In this document: one piece after another, positions 1 to 64,000 of the stretch
Numbering within the stretch: position 1 is the first letter of the stretch
Layout: every line of letters starts with the position of its first letter
Origin: an uncultured Gemmatimonadales bacterium
Lineage (GTDB): Bacteria > Gemmatimonadota > Gemmatimonadetes > Gemmatimonadales > GWC2-71-9
DNA length: 64,000 nucleotides
Reading direction: 5' to 3'
Assembly (NCBI GenBank): GCA_963844035.1
Contig: CAWJMT010000027.1
Span: forward strand, 49,173-113,172
The notes under the pieces: generated by a model
The model's database searches: none
What the model was told of the DNA's origin: nothing
The model's input: the letters and a program-made list of their open reading frames with translations, nothing else
Made by a program: the position numbers and the translations under genes

Positions 1-51
1 ATCCTCGACTCGGTCTACCAGGTGAAGACCGCCGCGCCAGCGCGTCACTGA
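1..51 (+). CDS. 3' end of upstream gene (partial)
   Basis: Open frame ILDSVYQVKTAAPARH then TGA overlapping the next ATG (TGATG). Confidence 0.5.
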   Translation: MLDSVYQVKTAAPARH

Positions 52-1368
52 TGGCCCGCCCTTCCATCTTGTACCGCCTCAGCGTCCGGCTGGCCGGCAA
101 GGCAGCCCCGTTCGCGGCGCGCTTCGACAAGAAGCTCGCCCGCGGTCTGGACGCGCGGCGTGGTCTGGTGGACCGCTTCGAGGCCTGGGCGAAGGACCAT
201 CGCGATCACAAACGGCCGCTCGTGTGGGTCCACGCGCCATCAGTCGGGGAAGGCCTGCAGGCGAAGCCCGTGCTCGAAGCGTTGCGGGTGGCGCAGCCCC
301 ACTGGCAGCTCGCCTACACGTTTTTCTCGCCGTCCGCGGAACGGCTGGCCCGGACGCTCCCCGCCGACGTCACCGACTATCTGCCCATCGACCGCCCGCA
401 CGACGTGAAAGCCGTGCTCGCGGCGTTGCAGCCGACCGCGCTCGTGTTCTCGAAGCTCGACGTGTGGCCGGAGTTGACGCTCGCCGCGGCGCGCCGCGGG
501 GCAAAGCTGGGACTCATCTCCGCCACCGTCGCACCCGCAAGCTCACGGCTGCGCTGGCCCGCCCGCGGATGGGGACTCCCCGCCTATCGCGCCATCGACC
601 GGATCGGAGCGATCAGCGAGGAGGATGCGCGGCGGTTGGAGCAGCTCGGGGCCAGGCGCGAGGTCATCGTGGTGACGGGCGACACGCGCTACGACAGCGT
701 CGCGGAGCGGGCCGAGCGGTTCGACCGCACGCGGGAGCCGTTTCTTCGCCTCAGCACGGTGGGCGACAAAGTGTTCACGATCGTGGCCGGGTCCACCTGG
801 CCGGGCGATGAAGAGGTGGTGCTGGCCGCGTTCGCCGATCTGCGCGCGCAAGTGCCCGCGGCCCGGCTGATCCTCGCGCCGCACGAGCCAAACCCCGATC
901 ACCTGGCCGGCATAACGCTCCGCACCCAGGCGCTCGGGCTCCCGCGGCCCGTGCGTCTCTCGCAACTGGAGCACGCGCGGCCCTCCCCGGTCATCGTGGT
1001 GGACCGCGTCGGCACGCTGGCGGACCTCTACGCGCTCGCGGACGTCGCGTTCGTCGGGGGAGGGTTCCACCGGGCGGGGTTGCACTCGGTGCTCGAGCCC
1101 GCGGTGTTCGGAGTTCCGGTCGTGGTGGGGCCGCATTGGCAGATGAGCCGGGACGCCCACCTCTTGATCGAGCGCGGCGGCGCGGTGGCGCTCCCGGCGG
1201 ATGGACGCCAGCCCCTGCACTCGCAATCGCTCGTCTGGTTTCACGATCCGGCGGCACGCCGCAAAGCGGGCGCGGTGGGACAGCAGGTGGTGCGGGAGGG
1301 GCGCGGCGCGGCGGAGCGAACCACCGCGCTGGTACTCGCGATGGTGCGGGACGCGGTGCGAGCGCTAA
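51..1368 (+). CDS. waaA: 3-deoxy-D-manno-octulosonic acid (Kdo) transferase
   Basis: VWVHAPSVGE, DYLPID, GDTRYD, VAGSTW, HSVLEPAVFGVPV motifs. The ORF runs to 1649 over a convergent gene, so the true end is probably near 1368. Confidence 0.88.
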
Positions 1369-1766
1369 GGCGTTTCGGGCGGCGCGACTGGCGCCGGCGC
1401 TTCCTTTCCGACCACCACACCCTCGTAGGTCACCGAGCGGGGCGCGACGAGTCCCGCGGTAATCACGGTGAAAAACACGTCGCTGAAGCGACTGCGGACG
1501 TGGATCTTCAGGCTCGCGATGGACGCGTTCTTGCCGAGCTGGCCCGCCAGCAGATCTTCTATGTTGGCACCGCCCATGGAGAACATGCCCCAGATCAGAT
1601 ACACCGGATGTCGGGTGATCTTGAACTGGTTCCCGGCCGGCTGGGGTAAGATGGGCTCCGCCATGGTGGCGGTGACGCCGAGGTGCGACGCATCAAATTT
1701 GGAAGCGCAGCCGCTCGGCGACAGCGCCAGCGCGACGAGGGTCGCGCCTGCAAGAATGCGTTTCAC
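1365..1766 (-). CDS. Bor/Iss-like small lipoprotein
   Basis: Signal with SGC lipobox; C-terminal DVFFTVITAGLVAPRSV resembles the Bor family. Confidence 0.55.
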   Translation of the reverse strand: MKRILAGATLVALALSPSGCASKFDASHLGVTATMAEPILPQPAGNQFKITRHPVYLIWGMFSMGGANIEDLLAGQLGKNASIASLKIHVRSRFSDVFFTVITAGLVAPRSVTYEGVVVGKEAPAPVAPPETP

Positions 1767-1846
1767 ACGGCTCCTGGGGAGACGAATGGGCGCGCTGGGA
1801 GCAGCGCGCACCAAAGGTAGTCGCTGAATATGCCCTTGTGAACCCG

Positions 1847-2485
1847 TCAGAGACCGAACGCCGGCCGGAACGAGAGGTGTGCGCCGATGCCGAACGTAGT
1901 GGTATGTCCCCCGCCCTCCAGGTTCTCATAGTCCATCGCCGCGTGGATCCCCAGCATGCCGAACCCGACGGTCAGACCGCCGGCCACGCCGAACTGCGTG
2001 CTCGTTGAGGCAGCGTTCGTCACGCGGACGCCGGGGGCGATCCACGGCTCGAGGCTCACGCCGGGTGCCGGAAGGTCGACCGCGAACCCCACTGCGCCGG
2101 TCCAGCGCGTCGTCGTGACGCTCGCCACACTGTAGGACGCGAACCCGCCCTGCAGGTTCATGGACACGGGCATCAACGACCCGCCGATCAGCCGCAGGGC
2201 CCCGGTGCCGCCCCACTCAGTGACGCTGCCCGAGGCTCCGTCCGCGTCCCGCGTGCCTACCGTCGCACTGACCGTCAGCACGCTCATCCCGAACACCACG
2301 CGCCCCGCGTACGTGGAGCCACCCCCGCCGCTCGAATCGGGCGAGCCGTAGTCCGCGGCGAATGTGAGTCCAGTTCCGCTGCGCGGACTATTCCACACGG
2401 GCATGCCGGCGAGCTGGGCGGCCGCACGCCCCGGTGCGGCGAGTGCGGCCCCAGCAACGCAGACCAACAGAAGAGCGCGCTTCAT
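1847..2485 (-). CDS. Outer-membrane beta-barrel protein
   Basis: Signal peptide MKRALLLVCVAGAALAA, amphipathic Gly/aromatic beta strands, GGAGG-type RBS. Confidence 0.65.
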   Translation of the reverse strand: MKRALLLVCVAGAALAAPGRAAAQLAGMPVWNSPRSGTGLTFAADYGSPDSSGGGGSTYAGRVVFGMSVLTVSATVGTRDADGASGSVTEWGGTGALRLIGGSLMPVSMNLQGGFASYSVASVTTTRWTGAVGFAVDLPAPGVSLEPWIAPGVRVTNAASTSTQFGVAGGLTVGFGMLGIHAAMDYENLEGGGHTTTFGIGAHLSFRPAFGL

Positions 2486-2522
2486 GAATCGTCCTCCACC
2501 TGCGAGAAGGTATCCAGCGTGC

Positions 2523-3128
2523 CTAGCGCAGCCAGACGGCGCCGAGCGACACGCCGTCGAAATCACCGATGCCGGCGCTGATCCGTAGGTCGAACCTGCG
2601 ACTCAACCTCAAGTCAACGCCGAGCCCCAAGGTAAACTGGACGTCCGTACCAGCGTCGTTAAAGACGAGCCAGGTGGTCGGCTGCACGTACGGTACGATA
2701 ACCATTGAGGAGTCCTTCGGCTGCACCCGGCGGCCGAGGGACAGGCCCAACGGAACAGTTACCACCCAAGTGTCACCGAAGTTGGTACCGACGCCGACCG
2801 TGATCGCCCCGTCCAACGGAAAGTCCTCCGTCTGCTTGATCACGCGCTGGCGCGCTTCGACACCCAGGAGTCCGATCGCGTCGGCGCTGTCTCCCGGCGA
2901 ATACATGCCCCCGCGCAGGCCCAGGTCGAAGTTACCGCGCGCGCGGCGGTACACGCCTTCGAACGCGACGCCGTTGCCGTTCGGAAAGCTCACGACGGCG
3001 CCGATCTCCGATTTCGTGAACGCCCGGTACGGCGCGCTGAACGACGGCGTGCTCGTCGACTGTGCGCTCAGCGGGGCGATGAGACCAAGAGCGAGCCCGG
3101 CGATCAGCAACGTCTTCTGGTGCCGCAT
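2523..3128 (-). CDS. Outer-membrane beta-barrel protein
   Basis: Signal peptide, alternating beta strands, terminal GVSLGAVWLR. Confidence 0.65.
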   Translation of the reverse strand: MRHQKTLLIAGLALGLIAPLSAQSTSTPSFSAPYRAFTKSEIGAVVSFPNGNGVAFEGVYRRARGNFDLGLRGGMYSPGDSADAIGLLGVEARQRVIKQTEDFPLDGAITVGVGTNFGDTWVVTVPLGLSLGRRVQPKDSSMVIVPYVQPTTWLVFNDAGTDVQFTLGLGVDLRLSRRFDLRISAGIGDFDGVSLGAVWLR

Positions 3129-3229
3129 GGTACCGTCCTCAGTTGGTTATGGGGAAGATGCTGAGACAAGTACCCGAGGGTCGCGGTGGCGTTCCCTCAC
3201 AGGGTCGGACGCAACGCTTGGATTCGACA

Positions 3230-3345
3230 TCAGTGCCAGAACGACAAACCGATCCTCGTGCCGAGGGTCACGTTGCTTGGGTGGCCGCCCCCCCCGAACA
3301 TGTAGCCGAGGAAGCCCTCGAACCGCGCCGCCGAGGAGCCGAACT
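3230..3345 (-). pseudogene. C-terminal remnant of a paralog of the 3495-4076 barrel gene
   Basis: FGSSAARFEGFLGYMF...LGTRIGLSFWH versus FGSAATRIEAFLGYAF...LGTRIGLSFWR. Confidence 0.7.
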
Positions 3346-3494
3346 CGTCCTCCTGGTGTGTGCGAGCTGACCCAACTACCCGAATGGTCAGCGACGCGTT
3401 CCCAGTGAGGACCGGACGCAACACGGCCCGCCCACAGAGTGGACGGGCCGCGTGATGAGGTGTGACATCGCTCACGCCGTATTGGCCCAAACGA

Positions 3495-4076
3495 TCAACG
3501 CCAGAATGACAAGCCGATGCGAGTCCCGAGAGAGAAACTGCTCGGCAAAGCGTCGCTCTCGAACGCATAGCCAAGGAAGGCCTCGATACGTGTGGCCGCA
3601 CTGCCGAACGGTATGCGCTTCCCCACGCCGGCACCGAGCGAGAATTGCGACCCGCTCCCGCCGCCGAGATCATAGAACGACATGCCCACGCCGCCCGTGA
3701 TGTACGGCGCGCGCACCAGCTTGTACGGCCCGCTGCCGGCCTTCAGGCGATACAGCACATTGAGGCCGGGCGTGACCGTGTAGGTGGTGGCGCCGATCGT
3801 GGTGAGCAAGAAGCTGAGACGTGGCTCCCACATCAGCTTCTTGTGGGTGAGGAAGCCCATGCGAACGTCCACGGGCAGGCCCATGTTGATGCCGCCATCC
3901 ACGTCCGACGGCTTGGTGTATGAGGCCGCAAAATCGCCCCCCAACTCGTAGCGGGGACTGGATGTCGTGCTGGCCGTGGTCTTCGTGTTGGCTGGGGTCT
4001 TCTTCTGCGCCGACGCGGGCGCGGACGACATGGCGAGACACCCAACCAACAACGCACAGCCGAGGAGCTTGACCAT
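3495..4076 (-). CDS. Outer-membrane beta-barrel protein
   Basis: AAGGAGG RBS, signal peptide, APYITGGVG, C-terminal GLSFWR. Confidence 0.7.
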   Translation of the reverse strand: MVKLLGCALLVGCLAMSSAPASAQKKTPANTKTTASTTSSPRYELGGDFAASYTKPSDVDGGINMGLPVDVRMGFLTHKKLMWEPRLSFLLTTIGATTYTVTPGLNVLYRLKAGSGPYKLVRAPYITGGVGMSFYDLGGGSGSQFSLGAGVGKRIPFGSAATRIEAFLGYAFESDALPSSFSLGTRIGLSFWR

Positions 4077-4323
4077 AACGGTTCCTCCTTGGATGAGTAC
4101 GTGTGCTGGTGATCCCTAGGGCGCCTCAATAAGCGCCCTACCTCTAAGACACGGCCTTCGTTCTGTCAAGTGTTTTCCACACACACGACCACACCACGCA
4201 CGGTTACACCGTGCCCCGAAAGAGGCCGGACGCAAGACGGCCCGTCCATAGTGTGGACGGGCCGTATCAGGCCGATGTGATCCTTCTCACGATGACGTGG
4301 GCCGCGGGTCTCGTTCCGACCGG

Positions 4324-4572
4324 TCAGGTGGTTTCGGCGTGATCGGCCACTACACGCACGGTGTTGTCCGCCACCTGCAGGAATCCACCTGCAATCTTGA
4401 ACGCGCTGGTGGCGCCGGCGTGACGCACCCGCAGCACGCCCTCGCCGAGCAGCGTCAGGAACGGCGCGTGGCGGTTCAGGATACCGACCAGTCCGTCGTA
4501 CGCGGGCGCGACCACGGATTCGGCCTCGCCGTCGAAGACGGCCCGCTCGGGAGAGATCACTTTGACGTGCAC
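4324..4572 (-). CDS. atpC: ATP synthase epsilon subunit (short form)
   Basis: VISPE, GILNRHAP, GGFLQV; follows atpD. Confidence 0.92.
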   Translation of the reverse strand: MHVKVISPERAVFDGEAESVVAPAYDGLVGILNRHAPFLTLLGEGVLRVRHAGATSAFKIAGGFLQVADNTVRVVADHAETT

Positions 4573-4577
4573 GCGGA

Positions 4578-6047
<1,470 letters not shown>

Positions 6048-6133
6048 TCAGGTATCAGGTATCAGGTGTCAGGTGTCAGAGCCGGTGTCTGCGTCAGGGA
6101 GACCCTGACACCTGACACCTGGCACCCGACACC
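6048..6133. repeat. Inverted heptamer tandem repeats (TCAGGTG)n ... (CCTGACA)n
   Basis: Visible in the atpG-atpD spacer; can fold into a hairpin. Confidence 0.85.
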
Positions 6134-7021
6134 TATCCGTTCTGTGCTTCCGCGCCGCCGACGATCTCGGCGATCTCCTGCGTGATCTGCGCCTGACGGG
6201 CCCGGTTGTAGGTCCGCTTCAGAGATGTCGAGAATGTCGCCCGCATTGTCGGTCGCATTCTTCATCGCCGTGCGGCGCGCGCCGTGCTCGGCCGCCGCCG
6301 TTTCCACCAGCGCGCGGAAGATCTGGTTCCGCACGTACAGCGGCAGCAGGCGCTCGAGAATCGCCTCAGCCGACGGCTTGAGGATGTAGAACGGCATTTT
6401 CTGCGCGCCCTTCCGCGCTCCCGCCTTCGGCGGGGCGTCACCGGCAGGATCCGCACCACCGTCGCCGGCGTGGACATCGCGCTGTTGAATTTCGCGAACA
6501 CCACGTCGACCGCGTCCAGCTTCCCTTTCTCAAACTGCTCGCATCAGCGGGCCGACCAGCTCCACCGCATGCTCGGCCGTCGGCCGGTCCCCGATGTCGG
6601 TGCGCTGCACCGCCGCCGTCCGCCCCGCGAACCGGAAATAGGCGATCCCCTTCTTCCCCACGAGGTGCAACTCGACGGTCGCGCCGTCAGCCTCGAGCTG
6701 CTCCACGCCGCTGGCGCCCCTCGCGAATCAGGTTCGCGTTGAACGCACCCGCCAGGCCGCGGTTCGACGTGATGACCACGAGCGCCACCCGCTTCACGCC
6801 GCCCGGGCCGGGCTGCCGCAGCAGCGGGAACCGCTCCGCGAGCTCCGGCGAATAGAGATCGGCGATCACGTCGGCCAGCGCCGCCGCGTACGGCCGCGCG
6901 CCCACCACCCGCTCCTGCGCGCGCTTCAGCCGCGACGTGGCGACCATCTCCATCGTCTTGGTGATCTGGCGGATGCTGCGAACCGACTTGATCCGCTGGC
7001 GCAGGCCGCGCGTCTCCGCCA

Positions 7022-7022
<1 letters not shown>
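6133..7022 (-). CDS. atpG: ATP synthase gamma subunit (several frameshifts)
   Basis: QITKTMEMVA, ITSNRGLAGAFN, ARRTAMKNATDNA and YNRARQAQITQEIAEIVGGA found in different frames. Confidence 0.95.
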
Positions 7023-8562
<1,540 letters not shown>

Positions 8563-8622
8563 GGATTTGGGGTTCGAGAGATTGTGAAAAATATCACATG
8601 CCCGGCATACCGCAACTACGAA

Positions 8623-8695
8623 CGGCTAGACGGTTAGGCGGTTAGCCGGTTAGGGGGCTCGACGGCATCTAACCGCCTAACCGCCTAGCTCCTAG
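8623..8695. repeat. Inverted octamer tandem repeats (GGCGGTTA)n ... (TAACCGCC)n
   Basis: Visible upstream of atpA. Confidence 0.75.
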
Positions 8696-9437
8696 AACGC
8701 GTCTTTCCTCTTATGAACCGCTGCAACACGCCCCGGGGCCCCAGCTCGCGCAACTCCTGCGGGCTCACCCCGGCCACCCGGCGGGCCGTCCCGGCCAGGT
8801 GGCTGGGGGACGCATACCCAGAATGCGGGACACCGTCGCGACGTTGTAGCCTGGTTGCCGAGCAGGTCGGCCGCGCAGGCGGAGCGCGCCAGGTCGATCA
8901 CGCGCTTCAGGTTGGGCGCGCCCCCCGACCGCGAATTCCCGCGACAGATGCTCACGCGTAACGCGTAACGCCTGCGCGATGTGGGCCGTCGTGATCGGCG
9001 CGCGTCACGCGACGCTGGACCTCGTCCCACGCGCCGAGCTGCAGCGGGTCGGTCAGGCGCAGCAGCTTGGGGGCGTCGGCGAGCGCCTGGCGCCGCGCCA
9101 CCTGCGCCGTCCGCGCCGCGACCCACTCGCCCGACGAGGGCGTGTCCACCCCCTCGACCAGGATGCCGGCGAACCCCGCCCGATGGCACCGGGCGATGAG
9201 CGCTCCGTCGTCCGGCCGGAACGCCGACAGGGCGTACATGGGGATGCGCGGGAACCGGGCGGGCAGGCTCAGCCCCGCGTCCGGCACCGCCTTCACGTCG
9301 AGCACGACCGCATCCACCACGCGATGGGCCAGCAGGCGCTCCACGGCGGCGAGGGTGCGGCACAGGCGGACGCTCCCGGCGCCGCGCGGGTAGCCCCGCT
9401 GCACTGCCCGCCGCGTCTCGCGGCGCGGATGAAACAC
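8685..9437 (-). CDS. AraC-family HTH transcriptional regulator (frameshifted)
   Basis: Stitched frames give IAQALRVTREHLSREF and ATVSRILGYASPSHL, matching the two AraC HTH motifs. Confidence 0.65.
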
Positions 9438-9448
9438 CGGAATGACGG

Positions 9449-9907
9449 TCAGCCGGCCTCGTCCGGCGCCAGTGCGTGCACCATGTCCGCTGCGCGCTCC
9501 AGCACGCTGCGCGCGTTGTCGTACGAGATCGTATCGACGGACCCCGCGAGCGAATGCCAGCTACAGTCGGTGATCCCCTCCTCGGCCTGGGGCACCGGCT
9601 CGCCGTGCTTCGATTCGAACAGGAAGAAATGGCAGTACTTGTGAATCGTCTTGCCGCGAAACCGAAAATACCAGTCGATCACCTGGATCGGCCCGTGCAG
9701 GGTCAGGTCCCCGAGGCCGGTCTCCTCGACCACCTCGCGGCGCGCGGCATCGGCGGGCGGCTCCCCCGGCTCGAGGTGCCCCTTGGGGAGCCCCCAGTTC
9801 CGGTAGGAATCGCGAATCAGCAGAAACCGCACGTCGTCCCCCTCGCGCCGGAACACGACTCCCCCGGCGCTCGTCTCCCGCTCAGCCCGTCGCTGCCGCT
9901 GTGCCAT
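9449..9907 (-). CDS. NUDIX hydrolase (Ap4A hydrolase-like)
   Basis: SAGGVV, WGLPKGHLEPGE...AARREVVEETG Nudix box. Confidence 0.9.
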   Translation of the reverse strand: MAQRQRRAERETSAGGVVFRREGDDVRFLLIRDSYRNWGLPKGHLEPGEPPADAARREVVEETGLGDLTLHGPIQVIDWYFRFRGKTIHKYCHFFLFESKHGEPVPQAEEGITDCSWHSLAGSVDTISYDNARSVLERAADMVHALAPDEAG

Positions 9908-9909
9908 GC

Positions 9910-10917
9910 CTAGAACACGCTGAAGCTGAAGTACTTGCGCGGATTGGCCTGAATGTCCGACAGCAGCTGCCGCAGCTGGATCATCGTCAACGCCGTCTCG
10001 CGGTACAGCGTCGAATCGGATACCAGCAGCCCCAGCGTTCCGGTGCGGTTCACGATGCGCGACATCACGGTGTCGGCCGACGTGAGCACCCGCACCAGAC
10101 TCTCCTGATTCTTGTGGGCCGCTTCCATGAATTCCCGCAGGTTCTGCGAGGCGCTGCGGAGGTCCTGGCTTGACGCCGCGGAGTTGTTGAGAATCGTCGC
10201 GAGCTGGCCCTGGTTGGTGGCCGAGTCGACTCGCCCGAGCGTGTTGGACAGATCGGTCGCAGCGCGCGCCAGCAGGTTGGACCCCTGGCGCAGGTTGGAC
10301 CCCACCGACCCGAGCATTTCCGCCTGTTCGTTGGTGACGCGGAGCAGGCGGTCGGAGACCTGCCCGAAGTCGCTGATCGCGCCCCGCAGATCCATCACTG
10401 CCTGGGAGTCGAACGCCGTCTGCACGCGATTGGCGACGGCGGCGATGTCGGTCGCGATGCGGCTCGCCTGCGCCGTCAGCTGCCCGATGTCGGGGAGCGT
10501 CGCGCCCGGCCACTTGCTCCCCGCGCCTGCGGACGCTTCCGCGATCGCCTGGCGCACGTTCGGGTCGTCGGGCAGCTGCTCCAGGGGGATCAGGGTCGCG
10601 GCCCACTCGCCGAACAGCGACGCGGAGGCGGCGATGACGACCGGTTTGGCGGGCAGCGTGACGCCGCTGTAGATCTTCATGTCCGCCTCGACCCAGTCAC
10701 CCGCGGTCAGCCGGATCGCCTCCACGCGCCCCACCCGCACGCCCCGCAGCACCACCGGCGCCCCGGCGCCGAGCCCACCCATCGTGCGAAACCGGGCCGT
10801 GTAGACGGCCTCAGTCTTGCCGATGTGGGCCCCGGAGAGCCACAGGGCGCCCGCCACGATGACCGCGAACGCGACGATCACCACCACGCCGACTGTGAAC
10901 TCGTTTTCGCGTTTCAT
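9910..10917 (-). CDS. mlaD: MlaD/MCE family protein
   Basis: N-terminal TM, GLGAGAPVVLRGVRVGRV, C-terminal DIQANPRKY. Confidence 0.88.
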   Translation of the reverse strand: MKRENEFTVGVVVIVAFAVIVAGALWLSGAHIGKTEAVYTARFRTMGGLGAGAPVVLRGVRVGRVEAIRLTAGDWVEADMKIYSGVTLPAKPVVIAASASLFGEWAATLIPLEQLPDDPNVRQAIAEASAGAGSKWPGATLPDIGQLTAQASRIATDIAAVANRVQTAFDSQAVMDLRGAISDFGQVSDRLLRVTNEQAEMLGSVGSNLRQGSNLLARAATDLSNTLGRVDSATNQGQLATILNNSAASSQDLRSASQNLREFMEAAHKNQESLVRVLTSADTVMSRIVNRTGTLGLLVSDSTLYRETALTMIQLRQLLSDIQANPRKYFSFSVF

Positions 10918-11642
10918 GGCGCACGTCCCTCGATGAACTGCCGGACGACCGGGTCTCGCGTCGCCTGCACTTCTGCTACGGTGCCGACCTGCCGGATCCG
11001 GCCCTCGTACAGCATGGCGATCCGGTCCCCGACCGTGTAGGCGCTGCGCATGTCGTGGGTCACCACCACGCCGGTGACGCCAAGGCGCTCGCGGGTCCGC
11101 ACGATCAACCGGTCGATCACGGCCGACGTCACCGGGTCCAATCCGGTCGTGGGCTCGTCATACAGGATATAGCGCGGCCGTATGGCGATGGCGCGCGCGA
11201 TCCCGACCCGTTTTCGCATCCCCCCGGACAGCTCGGCGGGATACTGCTCACCCGCCCCCGTGAGGTCAACCATGGCCAGCGCCTCCTCCACCCGCTCGTC
11301 GATCTCCTCGTCGGTCAGACGCCGCTGGCGCAGCCCCAGGGCCACGTTGTCGGCCACCGTCATCGAATCGAACAGCGCGGCGAACTGGAACACATAGCCG
11401 ATGTCGCGGCGCAGCGTCGTTCAAGGCGGCCCGCTCGAGGGTCGACACCGACACGACCGTCTACCGACAACATCTCCCTCGTCGGGCTCGAGCAGGCCCA
11501 CGATATGCTTCAGCGCAACGCTCTTCCCGGTCCCGGAGTAACCGATGATCACCATCGTCTCGCCGTCCTGCACCTCGAGCGAGAGGCCCGCGAGCACCGG
11601 CTTGCCGCCGAACGCCTTGGAGAGGCCGCGAAATTCGATCAC
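10914..11642 (-). CDS. mlaF: MlaF-type ABC ATPase (frameshifted)
   Basis: GYSGTGKS, LSGGMRKRVGIARA, YDEPTTGLDP. Confidence 0.9.
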
Positions 11643-12405
11643 CGCAGCAGCGTGGCCGCCCAGAAGGCGTCGAGCGTCAGAATCAGGACCGCCGAGTACA
11701 CCTGGGCGCGGGTGCTGCTGCGGCCCACGCCCTCGGCGCCACCGCGCGTCGACAGCCCCATCACGCAGCCGACCATGGTGATCGCGAACCCGAAGGTCGC
11801 ACTCTTGAGCAGGCCGAACCAGGTGTCTTTGAACACGTAGAACAGCTTCAGCCCCTTCACGAACTCGGGCGTGGAGAGGTGGAGGAACGCCAGGCTCGTC
11901 ATCCATCCCGTGATAATGCCGATCCACGATGGCGAGTGCAACCACGAGCGGAAACATCGCCGTCCCGGCGAGCACGCGCGGCACAACCAGAAAGCTCTGC
12001 GGGTCGTATGCCAGGGTCTCGAGTGCGTCCACTTGCTCGGTGACCTTCATCGTCCCGAGTTCGGCGGCCATGCTCGCTCCCACGCGCCCGGCGAGCGCCA
12101 AGCCCACCAGCATCGGGCCCAGCTCGAGCATCATGCTCTTGCCGACGAGCGTCCCAACGAGATACAGCGGGAACGGTACCGTTGAAGGTGTAGGAGGCCT
12201 GCAGCGCGAGGATGACGCCGGTGAACGCGGCGATGAACAGCGCGACCGGAAGCGAGTCCACGCCGATGCGGCGCATCTGCACGAAGAGCAGACGACCCCA
12301 CGTGGCGACATCCGGCACGGCGCGCGCCATGTCGGCCATGAAATGACCCCAGCGACCGGCATCCTCGACGAGGTTGACGGCCTTGCGGCCGATACGCTCG
12401 ATCAC
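11639..12405 (-). CDS. mlaE: MlaE-type ABC permease (frameshifted)
   Basis: IGVDSLP, ELGP, AAELGTMKVTEQVDAL, GGAEGVGRS. Confidence 0.9.
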
Positions 12406-12535
12406 GGGGGTTAAGCTAACGTCGCTAAGTACGCTAAGACGTAGCGACGCTATGTCGCAAGAAAAAGACGAGGTGGCCGGGACCTGCACCGACCATCCTG
12501 GCAACCTGCAACTTACCGTCGTAGCGCTTAGCGTC

Positions 12536-13522
12536 TTACGCTGCAAAACTCGCCAGCGCCTTCCCCACATCGCCATCCCGCAGGCGCTTGAGCGCGCGAT
12601 CCCGCAGCTGCCGCACGCGCTCACGCGTTACGCCGAGCATGCCGCCGATTTCCTCGAGCGTGTGCTCGCGGCCGCCGTCCAGGCCGAAGTAGAGGCGCAA
12701 CACCTTGGCATCGCGCCGCTGCAGCGTGTTCAGCGCCGACTCGACCTCGTCGGACAGGAACCGGTCCATCGCCTGGTCTTCCGTATCCGGGAGGTCCTCG
12801 GCGATGAAGCGCTCGATCAGCGACCGGTCGCCGTCCGGATCGAGCGGGGCGTCCAGCCGCACGTCGCCCGTGTTGAGGGCCGCGAGCGACTGCACCACCT
12901 CGAGCGACAACTTGGTGGCATCGGCGATCTCTTCCGGCGTGGGCTCGCGCCGCATCGTCTGCCGCAGGTACTCGGCCGTCCGCACGATGCGCGACAGGTC
13001 GGCGGTGCGGTTGAGGGGTACGCGCACCGTTCGGCCCTGACGCGCCAGCGCCGCCAGGATCGCCTGACGGATCCACCACACAGCGTAGGAGATGAACTTC
13101 ACGCCCTGATCGGGATCGAACTTCCGCGCCGCCGTGAGCAGTCCCACGTTCCCCTCGCCGATCAGATCGGTGAGCGGGAGGCCGCGGTTCTGGTATTTCT
13201 TGGCGACCGAAATGACGAAGCGCAGGTTGCGCTTCACCAGCTCCTGCATCGCCTCCTGATCGCCGGCGCGCACCTTCCGCGCGAGCGCGATCTCCTCCTT
13301 CTGCGTGAGCAGAGGGGTCTTGGAGACTTCGTGCAGGTACTGGTCGAGAATGTCGCGCTCGTGTTCGTGGTGGCCCAGACCGGACATCAGGCCGCGCCGG
13401 CGACCGCGCTTTCTGCCAGGCTTGGGCTTAGCCGCGGGCGCCGCCGGTGGTACGACGGTCGCCGCTCGGGGCTTCGCCCGGGAGGCAGGGGCAGTCTTGG
13501 TGCGGCGGGTGGCCTTGGGCAT
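12536..13522 (-). CDS. Sigma-70 family sigma factor (RpoD/RpoS-like, lacks region 1.1)
   Basis: NLRFVISVAKKY, KFISYAVWWIRQAI, TLEEIG, VTRERVRQ. Confidence 0.93.
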   Translation of the reverse strand: MPKATRRTKTAPASRAKPRAATVVPPAAPAAKPKPGRKRGRRRGLMSGLGHHEHERDILDQYLHEVSKTPLLTQKEEIALARKVRAGDQEAMQELVKRNLRFVISVAKKYQNRGLPLTDLIGEGNVGLLTAARKFDPDQGVKFISYAVWWIRQAILAALARQGRTVRVPLNRTADLSRIVRTAEYLRQTMRREPTPEEIADATKLSLEVVQSLAALNTGDVRLDAPLDPDGDRSLIERFIAEDLPDTEDQAMDRFLSDEVESALNTLQRRDAKVLRLYFGLDGGREHTLEEIGGMLGVTRERVRQLRDRALKRLRDGDVGKALASFAA

Positions 13523-13604
13523 GTCCCTCTTATCTGGTCTGGCGTGAGAATTCCCCCCTGATACCACCGACGGGGGTAAAAGTTCATCGCGAGCGGAAAA
13601 TCGC

Positions 13605-13633
13605 TTGACACTGCTACAACGCCCCGATATGAT
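13605..13633 (+). promoter_or_regulatory. Sigma-70 promoter of the tRNA operon
   Basis: TTGACA-N17-TATGAT, 46 nt upstream of tRNA-Ala. Confidence 0.8.
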
Positions 13634-13679
13634 GCCGTGTTCCAGTCGGATAGGCATCCGAGGGGGCGGCTAATATAAC

Positions 13680-13752
13680 GGGGGCGTAGCTCAGTTGGGA
13701 GAGCGCGTGAATGGCATTCACGAGGTCAGGGGTTCGATCCCCCTCGCCTCCA
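13680..13752 (+). tRNA. tRNA-Ala(GGC)
   Basis: Cloverleaf, G3:U70, anticodon loop ATGGCAT. Confidence 0.95.
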
Positions 13753-13841
13753 TTGGGGGGCGGGCCGGGTGAAGTCGCAAAATGGGCCGGGCCGGGCTGT
13801 GGTAGATAGAACCCCACGGAGCCGTTACATTTGCGACGCAC

Positions 13842-13914
13842 GCGGGAATAGCTCAGTTGGTAGAGCACAACCTTGCCAAGGTTGGGGTCGCGGGTTCGAG
13901 TCCCGTTTCCCGCT
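13842..13914 (+). tRNA. tRNA-Gly(GCC)
   Basis: GCGGGAATAGCTCAG..., loop TTGCCAA, U73. Confidence 0.97.
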
Positions 13915-13920
13915 CTGAGA

Positions 13921-14031
13921 GGCGGTTAGACGGGTGGTAGGCTGACGGTTAGGCGGTTAGACGGTTAGGAACGACGGGCGAAGGCGTGGGTCTCTCTAAC
14001 CGCCTAACCGTCCAATCCCTAACCGACTAAT
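13921..14031. repeat. Inverted octamer repeats (GGCGGTTA / TAACCGCC)
   Basis: Spacer between tRNA-Gly and tRNA-fMet; same family as 8623-8695. Confidence 0.75.
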
Positions 14032-14037
14032 AGGCGA

Positions 14038-14111
14038 CGCGGGGTGGAGCAGTCTGGTAGCTCGCCGGGCTCATAACCCGGAGGTCGTGGGTTCAAATCC
14101 CACCCCCGCTA
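14038..14111 (+). tRNA. Initiator tRNA-fMet(CAT)
   Basis: C1 mismatch, GGG/CCC anticodon stem, loop CTCATAA. Confidence 0.95.
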
Positions 14112-14177
14112 TTGAGGCGGAGGGATGCAGGCGGAATGCCGACGGAGCTATTCCGCATCGCGATTCCGCCTTCTCTC

Positions 14178-14251
<74 letters not shown>

Positions 14252-14483
14252 CCTATCCGAGAGAGGGTTGAGACGGACAGGGTACAGGTCGCGGGACCGG
14301 CAACAGCTAGACGCACAGACGGGTAGCGGGTTAACAGGGTGCAGGAGCGAGGAAGGCCCAGCGTCGCTTTTCCCAGTCCCGTGACACTACAACCATCTGT
14401 CCGTCTACACGTCTAGTCTTTGCTCTTCCTGTCCACGGCGACTGCGAACCTGTAGACTGATTCCCAGTTAGTGTTCGAGGCGG

Positions 14484-14557
14484 GCGCCCATAGCTCAACT
14501 GGATAGAGCGTTTGGCTACGGACCAAAAGGCTGGGGGTTCGACTCCCTCTGGGCGCA
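14484..14557 (+). tRNA. tRNA-Arg(ACG)
   Basis: Cloverleaf, loop CTACGGA. Confidence 0.95.
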
Positions 14558-14765
14558 CTAAATGCCTGCACGGAAGAAGGACGAAGGTGGTCGGTGGTGG
14601 GGAGTAGGAAAGGCAAAGCTAGACGTATAGACGTCTAGGGGTGAACAGTGTGAAGTGAATGGGAAGGCTTCCCACTCACTCGCGACTATTCACCGCTGTC
14701 CGTCTGTACGTCTAGGATGGCAGGTCCTGGTTTACTGTTCACCGTAAACTGTTCGTAGGTTTTTC

Positions 14766-14842
<77 letters not shown>

Positions 14843-14848
14843 GAGTAA

Positions 14849-14886
14849 CAATGCTCGATAGCCAGTCAGGCTGTCGAGCATTTTTT
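14849..14886 (+). terminator. Intrinsic terminator after the tRNA operon
   Basis: AATGCTCGATAGCC-loop-GGCTGTCGAGCATT followed by a T run. Confidence 0.8.
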
Positions 14887-14918
14887 CGTCGATACACCTC
14901 CTTGTACCTATGGCGCGC

Positions 14919-15280
14919 TCATAGGTCTTCAGCACAGTGATACTTCACACACGTCGATTGTGAGTAGACGATCGCTCCGATTACCGCGGACATGCCGACC
15001 CCCATCGCGATCGTCTTACTCTTACTCACGTCTCGGATGGCTACCTCTGACATGTCCGAGAAAGCCATGGCGTAGCGTTTTCCCGGTAGCGGCCCACTAG
15101 GCTGTCGTCTCTGGTGATTGGCTCCTTGATCACGATGTAATACCCACTGGGCCGAGTGATGCGAACGACGTCGGGTTCATTAAACGAGATCACGTCCTTG
15201 GGGCTGAATGTCGAGACGCGCCAGCTCGTGCAGGCTGAGAGAGAGACGAGGAACAGCAGACAAACAAGGCGTAGACGCAT
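14919..15280 (-). CDS. Small lipoprotein, paralog 1 (frameshift near 15080)
   Basis: LSAC lipobox, VVRITR, C-terminal TM and a Cys pair. Confidence 0.6.
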
Positions 15281-15334
15281 GATTCAACTCCTGTCGGTCG
15301 GGGCCGTGGGGCCGTTGCTCGGGCGAGACCTCTT

Positions 15335-15734
15335 CTAGTTGGGTCCCCCGACGTGGTGCGCTGACAGATCGTCTATAGGACAGTTCTGCTTGACATCGCA
15401 GGGCAATAGATCATAGGTGACCGCTGAGAGCGACGCGATTGCGACCGCTAGCGCGATCGTCCTGCTCTCACTGACCTTCTGGGTCGCAACCTGCGTGACG
15501 TCCGCGAACGCGAGGTTGGAGTACACTCCGTCTGTGGAAGCCCGCCAAGCTGTCACTCCCGACGACTCGCGGCTGCTTAACAACCATGAGCGAGCCGTCG
15601 GCCCGAGTCAGACGCATTGATTTCGGGTGTTCTGCGGCGATGAGTTCTTTCAGGGTGATTCCTTCCCTCACATACCAGTCCGTGCACGCGGGGAGAGAGA
15701 CGAGCAGCAGCAGACAAACAAGGCGTAGAAGCAT
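15335..15734 (-). CDS. Small lipoprotein, paralog 2 (frameshifted)
   Basis: LPAC lipobox, MRLTRADGS, GVYSNLAFADV, TM, CDVKQNC. Confidence 0.65.
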
Positions 15735-15769
15735 GGTTCACCTCCTGACGTTGAGCATTCTTCTCGAGC

Positions 15770-16174
15770 CTAGTCCCTAGTTGGGTCCCCGACGTGCTGC
15801 GCTGACAGAGCGTCAGGACCGCAGTTCTGCCAAAAATCACATGGCAATACCGCATAAGCGGCCGCCGCACTAGCAGCCGCAATCGCAGCCGTTAGCGCGA
15901 TCGTCTTGCTCGAGCTGCTAATTCGGATTTCAACATGCACGACGTCCGCGACCGCGAGGTTGGAGTACACTCCGTTGTGGAAACCCGCCACGCTGTCACT
16001 CCCGACTAATAGCGGCTGGTTGACAACCACACGCGAGCCGTCAGCCCGGGTGAGGCGCACTACGTTCGGGTGCTCCGTAACAATGAGTTCTTTCAGACTG
16101 ATCCCCCTCAAATGCCAGGTCGTGCAAGCGGGGAGAGAGACGAGGAGCAGCAGACAAACAATGGGTAGACGCAT
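15770..16174 (-). CDS. Small lipoprotein, paralog 3
   Basis: CAGGAGG RBS, LPAC lipobox, VRLTRADGS, CDFWQNC. Confidence 0.7.
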   Translation of the reverse strand: MRLPIVCLLLLVSLPACTTWHLRGISLKELIVTEHPNVVRLTRADGSRVVVNQPLLVGSDSVAGFHNGVYSNLAVADVVHVEIRISSSSKTIALTAAIAAASAAAAYAVLPCDFWQNCGPDALSAQHVGDPTRD

Positions 16175-16475
16175 GGATTACCTCCTGTTGGTCTCAGCCT
16201 AGCGCGGGGTCCCGGGGCGGTAAAGGCCGTCGCCCGGTTGCCCAACCAACCGTATGCTCGCACACCGGTTAGGCCGGTGAGTGTTTCCGGTCTTACGAAC
16301 CTGCCGGCATACGCACATCTTCTAGGTGACCCGAAGGTTTCGGTGTGCAAATGCGCTCGATTCGCTTCGACAACGCCCTCCGCAGTTCCCCGCGTCCTGA
16401 CCCGCAGGGCCCATCGCGTTGCCACGCGCAGTTGCAAACCAGTTGCGTCCCCACCCATGAGAACGGAGGAAACCA

Positions 16476-16883
16476 ATGACGAGATCAGGCGGCAACATCG
16501 GTCACTTCGACGCTACATCACGGCGGGTCGTTGGAACGTGCGTGGTGCTCGCTGGGGCTGGGTCGCTCGGTGGGTTCGTCTCGTCCATGGGTTTCTTGAC
16601 GGGCATTCTCTTCGCGATCATGATCGCGCTCGGCTTTTTCTATATCACGGGCGGCCTGCGCGGGGGTTCCGCGATCTTTGGCTTGGTGCTCATCGCGGTC
16701 GCGGTGGGTGACGCCTGGTTGGCCTTGCACCACGAAGGCGCCTGGGCGCTGCTCGCCGGTGTGATCCTCGGCGCGTACGGATTCGTCACCGCCGAGATGG
16801 GGTGGTGTCCGATCAACAGTCTGTTCCACAAGGACACGCACAACGTGGACCAGGAGTGGGCAACGCCGCACCCCGCTCACTAA
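16476..16883 (+). CDS. DUF2892/YgaP-like membrane protein, copy 1
   Basis: GGAGG RBS, TM helices, GWCPINSLF motif. Confidence 0.7.
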   Translation: MTRSGGNIGHFDATSRRVVGTCVVLAGAGSLGGFVSSMGFLTGILFAIMIALGFFYITGGLRGGSAIFGLVLIAVAVGDAWLALHHEGAWALLAGVILGAYGFVTAEMGWCPINSLFHKDTHNVDQEWATPHPAH

Positions 16884-17034
16884 AGGTCTCACGGTGACGG
16901 GAGGGGGCGGCGTACGGCCGCCCCCTCCCGCTCATGATCGGCTAGTTCCACAAACCTTCTCCCGCGTCAGTTCGGTTCACGTATCATTCATCATGACGCG
17001 ACGCCTGACCCCCCTGATACCGAGCGGTAGCTGA

Positions 17035-18766
17035 GTGCTCCTGTACCTGCTGGCATTTGCGGGCGGGATCCTGACGATCATCAGCCCCTGCATCCTGCCG
17101 GTGCTGCCCTTCGTGTTCTCCCGTGCCGATCAACCGTTCCGGCGCAGTGGCCTCCCACTCCTGGCCGGGATGGTGCTGACGTTCGCGCTCGTGGCGACCG
17201 CGGCCACCGTGGCCGGCGCGTGGGTGGTGCGCGCGAATCAGATCGGCAGAGGACTGGCGATCGTAATGTTCACGGTCCTGGGGCTCGCGCTGCTGTTCCC
17301 GCGCGTGGCCGAATACCTGGCCCGGCCCTTCGTGCGGTTGGGCGGGCGGGTGCAGGTCAAGGAAAACGAGCTCCCCGGTGTCGGAAAGTCGCTGCTGCTC
17401 GGCGTCTCGACGGGCCTGCTCTGGGCACCCTGCGCCGGACCGATCCTCGGGTTGATTCTCACCGGGGCGGCGATTTCAGGTGCCAGCGCCCGCACCGCCC
17501 TGTTGCTGGTCGCGTTTGCCCTTGGGGCCGGATGCTCCCTCGCACTGGCCCTGCTCGCGGGGGCGAAAGTCTTTGCCCTGATGAAACGGTCCCTGGGCAC
17601 GGAAGAATGGATTCGTCGCGGCCTGGGAGTGGCGGTGCTGGTGGGCGTGGTCGCGATTGCCTCGGGGTGGGACACGGGCGTGCTGCGGCGGCTGTCCCTC
17701 GCCGGAACCTCGGGGATCGAGCAGCGCCTGGTCGATCGCGTTCAACCGGTCAAGCTCGTGTCGACAGGCGACTCGACCTTGGCACAGCGGGTGCAGGCGG
17801 CGAACGAAGGGTCGCTCCCGAGCCTCGAGGGCGCGGTCGCGTGGTTGAACTCTCCGCCGCTGACCAGTGAAGGCCTGCGAGGCAAGGTCGTTCTGATCGA
17901 TTTCTGGACCTATTCGTGCATCAATTGCCTGCGGGCGATTCCCTACGTGCAAGCGTGGGCGGAGAAATACCGCGACGATGGCCTGGTGGTCATCGGCGTG
18001 CACACACCGGAGTTCGCCTTCGAGCGAGACCACGACAACGTGGCGAACGCGGTGCGCACTCTCGCCATCACCTACCCCGTCGCGATCGACAACACGTACG
18101 CGATCTGGAAGTTGTTCCACAACATGTACTGGCCGGCCCACTACTTTGTCGACGTGAACGGCACGATTCGCTACCACCACTTCGGAGAGGGCAAGTACGA
18201 CCAGTCCGAGCAGGTGATTCAACTGCTGCTCATGGAGCGGAACGCCAGCCTCAAGGCGAGGGGTCTGGTCGACGTCCGCTCCTCGGGCGCGCAGGCCCCA
18301 GCGGCATTGGGTGACGTACGATCCCCCGAGACCTACATCGGGTTCGGACGGCAAAAGCATCTTGTCTCACCAGAGCCCGTGAAACAGAATGCCGCAGGGC
18401 TGTACACCGCCCCCGGGCAGCTCGGCCTGAACGACTGGGCCCTGGCCGGGAACTGGGAGGTCGGCCGCGAACGCGCGCTGCTCGTGACGCGCGCCGGGCA
18501 GGATCGTGTTTCGATTCCACGCCCGCGACCTGCACCTGGTGTTGGGACCCGGAAAGGACGGCCGGCCGATCCGGTTTCGGGTCCTGGTGGACGGCAAAGC
18601 GCCGCTCGCTGACCACGGCATGGACGTGGACGACCAGGGAAATGGGACCGTGCAGGGATATCGTCTCTACCAGCTGATCCGGCAGCAGGGGAAGATCGAG
18701 GACCGGACCTTTCAGATCGAGTTCCTGGATCCCGGCGTGGAGGCCTTCGCTTTCACCTTCGGCTGA
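17035..18766 (+). CDS. dipZ: DipZ (CcdA/DsbD membrane domain + thioredoxin-like domain; frameshift near 18500)
   Basis: SPCILPVLP, WAPCAGPILG, DFWTYSCINC, GVHTPEF, terminal AFTFG. Confidence 0.92.
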
Positions 18767-18889
18767 CCGCGGGCACTCGCTCGCGGAGGAAAGAAATCGT
18801 CACGTGTTCTTCACGCTCCTTTTCGCGTCGGGCTCGCACCTTCCCTGCGGAAACTGGTGGTACACACGGCCCATGACTCAGGGGGAACA

Positions 18890-19297
18890 ATGGCGCGAAT
18901 CGGTGGAAATATTGGTCACTTCGACGCGGTCTCTCGGCGCGTGGTAGGGGCGCTCGCGGTGCTTGCCGGGCTCGCCTCGCTCAACGGGTTCTTCTGGTCC
19001 ATGGGGTTCCTGACGTGGGTGCTCTTCTCCATGATGATCGCGCTGGGGTTCTTCTACATCACGGGCGGTCTGCGTGGCGGATCGGCGGTCTTCGGTATGC
19101 TGCTGATCGCGTTCACGGTGGTCGATGGTTGGCTCGCCTTGCACCACCATGGCGCGTGGGCGCTGCTGATCGGCGTGGTCGCGGCAGCGGTCGGGTACAT
19201 TACCGCGGAGATCGGCTGGTGTCCGATCAATGCCCTGTTTGGGAAGGACACGCACAAGGTAGACGCGGAGTGGGGGACGCCGCACCCGGCGCACTAG
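18890..19297 (+). CDS. DUF2892/YgaP-like membrane protein, copy 2
   Basis: Clear paralog of 16476-16883; GWCPINALF. Confidence 0.7.
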   Translation: MARIGGNIGHFDAVSRRVVGALAVLAGLASLNGFFWSMGFLTWVLFSMMIALGFFYITGGLRGGSAVFGMLLIAFTVVDGWLALHHHGAWALLIGVVAAAVGYITAEIGWCPINALFGKDTHKVDAEWGTPHPAH

Positions 19298-19320
19298 AAG
19301 CGCATAGGGCTCATCCCACG

Positions 19321-19353
19321 CGGCGCGTCGAGTTCAGCTCGACGCGCCGTTTT
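19321..19353 (+). terminator. Intrinsic terminator
   Basis: CGGCGCGTCGAG-TTCAG-CTCGACGCGCCG-TTTT. Confidence 0.75.
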
Positions 19354-19421
19354 GTCACTCCCTACAGGGCATGGAGTACCGCAGCGACCAACCGCCGAGT
19401 AGGTTGCAGCGTCGTCCACGC

Positions 19422-19495
19422 GCGCCAGTAGCTCAGCTGGATAGAGCGTCGGCCTCCGGAGCCGAAGGTCGTGGGTTCGAATCCCGCCTGGCGCA
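19422..19495 (+). tRNA. tRNA-Arg(CCG)
   Basis: Cloverleaf, loop CTCCGGA. Confidence 0.95.
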
Positions 19496-19502
19496 TTTCA
19501 AT

Positions 19503-20909
19503 CTAGAATAAGTCCGGATGCGAGTTCACGGATTTCTTGCCCGTGCGGACCTTGGCTTCGTACAGCACGCGATCGGCCGCCCCGAGCAGCGACTCGACGG
19601 TATCGCCGTCCGCGGGGTACGCCGCCACTCCCACACTCACCGTGAGGCCGGGTTTTTCACTCTCCGCCGCCAGGCGCTCGGCGATGCGGGCGCCCACCAA
19701 CCGAGCCTCCGCGACCTCAGTCTCGGGAAGGATCAGCGCGAACTCGTCACCGCCGAATCGAGCGGCCGTGTCGATGCTGCGAGAGGTGGCCCGTAACACG
19801 TCGCCGAGGCGGCACAGCGCCCGGCTCCCCACCAGGTGGCCGTAGCGGTCGTTAATCTTTTTCAGCCGGTCGAGATCGAGAAACACGATCGCAAACGTCC
19901 GTCCCGACCGCTGCGTTCGCTTGATTTCCGCTTCCACGACGTCGATCAGCTGACGATAGTTCGCGAGTCCGGTGAGCGGATCGCTGATGGCGAGACGCCG
20001 GAGCCGTTCTTCCACATCCTTGCGCTCCGAGACCACCACCCCCAGCGCGAGGGACATGACCGCGGTGACGCCGATGAACGCCTGCAACAGGAGGAGCGAT
20101 TCGTTTTGCGAGTCGCGCGCGAACGGTCCGAACCCGCGCACGGTGCCTGCAATGGCGAATGCCGACAACACGACGACCGCCGCCGCCACCTCGCGTTGCC
20201 CAAAGCGGAACGCCGTCCAGATCAGCACTGGCACGCAGAGAAATTCCAACGGATAGTGGCGGAACGGCGACGCAATCAGACCGTCGAACACGGCGAGACA
20301 CACCACGGCGAGGGCGACGAAGAGGGCGGTGGCTTCGAGTGCCTGACCGCGGTTCCAACCGACTTTGGGATCCGCGTTCCACAGCACCACGACGGGCGCC
20401 ACGACGAGGGCACCTACCGTGTCCCCGAGCCACCAGGTCAGCCAGATACGGCCGAACTGCGACCAGTCGGCAAACCCCGCTACAGACAGAGTCGTCACAC
20501 CGATCGTGGGGCTCACGGTCGTGCTGAGCAAGGCTGCGAGGATGATGAATCGGAATGTGTCGCGGGCGCGCTTGAACGCACCGCGGCCGCTGGCGAACCG
20601 GTTCACCAGGTAGGCGCCCACCAACCCTTCGAGCGTGTTCCCGATGCCGATCCCGAGCGAGGTCGCCACGGAGCCGGCGGTCGTCACGTTCACGAGAAAC
20701 GCGGCGCACAGGATCGCCGGCCAGACGCGATATCCCAGGATGAGAAACGCCGCAAGCGCGATGCCGGTGGGAGGCCACACACCGGTCGCGCTCGCGTGCA
20801 CGAACGCCAACTGCAGCCCGAGCTTGCCCGCAACGAAGTATGCTGCTGCGAACAGCGCCGACTGCCACACCACACGCCACCGGATCAGGGAACCCCTTAC
20901 GACGTCCAT
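19503..20909 (-). CDS. MASE1-GGDEF diguanylate cyclase
   Basis: WPPTGI and WWLGD MASE1 motifs; DPLTGLAN, RFGGDEF. Confidence 0.92.
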   Translation of the reverse strand: MDVVRGSLIRWRVVWQSALFAAAYFVAGKLGLQLAFVHASATGVWPPTGIALAAFLILGYRVWPAILCAAFLVNVTTAGSVATSLGIGIGNTLEGLVGAYLVNRFASGRGAFKRARDTFRFIILAALLSTTVSPTIGVTTLSVAGFADWSQFGRIWLTWWLGDTVGALVVAPVVVLWNADPKVGWNRGQALEATALFVALAVVCLAVFDGLIASPFRHYPLEFLCVPVLIWTAFRFGQREVAAAVVVLSAFAIAGTVRGFGPFARDSQNESLLLLQAFIGVTAVMSLALGVVVSERKDVEERLRRLAISDPLTGLANYRQLIDVVEAEIKRTQRSGRTFAIVFLDLDRLKKINDRYGHLVGSRALCRLGDVLRATSRSIDTAARFGGDEFALILPETEVAEARLVGARIAERLAAESEKPGLTVSVGVAAYPADGDTVESLLGAADRVLYEAKVRTGKKSVNSHPDLF

Positions 20910-21001
20910 CCGACACTTTATGCTTCCTATTGAAAACGGGCGTGACCGCCGTCACGACACTTTCGGCTGCACGATCGCGCGAGCACAAAACGTGGCCGGG
21001 C

Positions 21002-23056
21002 TCACCAGATCTGCGCCCGCAGGCTGTCGGGCTGCACCATCGCGTCTCCATTCACGCACCCGAATGCACGCGCGAACGCCGGGATGTCGGCCAGCGGCCC
21101 GTTGGTGCGCCACTGGCCCGGCGAATGGCTGTCCGTCGTTACCAGCAGATGCGCGAATTCCGGCCGCCGCTGGTTGCGCCAGATCCGCGCCCACGCGAGG
21201 AAGAAACGCTGCTCGGCGGTGAAACCGTCGATCCTGGGCGGCGCCGGTTTCCCGGCGAGCGAGTGCTGCAGCGCCTGATAGGCAATCATCACGCCACCCA
21301 GGTCGGCGATGTTCTCCCCCAGCGTCAGCTTGCCGTTCACGCGCGCCGAATCGACCGCGATGTAGCCCGAGAACTGCCGCTCCACCAGACGCGCGCGCGC
21401 CTGGAACCGCTCACCGTCTTCGGGGGTCCACCAGTCGCGCAGGTTGCCCTCGGCGTCGTATTGCCGCCCGCGGTCGTCGAACCCGTGCGTCATCTCGTGG
21501 CCGATCACGGCACCCATCCCCCCGTAGTTGACCGCGTCGTCCGCGTCGGGATCGAAGAACGGCGGCTGCAGAATGCCGGCCGGGAAGACGATTTCGTTCA
21601 TGGTGGGACTGTAGTACGCGTTGACGGTGGGCGGCGTCATCTGCCATTCGGCCCGGTCCACCGGCCCGCCAATCGTCCCGATGCGGCGCGCGGTTTCGAA
21701 CTCCGTGGCCCTGCGGAGATTCGCAAGGAACGGCCCAACCTCGATCACGAGCCCCGAGTAGTCCCGCCACACGTCGGGGTAGCCGATTTTCGTCCGGAAG
21801 GCGTCGAGCTTGGCGAGCGCCTGGCGGCGGGTGGAATCACTCATCCATTCGAGCGCGGTGAGCCGCTCGCGCAACACCGCCCGCAGCTGTTCCACCATGG
21901 CCAGCGCGCGCACTTTGGCCTGCGGCGAAAACGTCCGCTCGACGTACGCCTGGCCCAGCGCGTGCCCCAGGGACCCGTCCGCACGCGCGAGGCACCGTTT
22001 CCAGCGCGGCAGCTGCTCCTTCACACCGACCAGCACCTGCCGGAATCGAAAGCTCTCGGCGTCGAAGCGCGCACCGAGCCACGGCGCCGCCCACGACACA
22101 AGCCGTGCGCGCAAGTACACGCGCCAGTCGGCGAGCGGCACGGCGGCCAGCAACCGGTTGACCTCCTTGAAGAACCGCGGCTGGGCCACGTTGAGCTCGG
22201 AAATCGGGGGCAGGCCGGCGACGCGAAAGTAGTCGCCCCACGCGAATGCGGGCGCGATCCCCTCGAGCTCCGCGAGCGTCATCTTGTGATACGTGGCTTT
22301 GGGGTCGCGCAGCTCCACGCGGGTCATTGACGCCGTGGCGAGCGCCGTCTCGATGGTCATGCTGGTGCGGGCATCCGCCTGCGCCCGGGCGGCCGGCTCG
22401 CCGAGCAGCTCGAGCAGCCGGGCCAGATGCTCGACGTACGCTTGCCGCAATCGCACCGAGGCCGTATCGGTCTTGGTGTAGTGATCCCGATCCGGCAGTC
22501 CCAGCCCGCCCTGGCTCACGATCGCGATAACCTGCGTGCTCTGCTTGGCATCCTGATCGGCCCGGAAGCCGAACAGGGCCGACACTCCCGCCCGATGCAG
22601 GCGCGCGACCGCGGCGACAAGATCGGTACGGCTGGCGATCGCGTCGATGCGGTCGAGCTCGAGGCTAAGGGGGAGCGCACCGTCCGTGTCCGCGCGCGCC
22701 GAGTCCATGCACGTCGCGTAGAAGATGCCCAGCTTGCGTGTAGGACTCCCCGGGGCCGCGCTCGTGTCGGAGACGGCGGCGTCGAGGATGCGCAGCAAGA
22801 TGGTGTCGTTGCGGTCCCGCAGCTCGTCGAAACTGCTCCAGGCGGGGTACGCGGCGGGGATTGTGGTGCGTGCCCGCCAGCCGCCGGTGGCGTATTGGAA
22901 AAAGTCGCGGCAGGGTGAGCAGGTGGTGTCGAGATCGGCACGACTGAGGGTGCGGGGGGACGGGGACGACTCTACGGGCGGAGTGGAGGGAGCGGGACGG
23001 ACTGTTGGGTGGCTGCAGCCAGCGGCGAGGACGCTCACCGCACTGATCATCTTCAT
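21002..23056 (-). CDS. M13 family metallopeptidase (PepO/neprilysin-like lipoprotein)
   Basis: VNAYY, GHEMTHGFDD, GENIADLGG. Confidence 0.95.
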   Translation of the reverse strand: MKMISAVSVLAAGCSHPTVRPAPSTPPVESSPSPRTLSRADLDTTCSPCRDFFQYATGGWRARTTIPAAYPAWSSFDELRDRNDTILLRILDAAVSDTSAAPGSPTRKLGIFYATCMDSARADTDGALPLSLELDRIDAIASRTDLVAAVARLHRAGVSALFGFRADQDAKQSTQVIAIVSQGGLGLPDRDHYTKTDTASVRLRQAYVEHLARLLELLGEPAARAQADARTSMTIETALATASMTRVELRDPKATYHKMTLAELEGIAPAFAWGDYFRVAGLPPISELNVAQPRFFKEVNRLLAAVPLADWRVYLRARLVSWAAPWLGARFDAESFRFRQVLVGVKEQLPRWKRCLARADGSLGHALGQAYVERTFSPQAKVRALAMVEQLRAVLRERLTALEWMSDSTRRQALAKLDAFRTKIGYPDVWRDYSGLVIEVGPFLANLRRATEFETARRIGTIGGPVDRAEWQMTPPTVNAYYSPTMNEIVFPAGILQPPFFDPDADDAVNYGGMGAVIGHEMTHGFDDRGRQYDAEGNLRDWWTPEDGERFQARARLVERQFSGYIAVDSARVNGKLTLGENIADLGGVMIAYQALQHSLAGKPAPPRIDGFTAEQRFFLAWARIWRNQRRPEFAHLLVTTDSHSPGQWRTNGPLADIPAFARAFGCVNGDAMVQPDSLRAQIW

Positions 23057-23092
23057 AACGCGAAAGCCAGGCACCGGCGAACGTTAGATCGG

Positions 23093-23743
23093 CTAGAATG
23101 CCACCGCCAGTCCGATGCGGGCGAGCGACTGCACGATCGGCACGTTCACTTCGGGACCGCCCGCCGGGTTCGTTTTTCTATCGAAGCGCTGGAAGGAATA
23201 CTGCGCGGACCCCCGAAGCAGGCGCGACCAGCGGACATCCAGCCCAAGGCCGATCTCCAACGCGATCGGAGCACTCCCGCCGCCTGAAAACTGCGCGGCC
23301 GCGAGATAGTCCCCCCGCAACCAGACATCCGCGCCGGGCCCGAGCGGGGCCTGCGTGCGCGCGCCAATGCGCACGGCGCCCACGGACTGCGCGGCGAACT
23401 CGGAATCGGTGGAGCGATTCAGGAGACCGACTTCGAAGCCGAGGTAGTTCAGGGCCTCCCACCGCACCCAGGCGTCGATCAGGGTCGCGCGAAAGCTCTC
23501 GGTGGCCTGGCTGTCGTCGGTGGGATCCATCTGGAGGGACACGAATGACCCTTCCGCCGTGAAGCGGTGGAAGGTGACTCGCGCTGCGGCGCCCGGCCCC
23601 AATCCGCGATAGCGCAGGCCGGCGGCGGCCTCGCGGTATTCGCTCACACCGAATTCCGGACCGAAGGTGACTCGCTGCGCGCCGACGAGGGCCGGCCAGA
23701 CCGCAAGCACCACAGCGGCGAGCAGCGACTGCCGGGGCGTCAC
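23093..23743 (-). CDS. Exported, probably beta-barrel protein
   Basis: Signal peptide, beta-strand pattern, terminal Phe. Confidence 0.55.
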   Translation of the reverse strand: MTPRQSLLAAVVLAVWPALVGAQRVTFGPEFGVSEYREAAAGLRYRGLGPGAAARVTFHRFTAEGSFVSLQMDPTDDSQATESFRATLIDAWVRWEALNYLGFEVGLLNRSTDSEFAAQSVGAVRIGARTQAPLGPGADVWLRGDYLAAAQFSGGGSAPIALEIGLGLDVRWSRLLRGSAQYSFQRFDRKTNPAGGPEVNVPIVQSLARIGLAVAF

Positions 23744-24786
23744 CGCGGGCCTGCGGCTTTGGGCAGCGGCACGACAGCCAGCGTCACCTGGCGGCGCCGC
23801 TCGACGTTCTCTTTCGCGATGTCGGCGTTGCGCTGCGCCAGTTGTTCGCGGAGCAGGCGGTTGTATTGGATATTTCCTTCCACCGGGCGGGGCGCGGGCT
23901 TGCGGAGCGTCATCACCACCCCCGCTCCCAGCGTCACGATGCTTACCGCCGCGAGCTCGCTGGTCGGCGCCTCCCCCAGGGTACCGTCGTTGAGGGCGGC
24001 CGTGCCGGCGGCCGTTCCCGCAACGAACAGCAAGGCGAGCCCCAGTGGGCGCCAGCTCTGCGGCGGCACCTCGGTCTCCGGCATCTCCTGATAACCGGGC
24101 AGGCTCGTCAGGTGAGCCAGCGTGTCCACCGGACTATAGGAGATAGCCACACCCCGGGATGCTGAGTACGTGTTCTGGCCCGCGATCGCCTCGACCACGA
24201 TCAGCCACGAACCGGCCGGGACCGGGGCGCCGTCCGGCAGCAGGGCCGGCCAGCGCAGGCTCACCGTGCCCGTCACGACCGTCGAATCGATCAGCAGCGT
24301 GGTCGCCCCGCTGATCGCGCGCACCTGCACCCGCGCCGGAGTGGTCACGGTAAATCGGAGCGGTACCGCGCCGTGTCCAGCGACGAATCGCGCGCTGTCG
24401 ATTTGCAGCTCCCGCACCACCAGGACCTGTCCCAGGGCCGAGTAGAACAGACTCGTGATCTTGGGTGAGATCCGGGCGGCGTCGAGCTGGCGGTCCGGGT
24501 CGAGCAGGATCGCCTGCTTGAATGCGTCCACCGCCTTGGCCTGCGAATCGGTCGCGCTGTAGGTGAAGCCGAGCAGCTCGTACGCGCGCGCCTGATCGGC
24601 GCCGGTCATGCGCTCGGTGAGCGCGCGCCGGGCCAACGCACCCGCTCGAGCGAAATCCAAGGCGTCGTACGCCTGCATCGCCTGGCGGAGCGTGGCGTTC
24701 CGCGGCGCTTGCGCGCGCAGCACCGCCGGTCCGCCGAGCAACGCGGCACATAGGAGCGTGAGTGTCCACCAGCGCATCGGGATCAT
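23740..24786 (-). CDS. Exported TPR-containing protein
   Basis: Signal peptide; AYELLGFTY...AVDAFKQAILLDPD TPR; two C-terminal TM segments. Confidence 0.65.
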   Translation of the reverse strand: MIPMRWWTLTLLCAALLGGPAVLRAQAPRNATLRQAMQAYDALDFARAGALARRALTERMTGADQARAYELLGFTYSATDSQAKAVDAFKQAILLDPDRQLDAARISPKITSLFYSALGQVLVVRELQIDSARFVAGHGAVPLRFTVTTPARVQVRAISGATTLLIDSTVVTGTVSLRWPALLPDGAPVPAGSWLIVVEAIAGQNTYSASRGVAISYSPVDTLAHLTSLPGYQEMPETEVPPQSWRPLGLALLFVAGTAAGTAALNDGTLGEAPTSELAAVSIVTLGAGVVMTLRKPAPRPVEGNIQYNRLLREQLAQRNADIAKENVERRRQVTLAVVPLPKAAGPR

Positions 24787-26330
24787 CCCCCGGGGAGGAG
24801 CGTGTACCGCTTGGGCACGGTGTTGCCCGGGTCCACCTGCACCTTCTCGACAATCGTCTTGTAGCCTTCTCGAACGACTTTGATCGTGTGCGCGCCGGCG
24901 GGCACCGCGTAACGCACGACGGGTGTCGGTCCCACATCCACTCCGTCGACATACAGCTCGCCGTATGGCTCGGCGTTGACGGTGATGTAGCCCGGTGCGG
25001 CAACAGGAGGTGCGGCGACGCGCTCGCGCGGACGTTCACTCGAGGCGCGCGCCGGCGGAGGCGTGGGGACGGCATCGCGCACGCGAACGGTGTCGATGCG
25101 GGCCGCCGGCGACGCCGGGGCCTGACCGCCGCGGCTGAGCGCGAGGTAGCCACCCAAACCCACCACCGCCACCACGGCACCGGCCACCAGCAACGGTGCC
25201 TTCGATTTTTTCTGCGCCTGGGGACGCTGCCCCGCCGGAGGCGGCGCAGGGGGACCGCCGTACGCGGCCGGCAGGGGCGTCGTGGGCGCGGCCGAGATCT
25301 CGGTCGGCGCGTCGGCGCTGGCACGCGGCCGCATGGTCGGCTGCGTGACGTGCCGCCCCGATCGCGCGGCCTTCACCGGATGTTCGGGCCATACGGCGGT
25401 GGCGAAGTCCTCGGTGGTTTCGAACCGCTCGGCGGGGTCTTTCGCCATCGCCCGGGAGATCGCGGCCGAGAGATGCTCGGGCACGTCGGGCCGTCGTACC
25501 TTTGCGGCGGGGGGCGGCTCGAAGATCTGTTTGTACAGCACGGTGTGAATCGTGTCACCGCCGAACGGCAAATCGCCCGTAAGCATGCGGTAGCCCACGA
25601 CGCCGAGCGAGTACTGGTCGGCACGGCCATCCACCACAGCGCCCTTGGCCTGCTCGGGAGCCATGTAGTGGGGTGTCCCGATGATCATCCCCGTGGCGGT
25701 GAACCCGGTGGCCGCCTGCAGCGCCTTCGAGATCCCGAAGTCCGTGAGCACCACGCGTTCGTCGTGGTCGAACATGATGTTCGCGGGCTTCACGTCGCGG
25801 TGGACGACGCCGCGCTGGTGCGCATGTCCGAGCGCGCACGCGGCCTCCCACAGGACCCGCTGGACGTAGTCGGGAGCGAGCGGCTCCTGGCGCTCGAGCA
25901 CGTCTTCCAGCGACGTCCCCGCCACGTACTTCATCACGAAGTAGTTGAGCCCGCCCTCGCTCTCGACGCGATAGATCGGGATGATGTGGGGATGGTCGAG
26001 CTTGGCGGAGGTCTTCGCTTCCTGCTGGAAGCGGCGCACCACCTGCTCATCCTGCGCGATGTCGGGGGGCAGCACCTTGATGGCGACCTCGCGCTCGAGC
26101 GTGAGATCGTGCGCCAGGAACACGGCGCCCATCCCGCCTTTCCCGAGAATCCGCTCGATGCGGTACTTCCCCTCGACCGCGCGTTGCAGGCGCTGCAGCA
26201 GCACCGCGGAGCTGGTGGTGCTGGGCGGGCCGACTCCCCCAGTCTGGTCCGTCCCGCACACCGAGCAGTAGCGGCTGCTCTCGGGGAGCGGCGTGTGACA
26301 GTGCATGCACTCCACGGTGCCGTTGGTCAT
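24783..26330 (-). CDS. Ser/Thr protein kinase with N-terminal zinc ribbon and C-terminal PEGA domain
   Basis: CMHC..CSVC, LGKGGMG, HRDVKPAN, DFG, YMAPEQ, TM, LYVDGVDVGPTP. Confidence 0.93.
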   Translation of the reverse strand: MTNGTVECMHCHTPLPESSRYCSVCGTDQTGGVGPPSTTSSAVLLQRLQRAVEGKYRIERILGKGGMGAVFLAHDLTLEREVAIKVLPPDIAQDEQVVRRFQQEAKTSAKLDHPHIIPIYRVESEGGLNYFVMKYVAGTSLEDVLERQEPLAPDYVQRVLWEAACALGHAHQRGVVHRDVKPANIMFDHDERVVLTDFGISKALQAATGFTATGMIIGTPHYMAPEQAKGAVVDGRADQYSLGVVGYRMLTGDLPFGGDTIHTVLYKQIFEPPPAAKVRRPDVPEHLSAAISRAMAKDPAERFETTEDFATAVWPEHPVKAARSGRHVTQPTMRPRASADAPTEISAAPTTPLPAAYGGPPAPPPAGQRPQAQKKSKAPLLVAGAVVAVVGLGGYLALSRGGQAPASPAARIDTVRVRDAVPTPPPARASSERPRERVAAPPVAAPGYITVNAEPYGELYVDGVDVGPTPVVRYAVPAGAHTIKVVREGYKTIVEKVQVDPGNTVPKRYTLLPGG

Positions 26331-27939
26331 GGGGAACGACCGGGAGCCAGGCGGAGGAGAGGCGCGGAGACCGAGCGCGCCGCCCGGAGCGGCCTTCTTG
26401 GTCGCGGCGGGGGCGGCGCTCGGCGCGGGGAAAGCAGTCGGGCACGCGTTGGCCGCAACACAGATTTCGTAGTGGGTCGTCGTTCCCCGGTAGTCCAATA
26501 TGACCAGGTAGTAGTCCCCTGCTGCGAGCCCATTCACCGTGCGGTTCACGTCCGAGATGGGCGACGTGTCGGCCATCACGACCTGCACCTGCGGCAGTGC
26601 CCGGGGTCGGCACCCTGACGAGGTACAGGTCGAGATCCTTGAGTGAATCGGGACGCACACCGGTGAACGCGTGCAGCCGGAACCGATACAGCCCAACGGA
26701 CGGCACGGTGAACCGAATCCAGTCGATGTCGTGCGGGTTGACGATGGAGAGCGTGTCGCGGTACGGAAGGGTCTTCGCGCCACGGAGGTCGGCCGCAGTG
26801 CACGAGTTGTCGTCCTCATGCTTGTCGGCGGGCAGCTCACTCTGGTAGCCGGCGATCACGGTGAGCCCGTAGCGACCGGGCACCGTGTAGCCGGCGATCG
26901 CGTCGAGCGTGCCGGCCGGCAGGTTTTTGAACGCCACGATCGTCGAGTCGCCGAGCGCCTCGCTGGGCGCCCAGGCGGCGCCGTGACAGTTGTGCGACTT
27001 GGGGCCGAACGACCACGAATCCGGACCGCCGATGAAGTTGGTCCCGTCCCAGACGAGCGAGTCCGTGAGGAAGGTGAAGAAGGTGCCTGCGATCTGCGGC
27101 GCTGTGAGCACGATCGTCAGATCCCCGGTCTGCGGGTGGTTGAGGCGGTACCAGTCCGACCCCGACGGGACGTCGCGCGGCAACGCCTCGAACGCGAGCG
27201 CCGGATTGGTGAAAAGGAGCGTGGGGTACGCAGCGAACGGTGGCGGGGCGTCGAGGTCGATCATCTGTGGGACCGTATCGTTCGGCTCGTACAGATCCTG
27301 CTCGACCACGATCGTGCTATCGCCGTGGACATAGCCGAGCACGCCGTTGTTGCCGGTGATCCCGAGGAAAAACAGTGAGTCGGTGCGAGCCGGCGGCGGC
27401 ACCCACCATTGGGAACGGACCGTTCCGGACGCGAAAACGGTGTCCGCGAACGGCACGCGGATCAGTGCCGCTCCCTTCAGGCTCGCCGAAAAAATCGAGT
27501 CGACGCTCACACCGTAGATGCTGAGGATCTCGCCGTAGTGCACAATCTTGGGGCGGACGCTGTCGATCTCGAGGGGCGCCGCCACGCGCAGCGTGCCGGA
27601 GGCCGCGAGCGCCTGTTTGCCGAAGTTCGCCGCCGCCGCCGTAATGATCACCGTACCGGACTTCACCCCGACGACGTGCCCGGAATTGTCCACCGTCGCG
27701 ACACTGGGATCACTGCTCGACCAGACGAAGACGACGTTGGGGATCGGCTGGGAGTCGGTCGAGCTGACCATCTGCCACGCCTGGGCGGTGACAACCGTGT
27801 CGTCACCACGGAACAGGATGGACATGGGGCTGAGGCTCACATGCACGGACGCGTCCCGCTCGGTAGGGAAGATGCACCTACCGACGGTTACGGAAGCGAC
27901 CAGCACTACCGCCAGGCGTCCGGCTCGCATGTGCTCCAA
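26327..27939 (-). CDS. Secreted Ig-like (Big2) domain protein (frameshifted)
   Basis: WSSSDPSVATVD, DLYEPND, DIDW and GDYYLVI PPC-like motifs. Confidence 0.65.
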
Positions 27940-28000
27940 TCCGGGGAGGACCAGGGGCCCAATCTAAGAAACCCCGTTGGCTGGAGCCAATTTCGGGCCT

Positions 28001-29338
28001 CTAAAGGCGGCCCCGGCGCTTGAGATCGAGGTAACTCGCCACCACGGCCTGGGCAGCCCGCTCGGGGGGAACGTCGAGAACGAGCACGCCGGCGCGGCGG
28101 ATGTGGGCCAATGCCTCCTCCCGCGCCCGCAGCAGCTCCTCGGCTGCCGCCTTTCGGAAGGCATCCTTCACTCCTTCCGGATGCTGACCGGCGACGGCGT
28201 CGAGCTCGGGATTGCGGAGTGTTACGGCGAGGGGGAGATGGCGCGGGCGCAGCGTGGCGATGTGCGCCACCAGCGCCTCCGACGCAAACCGGTCGATCAC
28301 GTCGGTGAACAGGACGGTGAGGGCCCGCTTGCGGTTGCGCACCGCGAGGTAGCGAAACGCGCCGGGATAGTCGGGCTCGACCAGGGTAGGCTCGAGGACG
28401 GTCAGGACGTCCAGCACGCGGCGCAGCCCAGCCCGCCCGCGCTGCGGCGGCACGAAATGCTGTACGCCGTCCGCGAACGCCATGACGCCCACGTTGTCGT
28501 CGTGCTGGATCGCCGCATACGCGAGCTCCAGCGCCGCCTGCACGACGTAGTCGAGGCGAGCTACGCCCGCGAGCTCGCCGCTCAGCAACCGCCCGGTGTC
28601 GAGCACCAGGAGCACCTGCTGCCGCCGCTCCGCTTCGTACTGGCGGGCAATCACCTTGCCGCGCCGCGCCGTCGCCTTCCAATCGATGTTGCGGACGTCG
28701 TCGCCGGAGACCCACTCGCGGAGCGACTCGAACAGCCGTCCCTCGCCCAGGCGTCGCATCGGCGTGACGCCGGGCTCGCGCCGCTGCCGCGCCTGCGCCA
28801 CCGACGCGCGCAGGCGGGCCGGCACCAGCGGCGGGTAAACGACCACGTCCCATGGCAGCGCGCGCCACCCGCGCCGCACCGCCAGCCCCATCGGTCCCCG
28901 GCTGTCGATCACGAACGCGGCCCCTTTCCCTCCCGCAGCACCCCCCGCCCTGCCGCGCCGCACCGGCTCCACGGGGAGCCGCTCGCGCAGCTCGCCCTGA
29001 GCGTCGACGGCAAGCGCGCGCGGCGGCTGCAGGCCGCCCAGCAGGTCGGGGCGGATTTCGCGCGCGCGCAGCCGCACGCGTCGGGTCGACCGATTGACCC
29101 AGCGGTACCACACCTCGCCGGTGCGGCCCACCGAAAACGCGGGCGGCGCGTCCCGCTCGATCTCCAGCTCGCGCGCGTCGGGGCGGACGGCGCGTGTCGC
29201 ATCGAGCCAGACGGCCGCGAGCAGCGCGACGTCGGCGACGAGCATCGCGTACAGCGCCCACGGCACCACCAGGCCGAGGAGGCCGAGGAGGGAAACCGCC
29301 GCCGCGCCCCCGAGGGCGCGTCGCGTCGGCAGGATCAC
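28001..29338 (-). CDS. DUF58 family protein
   Basis: FESLREW..GDDVRNIDWKATAR, LDTGR. Confidence 0.9.
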   Translation of the reverse strand: MILPTRRALGGAAAVSLLGLLGLVVPWALYAMLVADVALLAAVWLDATRAVRPDARELEIERDAPPAFSVGRTGEVWYRWVNRSTRRVRLRAREIRPDLLGGLQPPRALAVDAQGELRERLPVEPVRRGRAGGAAGGKGAAFVIDSRGPMGLAVRRGWRALPWDVVVYPPLVPARLRASVAQARQRREPGVTPMRRLGEGRLFESLREWVSGDDVRNIDWKATARRGKVIARQYEAERRQQVLLVLDTGRLLSGELAGVARLDYVVQAALELAYAAIQHDDNVGVMAFADGVQHFVPPQRGRAGLRRVLDVLTVLEPTLVEPDYPGAFRYLAVRNRKRALTVLFTDVIDRFASEALVAHIATLRPRHLPLAVTLRNPELDAVAGQHPEGVKDAFRKAAAEELLRAREEALAHIRRAGVLVLDVPPERAAQAVVASYLDLKRRGRL

Positions 29339-30291
29339 GCCGTGGGCACTTCGGTCTTGTCGAGGATCGCCTTGAGCGCGGCGTCGGGCGTCACGCCTTC
29401 GAGCTCGAGCTCCGGGGCGACGTTGACGCGGTGGCGCAACACGGCCGGCGCGAGCCCCTTCACGTCGTCCGGAATCACAAAGTCCCGGCCGTCGAGCAAC
29501 GCCGCCGCGCGCGCTGTCTTGAGGAGCCCCACACCAGCGCGCGGGCTGGCGCCCAGCGTGAGCGAGGCGGCCTCTCGCGTGCCGCGGACCAGCGCCGTGA
29601 TGTACGCGGTGATCTGCGGCTCGACCCGCACCGCGTCCGCCGCCTGCCGCATGCGCTCGAGCCCGGCCGCGTCAGTCACGGGGGTCACGCCGAATGTGGC
29701 CGGCCGATCGGCCTCGAACCCCTCGACGTAGCGCGTCAGAATCCGCTGTTCGAGCGCAGCGCTGGGGTATCCGATCTGCACCTTCATCATAAAGCGGTCG
29801 AGCTCCGCTTCGGGAAGCGGATAGGTACCCTCGAACTCGATCGGGTTCTGGGTCGCGAACACGGTGAACGCCGCGGAGAGGGGATGCCCCGTGCCGTCGG
29901 CGGTGACGGTGCGCTCCTGCATCGCTTCGAGCAGCGCGGCCTGCGTCTTGGCGGGAGCGCGGTTGATCTCATCCGCCAGCACGAGGTCGGCAAACAGCGG
30001 CCCCGGCCGAAATGTGAAATCGTGCGTCCCCGAGAGCAGCGTGACGCCCGTGATGTCCGCCGGCATCAGGTCGGGGGTGAATTGAATGCGCTGAAACCGC
30101 ACGTTCAACACGAGCGCCAGGGTGCGGACCAGCAGCGTCTTCGCCGTTCCCGGGACCCCTTCGAGCAGCACGTGGCCGCGCGCGAGAAGACAGATCAGCG
30201 TCTCCCGCAGCGCGGCCTCCTGGCCCAGCACGACACCCCGCAGGGCGTCTAGGATCTGCCGCGCGTTGTGCGCGGGCGAAGCTCCTCCCAC
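29335..30291 (-). CDS. MoxR-family AAA+ ATPase
   Basis: HVLLEGVPGTAKT, RIQFTPDLMP, DEINRA, ATQNPIE, LDRF. Confidence 0.95.
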   Translation of the reverse strand: MGGASPAHNARQILDALRGVVLGQEAALRETLICLLARGHVLLEGVPGTAKTLLVRTLALVLNVRFQRIQFTPDLMPADITGVTLLSGTHDFTFRPGPLFADLVLADEINRAPAKTQAALLEAMQERTVTADGTGHPLSAAFTVFATQNPIEFEGTYPLPEAELDRFMMKVQIGYPSAALEQRILTRYVEGFEADRPATFGVTPVTDAAGLERMRQAADAVRVEPQITAYITALVRGTREAASLTLGASPRAGVGLLKTARAAALLDGRDFVIPDDVKGLAPAVLRHRVNVAPELELEGVTPDAALKAILDKTEVPTA

Positions 30292-31484
30292 ACTTCCTCC
30301 ACGGTTTGAGCGGCGGCGAGCACCCGGGCGGCGCCACCGGGTGTGCTGCCAAGGTCCCGCAGCCGCCGCGCCGCGGCACGGCCGCGCGGCGTTGACAGGG
30401 CAAGCTCGAGCGCGCCGAGCCACTGCTGCTCTCCTCCCGGCGCCACCGTGCCGGTGCGCGACAACCGCCGCCGCAGCCCGGCAACGAGCAGCTGGACCGC
30501 GGCATCAAATCCGGCAGCGCCTTCCAGGCCGGCTGCGAGGGCGTCGAGGTGCTCGAGGGGCGAGCGACGGCGGCGCTCGATCACATCCCGCGCCGGCCCG
30601 AAGCGCACCGCCTGCACCGCGAGGGCGATGAGCCCGACGGCCACCAGGTGCAGGATCACCCACCCCACGGGATGACTCACGAGCCACTCCCACGATGCCT
30701 CTTGAAGCGATCCCGCCGTCGCCGAATCCCAGGTGATACTCGTCAACCGTGACCCGCCTGGTGGTGCCGTCCGCAAACCACGGCAGCACAACGCGGCCGG
30801 CGTCCGTCTCCTTGAGAGCCCGATTCGTCAGGAACCGCCCATCGGCGAGCAGGATCACCCTGCCGCCCGACGCGAACCGCAGCCGCAGGGCGACGGGGCG
30901 ATTGATCGGTCGTGCGCAGCAGAGTGTCGACGTGGAGCCCCGCTCCCAGACGCACCGGGCAGCGATCGTCCTCCACGTCTTCGCCCCCTCACGGTCACCA
31001 GCGATTCCGCGGGGATGGGCCGGAGCAGACGCCTCGCGTCGGGGAGGGGCCGCGTCGCGCGAAATTGCACGGGCGCCACATCGCCGAAATCCCCGACGCG
31101 ACTCGACACATACCCGAAGCAGGTTTCGATGCCGGTCTCTCCAGCCACGAAGATGCGACCGCCGCGGTCCACATAGTCACGAATGGCCACGCGTTCCCGC
31201 AACGTCGGTTCGACAATGTCGAGAAAGGCGAGCAACACGTGACGGGGCGGCCGCGTGCTGTCGGTCGCCAGATCGAAGTACGACCGCCGCCGCTGCTCGA
31301 CGGTGAGGTCCAAGCGGGTGAGCACCTGCGCCAAACCCTTGGCCCCGTTCGGCCCTGCGAGATGGGTCGAGAGCCGGAGATCATCCATCCCCTCCGCGGG
31401 AGCCGACAGGATGCCGGCCAGCGCGGCCAGCGCGAGGGTGACCACCGCTCCGATGACGACGGCGCGCTCACCGCGTCGCAGCAT
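30249..31484 (-). CDS. DUF4350 domain protein (frameshifted)
   Basis: STHLAGPNGAKGL, FLTNRAL, VDEYH, RFGP, EHLDALA; typical MoxR operon position. Confidence 0.75.
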
Positions 31485-32088
31485 GCAGCCCGAGCCCTGA
31501 GGCCAGCGAGTCGAAGCGCTGCCACTCTTCGGCGCCACACGGCGCGCCGCCGAACAGGTGGCGATAGAGGGCCGCCACGAGGTCCGCCAGCTCGGAGCGC
31601 CCGGCGTCGTCGAGGCGCGCCTCCTGCACGTACTCTGCCGGCGTCTTCGAGGGATGCACCTGCAGTACACGATGCGCGTCGAGCTCGAGCATGGCTGCGA
31701 GGAAGCGGTGCGCCAACGCCTCGGCGAATTGACCGGCGGCCCCCAGCCGGCGCGCCTCGGCCAGGTGCCACGCGGCATCCCGAATCGGGCCGGCCATTGC
31801 AGCCTGGGTCCCGGTGGTGAGATGCGGGTGGAGCGATCGCCAGACCACCCACGACAGGTGAGCGACCAGCCCCGCGAGCAGCAGGACTAAGGCGGCGAGC
31901 AGGACGTAGTAGGGGAGCGGAAACGAGACCCGCAGCCCCTCGAGCCAATCGAGGAACCGCTGCACGCGCCCCATCAGCCAGGCAAACGTGCTGCTCCCCT
32001 CAGTCCACTGGTACTCGCGGTCGGCGAACACCGCCTGGACCACCGCCGCGAGAGAGTCGGGATCGAAGTGTCGCGAGACCGCGATCAC
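31468..32088 (-). CDS. DUF4129 domain protein
   Basis: GQFAEAL, SKTPAEY, YRHLFGG. Confidence 0.78.
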   Translation of the reverse strand: MIAVSRHFDPDSLAAVVQAVFADREYQWTEGSSTFAWLMGRVQRFLDWLEGLRVSFPLPYYVLLAALVLLLAGLVAHLSWVVWRSLHPHLTTGTQAAMAGPIRDAAWHLAEARRLGAAGQFAEALAHRFLAAMLELDAHRVLQVHPSKTPAEYVQEARLDDAGRSELADLVAALYRHLFGGAPCGAEEWQRFDSLASGLGLHAATR

Positions 32089-32846
32089 GCCCGGGCGGCG
32101 ATCCCGAGGTGCCGGCTCAATAACTCGAGGTCGAACGCCTCTTTGCGCACGCGCAGATCATAGTAGAAGAGGGTGAAGACACAGCTGGTGAAAGGATAGA
32201 GGAACAGAAACAGCAACCCAAGTCCGATTACCGCCGGAACCAGCAGGGCCTTGAAGAGGAACGACGCGATCGCTGCGATGATTGCGAAGCCCAGGGTAAA
32301 GAGGATGAACAGGACCAGGATGACGCAGTACAGCCCGAACGCCCTCCACTTGAATCCCCTTGTGAGGGTCCAAGAGCGACCGACGCCGTCCAGGCCGCTG
32401 TTCAGCGGCTCAAGCACGGCGGCCTGCACCACGACAGCGAGCCCGCATGCCACGACGAGCGCGGGGACGACCAACAGCAGCAATCCGAGAAAAAAAAGGA
32501 CGCCCGCAGCCAGCCCGGCGAGGAGCGACCGACCGAGCTTGCCCCATGCGAAGCTGAGCGCGTCGGCCATGCCGGGATCATGCCCGAGGTAGGCCTGTGA
32601 GACCACGCGAATGGATGCCGAGGATACGAGCAGGTAGCCCAGCCCGTTGAGGAACTGTCCCAGCAGGTAGAGCCCGAAATGCTGGGAGACGCCCCCGGCG
32701 AACTCGACGTACAGGCTCAACGCGGTGGGCACGCCCTGACAGATGATCCCAATCCCGAAGAAGACACCAACATGGTGCCGCAGGAGCGCGAACGACGCGT
32801 CGAGGATCTCGCCCGTGGACATGGGCCGCAGCGCGGTGGTAGCCAT
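32085..32846 (-). CDS. Integral membrane protein of the MoxR operon
   Basis: LRPMSTGEILDASF, RSWTLTRG, YYDLRVRKEAFDL. Confidence 0.8.
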   Translation of the reverse strand: MATTALRPMSTGEILDASFALLRHHVGVFFGIGIICQGVPTALSLYVEFAGGVSQHFGLYLLGQFLNGLGYLLVSSASIRVVSQAYLGHDPGMADALSFAWGKLGRSLLAGLAAGVLFFLGLLLLVVPALVVACGLAVVVQAAVLEPLNSGLDGVGRSWTLTRGFKWRAFGLYCVILVLFILFTLGFAIIAAIASFLFKALLVPAVIGLGLLFLFLYPFTSCVFTLFYYDLRVRKEAFDLELLSRHLGIAARA

Positions 32847-32878
32847 TGGTCCTCCCTGAGGGGTAAGATGCCTGTCGC

Positions 32879-34759
32879 ATGCCCGCCACGCGAGGCCCAA
32901 CCGTCCCGCAGTTCGCGCGCCGTCTCGCGATCGAGACGCCGGAGCACGTGGCGCTCGAGCTCGAACTCGCCGGACCCGGATCGCGCGTCGCGGCGGCGCT
33001 GTGCGACGCCGCGATTCTCATCATCCTCCTCACCTTGCTGTTCATCGGCAGTGGGACGCTGGCAGCGAACGTCGCCGCACAGCGCGGCTGGGGAACGCTG
33101 ATGGCCGTGCTCGTCTCCCTGGTCCTGTTCCTCATTATTTGGGGCTACTTCCTGCTGTTCGAGGCGTTCAACGACGGCCGCACACCCGGGAAGCGGCTCA
33201 TGGGGATCCGGGTGGTAATGGACACGGGCCATCGCCTCACCTTCACGGCTGCAGCGGTGCGCAACCTCGTGCGCGTCGTCGACGCTCAGCCGCTGTTCAC
33301 CTACCTGCTGGGCTTCGGGTTCGTCCTGTTTCACGCCCAGAACAAGCGCCTGGGCGACATCGTCGCCGGAACGATCGTGGTGCGCGACCGCCCGGGGGAC
33401 CTCCAGCTCGCCGGCATGCCGGCCGATCCGGCGCCGCAGCGCGAGCCGATCGACGCCGGCCCCCCGGAGCTCGAGGACGAGGAGTTCCGCCTGCTCGATC
33501 AGTTCCTCGAGCGTATCGAACGATTGGATGTCGCATTGCGCCGCCGCTTCACGGCCGAGCTCGCGGCCCGGTTCGCTCCACGATTCCCGCGCCGCGACCC
33601 CGATCCTGCCACGTTTCTCGTGGCGCTCCACAGCGGGGAGCTCGACAAGCGGCGCGGCCGCCTCGCGGCGCGGCGCGATCAGGGCGTGGGCCGGACCACG
33701 ATCGCCGCCGAACGATTCGTGCTTCGCAAGCGCGCCTCCTGGGAGGCGTTTCGCAGCCTCGCCGCACAGGCGGAGCGCGGCGGGCTCAAACAGCTGGGCG
33801 CCGCGGCGATTCCGGCGTTCGCCGCGCAGTACCGCGAGATCGCGGCCGACCTGGCGCGTGCCCGCACCTACGGGGTCGACGCCAGAGTGCTCGAATACCT
33901 CGAGCGCGTCGTGAGTGCGGGGCACAACGCTCTGTACGGGCGCCACACCGCCGACCGAACTCAGCTAGCCCGCCTGCTGTTGCGCGAGGTCCCGGCCGCG
34001 GTCGTGGCGGGCCGGGCCTACGTGCTGGCCGCATTGCTCGCGTTCGCCGTCCCTGCGGTGACAGGCTATCTGCTGCTGCGCGAGCGCCCGGCGGTCGCCG
34101 AAGAGGTGCTGCCGGACGAGATGATCGCCCGCGCCATTGCGGGCGCGGAGCACCGCGCCCAGGGTGTGGGATATGCCGAGGCGCCCTCGATGTACCTCCC
34201 GGTCGTGGCCTCCCGCATCATCACCAACAACGTGCAGGTGGCCTTCTTCGCGTTCGCACTCGGGAGTACGGCGGGTCTCGGGACCCTGGCCATTCTCGTG
34301 ATGAACGGCCTGTTCTTCGGCGCCGTGCTGGGCCTGTTCGCGAACTACTCATTGGCGGGGTGGTTGCTCACGTTCGTCGCCGGGCACGGTGTGCTCGAGC
34401 TGACGGCGATCTTTATCGCGGGGGGGGCGGGGTTGCGCGTCGCGGGCGCCATGATCGCCCCGGGGGACCGGACCCGGCGGGATGCCCTGGTGCTCGAGGG
34501 ACGGCTGGCGGCCCGGATGGTGGCTGCGGCGGTGCTTCTGCTGGCGCTCGCCGGGACTATCGAGGGGTTGCTCTCGGCGAGCGACGCGCCTGCCCCGTAC
34601 AAGTTCGCCGCGAGCGCCGCCAGTGCCTTGTTTCTATTTCTCTATCTCGGGAATGGCGCGAGCTACTTGCGGCTTACAGGTCCAGATCTTGGAGTATCTG
34701 GCGCATCCGCCGCGCCAGCGTCTCGATCTGCCGCAAGCTCGACACCATCTCCGGGCTGA
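32879..34759 (+). CDS. RDD domain + SpoIIM (DUF95) fusion membrane protein
   Basis: ETPEHV, GRTPGKR, KRLGDIVAGT; IITNNVQV, HGVLEL. Confidence 0.88.
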   Translation: MPATRGPTVPQFARRLAIETPEHVALELELAGPGSRVAAALCDAAILIILLTLLFIGSGTLAANVAAQRGWGTLMAVLVSLVLFLIIWGYFLLFEAFNDGRTPGKRLMGIRVVMDTGHRLTFTAAAVRNLVRVVDAQPLFTYLLGFGFVLFHAQNKRLGDIVAGTIVVRDRPGDLQLAGMPADPAPQREPIDAGPPELEDEEFRLLDQFLERIERLDVALRRRFTAELAARFAPRFPRRDPDPATFLVALHSGELDKRRGRLAARRDQGVGRTTIAAERFVLRKRASWEAFRSLAAQAERGGLKQLGAAAIPAFAAQYREIAADLARARTYGVDARVLEYLERVVSAGHNALYGRHTADRTQLARLLLREVPAAVVAGRAYVLAALLAFAVPAVTGYLLLRERPAVAEEVLPDEMIARAIAGAEHRAQGVGYAEAPSMYLPVVASRIITNNVQVAFFAFALGSTAGLGTLAILVMNGLFFGAVLGLFANYSLAGWLLTFVAGHGVLELTAIFIAGGAGLRVAGAMIAPGDRTRRDALVLEGRLAARMVAAAVLLLALAGTIEGLLSASDAPAPYKFAASAASALFLFLYLGNGASYLRLTGPDLGVSGASAAPASRSAASSTPSPG

Positions 34760-34889
34760 GCTGGTCGGCGGAAAGGAGCATGATCTGCGTTTCGGCGAGG
34801 ACGGCGGCGAGCGGGTTGGCCAGGTCATGCCGTAGCCTGCGGACTTTGTCGCCGCCTTCTGGTGCTTCAGATCCCGACGCCGGCGCCAC
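34674..34889 (-). CDS. Stand-alone HisKA-like phosphoacceptor domain protein
   Basis: RHDLANPLAAVL H-box in a protein of about 70 aa. Confidence 0.6.
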   Translation of the reverse strand: MAPASGSEAPEGGDKVRRLRHDLANPLAAVLAETQIMLLSADQLSPEMVSSLRQIETLARRMRQILQDLDL

Positions 34890-35173
34890 TAGAGCAGGGA
34901 GCGATACAAATCGCGTAAATGGTGGTCCCGCAGGTCTCGTACCGACTGCCACAAATCCGGCTCGGAGGTCGCGCAGAAGATCTCGGCAGTCGACCGCTCC
35001 TCTTCGGTATCGGGCGCCCCGAACAGCATGCGACCGCGCCAGACCGTGTCCTCAGTCCGCCGTACCATCAGACGTATGGAGATGAGTTGTCCGTCGAATC
35101 GAATGGGGGGCAGATCATGGACGACTGCTTCGCTGGAATCCGGGCTGCTGTATCGAACTGGTTGTGCAGACAT
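34889..35173 (-). CDS. Hypothetical protein
   Basis: Clean 94-aa ORF coupled to the next gene (TAGTG). Confidence 0.6.
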   Translation of the reverse strand: MSAQPVRYSSPDSSEAVVHDLPPIRFDGQLISIRLMVRRTEDTVWRGRMLFGAPDTEEERSTAEIFCATSEPDLWQSVRDLRDHHLRDLYRSLL

Positions 35174-35237
35174 TCTCGCCCAGGGGCTGGTTTGGGCAAA
35201 GATAAGGGACTCTGCGGTGGATGCAATAGAGAATGAA

Positions 35238-35305
35238 GGTGTCGGGTGTCAGGTGTCAGGTGTCAGAGGAGCGTACCTGACACCTGACACCTGACACCTG
35301 ACACC
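35238..35305. repeat. Inverted heptamer repeats (GGTGTCA)n ... (CCTGACA)n
   Basis: Visible; same unit as 6048-6133 and 55364-55934. Confidence 0.88.
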
Positions 35306-35311
35306 TTGTTT

Positions 35312-36421
35312 TTAGATTCTGAACGGCACCGGAGCAAACGTGATCGCCAGCAGTGCCAGCCCCGCCCACGCGAGCCAGCCACGCGAGGGAGGCAGCGGGC
35401 GATACGCATCGAGCACGGGCGGGTGCCCGAGCCGTCCACGTGAGAGAATGAGCACGACCAGCCCCCACAACAGCCAGCCCTTCCAGTACAAGCCAAGTGC
35501 CAGGAGCACCGCCCAACAGATGATGGCCGCGCGCGCATGCCAGCGCGGCAGCGCGGCGTACAGGATGTGTCCCCCGTCCAGTTGAGAGATGGGGAGCAGA
35601 TTCAGCATCGTGACGAACATGCCGACCCATCCGGCGAAGGCGAGCGGGTGGAGCAGCAGGGTGCGCGTGCTTCCGTGCGTCAGCTCGCGCAACACGAGCG
35701 TGATGAGCGAGTCACCCAGACCAATCGTCTCGTTCCCGATCGCGAGCAGCATGCCGCTCAGCTCTCCGTGGCCCGGCGGCGGATGACTGAGCGCGAGCCC
35801 GATCCACAACACCGGGACCGCGACAGCGAAACCCGCGAGCGGTCCGGCCACGCCCACGTCCAGCAGCTGACGCCGGTCCGACAGCAGGGTGCGCAGCCGG
35901 ATGAACGCGCCCATCGTTCCAATGAACGACGGGATCAGGGGCACGGGGATGAAATACGGCGGCGACACGTCGAGCTGGTACCAGCGCGCGGTGACGTAGT
36001 GCCCCAGCTCGTGGCACATGAGGATCGCGAGCAGCGGAATCGAAAACCCGAAGCCCGTCGCCCACGCCGCCACGACCCCGGACGGCAGCGGGTAGGTACC
36101 GGTGAGCAGATCGAACGGGTTGTCGTACACGATCGCGCCCGTGAGCACCGCCCCGGCGAAGGTCGTCGTCACCAGCGTGGTCACGAACAGGGCGGCGTGC
36201 AGGAGCCAGCGCTCGCGGCGCCGGATCGGCATCCGGCGGGTCAGGATCAAGTGGCGCCCTTCGGGCTCGTCCGACCAGTAGTAGTGACCAGGCCAGCGCG
36301 CCAGCGCTTCCCGGAGGGCGGGCGAGGGACCGGCATGAGCCGGATCTACAAGCGCATCAACCACTTCCCTGTCGTGCAGGGTGGTGGTGCGCCAGGCCAG
36401 TAGGAACGTCCTCAGCGGCAT
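35312..36421 (-). CDS. Site-2 (M50) intramembrane metalloprotease
   Basis: [24 protein letters not shown]. Confidence 0.92.
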
Positions 36422-36429
36422 GGACACTC

Positions 36430-36458
36430 TTGACTGCACGTCCGCCGCGGCCTACTAT
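36430..36458 (+). promoter_or_regulatory. Sigma-70 promoter for rho
   Basis: TTGACT-N17-TACTAT. Confidence 0.65.
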
Positions 36459-36561
36459 AGGCCACTCGCACCCCTGCACATTCCCTAGTTCTCACTTTCA
36501 ACGCGCTCACTCCCCCACTTCGGGGTCCGCCCGCCGTAGCGTAACGGAGCCAAAGCCCAAC

Positions 36562-37815
36562 GTGGATATCGCTGAATTAAAGAAGAAATCCGTCGCGGAA
36601 CTGCACGCGATGGCCGAGACCCTGAACATCACCAACTACTCAGGGCTCCGCAAGCAGGATCTCATCTTCCGCATCGAGCAGTCGCTGCTCGACTCCGACA
36701 CCGTGCTGCGCGGCGAGGGAGTGCTGGAAATCCTTCCCGAGGGTTACGGATTCCTGCGCAGCCCGGATTGGAACTACCTGTACGGCCCCGACGACATCTA
36801 CGTCTCGCCCAGCCAGATCAAGCGGTTCGATCTGCGAACCGGCGACACGATCATGGGCCAGGTGCGGCCGCCGAAGGAGGGCGAGCGCTACCTCGCCCTG
36901 CTCAAGGTCGAGGTCGTCAACGGCGACGAGCCGGAGAAGGCGAAGCACCGCGTCGCGTTCGACAACCTGCGGCCCCGCTACCCCGAGGAGCGGATCAGGC
37001 TGGAGCGGAAGGACGGCGACCTGTCGATGCGGGTGATGGACATCCTGTGCCCGATCGGCAAAGGGCAACGCGGTTTGATTGTGTCACCGCCCAAGGCCGG
37101 TAAGACCATCCTGATGCAGAAGCTGGCCAACTCGATCATCGAGAACCATCCGGAGATCTACCTCATCGTGCTGCTGATCGACGAGCGGCCGGAAGAGGTG
37201 ACCGACATGGAGGAGAACGTGAAGGTGGCGGAGGTGATCTCCTCCACGTTCGACGAGCCGGCCGACCGCCACGTGCAGGTGGCGGACATGGTGATCGAGA
37301 AGGCGAAACGCATGGTGGAGCACGGCAAGGACGTCGTGATCCTGCTCGACTCGATCACGCGCCTGGGCCGCGCGCACAACGTCGTCGTGCCGCACTCGGG
37401 CAAGATCCTCTCGGGCGGCGTGGACGCGAACGCGCTGCAGAAGCCCAAGCGCTTCTTCGGCGCGGCGCGCAACATCGAGGGAGGTGGCTCGCTCACCATC
37501 ATCGCGACCGCCCTGATCGACACCGGCTCGCGCATGGACGAGGTGATCTTCGAGGAGTTCAAGGGCACGGGCAACATGGAAGTCATTCTCGACCGCCGCA
37601 TCGCCGATCGGCGCGTCTACCCGGCAATCGACACGCAGCGCACCTCGACCCGCAAAGAAGAGCTGCTCCTCTCCAAGGAAGAGCTCAACAAGGTGTACCT
37701 GCTCCGGAACTTCCTGTCCGACATGCCGCCGGTCGAAGCGATCGAGTTCCTGCTCGAGCGCATGAAGCGGACGAAAACGAACAACGAGTTCTACGCATCG
37801 ATGGCCCAGGGGTGA
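36562..37815 (+). CDS. rho: Transcription termination factor Rho
   Basis: [32 protein letters not shown]. Confidence 0.99.
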
Positions 37816-38249
37816 ACGTGACGGGGAGACTCCTCGGAGTCGACTGGGGAGAACGCCGCATCGGCCTCGCTCTGTCCGACGAATCCCAACTTCTCGCGCA
37901 ACCCCTGACGACCCTCACCCGCCGCACCGGCAAACGCTTTCCCATGGCCCGTCTGCTCGCGCTCGCCAAAGAACGCGAGGTCGCGGGCGTCGTGATCGGC
38001 CTCCCCCTCACGGCCGACGGGTCCGAGGGCCACGCGGCACATCAGGCGCGCGCGCTGGCCGCGGAGATCGCGCGCCACTCCGGCCTCAGCGCCGAGCTGT
38101 GGGACGAGCGGTTCACCACGGCGCGGGCGTTGCAGGCGGTGCGCGAGATGGGCGGGACTACGCGGGGGCGCCAGGCGGACGTCGATGCCCTCGCGGCAAC
38201 GTTGCTGCTGCAGCACTACCTCGACGCACGCCGCGGCTCGGCGCAGTGA
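37812..38249 (+). CDS. ruvX: Holliday junction resolvase-like RuvX/YqgF
   Basis: [28 protein letters not shown]. Confidence 0.93.
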
Positions 38250-39242
38250 TCCGCCGGCTGGCCGCGGTCCTGATCGTCACGGTGCTGGGTTGCAGCACCA
38301 GCCCCGGGCGGCCAGCGCGTCACCATCACCGTCCCACCGGGTGCCACCCTCGACGCCGCGATCGACTCACTGTCCGCCCATGGCGTGATTCGCCACCCCA
38401 CTCGCTTCATGTGGTACGCTCGCCTGCGGGGGTTGGGGAGCTCGCTCAAGACGGGAGTGTACCTGCTGCCCCAGGACGCACCCTGGAGCGACATCGTCGC
38501 CACGCTGAAGCGGGGACACGGCGTCGAGGTCCGGTGGACCGTGCGGGAGGGTTTGATGCTCAGCGAGGTGGCAGACCTCGCCGCCCGACAGCTGGGCGTC
38601 CACCGGGACTCGATGCTCGCCGCGGCGAACGACCCCGCCCTGCGCCGCGAGCTCGGCCTGCCGGACGCCGCGACCGACGTGGAAGGCTACCTGTTCCCCA
38701 CGACCTACGTCGTCGGCGTTCACATTACGGGGCGTGAGCTGGTGCACGTGATGACGCGCGAGTTTCTCGCGCAATGGCGGCCCGAGTGGACCCCGCGGCT
38801 CGACTCCCAGCACCTGACTCGCCAGCAGCTCGTGACCCTCGCGTCGATCATCGAGGCCGAAGTCCGCTACGAACCCGACCGGCCGTTCGTCTCGGCCGTG
38901 TACCGCAATCGCCTCAAGCGCGGCATGAAGCTCGAGGCCGACCCCACGGTCGTCTACGCCCACGGGCGCCGGCTCAAGCGAGTCTGGGAGAAGAACCTGG
39001 CGATCCGATCGCGCTACAACACGTATCTGTATGCGGGGCTGCCGCCGGGACCGATCTGCCAGCCGGGGCTGGCCAGCATGGCGGCGGCGCTCGATCCCGC
39101 TCCCGTGCCGTACCTGTTCTTCGTTGCGCAGCCGGACGGGAAGCACATCTTCTCGGTGACCTACGCGGAGCACCAGGCGGCGATCCGGGCCGTCAAGCGT
39201 ATGCAGAGCGAATCGCGCGGGCGGCGGCCTCCGGGTCGCTAG
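38246..39242 (+). CDS. mltG: Endolytic transglycosylase MltG (frameshift near 38310)
   Basis: EGYLFPTTY, LASIIEAE, YNTYLYAGLPPGPI, YLFFVA. Confidence 0.92.
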
Positions 39243-39816
39243 CTTCCCAGATCGCGCCGATCACCGCGACGCCGACGGCGCCGGCGGCGACGATCGCGCC
39301 GGCGTTCTGCGCCGTGATGCCGCCGATGCCGATGACCGGCACACCGGCGGGAGCGAGGCGGGCCAGCGCCGTGAAGCCCGAGGGACCAAGCGGCGGCCCA
39401 GCATCGCTCTTGTGCGTGGTGGAAAAACAGGGGCCGATGCTCCAGTAGTCGGCGGGCCACGTGGTGGCGCGGGCGGCTTCCGCGCTAGAGCCAACCGAGA
39501 TGCCAAGCAGGAAGCCCGGCGGGACGTGCGGGCGCAGAGCCCCAAGCGGCACGTCGTCCTGCCCCAGGTGCGCGCCGGCCGCGCCGGCGGCTACGCCTAC
39601 GTCCACGCGGTCGTTGACGAGTACCGGGACCGGCAACGCGGCAACGAGGGTGCGGGTCAGCGCGAGCAGGTCGCGCGGCGGGGCATGCTTGAGCCGGACC
39701 TGCACGGCGGTGGCGCCGCCTCGGACCGCCCGGCGGCACGCGTCCACGGGGTCGCCCCCCTTGAGGAGAGCGGCATCCGTGACCACCATCAAGCGCAACT
39801 GATCGACGAGGGCCAT
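39193..39816 (-). CDS. thiE: Thiamine-phosphate synthase
   Basis: VQVRLK, VNDRVD, GAHLGQDD, IGIGGI. Confidence 0.92.
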   Translation of the reverse strand: MALVDQLRLMVVTDAALLKGGDPVDACRRAVRGGATAVQVRLKHAPPRDLLALTRTLVAALPVPVLVNDRVDVGVAAGAAGAHLGQDDVPLGALRPHVPPGFLLGISVGSSAEAARATTWPADYWSIGPCFSTTHKSDAGPPLGPSGFTALARLAPAGVPVIGIGGITAQNAGAIVAAGAVGVAVIGAIWEASDPEAAARAIRSAYA

Positions 39817-40183
39817 GAGTAAGATCCTGCGTGGACTGCGCGGTGCGACCACCGCGCCAGCGAACACCCGCGACGCCATCCTCGACGCGACGGAGGAATT
39901 GATCCGCGCGCTCCAGGAAGCGAACGACTTCAAACCCGAGGACGTGGAGAGTGCCATCTTCACCTCCTCGCCCGACCTCACCGCCGAGTATCCGGCCCGC
40001 GCCGCACGGCGCCTGGGGTGGGACACCGTTCCGCTGCTCGGCGCCAGCGAAGTCGCCGTACCCGACGGCGTGCAGCGCTGCATCCGGCTGCTGCTGCACC
40101 TCTACACCGCCAAGGCGCCCGGCGAGCTGAAACATATGTATCTCCGCGGCGCCGCCACACTGCGGCCGGACCGAACGACGTGA
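39815..40183 (+). CDS. aroH: AroH-type chorismate mutase
   Basis: RGLRGATT, YPARAAR, CIR, HMYLRGAATLRPD. Confidence 0.93.
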   Translation: MSKILRGLRGATTAPANTRDAILDATEELIRALQEANDFKPEDVESAIFTSSPDLTAEYPARAARRLGWDTVPLLGASEVAVPDGVQRCIRLLLHLYTAKAPGELKHMYLRGAATLRPDRTT

Positions 40184-41388
40184 CTAGCGGTCAGGCGGTC
40201 AGGCGGTCGGGCGGTCGGGAGACTGATCGGCGTGGCGCCGTCGTGTCGGCCAAGGGAGCTGCGCGCTGGGCCGCGGGACACCCGTGGATCTATCGCACCG
40301 ACGTGTACGCCGAGCCGCGCGACGCGCCGGGGATCATCGCCGTCACCGACCGCCGGGGCCGTCACCTCGGGCAGGCCCTGTATTCACCGACGTCGGAGAT
40401 TCGCCTGCGCCTGCTCACGCGCGGCACCGAATCCATCGACGCGGCCTGGTGGGGAGCGCGGATCGCCGCCGCGGCGGCGCGCCGATCGGGAATCAGCGAT
40501 TCCGCCTATCGTGTGGTGAATGCCGAGGGCGACAGCTTACCCTCACTGGTCGTCGATCGTTACGGATCGTGCGTCGTGGCTCAGCTCCTCTCGGCGGGAC
40601 TCGAGAGTGCGCGCGACGACGTCCTCGCCGGAATCCAGAGCGCCCTTAGCCCCGACGGCGTCCTGTTCCGAAACGACGCCGGGATCCGGCGACACGAGGG
40701 GCTACCCCTCGAAGTGGTGCCGGCCTCCGGCAGCGTGCCCGAGACGCTCGAGGTGATGGAGAACGGCGTGCGATACCTGGCGGCGCCCTGGTCCGGCCAG
40801 AAGACCGGCGCGTTCCTCGACCAGCGGGAGAACCGGGCGCTCGTGGCGGCGGCGGTGCCGGGCGGCGGCCGGGCGCTCGACTTGTTCACCTATCACGGCT
40901 CCTTTGCCCTGCACCTGGCGGGCCGGGCCAGGGAGGTGCTGGCGGTCGATTCGAGCGAGGAGGCGCTGGCGCGGGGACGAGAGAATGCGACGCTCAACGG
41001 TCTCACGAATATCGTCTGGCGCGAAGCGAATGCGTTCGACCTGTTGCGGGAGTTCGAGCGCCAGGACGAGCGCTTCGATGCGATCGTCCTCGATCCGCCG
41101 GCGTTCGCGAAGACCAAGGACAACCTGGCGCGTGCGCTTGCGGGCTACAAGGAGATCAACCTGCGGGCCATGCGCCTGCTCGCGCCGGGTGGTGTACTGT
41201 TCACCTGCTCGTGCTCCTACCACGTGGGTCGCGCGGCGTTCGCCGATATGCTCGTGGCGGCGGCCCGCGACAGCGGGCGGCGGCTGGAGCTGGTGCGTTG
41301 GACCGCAGCGGGGCACGACCACCCCGAAATCCTCAACGTCCCCGAGACCGGATACCTGAAGGGGGCCCTGCTCCGCGCCGTCGAATAG
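40180..41388 (+). CDS. rlmI: RlmI-like rRNA m5C methyltransferase
   Basis: GHPWIY, QKTGAFLDQRENR, VLDPPAF, PETGYLK; the start is uncertain because of an octamer repeat at 40185-40219. Confidence 0.88.
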   Translation: MTSGQAVRRSGGRETDRRGAVVSAKGAARWAAGHPWIYRTDVYAEPRDAPGIIAVTDRRGRHLGQALYSPTSEIRLRLLTRGTESIDAAWWGARIAAAAARRSGISDSAYRVVNAEGDSLPSLVVDRYGSCVVAQLLSAGLESARDDVLAGIQSALSPDGVLFRNDAGIRRHEGLPLEVVPASGSVPETLEVMENGVRYLAAPWSGQKTGAFLDQRENRALVAAAVPGGGRALDLFTYHGSFALHLAGRAREVLAVDSSEEALARGRENATLNGLTNIVWREANAFDLLREFERQDERFDAIVLDPPAFAKTKDNLARALAGYKEINLRAMRLLAPGGVLFTCSCSYHVGRAAFADMLVAAARDSGRRLELVRWTAAGHDHPEILNVPETGYLKGALLRAVE

Positions 41389-41434
41389 CCGCCTGCCGTT
41401 GACGAAACCAGCCTCCCTTACAACCTTGCACACC

Positions 41435-42313
41435 ATGGCGTTCGCTCCGCCCCCGGCGCGCGACCGAAGCGCGCTCGTCCGGCGAGTCCTGCTCGCGTTG
41501 CTTCTCGCGAATCTGACCATCGTCGGGGCGAAGGCCGTCATCGCCGTGCGCGCCAACTCGCTCGCCGTGCTGGGCGCGGCGCTCGATTCGGCGGTGGATG
41601 CACTCAACAACGGCCTCGCCATGCTGTTGGTGCGGGTCGCGTCCAAAGAACCCGACGAGGACCATCCTTACGGCCATGGTAAGTTCGAGACGCTCGGCAC
41701 GCTCGCCATCGTCGGATTCCTCTCCGTCAGCTGCTTCGAGCTGGTGCGGGGCGCCGTCAACCACCTGGTCAGCGGCGGGCACCCGGTCACCGTCACCGAC
41801 TTCCAGCTCGCGGTGCTGGTCATCACGGTAGGCCTGAACGTGTTGGTCGCGTGGTACGAGCAGCGGCGCGGGGCCGAGCTCGGGAGCCAGATCCTGGTCG
41901 CCGACGCGAGCCATACGCGCGCCGACGTATTCGTCACCGTCGGCGTTCTGGTGGGCCTGCTGCTCGCACGCCAGGGGTTGTGGTGGGCCGATCCCGTGGC
42001 CGCCATCGTAGTGGCGGGCGTCATCGTGCGCGTAGCGTACGGCATCGCTTCGCGAGCCGTCCCCGTCCTGGTAGACCAGCGGGCCTTGCCGCCGATCGAG
42101 ATCCAGGGAACCGCTGAAGGCGTGCGCGGCGTCATGAGCGCCTACCACATCCGTTCGCGCGGCGCTCCTCCCCTCCGCTATGCCGAGGTCACCATTTCGG
42201 TGGATCGGGGAGCGAACGTCGCCGATGCCCACGCGATCGCCGATGAGGTCGAGGAACGCCTCAAGCGCGACCTCCAGCTGTACGAGGTCGTGGTGCACGT
42301 CGAGCCATGCTGA
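41435..42313 (+). CDS. Cation diffusion facilitator (FieF-like)
   Basis: PDEDHPYGHGKFE, HTRAD, VVHVEP. Confidence 0.92.
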   Translation: MAFAPPPARDRSALVRRVLLALLLANLTIVGAKAVIAVRANSLAVLGAALDSAVDALNNGLAMLLVRVASKEPDEDHPYGHGKFETLGTLAIVGFLSVSCFELVRGAVNHLVSGGHPVTVTDFQLAVLVITVGLNVLVAWYEQRRGAELGSQILVADASHTRADVFVTVGVLVGLLLARQGLWWADPVAAIVVAGVIVRVAYGIASRAVPVLVDQRALPPIEIQGTAEGVRGVMSAYHIRSRGAPPLRYAEVTISVDRGANVADAHAIADEVEERLKRDLQLYEVVVHVEPC

Positions 42314-43170
42314 GCGCCGTCCCGCCGCTCTCCCACGGCCAGCCCGCACGCGCCGCGCGCCGCCCCCCTCGCTCCCTGAAGCAGGAGTACGAGGAGTTCA
42401 TGCTGCAGCGCATCGAGGAGTACAAAAACGCGCTGGCGCGCGAGGATCTGCTGCAAATCGGCGACGAGGCGGTCCGCGAGCTCGAAGGGAACGCCGGCGG
42501 ACAGTATCTCCTCACCGAGGTGCTGCTGCTCGAGCACGTCGATCGGCTCATCGCGCGGCGCCTGCGCCTGCCCTCGTTTCCGCGGTGGCGCCAAAAGCAC
42601 CGCACGCTGCGCATCTCGCAGCGGGAGCCGACGCACTGGGGGCTCGGGGCGGATGCACCGCTCATCGGGCTCACTCGTCGGTTCGAGCCCGGCGACCTCG
42701 CCGTGGTTATCGGGGCCGGGGCCCTGCCCAGTGCGCTCTATCTGGCAGCCCACGACGCCGAGGTGTTCCTCCTCGATCAGGACCTGGGCGCGATCGAATC
42801 CGCAGAAAGTCGCGCGGTCGCCGAACAGCTCGCGGGGCGGTTTCACGCCCTGGTGATCCAGTTTGGCAGCTGGCTCCCCGACGTCACGCCCAGCCTCGTC
42901 GTGGTTGACCCCGCCGCCCTCGCTCCGGCCCGGCCCAAGGCGCGTCAGCGTCTACTCGACGACCTCAAGGCCCGCACGCGAGTTGGAGGGGTGCATTTGG
43001 TCCTTCCCACCCAGCCGATCCACGCCGTTATTCCGCTCGCCGCGGAAGGGTTGCAGGGGCACTACGACGGATGGCTCGTCACCCGCCGCAAGCGCTCCCG
43101 AGGCGGCGTCGGCTTCGTCGCCACCAAGCCAGAGCGTCAAGGAGACACGGTAGCGAACGTGTCTGAATGA
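42307..43170 (+). CDS. Hypothetical protein with degenerate Rossmann-like C-terminus
   Basis: Coding-like ORF coupled to the CDF gene; VIGAG motif. Confidence 0.65.
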   Translation: MLSAVPPLSHGQPARAARRPPRSLKQEYEEFMLQRIEEYKNALAREDLLQIGDEAVRELEGNAGGQYLLTEVLLLEHVDRLIARRLRLPSFPRWRQKHRTLRISQREPTHWGLGADAPLIGLTRRFEPGDLAVVIGAGALPSALYLAAHDAEVFLLDQDLGAIESAESRAVAEQLAGRFHALVIQFGSWLPDVTPSLVVVDPAALAPARPKARQRLLDDLKARTRVGGVHLVLPTQPIHAVIPLAAEGLQGHYDGWLVTRRKRSRGGVGFVATKPERQGDTVANVSE

Positions 43171-43298
43171 CCGATTAGGGCGTGTTGGGAATAGGCGTTA
43201 CCGAGTAAGGCGTTGCCGGATAAGGCGTTGCCGGATGGCGCGTGCGGCCAGGGTCTTGCATTGGCAAGGCTCCGACTCACACCCGGGAACGCTTCATC

Positions 43299-43484
43299 AT
43301 GACAAGTTTGCCCCTGGTACTCGACGACGAGCCGCTCGGTATCATCCTGCGCGCCGGCCGGCAGCTGCTGCGCCCGGCCAAGATCTGGGCATACTGTTGG
43401 TGCGCCGATGAACCGGACGGCAATGAGCACACCGCACCAGCATCTCCCGGTAGAGCATCCCCGCTGAGTGATTTGAGGCTCTAG
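43299..43484 (+). CDS. Small hypothetical protein
   Basis: 61-aa ORF (WAYCWC) followed by a GC hairpin. Confidence 0.4.
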   Translation: MTSLPLVLDDEPLGIILRAGRQLLRPAKIWAYCWCADEPDGNEHTAPASPGRASPLSDLRL

Positions 43485-43547
43485 GGGCCGGCGGTTCGCC
43501 GGCCCTTCGTGTTTCCCCCACCGCAGTAGATTTCTGCCGTTCCTCAT

Positions 43548-44577
43548 ATGCATGCCATCGTCAAACGGAGTCGGGCCCCCGGCCTGACGGTCACGACCGT
43601 CCCCAAGCCGTCCCCGGGCCCGGGCGAGGTACTGATCGCCGTCCGCCACGCTGGGATGTGCGGCACCGATCTCCATATCGCCGACTGGAATGCCTGGGCA
43701 CAGCAGCGGATCAATCCGCCGCTCGTCATCGGACACGAATTCGCCGGTGAGGTCGTCGCGGTGGGAGACCGGGTCGCGGAGATCACGCCGGGCCAGCTCG
43801 TGACCGCGGAAGGGCACATCGTGTGCGGGCACTGCCTGCAGTGCCGTACCGGGAACAGCCACATCTGCCGTCGCACGCAGATCATCGGTGTGGACCGCGA
43901 CGGCGCGTTCGCCGAATACATCGTCATGCCGGCGACCAACGTGCTGCCGCTGGACGGCATCCCCACCGACATCGGCGCCATCATGGACCCGATGGGCAAC
44001 GCGTTTCACGCCGTGCTCACCGCGGAGATCCCCGGGAGCGTCGTGCTGGTCGTCGGGTGCGGCCCGATCGGCTGCTTTGCTGTGGGTATCGCCCGGGCCG
44101 CCGGGGCCGCCAAGGTCATCGCCTCCGACATCAATCCCAAGCGACTCGCGCTGGCGGAGCGGATGGGTGCGCACGTCATCATCGATGCCGGCCGCGAGGA
44201 TGTCACGCGCCGGGTACTGGAAGAAACGAACCGCGAAGGCGCCGATGTCGTGTGCGAAATGTCCGGGGTCCCCTCGGCGCTGCACCAGGCGTTCGCGTCG
44301 GTGCGCATGGGTGGCCGCGTGCAGCTGCTCGGCATCCCCACCGGCCGCGGTGCCGATCGACTTCGCCAACGAGATCATCTTCAAGGGGCTCACCCTCTAC
44401 GGCGTCATCGGGCGCAAGATGTACGAGACCTGGCATCAGATGCGGCGCTATTTGAGCGCCGGCCTGTTCGACCCGCGTCCGGTCGTGACGCACCGGTTCC
44501 CCCTCGCCCGCGTGGACGACGCCATCGCCGCCATCCGCGCCGGCGATGCCGGCAAGATCATCCTGGAGATCGCATGA
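43548..44577 (+). CDS. tdh: L-threonine 3-dehydrogenase (frameshift near 44345)
   Basis: CGTDLH, GHEFAG, EGHIVCGHC..C, GRKMYETW, ITHRF-like motif. Confidence 0.95.
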
Positions 44578-45768
44578 CCTTCCCCGCCCGACTGCAGGCC
44601 GAGCTCGACCAGTTCAGACACGACGGGGTGTACAAGCGCCTGAACTACCTGGCCTCCCCGCAGGGGGCTCGCGTCCGGATGGAAGGGCGTGGCGAGGTGT
44701 TGATCCTCTCGTCCAACAACTACCTGGGCCTGTGCGACGCGCCCGACGTGGTGGCGGCAGGCAAGCGGGCCCTCGACGAGTTCGGCGCCGGGACCGGCTC
44801 CGTCCGCTTCATCTGCGGCACCTTCACGATCCATCGGGAGCTCGAGGCGGCGCTGGCCCGGCTGGTCGGGTGCGCCGCGGCTCTCAGCTACGTCAGCTGC
44901 TGGAATGCGAACGAGGGGCTCTGCGCGACCTTGCTCGGCGAGCAGGACATCGTGATCTCGGACCAGCTCAACCACGCCTCGATCATCGATTCGATCCGGC
45001 TCGCCAAGTCCATCACACGGTGCCAATCCGCGGTGTATCGCCACTCGGACATGGGGGACCTCGAGGACAAGCTGCGTGCGGCCAAGGACTGCCGCCTCAG
45101 GCTCGTCGTGACCGACGGGGTTTTCTCGATGGAGGGCGACATCGCCAGGCTCCCGGACATCATGGCACTGTCGCGACAGTATGATGCCATCGTGGCAGTG
45201 GATGATTCCCACGGTACCGGAGTGCTCGGGGCGACCGGTCGCGGGACGGCCGAGCACTACGGCGTGCTCGGGCAGGTGGATATCGTCACCTCCACCTTGG
45301 GGAAGGCCCTCGGGGGCGCCGCGGGGGGGTTCGTGGCTGGCCCCGAGCCGCTCGCCGACTATCTCACCCAGCGCTCCCGGCCGCAGCTCTTCAGCAACGC
45401 CCTCCCCCCAACCGTCGCGGCGAGCGCGCTCGCTGCGGTGCGCCATCTCGAGGGTCACCCCGAGCTCGTGAGCCGCCTGAGGGACAACGCCAACTACTTT
45501 CGGGACCAGCTGCTCGCCCTCAGGGTTCAAGCCTCTGCCCGGCCAGACGCCGATCGTGCCGGTGATCCTGGGCGAGACCGCCCGGGCGATCGAAATGAGC
45601 GAGCGCCTGCTCGCGGAGGGCGTTTTCGTGACCGGGTTTGGCTACCCGGTCGTTCCGCAGGGCCACGCGCGGGTGCGCTGTCAGGTCTCGGCGGCGCACA
45701 CCCGCGCCGACCTGGATTTCGCGTTGCGAGCGTTCAAGAAGGTCGGGACCCAGCTCGGGCTGATCTAG
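44574..45768 (+). CDS. kbl: Glycine C-acetyltransferase (frameshift near 45520)
   Basis: SNNYLGL, SVRFICGT, LNHASIID, DGVFSM, TLGKALGG. Confidence 0.95.
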
Positions 45769-45988
45769 CGAACCGGCATTTTCGGCACTTCTTCGGTGTT
45801 TGTTTGGGTAATCCACGGCTGAACCTCAAGTAGTTTCAAGGCTCGGTGCCTTAACTTCCCTGCCTTCAAGCCTTTCGGGTATCGCGTTTTTGAACCCGAA
45901 CCACTATTTTCGGTCGGTTTCGGGGCCGGGGCCCCGCGCGTCCGAGTGCCTCACACTGGGCAAGCCGTCTTGACCGAGGAGTGGTACC

Positions 45989-47232
45989 ATGCGGGTTCTC
46001 ACAATCGTCGGGTTGGTTCTCGTCAGCTGGGTCGCGGGCCTGAGCGCGCAGCACGCCCATCAGATCGAGTTCGGCGGGTTCGGCACCTACACCCGCTACG
46101 ACGACCAACGTGGCCTCGAAATGCAGGTCGGCGGCGGCGGGCGGCTGGGGTACTTCATGAGCGAGTACTTCGGCCTGGAAGCGGACCTCCACTTTGCCGC
46201 CCCCTATAACGCGGCCGGTACCTACGGCACCGAGATCGCTCGAGGCAGCGTGAGCCTCATCGTCAACTCGGGCGGCCAGCACAACATCCTCTACGTTCTC
46301 GGTGGCTATACGCGCACCCGCGATGGCTGGTCGCCCTATCCCTACCAGTGGGCCAATACTGCCCACTTCGGGATTGGCGACCGGATCTTTTTCGGGAACC
46401 GCGCTGGCGCTGCGGCTCGAGGCGCGGGGGTTCTACACCCCTGGGGATCCGGTGGGAAACGGCGTCACAAACGCACTCGACTTCACGGGTTCGGCCGGGC
46501 TCTCGGTGTTCCTGTTCGGCAAGGGGAGCGGCCAGGCGAAGCCCCAGCCGATCTCACAGGCGACCAAGGATTCGATCATCGCCGCAGGTGGCACGCTGCC
46601 GCCGGAGACGCCGGAACCGACTCGCAAGGTGTTCGTGAAGAGCGGCGTCGGCTGGCAGCGTCAGTGGTTCTGGGGCGCTCAGGCCGGCGTGCTTTCCTTC
46701 AACACCGACGTCGACGGCTTCTCCGCCGAGCCGACGTTCGGCGGGCACTGGCTCATCACCGCCAAGAAGACCGCCATGTACGTCTCGTACGAGCAGTCGT
46801 TCTTCCTGTCGGACCGGCACGCCACCATTACCCACCCCAACGGAACGATCGAGCCGGGGAACGTCGCGTTCGACGGGGTGCGGCGCATCATGATGGGTGT
46901 CCTGGCGTTCCCGGTGCAGAAAGCCGTGCAGCCGTTTGGCGGCGTGGGCTTCGCCATCATGGAAGTGCTCGACCCCATGGCGACATGCACCGGATGCACC
47001 GCGGGCGATTTGGCCATCGTGCAGAACGCGGCCGATGACGCCGCCACGAAGGCGTTCTTCTGGTGGATGGGTGGAGTCGACGTGCGGCAGGGGCGCCTCT
47101 CGCTCTACGGCCACTACATCCTGACACAAGCAGGCCCGAGGGTTCCTCATCGAGGGCGTCACACACACGGTGCAGGGCGGCATCCGCTACAGCTTCGGCA
47201 GCTCCAGGGAGGACATTACCGCGAAGCACTGA
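45989..47232 (+). CDS. Outer-membrane beta-barrel protein with two barrel-like domains (frameshifted)
   Basis: Signal peptide, GGRLGYF, ALRLEAR, QPFGGVG, GGIRYSFG. Confidence 0.7.
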
Positions 47233-47815
47233 TCCGCGATCGCGACACCCACGGCGAGTCAGCGACCAGATATCGTAGCGGCCAATCGACGCCCCGCGTG
47301 ATCCCCACGCGGGGCGTCCGTACGATGTGCAGGCGTTGCGGGACGGGCGCCCGAACGATCCGAAGCACGCCGCGCTGGAGCCACACCCCATTCAAGAGCC
47401 CGGTGATCCCCAGCGCCACACAGAGACGCGCAGGCCCCGCACACAGGATACGATCCGAAGTACTGCCCCGGCGACGACGCATGGTGTCGAGTCCGCCGAC
47501 CGGCTCCAGAGCCCGAATCAGGACCGCCGCGGGGTAACCCTCGCGCCGCGTCACCGCGTTCAGGCACCAATGCATTCCGTATGTGAAGTAGACGTACGCC
47601 GTGCCGGGAGGCCCGAACAACCCTTCAGTACGAGCAGTGCGCCGGCCGCCGAATGCGTGGCACGCTGGGTCGTGCGGTCCCAGATACGCTTCCGTTTCGA
47701 CGATGCGCCCGGCGGTGCGGCGGCCCCCGACCGTACTCACAACCAAGTGCCCTAAAAGACTACGCGCGACCACTTCCGTCGGTCGCGCGTAGAACGAGGG
47801 AGGCAGCGGCTTCAC
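47216..47815 (-). CDS. mpg: DNA-3-methyladenine glycosylase
   Basis: IVETEAY, AYVYFTYGMHWCLN, AVLIRA, GPARL, RVGIT. Confidence 0.95.
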   Translation of the reverse strand: MKPLPPSFYARPTEVVARSLLGHLVVSTVGGRRTAGRIVETEAYLGPHDPACHAFGGRRTARTEGLFGPPGTAYVYFTYGMHWCLNAVTRREGYPAAVLIRALEPVGGLDTMRRRRGSTSDRILCAGPARLCVALGITGLLNGVWLQRGVLRIVRAPVPQRLHIVRTPRVGITRGVDWPLRYLVADSPWVSRSRISASR

Positions 47816-49602
47816 GTCCCGCCGGTCAGCCCGCGTTTCACCTTGGTCCAGAAGGATTCTCCGGTGTCCGGCTCCGACGGCGGCGGCGCAGGCTTGGGAG
47901 CCGGCGGAGGGGGCGGCGCTGACGCCGTCGGGATCGGCCTGCGAGACCGGGACCTCACGGGGCTCTGCCCGCTCGAACCCGGACGACTCGGAGCTGCGCG
48001 GCGCACCGCGGCCCCTGCCACCCCGACGACCCCGGCCCCCACGCTCGCCGGGCTCCCGCTCGCCACGCCCGCTCCCGCCCCGCGGACGGCTGCGGTCCCC
48101 TCCAGCTGCACTCGGCCCCCGTCCCCCACGACGGGGCTCGCGCGACTCATCAACACCGCGGCCGCCGACATGGGCCTGCTCGGGGCAGAGGAGGCCGGCA
48201 TGGGGGGATCGATAATGGCTGGACTGGGCGGCACGAGCTCGATCCGCGGCTTGAAATTGGGATCGACTTCGACAATACCGACCTTGGCAATGTCGGGCGG
48301 CGCGACCCGCGGACCCTTCGACCCGCGACGGAACCGGGCACTGCGGGAGGGAACCCCGGTCGCGGGACCTGCGGGCGGGGCGGCATCGGGGGCGGCCTGG
48401 AACGCGGGCGCGGGTGGCTCGACGGCCGCGGTCTCGCTGCGCTGCGGCGCCGGGGGTTCGGCGCCAACCCGTGGCTTCACTATGTAGCCGCCGTCTTCCA
48501 GCTTGGAGAGGTCGATGATCTCGGCATCGTGCGCCTGGAGCAACAGCTTCAGGAACCGTTCCGACTCGAGTGGCCCGGAATCGCCGCCCTTGATTTCGAT
48601 CATGGCGTCGCGCACCTGGTCGGCGCTCACACCCTGGTCACTCCCTCCCAGCCTGCTCAGGGCCTGCTTGAGCAACCCAAACGCCTCGCCCAGCGAAAGC
48701 CCTCTGCCTCCATCCCCGCCGCCTCTGCGGCCACGGCCATCACGCCCTGACGAACGCTCGCGCGGCGCCGAGGTCTCCTGCTCCCGGGCGGCGGCAGTGC
48801 GCAGCGACGGATGGGCCGCCGCGCCGGCGACGTCCGGCCCGAGGGCGAGCTCGTACTGTCCGTTGTCGAGCTTGGTGAGCGTGATCAGCCCTTTATGGGC
48901 CGCCTCAATGACGAATTTGCTGAAGCGCGAGAAGCCGACGTCCTTTTCGGTGAAACCGGGATCGATCTCCTGCATCACCTGCTTCAGACGATCGGAGCGC
49001 ATCACGTCGTTGTGCGCTGTCATCTGCTTCACCGCCTCGACCACCAGCTCCCAGGGATCGTGGCGCTCGTGCTTGACGTCGGATTCCTTGGTGAATCCGG
49101 CCAGCTCGTTGTAGGAGTAGTACTCATCGCAGTTCTGAATGAGCAGATCGCTCGAGGATTCGCGGATCCCCACGCCGATGATGTACTTCCCGTACTCCTT
49201 GAGCTTGAGCACGAGGGAGGAAAAATCGCTGTCGCCCGACAGCAGGATGAAGGTGCCGATTTCGGGCCGCGTAAACACGAGCTCGAGGGCGTCGATCGCC
49301 AGCCGGATATCGGTGGCGTTCTTCTTGTTCGCGCCGTGGGCGGGAGCGAAGATCAAGTCGATCGACGACTCCGAGAGGGGGACGATGTACTGCGGGTAGC
49401 GCCGCCAGTCGGCGTAGGCGCGCTGCACGGCAACCTTGCCCCGGATGATCTCCGACTGCAACAGGCGCTTCAGCTCCGTCTGCAGATCGGAACGGATCGC
49501 CATCGTCACGTTGTCGAAGTCGATCAGAAGCGCCGCATTCGGCGCGTGGGCAGGTGGTTCCTTGTGAGGACGTGCGAGATAAGAGTGTTGCGGCTGGGTC
49601 AT
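47812..49602 (-). CDS. NYN-domain ribonuclease with OST-HTH/LOTUS domains
   Basis: IDFDN, RAYADW, KNATDIRLAID, SGDSDF, DPGFTEKDVGFSRF. Confidence 0.88.
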   Translation of the reverse strand: MTQPQHSYLARPHKEPPAHAPNAALLIDFDNVTMAIRSDLQTELKRLLQSEIIRGKVAVQRAYADWRRYPQYIVPLSESSIDLIFAPAHGANKKNATDIRLAIDALELVFTRPEIGTFILLSGDSDFSSLVLKLKEYGKYIIGVGIRESSSDLLIQNCDEYYSYNELAGFTKESDVKHERHDPWELVVEAVKQMTAHNDVMRSDRLKQVMQEIDPGFTEKDVGFSRFSKFVIEAAHKGLITLTKLDNGQYELALGPDVAGAAAHPSLRTAAAREQETSAPRERSSGRDGRGRRGGGDGGRGLSLGEAFGLLKQALSRLGGSDQGVSADQVRDAMIEIKGGDSGPLESERFLKLLLQAHDAEIIDLSKLEDGGYIVKPRVGAEPPAPQRSETAAVEPPAPAFQAAPDAAPPAGPATGVPSRSARFRRGSKGPRVAPPDIAKVGIVEVDPNFKPRIELVPPSPAIIDPPMPASSAPSRPMSAAAVLMSRASPVVGDGGRVQLEGTAAVRGAGAGVASGSPASVGAGVVGVAGAAVRRAAPSRPGSSGQSPVRSRSRRPIPTASAPPPPPAPKPAPPPSEPDTGESFWTKVKRGLTGGT

Positions 49603-49917
49603 GGGTTTGCGCTCGATTTCGGACGCGCGAATTGGCCGGGCCCAGCTCTACGCATGGGGCCCGCCACTTCGTGCAGGATGTGTATGGCGACCGCTGCGCG
49701 TGAAAGCGCGTTCAATAACTCGTCGCCCGTCTCAGATTGGGTGCGGCAGAGTCGCTTCGGGGGGTTGGCCGCCGGAACCATCTCGGCGCGCCCACGAACG
49801 GTTCCTCGCGTATTTCCCGAGGCCGCCAAAGCGCTGCCGCATGACCCGACGCCACCCGAACCCCTGCCTTCTCCATCAGTGCATTGAAACTAAACAACTT
49901 GCGCGAAAAGGAACAGC

Positions 49918-50337
49918 CTACTCCCCCAAAACCTTGATGATCAGCCGCTTGCGACGCTGGCCGTCCCACTCGCCGTAGAACACGCGCTGCCAGGGGCCGA
50001 GATCGAGCTTTCCCTTGGTGATCGGCACGATCACCTCGTGCCCGATCGTGAGGCTGCGCAGGTGCGCCGCGGCGTTGTCCTCACCCGTTTCGTTGTGGCG
50101 GTACCGGCCCGGCTCCCAGGGCGCGATGCTCTGCTCCAGCCACCGCAGGATATCCTCCCACAGGCCCGACTCGTGGTCGTTGACGAACACCGACGCCGTG
50201 ATATGCATGGCGCTCACCAGCACGAATCCCTCCCCCACGCCGCTGCCCGAGACCTGGGTGGCCACTTCGTCGGTGATGTCGATGATCTCCTGTCGTTTCT
50301 TGGTGGTGAACCAGAGGTAGTGCGTGTGGCTCTTCAT
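49918..50337 (-). CDS. yjbQ: YjbQ/UPF0047 family protein
   Basis: HITAS, NAAAHL, LGPWQ, EWDG. Confidence 0.9.
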
Positions 50338-50396
50338 GTCAGACCCCTGTGTCGAATTGTCGCACCCGGACCTTTGTTCTAGATTGGCCCAGTAAT

Positions 50397-51601
50397 ATGC
50401 CGCTTTCCTTCCGTCAGCGGATCTTCGTTGTGCTCGCCGCGTTGACGGCCGTCCCGACCATTCTCGCCGTGATCGGGTGGGCGCTCGCAGTCCGGGCAGG
50501 TGCTCCCTCGACGGGAGCGCGGGTGTCGCTCGAGCAGGTGGCCGTTTCGGCGCGGGAGATGCTCGAGCACGTGGACACGCTGCGGCTCGATCGCGACGAC
50601 CGCGCGGCGATGGGCCGCCACCTGGCGGAAATCTCGAACGCGGTGACCCTGTCGCGGCGCGCAGAGACGTATCTCCGCTACTACACGGCCGGCTTCGTCG
50701 CCGTGGTGCTGCTGCTCGGCCTGGTGGTCCTCTTTGCCGGCGTGCGGGTCGCCGGGCATCTGTCGCGACAGCTGTCACGTCCCATCGATGAGCTGGTGGG
50801 GTGGACGCGGCTGATCCGCCGGCGCCTGCCCCTCCCGGCCGGTCCCCCGTCGCGGGGCGCTCCCGAGTTCCAGGCGCTGCGCCAGGCGCTGCGCGAGCTG
50901 GTGGCAGCGATCGAAGCGGCCCGCGAGCACGAGCTCGAGTCGGAGCGCCAACGCGCGTTCCGCGAGGTGGCGCGGCGTGTGGCTCATGAAATCAAGAATC
51001 CGTTGACGTCCATGCGGATCGCGGTGGACCAGCTGGGGCGGGTCAGGCGGGCAGGCGGATGGACGGACGGCGATGGCACTCGAGGTGCTGGCCGCCGAGA
51101 CGGAACGGCTCGATCACCTGGCGCGCGAGTTCGCGGATTTCGGCCGGCTGCCGGAGGGAGCGCAGAGCGACGTCGATCTCGTGGAGCTGCTCGAGGATCT
51201 GGCGCGATCCGCGGTGCCGGACGGCGTGCGCGTCGTCGTGCGGGCGAACGGCGGGCGCCGGATCGCTCCCCGGCCACTACGATCCGCTGCGTCGCGCCTT
51301 CTCGAACCTGCTGCGGAATGCATCGGAGGCGATGGACGGACGCGGCGAGATCGACGTCGGCATCACCACCGACGGGGCCGCCGAGCGAAGCGGGTTGGTC
51401 GTGACGATCGCAGACCATGGCGCCGGGATTCCGGAGGAGCTGCGCCAGCGGGTGTTCGAGCCGTACTTCACCACCAAACACGATGGCACCGGCCTCGGAC
51501 TGGCGCTCGTCCGCCAGACGATCGAGGCCCATCGCGCGTCGATCCGCGTCGACGAGACACCGGGTGGCGGCGCGACCTTTACGATCGTGTTCCCCGCATG
51601 A
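50397..51601 (+). CDS. Sensor histidine kinase, NtrY-like (frameshifted)
   Basis: [39 protein letters not shown]. Confidence 0.9.
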
Positions 51602-52975
51602 GCCCCCGGATCCTGTTGGTGGACGACGAAGCCAACATCCGCCGCATGCTGGGCGCGCTGCTGCAGTCCGAAGGGTTCGAGACGGCGGAAGCGGCGAATG
51701 GAACCGCCGCCCTCGCCGCGCTGGAGGCGGCGGGTCCCGACGCGGTGCTGCTCGACTTGATGATGCCGGGCGGACCGGACGGCATCGCCACGCTCGAGCA
51801 GCTGAAACGCCGGGCGCCCGGATTTGCCGGTCGTCATGATGAGCGGCAAGGCGAGCCTCACCGATGCGGTGCGCGCGACCAAGCTCGGTGCCTTCCAGTT
51901 CCTCGAGAAGCCGCTGACGCCCGAGGGCTGCTGGTGGCGCTGCGGGCCGCGCTGGAGCTGTCCCGGACCCGCGCCGAGAACCAGCGCCTGCACGAGGCGC
52001 TGGGCCACAGCGATCCCCTGATCGGGCCGAGCCAGGCGCTGACCGAGGTGCGCGCGCGCATCGCGCTGATCGCCCCCACCGAGGCACGGGTGCTGATCAC
52101 CGGCGAGTCCGGCACGGGCAAGGAGCTGGTCGCCTCCGCGATCCACCAGCAGAGCACCCGCGCCGCGCGGCCGTTTGTGTGCGTGAACAGCGCGGCGATC
52201 CCCAAAGACCTGGTCGAGTCGGAGATGTTCGGGCACGAGCGCGGGGCGTTCACCGGCGCCGGCGAGCGGCGTCACGGCCGCTTCGAGCTCGCCGACGGCG
52301 GCACGCTGTTCCTCGATGAGGTCGGCGATCTCGGCCCCGAGGCCCAGGCCAAGCTGCTGCGCGTGCTCGAAACCGGTGTGATCGAGCGGCTCGGCGGCGA
52401 ACGGCCGACCACGGTCGACGTGCGCGTGATCGCAGCCACCAACAAAGGCCTCGCGAAAGCCGCGCAGCAAGGGCAGTTCCGCGAGGACCTGCTGTTCCGC
52501 CTCGACGTGCTCCCGATTCATATCCCGCCGCTACGGGAGCGGACCGACGACATCGCCCCGCTGGCGCACCACTTCGCCGCGCGCCAGCAGGCGCCGCTTG
52601 AGACGGCCGGTGCGCTTCGACGGCGGCGCCATCCCGCTCCTCACCGGCTACGGCTGGCCGGGGAACGTGCGCGAGCTGGCCAACATCGTCGAGCGGCTCG
52701 CGATTCTCGCGGGAAGCGAAGTGATCAGCGCCGACGACGTGGCCCGCGTGCTTCCGAACAGCGCGGGCGCGGTGGCGTCGGGGGAGGGCGCGTGGGCCGA
52801 CGTGGCGCTGTCGGACGCGCTCGACCGCTACGAGCGCACGTTGATCGCGCGGGCCCTGTCGGCCGCGCAAGGCAACGTCGCCGACGCGGCCCGCAAGCTC
52901 GCGACCGACCGCGCGAACCTCTACCGCCGGATGCGCCGCCTCGGGCTCGAGCCGCCGCGTACCGCGCCCGGATGA
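51598..52975 (+). CDS. Sigma-54-dependent response regulator, NtrC/NtrX family (frameshifted)
   Basis: Receiver domain, [22 protein letters not shown], Fis HTH. Confidence 0.93.
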
Positions 52976-52998
52976 CACCCTCGTCCCAGGACAGGCTT

Positions 52999-54753
52999 AT
53001 GCGTTCCATTTTCCTCGCCGCCCTCGCGCTGGCTGGCCCGGCGCTGGCCGCCGCGCAGCAGACCGCGCAGGACACGGCCATCGTCATCAATCCCGACAGC
53101 ACTACCAAAGCCGCGGCTCCGGAAGGAATCCCGCCGGCGGTCGCGAAGGAGGCAGTGCGGTTCTTCAACGCCGCCACTACGACGCGGCTGGTGGGCCGCA
53201 CGCACCTGCCCCACCGCAACGAGTGGCACGGCGACGTCGCCGTCCGTAACGGGTCGGTCGATCTGGCGGGACGCATCAAGGGCAGCCTGTTGGTCATCAA
53301 CGGCGACGCGACGCTCGACTCGACGGCGGAGGTGACCGGCAGCGTCACCGTGGTCGGCGGCTCGGTCACCGTCGCGCCCGGCGCGCAGGTCGGCGGCGCG
53401 GTCCACGCGTATCGCGAGACGCTCAACTACCGCTCGAACGGTGAAGAAATCGCGCTGGCGCCCAATCCCAGGAGCCGCATCCCGTTCATCGGCGCCCGGA
53501 AGACCTGGGCGGGCACGGAGTCGTACTCGGCGTTGGCGATCGCCACCGGCGGCACGTTCAACCGCATCGAGGCACTCCCCGTGGTGCTCGGACCGGAGTT
53601 CGCCTGGCGCGTGCGCGAGGGTTTCGGCGTGCGGCTGGATGCCCTCGCGATCGTCCGCACGGTGGGCAACGTGGGCGAGGGCGAACCGAGCACGCTCGGC
53701 TACATCGTGAACTCGGAGGTTCGCTCGGGCGCTCCGCGGGGTTTCGGGGCCGGACTGCGGCTGTACAGCGAGCTGGGGTCGGTCGAGAGCTGGGCCCTCA
53801 CGGACGCGGAGGTCGGCTGGGCCTCGTTTCTCTTCCAGCGCGACTACCGCGACTACTACTTCACGCGCGGCCTGCACGGCCGGCTGTTCGCGCAGCCGAC
53901 CCTGCCCCTCCGGGTGTCGCTGGGGCTCGGCTATGACTGGCAGACCAGCGTCCAGGCCCGCGACCCGTGGACGCTCACCAACACCAAGGACGCCTGGCGG
54001 CCCAACCCGCCGATGGATGCCGGACACTACACCACGCTCACCACCTCGGTGACGTTCGACACCCGCAACGACCACGAGCAGCCGACCGCGGGGTGGCTCG
54101 TCGATGCACAGCTCGACAACGGCTGGGCGCCCGACGTCAGCCCTCAGGTCCTGCCGATCGCCGTGCGGGAGGCGATTCCGACCGACGGCTCGTATCACTT
54201 CCACCGCCTGTTCCTCGACATCCGCCGCTACACGCGGGTGAGCCCGGGCGGGCGAGTCAATTTCCGCCTGATCGCGGGGGGCTGGCTGGGCGGCGATCCC
54301 CTCCCGCTGCAACAACGCCTCTCGCTCGGCGGCGCGGGCGGCATGCCGGGCTACCCATTCCGGCGCACGGCGTGCAACGGCGACATCACCGATCCCGCGT
54401 TCGCCGGCAGCCTGGTCGCAGCGTGCGACCGCGTGCTGCTCACGCAGGTGGAATACCGCGGGCATCTCTCGCTGCACTGGGCGTACGGCCGGTCGCGCCC
54501 CGAGGACGAGACGAGAAAGTCGCCCCTCACCCTGCAGGGGCCCGACCTGGTGGTGTTCGGCGACGCGGGGCAGGCGTGGCTGGTGGGTGAAGGCCCGGGA
54601 CGGCTGCCGGCCAACCGCCTTCCCACGATCAGCAGCTGGCTGGCGGACCTGGGACTGGGCATGGATTGGGGAGGCTTTGGCGTGTACGTCGCGAAAGCGG
54701 TGACATCCGGGGAACCGCTGCGCGTCACGCTGCGACTCGTCCACCGCTTCTAG
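52999..54753 (+). CDS. Outer-membrane protein with bactofilin-like N-terminal repeats and BamA/TamA-like barrel
   Basis: Signal peptide, GDVAVRNGSV repeats, FDTRND, SLGG..MPGY, terminal HRF. Confidence 0.7.
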   Translation: MRSIFLAALALAGPALAAAQQTAQDTAIVINPDSTTKAAAPEGIPPAVAKEAVRFFNAATTTRLVGRTHLPHRNEWHGDVAVRNGSVDLAGRIKGSLLVINGDATLDSTAEVTGSVTVVGGSVTVAPGAQVGGAVHAYRETLNYRSNGEEIALAPNPRSRIPFIGARKTWAGTESYSALAIATGGTFNRIEALPVVLGPEFAWRVREGFGVRLDALAIVRTVGNVGEGEPSTLGYIVNSEVRSGAPRGFGAGLRLYSELGSVESWALTDAEVGWASFLFQRDYRDYYFTRGLHGRLFAQPTLPLRVSLGLGYDWQTSVQARDPWTLTNTKDAWRPNPPMDAGHYTTLTTSVTFDTRNDHEQPTAGWLVDAQLDNGWAPDVSPQVLPIAVREAIPTDGSYHFHRLFLDIRRYTRVSPGGRVNFRLIAGGWLGGDPLPLQQRLSLGGAGGMPGYPFRRTACNGDITDPAFAGSLVAACDRVLLTQVEYRGHLSLHWAYGRSRPEDETRKSPLTLQGPDLVVFGDAGQAWLVGEGPGRLPANRLPTISSWLADLGLGMDWGGFGVYVAKAVTSGEPLRVTLRLVHRF

Positions 54754-54754
54754 A

Positions 54755-55365
54755 GTGCGGAGCTGGGTCGCAGGTATCCTGCTCCTCGTCGGGGCGGCGG
54801 CGTCGGCCGCCGCTCAGGACCCGTCGCTCACGGTGACGCTGCAGAACGGCGTGCCCCGCGTGCAGGCCGCCGAGCTGCTCGCCAACGGAAAATTCCTGGG
54901 GCTGATGCGTTCCGGGTTTCCGCTGCGGCTGCACTACCGGCTCGAGCTGTGGCGCACGAAATCCGGGTGGTTCGACGACCACATGAATGAAACCGCGTGG
55001 GATGTCGTCGCGCACTACGATCCCCTGGCCGACGACTTCGTGCTCGTGCGCACCGGCGGCATCGCGACGCGCTACGCGCGCGTCGAAGCGCTGGCGCAGG
55101 CGCTCCAGGTCCCCTACAAGGTGACGCTCGCCCCCAAGGGAGCGGGGAGCTACTACTACCTGTGCCGGCTGGAGATCTCGACGCTGAACGACACGGATCT
55201 ACGGGAAGTGCAGCAGTGGCTCAAGGGGGACGTGTCTCCCGCGGTCACCGGCCGGGTGGGGACCTGACCAATGCCGTGGTGCTGGGCGCGCAACGGGTGC
55301 TGGTACGAATCGCGGGGTTGCCGCGGCTGACGCTGGAGGCGAGGTCGGGGGAGTTCAAGAAATAG
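54755..55365 (+). CDS. DUF4390-like exported protein (frameshift near 55255)
   Basis: SGFPLRLHYRLELWR, YDPL. Confidence 0.6.
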
Positions 55366-55426
55366 GTGTCAGGTGTCAGGTGTCAGTCAGGTGTCAGGTG
55401 TCAGGTGTCAGGTGTCAGGTGTCAGG
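55364..55426 (+). repeat. (GGTGTCA)n heptamer array, left arm
   Basis: About 8 units, inverted relative to 55899-55934. Confidence 0.9.
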
Positions 55427-55822
55427 CGCGTTCTTGAGAGCCCGGGTGAGTCCGGAAAGCATTTTGCCAATCTCACTCGCTTGCAGTAAGAATTTGCTCC
55501 TCCTCTTCCTTCTTGCACGTAGCCCCTCCGCCCGGCGATCAGAACTTGAGTTTCCAACTCCATCAAGGAGCCGTTTGCGATCGACAGGTGGCGAAGGTAG
55601 TCGCCGAGATGGTCTCCTCCCGTGTCCCTCGGCAATGTTCGACGGAACAGACACAGCTGCGCGCCTCAGTTGCTGAGCGAGCCCGTACTTCTCCTCCTTA
55701 GGGAAAGAATCGGTCAGACGGTATGCCTCAACCACGAGATCCATCGCCCGTCCCCAAACAAGGAGGTCACGGAATCCATTGATGAGCCGCCGCGGCGGTT
55801 CATTCGGCTTGTCCAGGATCAT
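55415..55822 (-). CDS. Four-helix-bundle protein (23S-rRNA-IVP / Avd-like family; frameshifted)
   Basis: FRDLLVW..AMDL, FPKEEKYGL..QLRRAAVSVPSNIAEG, ANGSLMELETQ, KMLSGL. Confidence 0.92.
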   Translation of the reverse strand: MILDKPNEPPRRLINGFRDLLVWGRAMDLVVEAYRLTDSFPKEEKYGLAQQLRRAAVSVPSNIAEGHGRRPSRRLPSPPVDRKRLLDGVGNSSSDRRAEGLRARRKRRSKFLLQASEIGKMLSGLTRALKNAPDT

Positions 55823-55898
55823 CGTGTGTGTGACGGAGTCTACAGAACTTGAGTCTGCGAAGGCACACCATTTTGCGGCGAGGACTACCAGATTAGCG

Positions 55899-55934
55899 CA
55901 CACCTGACACCTGACACCCGACACCTGACACCTG
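55899..55934 (-). repeat. (CACCTGA)n heptamer array, right arm
   Basis: About 5 units. Confidence 0.9.
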
Positions 55935-55940
55935 CCTCTC

Positions 55941-56348
55941 TCAGCTCCCGAACTGCGCGTCGATTGCCTTACGAATCTCTTTGAGAGAGTTCCTTGAGCC
56001 GGCCATTTTCGCGGCCATCATCGCTTCTCCCATACAGATGTCGCAGTAGGCTCCGTGGTCGGTCTCGAAGCAGGTGAGCAGCGACCGGTGGCCGATCGAC
56101 TTGCTGCAGTTGCAATGGCAGTAGATGCCGTCGAGCACCTGCGGCGCGCGGCGTGCGGCCTCGTAGGCCTCGAGCGTTCCGGCGCCCACCGGCACCATCC
56201 CCGGCGGCAGGACCCGCTCCGCGGTAATACCGGGGCGCGGATCGGGGTGGATGATGGCGCTGGCGCCCGCCGGCGCGCTGTTCATGGTCATGACCACGAC
56301 GAGCCCCACAACCGCCGCACCGCCCACCACCCAGGGCAGCTTGCTCAT
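55941..56348 (-). CDS. PCYCGC-motif-like membrane-anchored protein
   Basis: IYCHCNC, HRSLLTCF, HGAYCDIC, IRKAID. Confidence 0.75.
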   Translation of the reverse strand: MSKLPWVVGGAAVVGLVVVMTMNSAPAGASAIIHPDPRPGITAERVLPPGMVPVGAGTLEAYEAARRAPQVLDGIYCHCNCSKSIGHRSLLTCFETDHGAYCDICMGEAMMAAKMAGSRNSLKEIRKAIDAQFGS

Positions 56349-56896
56349 AGCCCCTCGAGGGTGGCCAGCACGTCGGCCCCGTAGAACAGCCGGATGTAGC
56401 GGGACTGGACCGATGGTGAGGCGCCGCACCGCCCACGCGAGGTGCACGAAGTGCGGCTCGACGGGTGGCTGCAGCGGGTGCATCCCGACCTCCGCGGGGA
56501 GGAGGTTGCCCTTGCGCGTGTTACAGGTCGAGCACGCCGTGAGGACGTTGGTCCAGGCGTTCGAGCCGCCGCGCGAGATCGGGCACGAGGTGGTCCCGCG
56601 TGAGGCATTCGCGGTGGCGCAGCTCGTGCTGGTGGCGGCCGCAGAACTGGCAGCGGTAGTTGTCGCGGGCGAACAGGAACGTGTTGGTGACCTGGCGGCG
56701 GAAGCGGCGCGGCACGTGGACGAACTTGACCAGGCGAATCACGGCCGGACGCGGCATCGGCGAGGCGCTCGCTGCGCACAACGGAGCCGTCCGCCTCGAC
56801 GATCTCCGCTTTGCGGTCGATCACCAGGCGTAGCGCCCGGCGCACGGGCACCATGGTCAGCGGCTCGAAGGACGCGTTCAGCGCCAGACAGCGCAC
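56345..56896 (-). CDS. HNH endonuclease (frameshifted)
   Basis: LALNASFEPL, FARDNYRCQFCG, TRDHL, WTNVLTACSTCNTRKGN. Confidence 0.9.
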   Translation of the reverse strand: MRCLALNASFEPLTMVPVRRALRLVIDRKAEIVEADGSVVRSERLADAASGRDSPGQVRPRAAPLPPPGHQHVPVRPRQLPLPVLRPPPARAAPPRMPHAGPPRARSRAAARTPGPTSSRRARPVTRARATSSPRRSGCTRCSHPSSRTSCTSRGRCGASPSVQSRYIRLFYGADVLATLEGL

Positions 56897-56983
56897 GAGA
56901 CTCTCCCGCGAAAAAAGGCCGTCTCACCCCGGAGGAGCGGGACGGCATCATATGGTACACAAACAGCTTAGGCGCGGCAAGCG

Positions 56984-57065
56984 GGCGACGGTCGAGGACG
57001 GTCGAAGGACGGTCAAGGACGGTCCTCACCCCCTGACCCCCTCTCCGCATTCGCGGAGAGGGGAG
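56984..57065. repeat. Decamer tandem (GGACGGTCGA)n plus REP-like hairpin CCTCACCCCCTGACCCCCTCTCC..GGAGAGGGG
   Basis: The hairpin recurs at 58757-58796; the decamer complement occurs at 57445-57475. Confidence 0.7.
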
Positions 57066-57226
57066 ACGCAAGGCGACCGCATTTCGCAAAGGATTGCACA
57101 CGAGCAGCGTTGCTTCGGTACGGAGGCCGCGACCGACACGTCTACATTCGCCGCGCGGCACGGTGGCGCGTGCATGGTCCGTCGTCTCGGCCTTCGGGCT
57201 TACCAGTGGTTCGCAACCGGTATGGT

Positions 57227-57310
57227 GCTGGCGTGGCGAAACTGGTAAACGCGGCAACCTCACACGTTGCTGGGCGCGAGCCCTTGTGGGTTCGAATCCC
57301 ACCGCCAGCA
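57227..57310 (+). tRNA. Non-canonical tRNA: Leu-type class II body with CAC (Val) anticodon
   Basis: GCTGGCG/CGCCAGC-A73; D-arm GGCGAAACTGGTAAACGC; stem GCAAC-CTCACAC-GTTGC; V-arm GGGC-GCGA-GCCC; T-arm GTGGG-TTCGAAT-CCCAC. Confidence 0.85.
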
Positions 57311-57326
57311 CCGCCGTATTTTGCCA

Positions 57327-57355
57327 TTGCGTCACCACGACGTTGCCGATATTTT
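57327..57355 (+). promoter_or_regulatory. Putative sigma-70 promoter of anti-tRNA sRNA 1
   Basis: TTGCGT-N17-TATTTT; equivalent hexamers in all three copies. Confidence 0.6.
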
Positions 57356-57361
57356 GCGACC

Positions 57362-57442
57362 ACGTGTGAGGTTGCCGCGTAGCCAGTTGCGCTACGCCGA
57401 AGAAAGCCGGGAGCGTGATGCTTACCGGCTTTCGTCTTTTCT
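57362..57442 (+). ncRNA. Putative anti-tRNA small RNA 1
   Basis: First 19 nt are the exact reverse complement of 57249-57267, then near-complement of the D-arm; ends in the GAAAGCCGG/CCGGCTTTC hairpin. Confidence 0.65.
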
Positions 57443-57491
57443 GCCCGCCCTCGTCCGCCTTCCACCGCCGCCGTTCCGTGATACGGACACC

Positions 57492-57510
57492 GTATGCATA
57501 TTCTGCATAC
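57492..57510. promoter_or_regulatory. Palindromic operator upstream of the antitoxin
   Basis: GTATGCA-TATTC-TGCATAC perfect inverted repeat. Confidence 0.55.
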
Positions 57511-57531
57511 TCCACATTCGGGAGACGTTGT

Positions 57532-57771
57532 ATGGGACACAAGGTGCGCAAGACGCTGAACATTGACGCAGACAAACTGAAGCGCGCGCAGGACTACCTG
57601 GGGCTCGACACTGAGACCGAGGTGATTGACCTGCTACTCAACCGGCTGCTGGACGATTGCGAATTCGAGCGCGAACTGGCGGAACTGAACCGCGAATTCG
57701 GGACAGTCCTCAAGGGTTTCCGGTCCCCGCTCGTTGCGCGCCTAAAGCCGCGGCTCGGCATCTCCCGCTAA
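57532..57771 (+). CDS. VapB-like (RHH) antitoxin, orphan
   Basis: RKTLNIDADKLKRAQDYLGLDTETEVID pattern; GGAGA RBS. Confidence 0.65.
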   Translation: MGHKVRKTLNIDADKLKRAQDYLGLDTETEVIDLLLNRLLDDCEFERELAELNREFGTVLKGFRSPLVARLKPRLGISR

Positions 57772-57895
57772 AGCGGGTCTGCGCCGCCCGTTCACGGGCA
57801 GGTGCCGAGCCGCGAGTTCACTCGCGCACTCCAACACACGCCGAGCCGCCGTCCGGCCATATTGCCACCGTGCCCGCTCCCAGCTCCCCTCCCCC

Positions 57896-58747
57896 GTGAC
57901 CCTCCCCCAACTCCTCACGTTGCTGCGCAAATCGGTGGTGGCGTGGTATGACGACGACTGTTCCAGCATGGGCGCGGCGCTCGCCTTCTACACGCTCTTC
58001 TCCATCGCTCCGCTGCTCGTGATTGTCGTCGGCGTCGGGAGCCTGATTTTCGGCCGCGATGCCGCCCACGCGCAGATCCTCGGCCAGGTGCGCGCACTCA
58101 TGGGCGACGCCGGCGCCCAGGCCGTCGCGGACCTCTTCAATAGCGCGAACAGCCCCGCGACCAGCGCCCTCACCGCACTGGTGGGTACCATCTTCCTGCT
58201 GTTCGGCGCGACGGCCGTGTTCACTGAGGTGTACGGCAATTTCGACCGCATCTGGCGCAACCCCTCCCCTCCCAAAGCCAGCGGCATCTGGGAACTCGTC
58301 CGCACCCGCATCCTGTCGTTCGGGATGCTCCTCAGCATCGGATTCCTGCTGCTCATCTCGCTTGTCATGTCGGCCGGCATCGCGGCGGCCGGCGACTGGT
58401 GGTGGATCGGCTTTCTGCGCTGGCCGCTCGTGGGCAAGGCCGTCCGCGTGATCGTGAGCCTCGCCACCTACACGTTGGCCTTCGCGATGATCTACAAGGT
58501 TCTGCCCCGCGCAAGCATCCACTGGCACGACGTCTGGACCGGCGCGGCGGTGACCGCCGCGTTGTTCGAGATCGGCAAGCTGTTCATCGGGTGGTACCTC
58601 GCAAGCAGCATCACGTCGGTGCTCGGCGCAGCCGGCTCGCTTGTGGTGCTGCTCGTCTGGCTCTACTACTCGGCGCAGGTGTTCCTGCTCGGTGCGGAGT
58701 TCACCAAGGTGTACGCCTATCGGCGCGGGTCGCGTTCGGGAAAGTAG
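57896..58747 (+). CDS. YihY/BrkB family membrane protein
   Basis: MGAALAFYTLFSIAPLL, IYKVLP, GAAGSLVVLLVWLYYSAQVFLLGAEF. Confidence 0.93.
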   Translation: MTLPQLLTLLRKSVVAWYDDDCSSMGAALAFYTLFSIAPLLVIVVGVGSLIFGRDAAHAQILGQVRALMGDAGAQAVADLFNSANSPATSALTALVGTIFLLFGATAVFTEVYGNFDRIWRNPSPPKASGIWELVRTRILSFGMLLSIGFLLLISLVMSAGIAAAGDWWWIGFLRWPLVGKAVRVIVSLATYTLAFAMIYKVLPRASIHWHDVWTGAAVTAALFEIGKLFIGWYLASSITSVLGAAGSLVVLLVWLYYSAQVFLLGAEFTKVYAYRRGSRSGK

Positions 58748-58846
58748 CTGACGTGACCTCACCCCCTGACCCCCTCTCCCTATCGGGAGAGGGGGAACGC
58801 GCGGGACGTGTCGCGACATCACCGCCTTCGACCGCCCTCGTCCGCC

Positions 58847-58921
58847 CAGTTCTGTGAATCGGATGATGCTCGCGTAGAAATGGTTACGCCCTGCCATCAG
58901 AACCCGGTACGGTTGAGGCCA
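58847..58921 (+). repeat. Conserved ~75-nt non-coding element B1
   Basis: Differs from 61086-61160 at about 8 positions. Confidence 0.7.
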
Positions 58922-58991
58922 GTCCTCTCTCCCCCGGCTCGTGAGGTGGCTCTTGACTCGGCACGCACCATCGCCAACGATTCCGTCAGCC

Positions 58992-59268
58992 ATGCCGGTC
59001 ACGATTCCCTCCGCAGCCCTGCGCCAGATGAGCGAGGCGGAGCGCACGCGGCTTCTCGATGCCGCGTTCGCGCACTCGCCTGAGGCCCTGGCCAACTATC
59101 TCGCCGTGCTCGACGCCCGCATCCGGGTGTTCGAGCAGCGCTACGAGCTGCCGACGTCGGCGCTTCCTGAAGCCATGGCCTCCGGCCAGCTCCGGGACAC
59201 GGCAGACGTGAGTGAGTGGCTGTTCTGGGCACAGCTGCGGAGTGACCTTGCCCGGGAAGCACGGCTAA
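58992..59268 (+). CDS. TumA-like antitoxin
   Basis: FEQRYELPT...SGQLRDTADVSEW pattern; overlaps the toxin start; its stop needs a small indel correction. Confidence 0.6.
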
Positions 59269-59712
59269 CCGCCTCGGCAACTACCTCGACGTTCACGACT
59301 CCCACATCGCGGACCTCATCGCCGAGGGGTTCGTGGTGGAAGATCAGTCGCGGTTCATTTTCCTGCCGGTCTCGTGGTGCTGGAGGGTGTGATCGTTTGC
59401 CTTGACCGCATCAGACTTGAGGTGCGGAAGGAGATCGAGGTCCTGGAGGGACGCGGGATGGCCGCTCGCGTGGACTCGTCGGTTCCGGTATCACGCCTGG
59501 CTACGCGGCGTCTACAACGTCCTGCGGTACGAATCCGCTCACGAACACCGCCCGCACCCTCACAAGCACGTGTACGACACGTTCGGTCACGGACGCGAGC
59601 CGAGTGTCATTGACTTGAGAAAGAGGATGATGTTCCGACGCTCGGCGAGGTTCTGCGGGAGTTGCAGGCGTGGCACGAGGGGAACGCGGCCAGGCTGAAG
59701 TATCTGAAGTGA
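59248..59712 (+). CDS. DUF6516/TumE-like toxin (frameshifted)
   Basis: Stitched frames give FRYHAW...VLRYESAHEHRPHPHKH...PTLGEVLREL. Confidence 0.6.
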
Positions 59713-59752
59713 GGTCATTGCGCCGCGAAAACCTTGACGATATTCTTCGATC

Positions 59753-59832
59753 ACTTGCGGGGTTGCCGCGTAGCCAGTTGCGCTACGCCGAAGAAAGCCG
59801 GGGAGCGTGATGCTCACCGGCTTTCGTCGTCT
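59753..59832 (+). ncRNA. Putative anti-tRNA small RNA, orphan copy
   Basis: Promoter TTGCGC-N17-TATTCT (59718-59746); same body and hairpin; anti-loop TTGCGGG. Confidence 0.6.
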
Positions 59833-59869
59833 CCGCCCAGTGAACCCCGGGGCCGTCCTCGTCGCGGGT

Positions 59870-59905
59870 TACCCCGGGGCACGGCCCCGGGGTAAACCCA
59901 CCCGG
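59870..59905. repeat. REP-like CCCCGGGGCAC.GCCCCGGGGTAAACCCACCCGG element
   Basis: Recurs at 61000-61035. Confidence 0.6.
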
Positions 59906-60107
59906 ATGAGATCCCAACGATGACCGCCTTCGCCCGCCTTCCACCGCCGTCCTTCGTCGGATCCGTCGCAAGAATTCGGTATGCGTAGCGTTGCTGCGGT
60001 ACGCAGGCCGCGACCAACGCTTCTACATTCGCGCCGCGGCACGGTGGCGTTTGCATGGTCCGTCGTCCTGGCCTTCGGGCTTACCAGTGGTTCGCAACCG
60101 GAATGGT

Positions 60108-60191
60108 GCTGGCGTGGCGAAACTGGTAAACGCAGTAACCTTGCAAGTTGCCGGGCGTGAGCCCTTGTGGGTTCGAATCCCACCGCCAGCA
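60108..60191 (+). tRNA. Non-canonical tRNA: Leu-type class II body with TGC (Ala) anticodon
   Basis: Near-identical to 57227-57310; stem GTAAC-CTTGCAA-GTTGC; U3:A70, so no G3:U70. Confidence 0.85.
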
Positions 60192-60246
60192 CCGCCGCGT
60201 TCTTTTGCCATTGCGCCGCCAAGACCTGACTCGATATTGTTCGACC

Positions 60247-60326
60247 ACTTGCAAGGTTGCCGCGTAGCCAGTTCGCTACGTCAAGAAAGCCGGAGAGCGT
60301 CATGCTCACCGGCTTTCGTCGTTTCT
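60247..60326 (+). ncRNA. Putative anti-tRNA small RNA 2
   Basis: Promoter TTGCGC-N18-TATTGT (60211-60240); starts ACTTGCAAGGTT, complementary to the TGC anticodon arm. Confidence 0.65.
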
Positions 60327-60452
60327 GCCCCGTCGTTTCTGTCCCGCTAACCCCGCACCGCGTTTGCTTCCCGACACCGCCTTTGCCTTCCCGACACCGC
60401 CTTCGGCCTTCAACCGCCCTCGCCCGCCCACCTGTCCCACCGACCCGTATAT

Positions 60453-60977
60453 TTGACCTCGCGCGACAGCATCAACACCCAGCTGCGCGCGGCGTTGGAC
60501 GGTGCCACGGCGCAGTGGGGGATCAAGATTGTGCGGGTGGAGCTGAAGAACATCACGCCACCGGAGGAGATTCGCCTCACGATGGAGAAGCAGATGACCG
60601 CCGAGCGGAGCCGGCGGGCCGTGGTCACGACCGCGGAGGGCGAGAAATCGTCCGCGATTCTGCGCGCCGAGGGGCTGAAGCAGGCGGCGATCGTCACGGC
60701 CGAAGGAGAGAAGCAGTCCGCGATTCTCAGTGCCGAAGGTCAGGCCGAAGCACGGCTGCGTGTGGCGGGGGCCGAGGCGCAGGCGCTGCGGGTGGTGGCT
60801 GAAGCGCTCGGGAAGGACGGCAAGCCGGCGCAATACCTCATCGCCAAGAGCTATCTCGAGTCACTGACCGGCATCGCGAGCGATGCCCAGAAGGTCGTCT
60901 TCATGCCGTTCGAAGCATCCTCGGCGATGGCGTCGATCGGGGCGATCAAGGAGTTGTGGGGGGCGACGGGGGGGTGA
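60453..60977 (+). pseudogene. N-terminally truncated SPFH/stomatin (QmcA-like) gene
   Basis: Begins mid-domain at LTSRDSIN; WGIKIVRVELKNI, MEKQMTAER, AEGEK repeats. Confidence 0.8.
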
Positions 60978-61085
60978 GGGGGTGGGCGACGCGTGTTTAG
61001 CCCCGGGGCACCGCCCCGGGGTAAACCCACCCGGTCAAGATTCACTGTGTTGCCCGCCCTCGCCTGCCGCTTCACCCTCCCGCCG

Positions 61086-61160
61086 CAGTTCGGTGAATCG
61101 GATGATTCTTGCGTAGAAAGGGTTACGCCCTGCTAATAGAATCCGGTACGGTTGAGGCCA
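61086..61160 (+). repeat. Conserved ~75-nt non-coding element B2
   Basis: Copy of 58847-58921; CAGTTCGG can pair with CCGAACTG just downstream. Confidence 0.7.
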
Positions 61161-61283
61161 ACCGAACTGCCTCCTCACTCCCGCGCGGACTGTCACACCC
61201 TGTTCGCACCTCGGTGCAACTTCAGCGTGGAGGCAGTGTGGCAATCTTGAAGTCGTGCCGCGCCCGACAGAGCGAAGGGACAC

Positions 61284-62348
61284 GTGGCACGCCCTGATCG
61301 CCTCAACATCATCGGAGAGCTCGAGCGCCTTCGTGGCTCGCGCGTCATCACCTTGCTTACGGGTGACCGGGCTCCGGACTACGGCACGATCATCGCGGGC
61401 GACGCGCCGCCACTGCTCTACCGGCATCTCGAGCGGCTGGGCAAGGTCGATCAGATCGACCTTCTCCTCTATAGCCGAGGCGGGCACACTCTAAGCGGCT
61501 TTCGCATCCCGGCACTGGTTCGCGAGTACTGCACACGGTTTTGCGTGTTGATCCCGTACCGAGCGCACAGTGCCGCTACGCTGGTGGCCCTGGGCGCCGA
61601 CGAGATCGTCATGACGCCGCTAGCGGAGTTGAGCCCGGTCGATCCTTCTACGAATGGTCCGTTTAATCCTCCCGCGCCCGTGCAGGTGGCAGCGGGACAA
61701 ATGCCCCCGACGTTCCCCGTAAGTGTGGAGGACGTCGTGGGCTACCTGAACCTCGCGAGAGAGGAAGCGGGCCTTCAGGATTCTCAGGCGATGCGGGAGG
61801 TGTTTACTCGGCTGGCGACAGACGTCCGCCCGCTGGCGCTTGGGCAGGTTTTTCGCGCACGATCGCAGATTCGCATGTTGATCCGCAAGTTGCTCCTGCT
61901 ACACGAGAATCCACCCGGCCGCTCGCGAATCGCGGGTCTCGTGAAGGCCGCACCGGCGCGTCGGCGAATGAGAAGCATCGTTACGACCCTCTCAGAGAGA
62001 CTCCTCTCTCACGACTACTTGATCACGCGCGCGGAGGCGAAGACGCTCGGTCTCAAGGTAAAGTTTGCCTCGGCGGACGAAGAAGGGCGCATGCTTGCCC
62101 TGTACCGCGACTACGAAGCGGCTATGCAACTCTCAGAACCCTTCAACGTGGAGACCGTTCTCCCGGCCTCGGGGACGCTGCAGATCACCTTCGAGCGGGC
62201 ATACATCGAGAGCAGCTTCGGTGCCCACATCTACCGCACAGTGAAGGAGTTCAGGCGGGCAGCAGCGGCGGGGCAGCAAGCGCAGCAGTTGCAAACTGCG
62301 GAACGCATCGTGCATGACGGTTGGGTGTTGACCGACGCTAAACCGTAA
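61284..62348 (+). CDS. SDH-family ClpP-fold serine protease
   Basis: IDLLLYSRGG, IPYRAHSAATLVALGADEIVM, LSPVDP, SHDYLITRAEA..LGLKV. Confidence 0.85.
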   Translation: MARPDRLNIIGELERLRGSRVITLLTGDRAPDYGTIIAGDAPPLLYRHLERLGKVDQIDLLLYSRGGHTLSGFRIPALVREYCTRFCVLIPYRAHSAATLVALGADEIVMTPLAELSPVDPSTNGPFNPPAPVQVAAGQMPPTFPVSVEDVVGYLNLAREEAGLQDSQAMREVFTRLATDVRPLALGQVFRARSQIRMLIRKLLLLHENPPGRSRIAGLVKAAPARRRMRSIVTTLSERLLSHDYLITRAEAKTLGLKVKFASADEEGRMLALYRDYEAAMQLSEPFNVETVLPASGTLQITFERAYIESSFGAHIYRTVKEFRRAAAAGQQAQQLQTAERIVHDGWVLTDAKP

Positions 62349-62701
62349 GAGATATTGCCACTTCAATGGATGACTTCTTGAGGGGCTACTCCTTGAAGGT
62401 ACTGGGCGCGTGGACGGGTGCCCGGGTGGCTTTCCCGGCCCAGTCTGCGGGAGCTGAACCGTGGAGCGGCGCTTTCGATCACGCCGCGCCTACGTGGACG
62501 CCAGCCAGCCGACCCTTCTCGCTCCACAGGAGGAGTTGCCGCTCGAAACGCCTCCCGCTCCCGATGCGGAAGCCACCTAGACTCCTCGGCCGCCGCCCGT
62601 ATCAGACCGCCGCAGTACCCCGTCTCCACCGCCCTCCACCCCAACCGCCCTCGCCCGCCCGACCCTCGCCGCATGTCACACCGCGACCGCATATTCTCCC
62701 C

Positions 62702-63323
62702 GTGCCCAGCACACCAAAGTTCGCTCCCTCCCCACGCCTCACGGCAGCGTTCGAGTATGCCTGCCAGCTCCACGCGAACCAGCTTCGGAAAGGGGCGACG
62801 ATCCCGTACATCGCCCATCTGATGGCCGTCGCCGCGCTGGTGATGGAGCACGGCGGCGGCGAGGACGAGGCCATGGCGGCGTGCTGCACGATGCCATTGA
62901 GGATCAGAACCACGACGGGTCGGTTCCGGGAGAGGTCGGCGCGCGGTTTGGGCCGAAAGTGCTCGCGCTCGTCGAGGCCTGTTCCGACTCAAAGGGGCCG
63001 GACAAGCCACCCTGGCGGGAGCGCAAGGCAGCGTATGTGGCCCATCTACGGACCGCGCCACCGAGCGTACGTCTTCATCTCGGCGGCAGACAAGCTGCAC
63101 AACGCCCGCGCGATTCTTGAAGACTACCGCAGGCTGGGCGACGAGTTGTGGGAGCGGTTCAATACGGGTCGGGAGGACAGTTGCGGTTACTACAGCGACC
63201 TGGTCACTGCATTCAGAAGGCCGTGACCAGCGGCCAGACTCGAGCGTTGGTGGACGAGCTGGATCGGTGGTGACGGCGCTCGAACGCGAAATCGACAGCG
63301 CCGCCGAGGGCCCAGGGAAGTGA
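62702..63323 (+). CDS. HD-domain protein, Mesh1/small alarmone hydrolase-like (frameshifted)
   Basis: HANQLRKG..PYIAHL, LHDAIED, ACSD, WRERK, ADKLHNAR. Confidence 0.88.
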
Positions 63324-63375
63324 CGCTGACGTTGCAAGGTGCGACTTGGGTCTTAGGCATGGGGCGTTTGACCAC

Positions 63376-64000
63376 ATGACCAAGAGAAGGACCCCGACGG
63401 ATGGCAGCAATCTAGTTTACGGAGAGGTGGAAGGCTCGCTGGTTTTCATCCCGCACGCGAAAGCGCAGGAGCTTGCTAAGATCTGGGCCGCATTGGGTTC
63501 CGCCTCGACGTGGGGCGAGTTCCGATCCTTGATGCCTCCGACCAGATACGAGGCATTGCTTGCAGACATGGTCTACGCCGTCGACTTCGATTCGTTCTTT
63601 GCACAGGAGTTGCTGGACAATCCGAGCCTGACTCGTGACCAAGCGTTCTTGGCGTACCGCGAGGTTGATGTGGGGGAGCGACTGCCATTTGATGACGATG
63701 CGTTTGAGGGATACGCACTCCCCCAGGTGGCGGACGGCGACTACCCCGAGTGGTCAGCTCAAGAAATGCTCAACTGGGTACCGGCAGTCATCGTTAATCA
63801 ACCCTTCAGCAAGATTGAGAGATCTGTCCACAATGGTCAGTTTCTGATACTGGATCCCAAGAAGGAGCGAGAGATTGTTGCTGCGTTCGCTGCCGCAGGT
63901 TTCCGCTCCACCAAAGATCAACAGCTGGTATCACAAGCCACCGGTCATTGGGCGCCTGTCGACTCCGAGGAGTCCATACCAGAACTGATCCTTGCCCTCA
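63376..64000 (+). CDS. Hypothetical protein (runs off the window)
   Basis: Uninterrupted frame from ATG 63376 to the window end (MTKRRTPTDGSNLVYGEVEG...DGDYPEW); absent from the ORF track because it has no stop. Confidence 0.65.
   Translation, partial: MTKRRTPTDGSNLVYGEVEGSLVFIPHAKAQELAKIWAALGSASTWGEFRSLMPPTRYEALLADMVYAVDFDSFFAQELLDNPSLTRDQAFLAYREVDVGERLPFDDDAFEGYALPQVADGDYPEWSAQEMLNWVPAVIVNQPFSKIERSVHNGQFLILDPKKEREIVAAFAAAGFRSTKDQQLVSQATGHWAPVDSEESIPELILAL

Follow-up and report, generated by a model that had tools for sequence, protein, structure and literature searches.

A probable folding lock on a predicted toxic tRNA: a leader complementary to the D-arm and anticodon loop in Gemmatimonadota

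The toxin mRNAs of hok/Sok and of H. pylori aapA/IsoA adopt a metastable fold during transcription, with a long-distance clamp between their 5′ and 3′ ends, and convert slowly to a form that is active and also sensitive to an antisense RNA antitoxin (PMC9841398, PMC6733600); the full-length hok RNA is described as closed, its slow maturation permitting translation and Sok binding (PMC9841398). In the type VIII systems CreTA and SdsR-RyeA both partners are RNA (PMC10767807): CreA represses transcription via CRISPR-Cas and CreT sequesters a tRNA, SdsR and RyeA are encoded on opposite strands, and the same source describes neither system as a tRNA toxin or a self-locking precursor. Unusual tRNAs are known as well. 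In tRNA-ProX, which has Pro identity and a companion ProRSx, identity and anticodon disagree, and the tRNA is toxic under constitutive expression in E. coli (PMC10404621). The nematode nev-tRNAs are Leu-derived class II tRNAs with non-Leu anticodons that tend to rare codons; they are leucylated, and Gly is decoded as Leu in vitro (PMC3333845). The allo-tRNAs are odd tRNAs with diverse anticodons, an 8/4 or 9/3 acceptor branch and Ser or Ala charging, lie near toxin-antitoxin genes and include two variants that caused cell death (PMC5389517). In E. coli, pairing of a precursor leader with the 3′-RCCA works as an RNase P anti-determinant: two or more such pairs lower kcat/Km, 13-fold for a GG leader, and G(-2)U(-1) leaders are routine there (18 of 87 precursors; PMC9433436).

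Here we analyse a tRNA module of about 300 nt that occurs in two copies in the window, by which we mean the whole stretch of 64,000 nt from an uncultured Gemmatimonadales bacterium (contig CAWJMT010000027.1). The family of such loci, more than 120 in number, comes from uncultured bacteria of soil and water, and leader and sRNA alike have varied together with the tRNA. The predicted end-to-end clamp, metastable fold and slow conversion of the module and its candidate antisense RNA would resemble those of hok/Sok and aapA/IsoA, but the cargo is a tRNA where those systems have an ORF, the D-arm and anticodon loop would be hidden in place of a Shine-Dalgarno sequence, the antitoxin would be a same-strand inverted copy located downstream, and activation would need RNase P and CCA addition. 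A conserved reading frame, as expected of a type I protein toxin, was not found in the leader alignments, which carry indels of all lengths. As in type VIII, both partners would be RNA, but in contrast to CreTA the sRNA of the module directly complements the tRNA, and no Cas family was found among 12 window and 68 flank proteins (1.5-kb flanks); unlike SdsR and RyeA, the two RNAs lie in tandem on the same strand. If toxicity holds, the module would fit the broad type VIII definition and neither described subtype. With tRNA-ProX it shares the disagreement of identity and anticodon, but it has a Leu body, two antisense elements and no companion protein that we could see (no synthetase family among the proteins scanned in the 1.5-kb flanks), and the main text of the tRNA-ProX paper does not contain the word 'antisense'. 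The nev-tRNAs, whose abstract does not mention antisense control, are eukaryotic, whereas the module tRNAs match the commonest codons rather than rare ones. An allo-tRNA identity was considered and rejected, because the acceptor/T-stem of the family is 7/5 and not 8/4 or 9/3 (PMC5389517, PMC7609411); neither 'antisense' nor 'leader' occurs in the main text of the allo-tRNA paper. The RNase P anti-determinant recurs as GGT:ACC, but the E. coli version comprises 2-3 bp (PMC9433436) and here it is part of an anti-tRNA of about 30 bp. In a literature search of open-access papers, no tRNA gene turned up that has an anti-tRNA leader or an antisense antitoxin dedicated to it, and this RNA-only module is apparently undescribed so far.

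All parts of the module lie on the forward strand. Because a strict promoter and terminator scan of the window module found none, promoters and starts were placed by a looser score. For the precursor of copy 1, the best sigma70-like score (6 of 12) marks a weak candidate -10 at 57143..57148, with a predicted start near 57155. The leader of about 72 nt then contains a 5′ end that pairs with the 3′ trailer at 57313-57317 (57155..57159, from covariation), the 5′ strand of an intra-leader helix P1 (57161..57164, partner 57216-57219) as an alternative pairing once the cloverleaf forms, a segment against the anticodon loop (57169..57177, from covariation), a UUCG hairpin insertion found in subfamily A only (57190..57199, from alignment and folds), the anti-D-arm segment (57200..57214, partner tRNA 57236-57248, from folding, shuffles and covariation), and a GGT at -3..-1 (57224..57226) that pair counts place opposite the ACC at 57310-57312. 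The tRNA itself (57227..57310) has a type II Leu body with anticodon CAC (57261-57263), A73 and no encoded CCA, and is supported by ARAGORN, by Rfam RF00005 (59 bits) and by stem covariation. Downstream lie a candidate promoter (57327..57355; -35 at 57327-57332, -10 at 57350-57355; score 7 of 12) and antisense sRNA 1 (57362..57441), predicted from duplex energy and fold, with a 5′ tail against the anticodon arm, an anti-D-loop hairpin and a terminator-like hairpin at 57402-57433. Copy 2 comprises a leader (60036..60107, anti-D segment 60081-60095), a Leu-body type II tRNA (60108..60191; ARAGORN, Rfam) with anticodon TGC (60142-60144) and A73, and a candidate promoter with antisense sRNA 2 (60211..60326; -35 at 60211, sRNA about 60247-60326). 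Both tRNAs are 84 nt long with a long variable arm and are called Val(CAC) and Ala(TGC). At or near the gathering score only RF00005 passes in Rfam, and the leader and the sRNA match no family.

The earlier note had claimed that the leader of both copies can pair with the D-arm, and this complementarity was confirmed: 57200-57207 pairs with 57241-57248 (8 bp) and 57210-57214 with 57236-57240 (5 bp), a 13-pair helix interrupted by a 2-nt GG bulge. The segment recurs identically at offset 2881, but because the two copies are paralogues that are 88% identical, its presence in both is not independent evidence, which the homolog sets provide instead. The duplex of leader positions -40..-7 with tRNA positions 8-25 reaches -17.2 kcal/mol, with p=0.01 (copy 1) and p=0.03 (copy 2) when the leader is dinucleotide-shuffled 100 times. 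The nested minimum-free-energy folds of the finished window precursors, a check that the note had proposed, lack the helix; its pair probability in the nested model is 0.00-0.08, and forcing it costs 0.8-9.7 kcal/mol across 10 start points.

Homologs were merged from a DNA search of 60 relatives, 19 extra regions and a pattern scan of a genome collection. The scan gave 72 stretches, among them 4 that are not tRNAs, 6 dropped for T-loop insertions, 1 ordinary archaeal tRNA-Ser and 3 from other phyla that were kept as a contrast. After duplicate removal the family set holds 67 distinct loci, from the order of the window and from records titled Gemmatimonadota (one titled 'bacterium HR33'). A held-out metagenome set was drawn from 80 loci among at least 124 matches, from which 69 tRNAs were parsed and 10 matches remained unparsed; 9 that repeated earlier tRNAs exactly and 3 whose flanks were short were removed, leaving 57 loci. 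An all-family MAFFT alignment put the leaders of the two subfamilies out of register, so pair counting used two sub-alignments, A with 37 of the 67 leaders (hairpin type, aligned by sequence only) and B with 25; L010, L035, L063, L066 and L111 are in neither. The first family pattern required C or T at position 36, and the complementary pattern gave 3 matches in 401 genomes, 2 of them family members with GCG. L122 and L124 form a divergent subfamily with the Arg anticodon GCG and a matched downstream sRNA, and the L122 leader has a strong UUCG hairpin where a clear anti-D segment would stand.

The covariation in homologs that the earlier note had asked for was found in three sets, namely subfamily A, subfamily B and the held-out loci. 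The leader pairs with its own D-arm better than shuffles do in 38 of 67 family loci and in 37 of 57 held-out loci among the matches listed, compared with 1 of 28 rows (27 distinct; mean -11.0 kcal/mol) for canonical tRNA-Leu/Ser leaders and 0 of 3 among the other-phylum tRNAs with odd anticodons. Own leader and own D-arm average -17.6 kcal/mol against -15.7 kcal/mol for permuted partners, and none of 5000 permutations was as good (67 loci); in the held-out loci, among the matches listed, the same result (0 of 5000) was obtained for the D-arm and for the anticodon arm. The anti-D helix of subfamily A (12 pairs, 37 leaders) is 92.8% paired, compared with 26-60% in slid registers, with 21 two-sided cells against 6.6 when shuffled, a contrast that such shuffles overstate because kin have sequence in common; these two-sided changes fall in only 4 of the 12 pairs, a count that 59 of 500 shuffles reach and that is not significant alone. 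Branches with a change on both sides number 9 against 4.2 (P=0.012) on a tree built from all columns, the tested columns included, and 6 of 10 D-arm variants that break the pairing are rescued (1.0 expected). In subfamily B five helices across 25 leaders are 87.8% paired, with 44 two-sided cells against 17.7. Leader pairing contains G-U 34 times and A-C 7 times. The strongest covarying pair, 65:118, is entangled with the tRNA-internal covariation 109:118, and RNAalifold returned the cloverleaf, not the leader helix, for both subfamily alignments. The two-sided changes and the excess of G-U over A-C point to selection that acts on RNA, and judged by this comparative evidence the leader/D-arm helix is real and selected.

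About five leader helices covary, this one among them. Read 5′ to 3′, the leader contains an anti-trailer segment, a segment against the anticodon loop, one against the 3′ strand of the D-stem, the optional UUCG hairpin, the anti-D segment, RCCG and GGT, and it is thus a degenerate, colinear reverse complement of the tRNA, its mirror image. The anti-trailer helix is 92.8% paired with two-sided changes in subfamily A (co-substitution on the tree P=0.001) and 90.4% paired with other letters in subfamily B. The anti-anticodon segment is 83.3% paired with two-sided changes in 5 of 9 pairs, and it tracks anticodon swaps: 30 of 53 tRNA variants are rescued against 4.8 expected, and both sides change on 14 branches against 6.4 (P=0.0015). 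This tracking is imperfect, in that the leader of copy 1 fits TGC better than the CAC of its own tRNA. In P1, which forms in the cloverleaf state, pair 23:81 ranks 5 of 14564 column pairs by unsupervised covariation, and co-substitution is 7 against a null of 1.8. Several leader segments, therefore, have two partners. As for the proposed extension of the acceptor stem by GGT and the 3′ ACC, the pairing is possible and conserved, with all three pairs in 43 of 67 loci (51 with a 1-nt bulge allowed) against 0 of 27 canonical tRNAs, a weak control because those genes have no encoded CC; co-substitution, however, was not found for it on the tree.

The reading of the earlier note, that the precursor would be made in an inactive fold, is supported by covariation and folding models, with a refinement. 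Co-transcriptional models favour the lock in the nascent RNA, but the finished window precursors favour the cloverleaf by 2.1 and 6.8 kcal/mol, so that a lock there would be kinetic and not an equilibrium state. When transcripts were started at the anti-trailer segment, the median energy difference between the locked and cloverleaf ensembles was 0.2 kcal/mol, with the lock favoured in 18 of 37 precursors. In growing transcripts the anti-D probability exceeds 0.5 in 20-24 of 37 until the 3′ strand of the acceptor is complete and in 13-14 afterwards; in this folding model the leader-locked form is favoured until that strand and the ACC emerge. For copy 1 the nascent anti-D probability is about 0.9 and drops to 0.02, and for copy 2 it is less steady (0.07 to 0.88). 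In full precursors the anticodon loop is paired with the leader in 34 of 67 cases for the own leader, 0 of 67 for shuffled, 10 of 67 for swapped and 2 of 27 for canonical leaders. Nascent pairing of the D-loop has a high background, at 0.66 for the own leader against 0.39 for shuffled and 0.43 for canonical ones (controls 0.39-0.52). Direct-path refolding barriers, which are heuristic upper bounds for nested routes, range from 17.6 to 45.5 kcal/mol, with 25.8 and 22.8 for the window copies. All folds were scored as nested structures.

Each tRNA is followed in tandem on the same strand by an sRNA region of about 80 nt that ends in a terminator-like hairpin. On average, the promoter-like site of the sRNA scores 8.0 of 12, that of the leader 5.7 and the region after canonical tRNAs 3.5. 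The predicted sRNA provides the matched complement expected of a type I antisense antitoxin: it matches its own anticodon loop in 63 of 67 loci in a strict 9-nt test, and a matched sRNA is present in 57 of 57 held-out loci among the matches listed (8-nt test). The own tRNA is the best target for 52 of 67 sRNAs compared with 7 of 67 leaders, and the duplex energy of antisense sRNA 1 is -71.3 with tRNA 1 against -55.9 with tRNA 2. The sRNA covers the same tRNA nucleotides as the leader. The stretch from tRNA to sRNA showed no terminator-like hairpin, and the two are predicted to pair in cis if transcription reads through, which in such a model could be another route that the lock blocks. Orphan sRNAs and broken tRNAs occur, and a tRNA that lacks an sRNA-like region was seen in 0 of 57 held-out loci among the matches listed. 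The genome of the window (G000) has four full modules, two on contig C27 and two on C4, and C4 also has an orphan sRNA (410140-410340, about 410260) with nothing but a tRNA 3′ half ahead of it. In the window, an orphan promoter with an sRNA (59718..59830, sRNA from about 59753) is directed against a tRNA with anticodon CGC, for which no target was found in this assembly.

The conserved unit of the tRNA is a cloverleaf with compensatory stem changes and a 7/5 acceptor/T-stem in consensus folds. A73 is present in 67 of 67 loci, an encoded CCA in none and G3:U70 in one. The identity elements of E. coli tRNA-Leu are A73, A15-U48, G18G19 and A20a, with the anticodon unused (PMC9976931); these bacterial elements and a long variable arm are all present, A73 as counted across the 67 loci and the others as read from the window sequence and the alignment. 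From these elements we infer that the family tRNA would be leucylated. The 67 anticodons are CGC (20), CAC (19), GTC (7), GGC (6), GCC (3), GGT (3), CTC, GAC, TTC and TGC (2 each) and AGC (1), that of L007 being assigned by hand, which gives at least 11 different anticodons in the family. Including the GCG members, they cover every one of the 8 non-Leu codons that belong to the ten commonest codons of the genome (1697 long ORFs), and G+C mutational bias could add to this match. The Val-anticodon copies (21 of 67), which have A35, C36 and A73, might be correctly charged with valine. C replaces U33 in 17 of 67 tRNAs and may blunt decoding, as judged from work on U33 (PMC11415595). Codon reassignment was rejected for two reasons: a canonical 74-nt tRNA-Val(CAC) and three canonical tRNA-Ala(TGC) are still present in the genome, and the family has so many anticodons.

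Other long-arm tRNAs and rearranged family members were also recorded. L054, L083 and L104 (one clostridial and two acidobacterial records) are long-arm, Leu-like tRNAs whose anticodons are for Gly or Ala; no leader pairing and no obvious sRNA were found for them, and they are possibly separate mistranslating tRNAs or pseudogenes. The T-loop is interrupted in the family tRNAs L070, L073, L085, L090, L097, L113, L133, L153, L155, L161, L176 and L198 by palindromic insertions of about 45-90 nt with at least 3 different sequences, which may represent recurrent inactivation of the tRNA or a tRNA-targeting repeat or intron-like element. The acceptor 5′ strand is deleted in L153, L156 and L176, in which the leader joins the D-arm directly, and five copies lie on one 13-kb contig (L153-L155).

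The module was found in 11 of 60 relatives and in 1 of 6 genomes of the same genus, and the family pattern had 0 matches in viral contigs. A search of sequencing runs listed no RNA data set that holds it, which counts neither for nor against expression. Its neighbours are unrelated among loci and include RelE, Phd/YefM, HepT, Uma2 and a weak VapB-like match. In the window, small ORFs lie between the modules (57532-57771 and 58992-59713), one with a weak VapB-like match (E=0.003, below the cut-off), and they include an unannotated pair that resembles a type II toxin-antitoxin cassette with a frameshifted second member. Two copies of a 75-nt repeat (58847-58921 and 61086-61160, 89% identical) lie upstream of small genes, and tandem 7-nt repeats in inverted orientation (55364-55426 and 55900-55937) flank a 23S rRNA-IVP family gene. 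Genes split across frames at 56345-56896 and elsewhere in 50000-63300 (HNH-like by reading; HD-domain) suggest assembly indel errors.

Taken together, we consider it probable that the leader folds, while the RNA is being transcribed, over the D-arm and the anticodon loop and so locks in a long-lived, inactive shape the precursor of a tRNA predicted to mistranslate and be toxic. A weak promoter would yield a precursor with the leader of about 72 nt, which would pair with the emerging D-arm and anticodon arm before the acceptor stem closes, after which the 5′ end would clamp the trailer; the pairings come from covariation and the timing is predicted. By analogy with full-length hok mRNA, the locked form would offer RNase P no tRNA elbow and would hide the loops targeted by the sRNA, and would thus be harmless and antitoxin-resistant. 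Slow refolding would give the cloverleaf with the leader closed on itself through P1, as predicted from two-state energetics, with GGT:ACC presumably still slowing RNase P, an effect known from E. coli. The released form would normally be caught by the sRNA; upon loss of the sRNA, the tRNA would be trimmed, receive CCA, be charged with leucine and insert Leu where abundant codons call for Ala, Val, Asp, Gly, Glu, Thr or Arg. Since the antitoxin covers the very nucleotides of the tRNA that the leader covers, a locked precursor would, like hok, also be protected from that antitoxin. The earlier note had called the leader a second safety layer; following the analogy, it would be a timer or reservoir as much as that.

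The same covariation would also fit a leader that is a pure brake, which lowers the amount of mature tRNA or promotes decay of the misfolded precursor and provides neither reservoir nor timer, or one that RNase P cleaves off and that then serves in trans as an additional antitoxin. Roughly half of the precursors are predicted to favour the locked fold at equilibrium, and the covarying P1 could stabilise a released leader. We nevertheless think this unlikely, since segments with two partners and balanced states suit a switch better than a dead end, and since the leader binds its tRNA far less well and less specifically than the sRNA does, as the best-target counts indicate. That the complementarity has no RNA role at all, but is left over from an inverted duplication and maintained in DNA by template-switch (quasi-palindrome) correction, is highly improbable. 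A duplication would give the observed colinearity with the reverse complement of the tRNA, and shared ancestry makes the shuffle controls overstate the signal; against this reading stand the excess of G-U over A-C, which is a strand-specific signature, the retention of the internal loop and hairpin insertion where correction would have perfected them, the pairing kept by subfamilies with different letters, and the leader of copy 1, whose fit to TGC and not CAC indicates that it is not auto-corrected.

The lock could also be real and the tRNA not a toxin but a regulated, conditionally useful mistranslator or a decoy for synthetase or ribosome, with leader and sRNA as its regulators. The tRNA-ProX mistranslators have been proposed to be beneficial under stress (PMC10404621), and C33 together with the many Val anticodons suggests a mild action. 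This explanation is nonetheless quite unlikely in our view: the patchy presence argues against it, as do the unshared neighbours, several of them type II toxin-antitoxin or defence genes, and the occurrence of orphan sRNAs and inactivated tRNAs set against the tRNAs that always, among the held-out matches listed, retain an sRNA-like region.

The best reading is therefore that a mistranslating-tRNA toxin would carry a folding timer of the hok/Sok kind, which would delay maturation and hide the antitoxin target. The wider proposal, on which our judgement is evenly balanced, is that of a phylum-wide, protein-free addiction module of Gemmatimonadota, in which a tRNA toxin would rewrite the commonest codons to leucine, the leader would be a two-state switch that builds an antitoxin-proof reservoir, lethal once the sRNA is gone, and anticodon swaps would give new specificities. 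If this is true, annotation miscalls such genes as ordinary tRNA-Ala, -Val, -Asp or -Gly, and a tRNA that can be locked and is under antisense control would lend itself to conditional missense suppression as a ready-made part. The module would require host enzymes only, more than 120 natural variants exist, and each step is testable in vitro and in cells. The tRNA would join the list of bacterial toxins, and an evolved antisense leader would be able to set a folding timer on tRNA maturation, the logic of type I mRNAs reached independently.

Follow-up and report, generated by a model that had tools for sequence, protein, structure and literature searches.

The DNA analysed here is a 64,000-nt stretch of a contig from an uncultured Gemmatimonadales bacterium (the window). 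It carries an intact tRNA gene, confirmed to combine a Leu-type body with a Val anticodon, together with the elements listed in Table 1. ARAGORN reports a tRNA-Val(CAC) with a long variable arm at 57227-57312, and the Rfam tRNA model scores 59 bits over 57227-57310. All stems are paired, including the 4-bp variable stem (GGGC/GCCC). The anticodon loop reads CU-CAC-AC (57259-57265), and the body has A73 at 57310, A15 with U48, G18G19, A20a and C2-G71. A preliminary description of this DNA had noted A73, A15/U48, a Leu-type D loop, a 4-bp variable arm and the CAC triplet; all of these are read in the sequence, and both programs call the gene a tRNA. Downstream, positions 57362-57380 are a 19-nt perfect inverted match to 57249-57267. 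The whole module takes up about 330 nt.

Table 1. Features of the Leu-body tRNA modules in the window
Feature	Position	Strand	Basis or remark
TTCGGTAC-like conserved motif, 22-29 nt ahead of the -10-like box	57114..57121	+	matrix, 132/147 members
-10-like box TACATT, predicted tRNA promoter	57143..57148	+	family TANNNT peak
Conserved leader of ~75 nt, start approximate	57153..57226	+	imperfect antisense to D and anticodon arms
tRNA with Leu body, predicted toxin, CCA not encoded	57227..57310	+	ARAGORN, Rfam, sequence
CAC (Val) anticodon	57261..57263	+	sequence, ARAGORN
Trailer CCGCCG	57311..57318	+	complements both ends of the leader
Predicted sigma70 promoter of the small RNA (TTGCGT, 17 nt, TATTTT)	57327..57355	+	
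Predicted antitoxin small RNA, ~80 nt	57362..57441	+	5' tail complementary to anticodon loop and stem
Terminator hairpin of the predicted small RNA, T-rich tail	57402..57433	+	
Orphan small-RNA gene (TTGCGC-17-TATTCT), start ~59753	59718..59833	+	no preceding tRNA
Promoter motifs and leader, second module	59975..60107	+	88% repeat of 57089-57316
tRNA of the second module, UGC (Ala) anticodon on the same Leu body	60108..60191	+	ARAGORN, Rfam
Promoter and predicted small RNA (start ~60247) of the second module	60211..60326	+	matches UGC-AA loop of the second tRNA

When the anticodon arm is masked, the closest match of the tRNA body is the tRNA-Leu(CAG) of its own genome (score 93.5). The five own-genome Leu genes (CAG, CAA, TAA, TAG) score 93.5 to 79, compared with only 33.5-41 for the own-genome Val and Ala tRNAs. 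The D arm is identical to that of a canonical Leu(CAA) gene in a relative locus (L018). A73 and C2-G71 are each present in 122/126 family members, and G3.U70, the identity mark of alanine, in 0/126; the A15-U48, G18G19 and A20a of the homologues are partly imposed by the search patterns. Among 26 aligned members the cloverleaf, with a 7/5 helix pattern, is 99.7% paired, and 12 of its 24 pairs have changed on both sides. A73, A15-U48, G18G19 and A20a are Leu determinants in E. coli and C2-G71 is an anti-Ser element, while tRNA-Val is recognised mainly by A35, C36 and A73, with G20, G45, G3-C70 and U4-A69 as minor elements (PMC9976931). The 57227 tRNA has A35, C36 and A73 and lacks G20, G3-C70 and U4-A69. 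Competition by ValRS, which had been raised earlier, may occur and is a fair concern for CAC members alone, because these hold the main Val determinants A35, C36 and A73. A Leu anticodon is found neither here nor in any of the 150 antisense-bearing members (0/150). Leu miscoding by the 57227 tRNA is probable.

The CAC triplet recurs in three own-genome copies and in 38/150 members. Sequencing error, against which the preliminary description had argued, is excluded by this recurrence rather than by reads: a soil run yielded two 151-nt pieces, matching 57086-57236 with 0 differences and 57291-57441 with 1 difference, and none of the pieces among the matches listed for that run spans the anticodon. 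The window's genome holds canonical Val (CAC, TAC, GAC), Ala and Leu tRNAs, so the 57227 tRNA is an extra gene. Of 346 aligned GTG sites, 68% are occupied by Val and 8% by Leu in homologues, close to the figures at 257 aligned GTC sites (65% and 11%); by this comparison GUG still codes valine in the window's genome. With normal Val tRNAs present and GUG read as Val, miscoding, if it occurs, is probably suppressed for the greater part of the time.

Relatives were collected by pattern scans of named genomes (at least 118 loci; A37 required, with C or U as the last anticodon base), metagenomes (at least 120 loci; anticodon open, A37 required) and viral contigs (46 loci). BLAST against 41 genomes also returned relatives with CGC, GGC and CAC anticodons in the same layout. 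Among the matches listed, the named records that bear the layout are mostly Gemmatimonadota, the others being Planctomycetota, a single bin of Gammaproteobacteria and an unclassified bacterium. A strict pattern matches 18 of 401 Gemmatimonadota genomes, with up to four matches per genome. The family is patchy, multicopy and mostly from Gemmatimonadota. A side observation is a tandem pair of Leu-like UGC tRNAs within a repeated unit in Azospirillum (L084).

The family comprises 11 anticodons and about 50 anticodon-stem sequences. Leu identity and probable insertion of Leu at GUG agree with the evidence; the earlier picture of a single tRNA-Leu point mutant acting on GUG is too narrow for this diversity. 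Ala anticodons are carried by 73 of the 150 antisense-bearing members, CAC by 38 and Asp or Glu anticodons by 28. In the metagenome sample, 116 unique genes among the matches listed comprise 16 Leu(CAA) and 100 non-Leu genes (Ala 46, Val 29, Asp 11, Glu 11, Thr 2, Gly 1). Anticodons end in C, and so read GNN codons, in 147/150 members; the search patterns may account for part of this C36 bias, and it also appears in the metagenome scan, where the anticodon was left open. In none of 401 genomes does such a body occur with C, G or U at position 37. The codons read by the five commonest anticodons rank 1, 5, 9, 2 and 8 in the window's genome. C33 replaces U33 in 41/150 members, which may weaken decoding. 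Although the anticodon stem takes 50 sequences among 126 members, 611/630 positions pair. Six non-overlapping pairs of members are at least 85% identical elsewhere and differ in the anticodon, and the antisense matches the anticodon in each. On a tree of 137 rows we count 59 anticodon changes (67-80 with shuffled labels), a figure inflated by a short and poorly resolved alignment. Since members are related, all of these counts overstate independence and do not represent independent events.

The downstream antisense follows the anticodon closely. Among non-Leu members chosen by their acceptor stem, six with too little flank having been dropped, a downstream 7-mer pairs with the member's own loop in 139/141; the two exceptions carry the antisense upstream (L237) or have a broken acceptor stem (L290). 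With 11 members found through the antisense added, the pooled figure is 150/152. When loops are set against members with another anticodon, 637/3519 match. Genes with the same body and a Leu anticodon have the antisense in 1/17 cases, and the metagenome Leu(CAA) genes long enough to score in 0/15. Anticodon position 34 is Watson-Crick paired with the antisense in 150/150 members. In a covariation alignment of 26 sequences, taken from 100 diverse candidates, the helix between tRNA and small RNA is 92.5% paired and 13 of its 16 pairs have changed on both sides, compared with 33-50% pairing in slid controls. At positions 31-33, G.U pairs outnumber A.C mismatches by 42 to 4, although the register search itself favours G.U. 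The predicted binding gain of the small RNA is -38.3 kcal/mol with its own tRNA and -11.6 with the host tRNA-Val(CAC). Taken together, this pairing makes antisense control of the Leu-body tRNA very likely. The GTG that matches the CAC anticodon, previously used as a check against sequencing error, does lie within the 19-nt match; it is more than such a check, as it belongs to a predicted regulatory small RNA.

No intact core-family tRNA lacks an antisense gene among the loci listed. Orphan small-RNA genes or remnants do occur, two in the window's genome and two in a second genome (G043). A small-RNA pattern, too strict to serve as an orphan census, found 3/151 genomes. Orphan antisense genes without lone intact tRNAs are the asymmetry expected of a toxin and its antitoxin. 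Outside the core set, 24 of 86 non-Leu cases with A73 have a match of at least 12 nt within 250 nt, some of these being tandem copies or T-arm matches. About 60 Leu-like tRNAs that have A73 and an anticodon for Gly, Asp, Glu or Ala (loci L031-L194) show no antisense within 250 nt; they span many phyla as well as viral contigs.

The antisense is predicted to be a separate small-RNA gene. A TTG-N3-(16-18)-NANNNT motif lies in 150/150 spacers between tRNA and antisense, compared with 3.7% of shuffles and 1/17 Leu controls. The -35/-10 spacing is 17 nt in 111/150 spacers, the -10 box ends 8 nt ahead of the anti-loop in 92/150 members, and the expected start is A or G in about 91%. A GC-rich hairpin with a T-rich tail lies 3' of the antisense in 136/149 members; 12/150 shuffles pass a similar, not identical, test. 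A consensus promoter and terminator scan of 56700-60600 found nothing at thresholds of 9 of 12 matches and loops of 3-8; because these thresholds are stricter than the sites, promoter and terminator become visible only by family comparison. In the predicted fold, the first 15 nt of the small RNA are unpaired and correspond exactly to the anticodon-arm match, while its hairpin complements the tRNA D arm. The small-RNA region has frequent small indels across members and neither a conserved start codon nor a conserved ORF length, the commonest ATG position being shared by 15/149. Over the locus, Rfam finds the tRNA family only, with no match to SdsR/RyeA or CreTA. The module is uncovered in two public RNA runs (best runs at most 0.15 of words), which says nothing on its expression.

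The placement of the small RNA also varies. Promoter, antisense and terminator are found together as a complete unit upstream of the tRNA in L237 and the viral contig L040. In three Saccharibacteria loci (L132, L144, L077), whose Leu-like tRNAs have an ACC (Gly) anticodon, the antisense gene is convergent on the opposite strand; it has a promoter motif of its own and shares a terminator. In five planctomycete loci (L175, L106, L164, L104, L173) and the viral L057, the small RNA is directed at the 3' anticodon stem and the variable arm. Among viral contigs, none of the 40 scored of 46 has the downstream anti-anticodon layout; L040, L057 and L034 have other antisense layouts, that of L034 without a promoter motif. 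From upstream or opposite-strand positions the small RNA must act in trans, and fold-back of a joint transcript is thus not the sole mode.

The tRNA appears to have its own promoter and a partly complementary leader. A TANNNT peak lies 80-89 nt ahead of the tRNA across members, and the TTCGGTAC-like motif is too distant from it for a normal sigma70 -35 box. The leader contains a UUCG hairpin and a 5' GCGG able to pair with the trailer. This end pairing is present in 85/147 members (33% crosswise), and in some members GCGAG/CTCGC takes the place of GCGG/CCGC. In hok mRNA, pairing of the precursor's ends delays activation; the ends of the Leu-body tRNA precursor can pair as well. The antisense character of the leader has a median z of -2.64, with z of -3 or below in 64/147 members and 1/17 Leu controls, and an anti-loop sequence occurs in 53/147 members, compared with 11.6% crosswise. 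Across 74 members, the median predicted probability of the anticodon stem falls from 0.79 in the mature tRNA to 0.39 with the leader and to 0.0 with the antisense joined in one strand. In the 57227 copy the leader pairing is weak (z -2.3), and the fold of leader plus tRNA is no better than shuffles (z -0.79). Its leader fits the UGC loop of the neighbouring copy better than CAC, while its small RNA fits CAC perfectly, which suggests a recent anticodon switch in this copy.

The window's genome has four intact Leu-body family tRNAs, three with CAC and one with UGC. The UGC copy, 88% identical to the first over 228 nt, lies within the window, and contig C4 holds two further intact CAC copies and one 3' stub. 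In all intact copies the downstream antisense fits the anticodon loop of that copy, and for every one of the four tRNAs the best pairing partner is the small RNA of the same copy. The orphan small RNA at 59718-59833 complements a CGC-anticodon loop. 3' stubs of the tRNA with their own antisense were found twice (G000:C4:410187, the window's genome, and L344). Four long 'tRNAs' (C3:289541, C4:258731, C4:295294, C31:135238) were set aside as having no tRNA consensus motifs.

Five of five congeners have an empty site, where the HNH gene (56345-56896 in the window) directly precedes a gene starting with MWGGRF, which we take to be argH-like. In the window's genome the MWGGRF gene is found close to the beginning of a different contig; the module therefore stands at the head of an accessory region of 7 kb or more, whose GC content is lower (0.637 vs 0.673). 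Low-threshold ARAGORN calls in the congener loci were disregarded as lying inside coding DNA. Among 123 ORFs at 47 loci (the top three ORFs per locus, within ~1.5 kb) there is no conserved neighbour, integrase, Cas partner or synthetase. Type II-like toxin or antitoxin genes (RelE, PIN, HepT, PBECR2) adjoin 6/47 loci as a raw count; Uma2 genes adjoin five and a transposase one. The module has no plasmid match. An addiction-protected mobile element is not evident, because integrase, conserved partner gene and plasmid match are all absent. In L133 and L099 the module lies opposite-strand within or overlapping predicted frames (RNase E/G-like, dehydrogenase).

We favour, with moderate confidence, the reading that the Leu-body tRNA and the small RNA antisense to its anticodon arm form an RNA-only toxin-antitoxin pair in which a miscoding tRNA is the toxin. 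Host LeuRS would charge the tRNA with Leu, and the charged tRNA would read a common codon (here GUG), placing wrong residues throughout the proteome. In E. coli, missense tRNAs cause arrest (PMC5389517, PMC10404621). The small RNA, transcribed separately, would invade the anticodon loop with its free 5' end and unzip the anticodon and D arms, leaving the tRNA inactive, while the leader would provide a weaker lock within the precursor itself and slow maturation. If the small RNA ceased to be made, through DNA loss, phage host shut-off or stress, the tRNA, as the more stable of the two, would be released and would arrest the cell. Joint change of anticodon arm and small RNA would give a new specificity, which we propose as the reason for the several non-identical copies per genome. 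Weighing against this reading are the main Val determinants of CAC members, the C33 of 41/150 members, the lack of an evident mobile element, the many other Leu-like tRNAs with wrong anticodons but no antisense nearby, and the modest leader pairing. A broader claim has slightly better than an even chance: that these modules represent a widespread, unrecognised class in Gemmatimonadota, Planctomycetota, Saccharibacteria and viral contigs, with a LeuRS-charged missense tRNA as toxin and a dedicated anti-tRNA small RNA as antitoxin in at least three layouts, diversifying by anticodon-arm swaps and killing by corruption of the code.

Other explanations deserve consideration. Mistranslation could be useful and regulated, the tRNA being released under stress to diversify the proteome and the small RNA serving as a dimmer. 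Expression of tRNA-ProX raised the carbenicillin tolerance of E. coli (PMC10404621), Val- or Ala-to-Leu exchanges are fairly mild, the C33 of many members suggests attenuation, and no mobile element was found nearby. However, the Asp and Glu anticodons would cause drastic substitutions, and the rapid anticodon turnover, the orphan small RNAs, the absence from most genomes and the lack of a conserved neighbour fit a selfish or defensive module better, which makes this explanation unlikely. A toxin or decoy that does not miscode, acting by uncharged stalling of ribosomes, as a sink for LeuRS or as bait for an anticodon nuclease, and neutralised by the small RNA, seems rather unlikely as well: all Leu determinants are kept, the anticodons track the commonest codons, and a decoy needs no anticodon-matched silencing RNA. 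Such a role would agree with allo-tRNAs that killed E. coli without measurable suppression (PMC5389517), with the RNase-type toxin genes beside 6/47 loci, again as a raw count, and with a conserved leader GGU whose pairing with A73-C74-C75 could hinder end processing.

The antisense could alternatively be the 3' part of a single fold-back transcript, or an inverted repeat in the DNA that stems from an integration or duplication event. The full transcript does fold with the cloverleaf destroyed, and the 3' stubs with their own antisense show recombination at these genes. We regard both versions as very improbable: the promoter motif in every spacer at a fixed distance, the upstream and opposite-strand placements and the missing integrase argue against them, as does the excess of G.U over A.C at 31-33, which is as expected for RNA of this strand, with the reservation about the register search given above. 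Read-through fold-back may nevertheless add to silencing. Equally low is the probability of an ordinary extra tRNA charged according to its anticodon (Val here) and controlled by antisense. CAC members do have A35, C36 and A73, but the same body bears Ala anticodons in nearly half of the members without G3.U70, Asp and Glu anticodons occur with A73, the 57227 copy lacks the minor Val elements, and the host has canonical Val and Ala tRNAs. Finally, CAC is one change from CAG or CAA, which might point to reassignment of GUG to Leu, to sequencing error or to a decayed pseudogene; the first is contradicted by the Val preference of homologues at GTG, as at GTC, and the others by many independent copies and compensatory changes, so that the probability of this group is minimal.

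The proposed toxin-antitoxin pair resembles several known systems in part. In type VIII SdsR-RyeA both partners are RNAs and the antitoxin masks the toxin by antisense pairing (PMC8610362), and the module likewise has predicted non-coding RNA partners without a conserved ORF and an antitoxin complementary to the toxin; it has no homology to SdsR/RyeA or CreTA. SdsR is an mRNA-targeting sRNA that RyeA overlaps on the opposite strand (PMC8610362), whereas the toxin predicted here is a tRNA, and its antisense gene stands apart from it, can change position and is directed at the anticodon arm. CreTA likewise combines a decoding-disturbing RNA toxin, an RNA antitoxin and an addiction role, but CreT sequesters a rare tRNA and CreA represses the CreT promoter through Cascade (PMC12737573); here the neighbours include no Cas partner and the tRNA itself is the predicted toxin. 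The small antisense RNA with a free 5' end recalls type I hok/sok, in which, however, the Hok toxin is a peptide (PMC8610362), unlike the present module with no conserved start or ORF length.

Natural tRNAs with mismatched identities provide further parallels. Allo-tRNAs have a long arm, an identity/anticodon mismatch and diverse anticodons, are toxic in E. coli and are found near toxin-antitoxin genes (Mukai et al., 2017, PMC5389517). Their acceptor branches are 8/4 or 9/3 and their identity is Ser or Ala, as opposed to the canonical 7/5 branch and Leu identity here, and neither 'antisense' nor 'complementary' occurs in the main text (PMC5389517). The tRNA-ProX of Streptomyces is also a natural mistranslating family with several anticodons per body and toxicity in E. 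coli, but it has Pro identity and is encoded with a dedicated ProRSx (PMC10404621, PMC11415595), while the Leu body has no synthetase partner. The word 'antisense' appears in neither main text (PMC10404621, PMC11415595), in contrast to the antisense RNA of the Leu-body module. A tRNA-LysT/tRNA-ArgU heterodimer shows that a bacterial tRNA can be sequestered by base pairing, between two canonical tRNAs, with no dedicated small RNA and no miscoding (bioRxiv 10.64898/2026.09.02.748885). Among the matches listed from a mostly open-access literature, no tRNA is silenced by a dedicated antisense RNA. The C4 RNA of phages P1 and P7 has the opposite arrangement to the Leu-body module, because there the antisense role falls to the tRNA-like molecule. 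The same literature matches describe neither an anticodon-directed small RNA that silences a tRNA nor mistranslation as a toxin mechanism. If the proposed pair is real, it would be a natural example of a small RNA that arose to silence a tRNA by way of the anticodon, and of mistranslation serving as a toxin mechanism. It might also explain why bacteria retain tRNAs with mismatched identity and anticodon, a question left open in the allo-tRNA and tRNA-ProX papers (PMC5389517, PMC10404621, PMC11415595), and could supply natural orthogonal tRNA/anti-tRNA pairs for switchable decoding. Anticodon-based annotation would then mislabel Leu-body genes as Val, Ala, Asp or Glu tRNAs.

Several minor features of the window lie around the modules. 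PADLOC gave no match for six window proteins. A small VapB-like ORF (57533-57771; Pfam E 0.007, below cut-off) stands just past the terminator without an adjoining toxin gene. Two short, seemingly frameshifted ORFs at 58941-59700, with no Pfam or PADLOC match, are arranged like a toxin-antitoxin pair ahead of the orphan small RNA. The kinase, response regulator, HNH and SPFH genes at 50349-56896 and 60453-60977 look frameshifted or truncated, possibly through assembly errors. A gene for a 23S rRNA-IVP protein (four-helix bundle) at 55364-55937 lies between inverted GGTGTCA heptamer arrays and is missing at this place in congeners. A REP-like repeat at 57024-57069 and 58757-58802 has many copies in the window's genome and in congeners, and two more repeat families are seen at 59872/61001 and 58847/61086.

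Follow-up and report, generated by a model that had tools for sequence, protein, structure and literature searches.

Why should a tRNA gene be followed, on its own strand, by an inverted copy of its anticodon arm, and what would a transcript of that copy do? The question is raised by three short segments in a 64,000-nt stretch of an uncultured Gemmatimonadales genome (contig CAWJMT010000027.1), referred to here as the window; two of the segments lie behind tRNA genes with a leucine-type body and a non-leucine anticodon. The initial annotation described each segment as TTGCG(T/C)-N17/18-TATT(T/C/G)T followed by an A 7 nt further on, and this motif is present at all three copies. The features are as follows.

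57106..57121 (+): conserved motif GC(A/G)(A/T)-N6-G(G/A)T, 21-22 nt 5' of a -10-like hexamer
57143..57148 (+): predicted -10 of the tRNA transcript, TACATT, without a consensus -35
57155..57226 (+): 72-nt 5' leader of the first tRNA, degenerately complementary to the 5' half and to the 3' trailer of that tRNA and predicted to lock it by folding back
57227..57310 (+): first tRNA, class II, Leu body, Val anticodon CAC at 57261-57263
57327..57355 (+): copy 1 promoter, predicted sigma-70-type; TTGCGT 57327-57332, N17, TATTTT 57350-57355
57362..57442 (+): copy 1 antisense sRNA, predicted; +1 A at 57362
57362-57376 (+): copy 1 sRNA 5' tail; anti-anticodon at 57366-57368
57377-57397 (+): copy 1 sRNA hairpin SL1
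about 57401-57433 (+): copy 1 terminator-like hairpin, arms 57402-57410 and 57425-57433, followed by a U-rich tail
59718..59746 (+): copy 2 promoter, predicted, orphan; TTGCGC 59718-59723, N17, TATTCT 59741-59746
59753..59832 (+): copy 2 orphan antisense sRNA, predicted, against a CGC anticodon; +1 A at 59753
60024..60107 (+): predicted -10 (60024-60029) and leader (60036-60107) of the second tRNA
60108..60191 (+): second tRNA, class II, Leu body, Ala anticodon TGC at 60142-60144
60211..60240 (+): copy 3 promoter, predicted; TTGCGC 60211-60216, N18, TATTGT 60235-60240
60247..60326 (+): copy 3 antisense sRNA, predicted, anti-TGC; tail, SL1 and terminator laid out as in copy 1

A GC-rich hairpin with a U-rich tail forms the 3' part of all three copies. 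Their promoter spacers do diverge, as first noted, with 9 of 17 positions invariant against 62 of 72 in the RNA part. In copies 1 and 3 complementarity begins at the predicted +1 A, opposite position 40 of the tRNA, and copy 1 shares a 19-nt perfect inverted repeat with its tRNA; the same claim does not extend to copy 2, where the upstream tRNA is absent. An exactly cognate tRNA for copy 2 was not found in the 83.7%-complete genome, and its sRNA is predicted to cross-pair with the tRNA of copy 3. Contig C4 of the same genome holds two further tRNA-antisense pairs and two further lone antisense copies, giving four pairs and three orphans in all (three of seven antisense copies). Generic scans did not call the three weak sigma-70 promoters of the window and found no terminator at its copies, and Rfam has no family for the sRNA or the leader at the gathering threshold.

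A family of tRNA-antisense loci

GTDB species genomes were searched with a pattern that combines a Leu-type body with a non-A35 anticodon, which gave 78 loci; this genome and ten loci from relatives were added and 11 GTDB duplicates removed, leaving 81 distinct tRNAs. Of these Leu-bodied, non-Leu tRNAs, 72 have a downstream antisense segment. On a score anchored symmetrically about the anticodon the positives reach at least 9.5 and the nine negatives at most 7.7, the 99th percentile of the null being 8.7; the negatives were first chosen by eye and then scored below that percentile. The 72 positives are from Gemmatimonadota, except for three MAG contigs with other titles (L071, L083 and L102) and one 'bacterium HR33', and all nine negatives have titles outside that phylum. 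When 67 ARAGORN calls from this genome were scored, only the four Leu-bodied odd tRNAs passed, and none of the other 63.

Two further searches point the same way. Metagenomes were queried with a pattern that contained the -35 but neither the -10 nor the antisense (at least 120 matches, at least 80 loci); among the matches listed, 70 of 73 distinct scored loci have the antisense, 67 of the 73 match the anticodon exactly, and the +1 faces position 40 in 50 of 70. Five held-out Val-anticodon loci, found separately, all fit. A covariance model run on 151 genomes of the order places the sRNA in 35 of them, patchily and in up to eight copies per genome. Related loci are not independent, so that all of these counts overstate independence. 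Narrow queries gave no match in viral contigs (two patterns) or in plasmids.

We note several relatives outside the main group. The antisense-less Leu-bodied tRNAs carry CCC, TGG, GTC, GTG, CGG or AGA anticodons; L056, L091 and L059 are titled Dehalococcoidia/Chloroflexota, and the others include L073, L079, L085 and L041. L056 and L091 have common flanks and look like a separate conserved family, and L183, from a metagenome, is another TGG case without antisense. A divergent subtype (L164, L180, L186 and L234) has the Arg anticodon GCG and a shorter antisense without SL1, and in L163 and L167 a different short antisense follows a tRNA stump or an odd tRNA-like gene.

Leucine bodies with foreign anticodons

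ARAGORN names the window tRNAs Val(CAC) at 57227-57310 and Ala(TGC) at 60108-60191, and Rfam also recognizes them as tRNAs. Both are 84-nt class II molecules with the shape of the genome's own tRNA-Leu genes, and ordinary short Val(CAC) and Ala(TGC) tRNAs are present elsewhere in the same genome. The G3:U70 pair is a determinant for AlaRS; the second tRNA has U3:A70 and thus is without the alanine identity pair. The first likewise has U3:A70, together with the leucine features A73, A14, A15:U48 and a long variable arm, and no encoded CCA.

These features are general. Among the 72 antisense-linked tRNAs A73 and A14 each occur in 71, A15 in 68 and U48 in all 72, the fold has a 7-bp acceptor and a 5-bp T stem, and none encodes CCA; the pattern used for the search itself required the long arm and the D-loop motif. 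In E. coli tRNA-Leu, A73 and A14 are described as the main determinants, the anticodon arm being dispensable for leucylation (PMC9976931).

The 14 anticodons are Ala CGC, GGC, TGC and AGC; Val CAC and GAC; Glu CTC and TTC; Asp GTC; Gly GCC and CCC; Thr GGT; Arg GCG; and Ser GGA. The codons they read are mostly among the most used in this genome (GCG ranks 1, GCC 2, GGC 4, GTG 6, GAG 8 and GAC 9), with the rare GAA, GCA and GCT as the exceptions. Of the 72, only L089 (tRNA near 401-452, minus strand) has G3:U70, together with the Ala anticodon AGC and a retained antisense; its sequence suggests a tRNA that has possibly turned into a correctly charged one.

The antisense is tied to a predicted promoter of its own

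The claim that the antisense is an independent gene finds support in the family. A TTG-N3-N16-18-NANNNT pattern lies upstream of it in 72 of 72 loci, where composition shuffles give the pattern in 4.9% anywhere and in 1.2% at the right place, and a covarying terminator hairpin follows. The homologous promoters are mostly TTGACT with a 17-nt spacer, and include near-consensus forms such as TTGACT-N17-TAGAAT (L008). The distance from tRNA to promoter varies from 8 to 35 nt and that from promoter to antisense start is fixed, which ties the promoter to the antisense and not to the tRNA.

That the predicted +1 coincides with the start of complementarity is also supported across the family, with an offset of zero in 38 of 63 loci and of at most 1 nt in 52. 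The base 7 nt past the -10 faces tRNA position 40 in 42 of 72 and positions 40-44 in 69, the predicted +1 is a purine in 62 of 72, and Watson-Crick pairing rises from 27/72 at position 41 to 69/72 at position 40.

The antisense also persists without the tRNA. Among the best-per-genome model hits outside this genome (n=29), an intact tRNA precedes 17 and an odd tRNA-like gene one, and 11 have no tRNA; six of these 11 retain a tRNA 3' stump and ten the promoter, although the covariance model includes the promoter, so that promoter-keeping orphans are partly selected. We conclude that the sRNA is very likely a separately transcribed inhibitor of its tRNA.

The predicted sRNA matches the anticodon arm

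The predicted sRNA is about 66-89 nt long and comprises a 5' tail facing tRNA positions 40-26, the 7-bp hairpin SL1 and the terminator-like hairpin. RNAalifold unaided gave neither SL1 nor the leader rod described below, and both structures were named by hand before pairs were counted. Over 52 sequences SL1 and the terminator covary: they are paired at 89.9%, against 82.3% when shuffled and 43-46% when slid, with double changes at 12 of 17 pairs.

The anticodon is matched by three Watson-Crick pairs in 68 of 72 loci, and by one or more G-U pairs in the remaining four. Energy tests and the tree used 69 rows (L047, L077 and the truncated L102 were left out). The duplex energy is -29.2 kcal/mol for cognate against -12.0 kcal/mol for non-cognate pairs, and cognate pairing beats every different-anticodon arm in 65 of 69. 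Cofolding predicts 25-39 bp (median 33) with interruptions, where a duplex of about 37 bp was first envisaged. Host tRNAs were considered as targets, in the manner of CreT, and rejected, since each of the four sRNAs that accompany a tRNA in this genome has its strongest pairing with the adjacent tRNA.

A tree from which the arm and tail were excluded requires 31 anticodon changes for 11 anticodons, where the minimum is 10; although this tree gives rough support only, the repeated switching implies that the antisense match has been renewed many times. Mismatches at positions 29-38 comprise 22 G-U and 3 A-C, with 39% G-U expected, and this excess speaks for pairing as RNA, on this strand, rather than for homogenisation of the DNA alone.

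A Sok-like 5' seed was proposed for the tail, which the folds uphold in part: the unpaired fraction of its first 14 nt is 55%, where shuffles give 45%, and it exceeds 0.7 in only 19 of 72. In the window the tail is predicted to be fully open only in copy 1, those of copies 2 and 3 forming a weak stem of 3-4 bp. Adding the complement of positions 41-43 is predicted to close a mirror anticodon hairpin in 42 of 42 cases, the unpaired value falling from 0.61 to 0.13, and among antisense copies beginning at 42-44 the pairing at 25-27 is often lost. In these models a start at position 40 rather than 43 keeps the RNA from closing its own mirror anticodon hairpin, which offers a rationale for that start.

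Leader, upstream motif and read-through

The motif GC(A/G)(A/T)-N6-G(G/A)T with a spaced NANNNT occurs in 46 of 68 loci outside this genome, and may serve the tRNA promoter as an activator site or an alternative-sigma site. An SOS-type control is not supported, as the 33 genome hits are about as many as in shuffles and form no clear DNA-repair set. Elsewhere in the window, a 75-nt repeat (58847-58921 and 61086-61160, 89% identical) precedes small genes without annotation and a gene for an SDH-type protease, and has the same motif and spaced -10 as the tRNA promoters; the two are possibly served by a shared regulator or sigma factor.

The leader of about 72 nt is conserved; along its length it complements first the 3' trailer, then the anticodon arm and the D-loop, and last the 5' strand. 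The resulting rod is paired at 78.2%, against 73.6% shuffled and 36-43% slid, in a structure drawn from these same sequences. The nascent leader with the tRNA 5' half pairs more than shuffled leaders do in 59 of 69 loci. The leader's preference for its cognate is modest (52-56/69 against 29-37/69 in controls). Against a lock, equilibrium folds of leader, tRNA and trailer retain the acceptor stem at least as often as with shuffled leaders (0.49 against 0.34), and whole-precursor folds are divided between rod and cloverleaf. A leader lock is likely on balance, with reduced certainty.

In alignment A2, in which seven Ala/Thr loci with a divergent leader were retained, the leader's anti-anticodon stretch often mismatches the present anticodon while the sRNA matches it (for example L099 and L042), a pattern that suggests a leader lagging behind anticodon switches. 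The triplet GGT directly precedes the tRNA in 54 of 72 loci; in the window (57224-57226) it can pair with A73-C74-C75 (57310-57312) and lengthen the acceptor stem, which may slow RNase P or 3' maturation.

The 8-35 nt between tRNA and promoter are too few to hold a terminator, and a tRNA transcript that reads on would have the antisense attached in cis. Folds of such transcripts put the antisense on the tRNA (at least 15 bp) in 66 of 69 loci and reduce the acceptor stem probability to 0.01.

Genomic neighbourhood

No neighbour is fixed among 113 called ORFs in 22 regions, of which 81 were scanned; these 81 include no integrase, synthetase or cas family. Phd, RelE, PIN, HepT/nucleotidyltransferase, Uma2 or HNH/Schlafen genes occur in 8 of 20 regions from relatives, a raw count without a background rate. 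The 12 window ORFs scanned likewise include no cas family, and the window has no Rfam CRISPR match.

Other elements were observed within the window. Two small ORFs at 58992-59713, the second apparently frameshifted, lie directly 5' of orphan copy 2; the ORFs at 58992-59698 have no Pfam or NCBIfam match, and may be a TumA/TumE-like pair. Copy 1 is followed at 57532-57771 by a small VapB-like gene (Pfam E 0.003, below the cut-off) with no toxin gene seen behind it. Inverted GGTGTCA-type heptamer arrays at 55364-55426 and 55900-55937 flank a four-helix-bundle (23S rRNA IVP) gene. Many genes at 50000-64000 appear to be frameshifted, and identical copies of several tRNA genes recur on contigs C5, C21 and C24 of the same genome, which together suggest assembly indel errors and redundancy.

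A putative toxin-antitoxin module made of RNA

The sequence itself shows the order of parts (leader, tRNA, promoter, antisense and hairpin), a match that follows each anticodon, and the promoter geometry. We consider it probable that the locus is an all-RNA toxin-antitoxin system with hok/Sok-like logic, in which a leucine-inserting, miscoding tRNA is the toxin and an antisense RNA of about 80 nt from its own promoter the antitoxin. The tRNA would be transcribed with its 72-nt leader, which would pair with the tRNA 5' half during synthesis; the transcript, having no terminator of its own, would run through the antisense gene and be locked in cis. Slow 3' trimming, RNase P and CCA addition would release mature tRNA, which LeuRS would charge, so that leucine would be inserted at Ala, Val, Glu, Asp, Gly or Thr codons. 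The sRNA, made from its sigma-70-type promoter, would open with a tail aimed at the anticodon loop and zip with the tRNA into a duplex of about 33 bp, unfolding the cloverleaf and probably exposing it to RNase III. Were sRNA synthesis to stop, through loss of the locus or phage shut-off, or the tRNA promoter to be induced, free tRNA would poison translation. For toxicity and its neutralisation the signs are indirect, namely the orphan antisense genes and the patchy spread, and most of the doubt about this reading attaches to toxicity and miscoding. Miscoding tRNAs are reported to harm E. coli (PMC5389517, PMC10404621). Against the reading weigh the modest openness of the 5' tail, the weaker leader lock, C33 in 15 of 72 tRNAs, the lack of an encoded CCA in all 72, and the negative results for integrases among the 81 scanned ORFs and for viral contigs and plasmids.

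The tRNA might instead be a regulated and tolerated mistranslation switch, used in stress adaptation as suggested for tRNA-ProX, with the sRNA as off-switch. The tRNA promoter does look regulated, having a conserved non-sigma-70 upstream motif; the target is most often an Ala codon (46/72), and PMC10404621 gives Ala-to-Pro as the mildest substitution; and C33, present in 15 of 72, may damp activity. The patchy multicopy spread, rapid anticodon switching, frequent loss of the tRNA with the antisense kept, and toxin-antitoxin neighbours nonetheless fit selfish or defence modules better, and a dedicated synthetase is not seen among the neighbours scanned, so that we regard such a switch as unlikely.

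More doubtful is a tRNA that harms the cell or a phage without miscoding, the sRNA still neutralising it: an uncharged or cognately charged decoy could tie up LeuRS, EF-Tu or processing enzymes, or stall ribosomes. Because A35, C36 and A73 are Val determinants (PMC9976931), the Val versions are ambiguous in charging, and those with CAC or GAC may be valylated; by sequence the Val and Thr versions could be correctly charged, L089 combines G3:U70 with an Ala anticodon, and some allo-tRNAs are reported to have killed E. coli without working in translation (PMC5389517). Against this, the Leu determinants are kept while the anticodon takes 14 values skewed to abundant GNN codons, and the antisense is aimed precisely at the anticodon.

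Could the antisense be confined to acting in cis, folding back from the 3' end of the precursor, behind a promoter-like motif that does not work? The 66/69 read-through folds and the weak promoter hexamers of the window itself would suit this, yet 72 of 72 motifs keep their distance to the antisense start and not to the tRNA, orphans keep the promoter, and SL1 appears to be selected for a free RNA, which makes it very improbable. Hardly to be credited, too, is an inert inverted repeat in which half a tRNA has been duplicated at the DNA level and template switching keeps the two arms matched, for although the arms are near-perfect inverted repeats about 90 nt apart, it is opposed by the 22:3 ratio of G-U to A-C, the abrupt onset at position 40, coupled to the -10 hexamer, changes in SL1 that keep self-pairing at the cost of the tRNA match, and the covarying terminator. 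Template switching may, for its part, be the origin of new matches.

Returning to the toxin-antitoxin reading, we see about as much for as against its widest form, a family of all-RNA modules in which a host-charged miscoding tRNA is triple-locked by leader, cis trailer and trans anti-anticodon sRNA, anticodon and antidote are swapped together, and orphan antitoxins serve as immunity against incoming copies.

Significance and comparison with known systems

A literature search by titles and abstracts, mostly open-access, returned no description of the tRNA and antisense combination. If the proposal is true, it provides a natural case of a tRNA gene as toxin and of a gene dedicated to pairing with a tRNA anticodon arm, neither of which was found in the literature searched. 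It would also make testable why genomes keep tRNAs with mismatched body and anticodon (allo-tRNA, tRNA-ProX and nev-tRNA) and how cells survive them. Annotation tools label such genes ordinary tRNA-Ala, -Val or -Glu. Being shorter than 300 nt, dependent on no enzyme beyond host LeuRS and available in at least 14 natural anticodon specificities, each with its own inhibitor, the module might be of use as a switchable tool for tRNA control.

The tRNA alone has three sets of relatives. Like the nev-tRNAs of nematodes it combines leucine identity elements with a non-Leu anticodon in a class II molecule; those are described as tRNA-Leu-derived, leucylated and decoding GGG as leucine, but are eukaryotic, are said to match rare codons where the Gemmatimonadota tRNAs target common ones, and have no antisense partner mentioned in the abstract (PMC3333845). 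The tRNA-ProX/ProRSx systems of Streptomyces are likewise natural bacterial dual-identity tRNAs with varied anticodons and are toxic in E. coli, but are described with a Pro body, a dedicated synthetase and a fixed operon, and the word antisense is absent from the main texts (PMC10404621, PMC11415595). In place of a Pro body, A34 and a linked ProRSx, the loci studied here have a Leu body, A34 in 1 of 72, and no synthetase among the neighbours scanned. Allo-tRNAs share the diverse non-cognate anticodons, the long variable arm, an origin in soil bacteria, proximity to toxin-antitoxin genes and lethality when induced, but are reported to have an 8/4 or 9/3 fold and Ser identity (G73/U73) where ours are 7/5 with A73 in 71 of 72 (PMC5389517, PMC7609411); in PMC5389517, as available, 'antisense' and 'complementary' do not occur in main text or supplement, nor 'Gemmatimonad' in the supplement.

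The proposed regulation is closest to that of hok/Sok. The Sok antitoxin has a single-stranded 5' tail. In hok/Sok of plasmid R1 the full-length toxin RNA is described as inactive through fold-back pairing and as metastable in structure while it is being transcribed; trimming of its 3' end activates it, and RNase III cuts the duplex that it forms with a small antisense RNA (PMC9841398); the fold-back, trimming and antisense duplex steps all have predicted analogues in the Gemmatimonadota module. The hok/Sok toxin, however, is an mRNA for a membrane peptide and not a tRNA, and its antisense overlaps on the opposite strand, whereas here it is a downstream inverted copy on the same strand. Type I systems have a protein toxin with an mRNA target and an opposite-strand antitoxin; here the pairing tracks the anticodon, alignment A2 has no conserved ORF, and promoter, hairpin polarity and G-U bias all mark the strand of the tRNA, which places the module outside type I.

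Both partners are non-coding RNAs in one locus, the structure of the antisense RNA being predicted, as in the type VIII systems SdsR-RyeA and CreTA, where both parts are RNA and creTA can be tandem on one strand (PMC10767807, PMC11951105, PMC8501985). In those accounts CreA, acting through Cascade, keeps creT from being transcribed and host tRNAs are sequestered by CreT, whereas we see no CRISPR-repeat-derived guide in the window and no cas genes among the ORFs scanned; the SdsR and RyeA partners overlap on opposite strands (PMC10767807, PMC11951105); and neither system, as described there, has a tRNA toxin or an anticodon-arm target. By the chemistry of its parts the module would therefore be a type VIII toxin-antitoxin system, with a proposed mechanism unlike that of either.

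What the first reader, a model, noticed from the sequence alone, without database searches (positions are those of the whole stretch)
60108..60191. Same tRNA-Leu body carrying an Ala (TGC) anticodon without G3:U70
Seen: TGC at 60142-60144, two substitutions away from any Leu anticodon. Pair 3:70 is U:A, whereas the genuine tRNA-Ala at 13680 has G3:U70. Established: G3:U70 is the AlaRS determinant, so this tRNA should not be alanylated. Inference: an Ala-to-Leu missense tRNA. One scaffold with two anticodons suggests diversification of target codons.
Basis: partly seen in the sequence, partly recalled or inferred. Interest (0 to 1): 0.82.

Follow-up and report, generated by a model that had tools for sequence, protein, structure and literature searches.

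The report
Mistranslating tRNA with antisense antidote RNA
This gene has a leucine-tRNA body with an alanine anticodon and lies beside a short antisense element that matches its anticodon, a pairing repeated in about 200 relatives in one bacterial phylum; it is likely an all-RNA toxin-antitoxin module whose toxin would corrupt translation.

Summary
In detail: 60108-60191 is an intact 7/5 long-arm tRNA with TGC at 60142-44, U3:A70 and the LeuRS elements A73, A15:U48, G18G19 and A20a. At 60211-60325 lies a sigma70-like promoter, an antisense copy of the anticodon and D arms (GCA opposite TGC), a hairpin and a terminator-like hairpin. Relatives are mostly Gemmatimonadota, patchy and often multicopy. 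They read Ala, Val, Asp, Glu or Gly codons. All 105 genome-set members have a matched antisense element (0 of 18 true tRNA-Leu). In the pooled set the antisense triplet tracks the anticodon in 175 of 182 (permuted mean 40), across dozens of anticodon switches. Antisense elements survive alone or beside broken tRNAs (29 of 77 hits), while no genome-set tRNA lacks one: the toxin-antitoxin asymmetry. A leader likely masks the nascent tRNA. Best reading: a missense-tRNA toxin (Ala to Leu) silenced by an antisense RNA (0.7). Charging, expression, toxicity and rescue are untested. Code reassignment, pseudogene and sequencing error are rejected. Nine literature searches found no description of this arrangement.

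The parts
60108..60191 (+). Leu-type (long variable arm, 7/5) tRNA gene with Ala anticodon TGC (60142-60144); U3:A70, A15:U48, G18G19, A20a, U33, A37, A73; CCA not encoded. Predicted toxin.
   Evidence: only 3 of 63 parsed tRNA genes of this genome encode CCA, so its absence is not a defect
60036..60107 (+). 5' leader: imperfect inverted copy of the tRNA's 5' half and 3' trailer; ends in GGT that can pair with A73-C-C. Predicted to mask the nascent tRNA and slow processing.
   Evidence: GGT at -3..-1 in 83 of 105 relatives, 0 of the six commonest triplets listed for true Leu. In this copy the full precursor's lowest-energy fold keeps leader and tRNA mostly apart
59965..60029 (+). Predicted precursor promoter: conserved motif YGCRWnnWWWYGRT (59965-59984) and a -10-like TACATT (60024-60029)
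   Evidence: motif in 90 of 103 relatives, 1 of 18 true Leu above the same score; window score 13.1
60211..60240 (+). Predicted sigma70-type promoter of the antisense RNA: -35 TTGCGC (60211), 18-nt spacer, -10 TATTGT (60235)
   Evidence: TTG at the matching offset in 93 of 101 relatives versus 2 of 18 and 9 of 98 in controls; A 77% and T 87% at -10 positions 2 and 6. The generic scanner did not call it
60247..60325 (+). Antisense element (predicted antitoxin RNA, about 78 nt): open 5' seed complementary to tRNA positions 40 to 24 (GCA at 60251-53), hairpin 60262-60281, terminator-like hairpin 60285-60317, U-rich tail
   Evidence: fold z -4.3; both helices covary, 13 of 13 pairs; cofold gain -25.6 kcal/mol with the TGC tRNA versus -0.8 with a native Ala-TGC
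59716..59843 (+). Second antisense unit upstream with its own TTG..17..TATTCT promoter; carries GCG (for anticodon CGC) but can pair with the TGC tRNA through G.U
   Evidence: model hit 80 bits; seed duplex -28.3 versus -29.4 for the downstream one; cofold -22.3
57143..57451 (+). Paralogous complete unit: -10 (57143), leader (57155), tRNA with Val CAC anticodon (57227-57310), antisense promoter (57327) and antisense element carrying GTG (from 57362)
57000..64000 (.). Accessory stretch that holds all three units; in six same-genus genomes the gene ending near 56900 is followed directly by an argH-like gene (name recalled from the sequence), with no tRNA
   Evidence: the matching gene lies on another contig of G000

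Best explanation
The locus pairs a leucine-type tRNA gene bearing an alanine anticodon with a neighbouring antisense element that matches its anticodon arm, and it likely works as an all-RNA toxin-antitoxin module in which the tRNA would put leucine at alanine codons and the antisense RNA would hold it inactive. SHOWN (sequence and comparison): the architecture; the identity elements; the tracking of anticodon by antisense; the promoter-like boxes and covarying hairpins; the decay asymmetry; the patchy, accessory distribution.
For: Antisense score >=27 in 103 of 105 genome-set tRNAs versus 0 of 18 true tRNA-Leu. The other two (L058) have matched antisense units upstream with their own promoter and terminator, so position is free. 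Independent metagenome set: 81 of 85 C36 tRNAs with enough flank. Register fixed without the anticodon: 175 of 182 exact and 179 pairable, against permuted means of 39.5 and 52, maxima 56 and 72. Mismatches favour G.U (7.6%) over A.C (2.9%). The seed's best partner is its own tRNA in 84 of 101. Anticodons scatter over the tree (53 changes, minimum 11). Searching from the antisense side, 47 of 77 hits have an intact tRNA upstream and 29 do not; about 20 of the 29 show tRNA remnants by eye (deletions, T-loop insertions, point damage). No conserved protein partner and no aaRS among 138 flanking ORFs. Bacterial Leu identity is A73, A15-U48, G18G19, A20a and not the anticodon (PMC9976931, passages). 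Missense allo-tRNAs killed E. coli when induced (PMC5389517, results section).
Against: No functional data: charging, expression, toxicity and rescue are untested. RNA evidence is only low-depth contigs of relatives in one metatranscriptome, with none over the antisense part. C33 in place of U33 in 27 of 101 metagenome tRNAs suggests weakened decoding. For the CAC/GAC versions ValRS could compete (A35, C36, A73). No link to plasmids or phages and no integrase or transposase among flanking ORFs, so an addiction role has no shown vehicle. Leader tracking of the anticodon is weak (21 of 97 exact versus 13 permuted, maximum 24). Kin are not independent, and strand-biased C-to-T mutation could add to the G.U excess. 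The asymmetry count compares two search methods with different sensitivity.
Confidence: 0.7

Rival explanations
1. Regulated, tolerated mistranslation. The tRNA is a real missense adaptor, but the antisense RNA is a rheostat that allows a useful low level of Ala/Val-to-Leu errors under stress or infection, rather than an antidote to a lethal toxin.
For: Conserved upstream motif suggests regulated transcription; C33 variants look attenuated; tRNA-ProX is a precedent for encoded mistranslation with unknown benefit (PMC11415595 section 17).
Against: Free switching among Ala, Val, Asp, Glu and Gly targets, up to 13 antisense hits per genome, frequent tRNA breakage beside intact antisense and absence from most relatives (24 of 401 by pattern; 45 of 151 by model) fit a selfish or defence module better than a tuned trait.
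Confidence: 0.15
2. The tRNA does not decode. It acts as a decoy or structural RNA (bait for anticodon nucleases, sink for synthetases or EF-Tu) that the antisense RNA switches off.
For: Some allo-tRNAs near toxin-antitoxin genes were inactive in translation (PMC5389517, passage); PIN, HicB and Phd genes flank a few loci; C33 variants.
Against: The body keeps LeuRS elements that a nuclease decoy would not need. Anticodons are confined to GNN readers with A37 (103 of 105; 0 of 401 genomes with N-B-R anticodons). By recalled tRNA-modification rules these decode without a hypermodified base 37, which points to selection for ribosomal use.
Confidence: 0.07
3. The antisense copy is a non-functional inverted repeat kept alike by template switching or gene conversion, and the tRNA is silent or nearly so.
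For: The leader is also an inverted copy; near-perfect tracking could be helped by DNA-level copying; no direct proof of transcription.
Against: Fixed -35/-10 geometry, covarying hairpins that depart from the tRNA complement, G.U excess, upstream placement in L058 and persistence after tRNA loss. Conversion may be how the pair co-evolves, but not why it is kept.
Confidence: 0.05
4. Codon reassignment or a genuine extra Ala isoacceptor.
For: The commonest family anticodon, CGC, is missing from this genome's native Ala set.
Against: GCA positions of this genome align to Ala 55% and Leu 1% (n=97), like GCC (55%, 2%); native Ala-TGC genes with G3:U70 are present; G3:U70 in 1 of 105 family members.
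Confidence: 0.02

Closest known systems
Type VIII toxin-antitoxin SdsR-RyeA (PMC8610362, passages)
   Same: RNA toxin masked by an antisense RNA antitoxin; no protein.
   Different: SdsR is an mRNA-targeting sRNA, and the two genes overlap on opposite strands. Here the predicted toxin is a tRNA and the antisense is a separate same-strand gene that must co-evolve with it.
CreTA (PMC12737573, passages)
   Same: RNA toxin that attacks decoding; RNA antitoxin; addiction logic.
   Different: CreT drains a rare tRNA and CreA represses its promoter through Cascade. Here no Cas partner was seen among flanking ORFs, the tRNA itself is the predicted effector, and pairing is RNA to RNA.
tRNA-ProX / ProRSx of Streptomyces and Kitasatospora (PMC11415595 section 17)
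   Same: Natural bacterial tRNA family with one identity and several foreign anticodons, including Ala.
   Different: Pro identity, A34, A33 and a co-encoded synthetase. Here: Leu identity, C/G34, no aaRS neighbour, and an antisense partner.
Allo-tRNAs (PMC5389517, passages and part 2 of 5; PMC7609411, passages)
   Same: Long-arm tRNAs with diverse non-cognate anticodons, toxic in E. coli, often near toxin-antitoxin genes.
   Different: 8/4 or 9/3 fold, Ser/Ala identity, G73/U73, Acidobacteria and others; 'antisense' does not occur in either main text. Here canonical 7/5 and A73.
Type I systems such as hok/sok (definition from PMC8610362; leader fold-back recalled)
   Same: Antisense RNA antitoxin; a self-masking primary transcript.
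   Different: The toxin there is a peptide and the target an mRNA.

Membership tests
Bacterial tRNA-Leu identity | A73 discriminator | tested here: met
   window copy A73; 104 of 105 relatives, the exception being a one-base register slip in L053
Bacterial tRNA-Leu identity | A15:U48, G18G19, A20a, long variable arm | tested here: met
   A15:U48 in 102 of 105, A at 20a in 105 of 105 (partly fixed by the search pattern), 15-nt variable region in 104 of 105
Bacterial tRNA-Leu identity | Leucylation by LeuRS | not testable with these tools
   needs an aminoacylation assay
tRNA-Leu isoacceptor | Leu anticodon | tested here: not met
   TGC at 60142-44
tRNA-Ala | G3:U70 | tested here: not met
   U3:A70; 1 of 105 relatives has it
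Allo-tRNA | 8/4 or 9/3 acceptor branch, G73/U73 | tested here: not met
   7/5 with A73
tRNA-ProX | Pro body, A33/A34, co-encoded ProRSx | tested here: not met
   Leu body, U33, U34; no aaRS among 138 nearest ORFs of relatives or 13 window ORFs
Type VIII toxin-antitoxin | Both components are RNA, no protein partner | tested here: met
   no conserved flanking protein; both elements are non-coding by structure
Type VIII toxin-antitoxin | Antitoxin complementary to the toxin RNA | tested here: met
Type VIII toxin-antitoxin | Toxin arrests growth and antitoxin rescues | not testable with these tools
   supported only indirectly by the decay asymmetry
Type VIII toxin-antitoxin | Both RNAs are expressed; antitoxin is the less stable | tested here: inconclusive
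   only low-depth contigs of relatives' tRNA and leader in one RNA run
Known Rfam RNA family (T-box or other) for leader or antisense | Score at gathering threshold | tested here: not met
   only the tRNA model matches in 56900-60500

The most novel reading that the evidence does not exclude
An RNA-only suicide switch whose toxin is a working tRNA: when phage or stress halts host transcription, the short antisense RNA decays, the stored Leu-charged tRNA floods Ala or Val codons and the cell aborts by corrupting its own genetic code. Anticodon switching creates orthogonal toxin-antidote pairs that stack in one genome.
Probability: 0.35. Interest if true: 0.97.

Novelty: categorically new. Interest (0 to 1): 0.9.

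Why it matters
If true, this is a toxin-antitoxin system whose toxin is a transfer RNA, controlled by a dedicated antisense RNA against its anticodon arm; my searches found no such antisense regulator described. It offers a testable answer to the open question of why bacteria keep mistranslating tRNAs (tRNA-ProX, allo-tRNAs): they may be held in check and used as conflict modules, and those families can now be checked for antisense partners. About 200 natural pairs show how RNA-RNA specificity co-evolves, with G.U intermediates caught in the act. It also gives a natural design for switching a tRNA on and off, and warns that anticodon-based annotation mislabels these genes as Ala, Val, Asp or Glu tRNAs.

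Tried and rejected
Sequencing error, pseudo-tRNA and codon reassignment: rejected. Generic promoter/terminator scan found 0 sites; the promoter claim rests on comparison. Rfam: no family for leader or antisense. Viral contigs: 2 unrelated hits, then 0; plasmids and phages: no match. Upstream motif as LexA box: not supported, since lexA and recA upstream regions score at most 5.7 and share a different TTCGG repeat. Read laying gave contigs of relatives only (shares under 0.2), so nothing on starts, ends or levels. An ungapped anchor test misregistered many rows (65 of 105 usable, 62 matched) and was replaced. Rows dropped before the count of 105: 8 non-Leu-anticodon tRNAs from phage or non-Gemmatimonadota records with different acceptor or flank features (L031, L032, L035, L048, L052, L069, L089, L111), removed after their low scores were visible; with them the figure is 103 of 113. 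In the metagenome set 4 of 85 C36 tRNAs (L200, L220, L238, L249; different ends, no GGT) and 5 of 11 non-C36 tRNAs lack an antisense match. Phe anticodons were never covered by any pattern. Three look-ups in earlier scan findings returned nothing.

Full report
OBSERVATION. The gene at 60108-60191 is a well-formed tRNA with a long variable arm, TGC at 60142-44, U3:A70 and A73. A paralogue at 57227 has CAC. The genome holds two more copies with CAC on contig C4, plus normal Leu, Ala and Val tRNAs. The native Ala genes have G3:U70. Among non-family genes the closest are the Leu isoacceptors TAA, CAG and TAG. CCA is not encoded, as for 60 of 63 parsed tRNA genes here. The passages seen of PMC9976931 give bacterial Leu identity as A73, A15-U48, G18G19 and A20a, not the anticodon; all four are present.

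The two window copies share about 120 nt upstream and 140 nt downstream. The downstream part holds the reverse complement of the tRNA's anticodon and D arms and changes with the anticodon: GTG behind CAC, GCA behind TGC. A third such element lies at 59716-59843. Each folds as an open 5' seed, a hairpin and a terminator-like hairpin.

THE FAMILY. A DNA search found matches in 28 of 61 related genomes, about half of them ordinary tRNA-Leu. A Leu-body pattern with pyrimidine at position 36 gave 101 stretches in the species-level genome collection, 91 titled as Gemmatimonadota lineages. After merging with earlier loci and removing duplicates there were 113 non-Leu-anticodon tRNAs and 18 true Leu controls. 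I set aside 8 from phage or other-phylum records, after seeing their low scores, leaving 105. Anticodons: Ala 50, Val 35, Asp 9, Glu 6, Gly 3, Thr 2; C36 in 103. Stems are intact (acceptor 7/7 in 101, T stem 5/5 in 101). A73 is in 104, A15:U48 in 102, G3:U70 in 1. In one sample of 401 phylum genomes, 24 match with N-N-Y anticodons, all in two families of one order, and 0 match with N-B-R anticodons (that pattern required U33).

THE ANTISENSE ELEMENT. Duplex score >=27 in 103 of 105 versus 0 of 18 controls; exact anticodon complement in the alignment for 101. The two without a downstream element (L058) each have a matched unit upstream with the same promoter and terminator layout, which argues for action in trans. 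Among 96 new metagenome tRNAs with enough flank, 81 of 85 C36 and 6 of 11 others have it, and every aligned mismatch at the anticodon is a G.U pair. With the register set without the anticodon, 175 of 182 are exact and 179 pairable; permutation gives 39.5 and 52. Transition mismatches that leave G.U are 7.6% and those that leave A.C 2.9% (relatives are not independent, and mutation bias could contribute). TTG occurs at the -35 offset in 93 of 101 versus 2 of 18 and 9 of 98, with a TAnnnT-like box after about 17 nt, which puts the start at the base opposite tRNA position 40-41. Both hairpins covary: 13 of 13 pairs, 90% paired versus 41-49% when slid (structure derived from the same alignment). 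A seed's best partner is its own tRNA in 84 of 101 and in the top 5% in 100. Cofolding gain for the window pair is -25.6 kcal/mol, versus -0.8, -1.9 and -7.4 with native Ala-TGC, Ala-GGC and Leu-CAG; cross-talk to the CAC paralogue is substantial at -22.5. On a tree of 102 rows without the anticodon loop, anticodons change 53 times (minimum 11, shuffled 60.8; only 134 columns, many forks open), so the match was regained many times.

ASYMMETRY. A covariance model of the antisense unit hit 45 of 151 family genomes, up to 13 times each, and 7 times in this genome against 4 tRNAs. I fetched 70 loci around the better hits, holding 77 full-length matches. Of these, 47 have an intact tRNA upstream, all with non-Leu anticodons where ARAGORN called them, 29 have none and 1 had too little flank. 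About 20 of the 29 show tRNA remnants by eye. No genome-set tRNA lacks an antisense unit. Toxin decay under an intact antidote, and not the reverse, is what toxin-antitoxin logic predicts (established reasoning; the two searches differ in sensitivity).

LEADER AND UPSTREAM REGION. The leader is an imperfect inverted copy of the tRNA 5' half and trailer. In predicted nascent transcripts the anticodon loop pairs with the leader with mean probability 0.63, versus 0.30 for shuffled leaders and 0.22 for true Leu (103 members). G.U excess is again seen (25.6% versus 11.7%), but anticodon tracking is weak. GGT at -3..-1 (83 of 105) can extend the acceptor stem over A73-C-C, which by recalled RNase P rules should slow processing. 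A motif about 120 nt upstream is in 90 of 103; it is not the lexA/recA repeat.

CONTEXT. No conserved neighbour among 138 nearest ORFs; 3 PIN, 1 HicB, 1 Phd, 1 HTH_37, 2 Uma2 and 12 kinases; no synthetase, integrase or transposase (one ORF per side, cut at 330 aa). In six congeners the site is empty. No plasmid or phage match. The code is standard: GCA aligns to Ala 55% and Leu 1%.

MECHANISM. Best reading (0.7): a Leu-charged tRNA that reads Ala codons is the toxin; the leader is a cis latch; the small RNA is the antidote. The restriction to GNN readers with A37 fits selection for decoding without hypermodification and for abundant codons (GCG is the top codon in a rough count); both points are inference. 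A path such as CAA or CAG to CAC to CGC to TGC needs single steps. The window may show the last step: the upstream unit still carries GCG and pairs with U34 by G.U, while the downstream unit has GCA. Whether the module serves addiction or phage defence is open.

LITERATURE. Nine searches of the open-access library found no tRNA toxin with an antisense antitoxin; none held Gemmatimonad, tRNA, anticodon and mistranslation together. Seen: PMC5389517 (passages, part 2 of 5), PMC11415595 (passages, sections 17-18), PMC9976931, PMC12737573, PMC8610362, PMC7609411 and two 2026 preprints (passages only; the preprints were not relevant). Subscription papers and supplements, such as the irregular-tRNA figures of PMC5389517, were not seen and could bear on novelty.

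VERDICT. Real, conserved and larger than reported. It works like a type VIII toxin-antitoxin pair in outline; membership cannot be claimed until toxicity and rescue are shown, and the effector and the antisense target are unlike the known members. Interest 0.9.

Noticed in passing
window 58868-58887 and 61107-61126: The motif found upstream of the tRNA precursors also sits in a 75-nt repeat (58847, 61086) ahead of a small gene pair and of a ClpP-like SDH protease gene (scores 18.6, 14.0); an unassigned regulator site or alternative promoter element.
   Followed up: partly
G000:C12 upstream of lexA (L134) and G000:C2 upstream of recA (L135): Both carry a TTCGG-W(6)-TTCGG direct repeat, a candidate SOS box for this lineage.
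   Followed up: no
window 58941-59695: Two small ORFs, frameshifted, no Pfam hit; they resemble a protein toxin-antitoxin pair (recalled resemblance only). A lone weak VapB-like ORF lies at 57532-57768 (E 0.003, below cut-off).
   Followed up: partly
G000:C4:389215-390622 and 409327-410356: Two more full units (both CAC) and two antisense units without an intact tRNA, one behind a tRNA 3' fragment; the genome has 4 tRNAs and 7 antisense hits.
   Followed up: yes
L285, L310, L320, L284: Family tRNAs broken by an insertion of roughly 40-50 nt, hairpin-like in three of them, in the T loop, with the antisense intact.
   Followed up: no
L109 (same as L293): Member with Ala AGC anticodon and G3:U70, so possibly alanylated and harmless, yet it keeps its antisense.
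   Followed up: no
L200, L215, L238, L249, L255: A separate group of long-arm tRNAs with unpaired acceptor ends, Gly/Ser/Ala/Asp anticodons and no antisense match.
   Followed up: no
L069, L111; L031, L032, L194; L179, L233: Other Leu-like bodies without antisense: Gly-CCC in Chloroflexota records, Asn-GTT with G73 in phage-like contigs, Pro-TGG in metagenome contigs.
   Followed up: no
L225: Arg-GCG anticodon with a matched antisense: an exception to the C36 rule.
   Followed up: no
whole window: Many ORFs are frameshifted, as in an unpolished long-read assembly; several short repeat families (heptamer runs, palindromes) lie between genes, and a 23S-IVP/bAvd-like ORF is at 55418-55924.
   Followed up: no
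window 14988-16187: Three tandem units of about 445 nt after the tRNA cluster (repeat families D3, D4, D6, D14).
   Followed up: no
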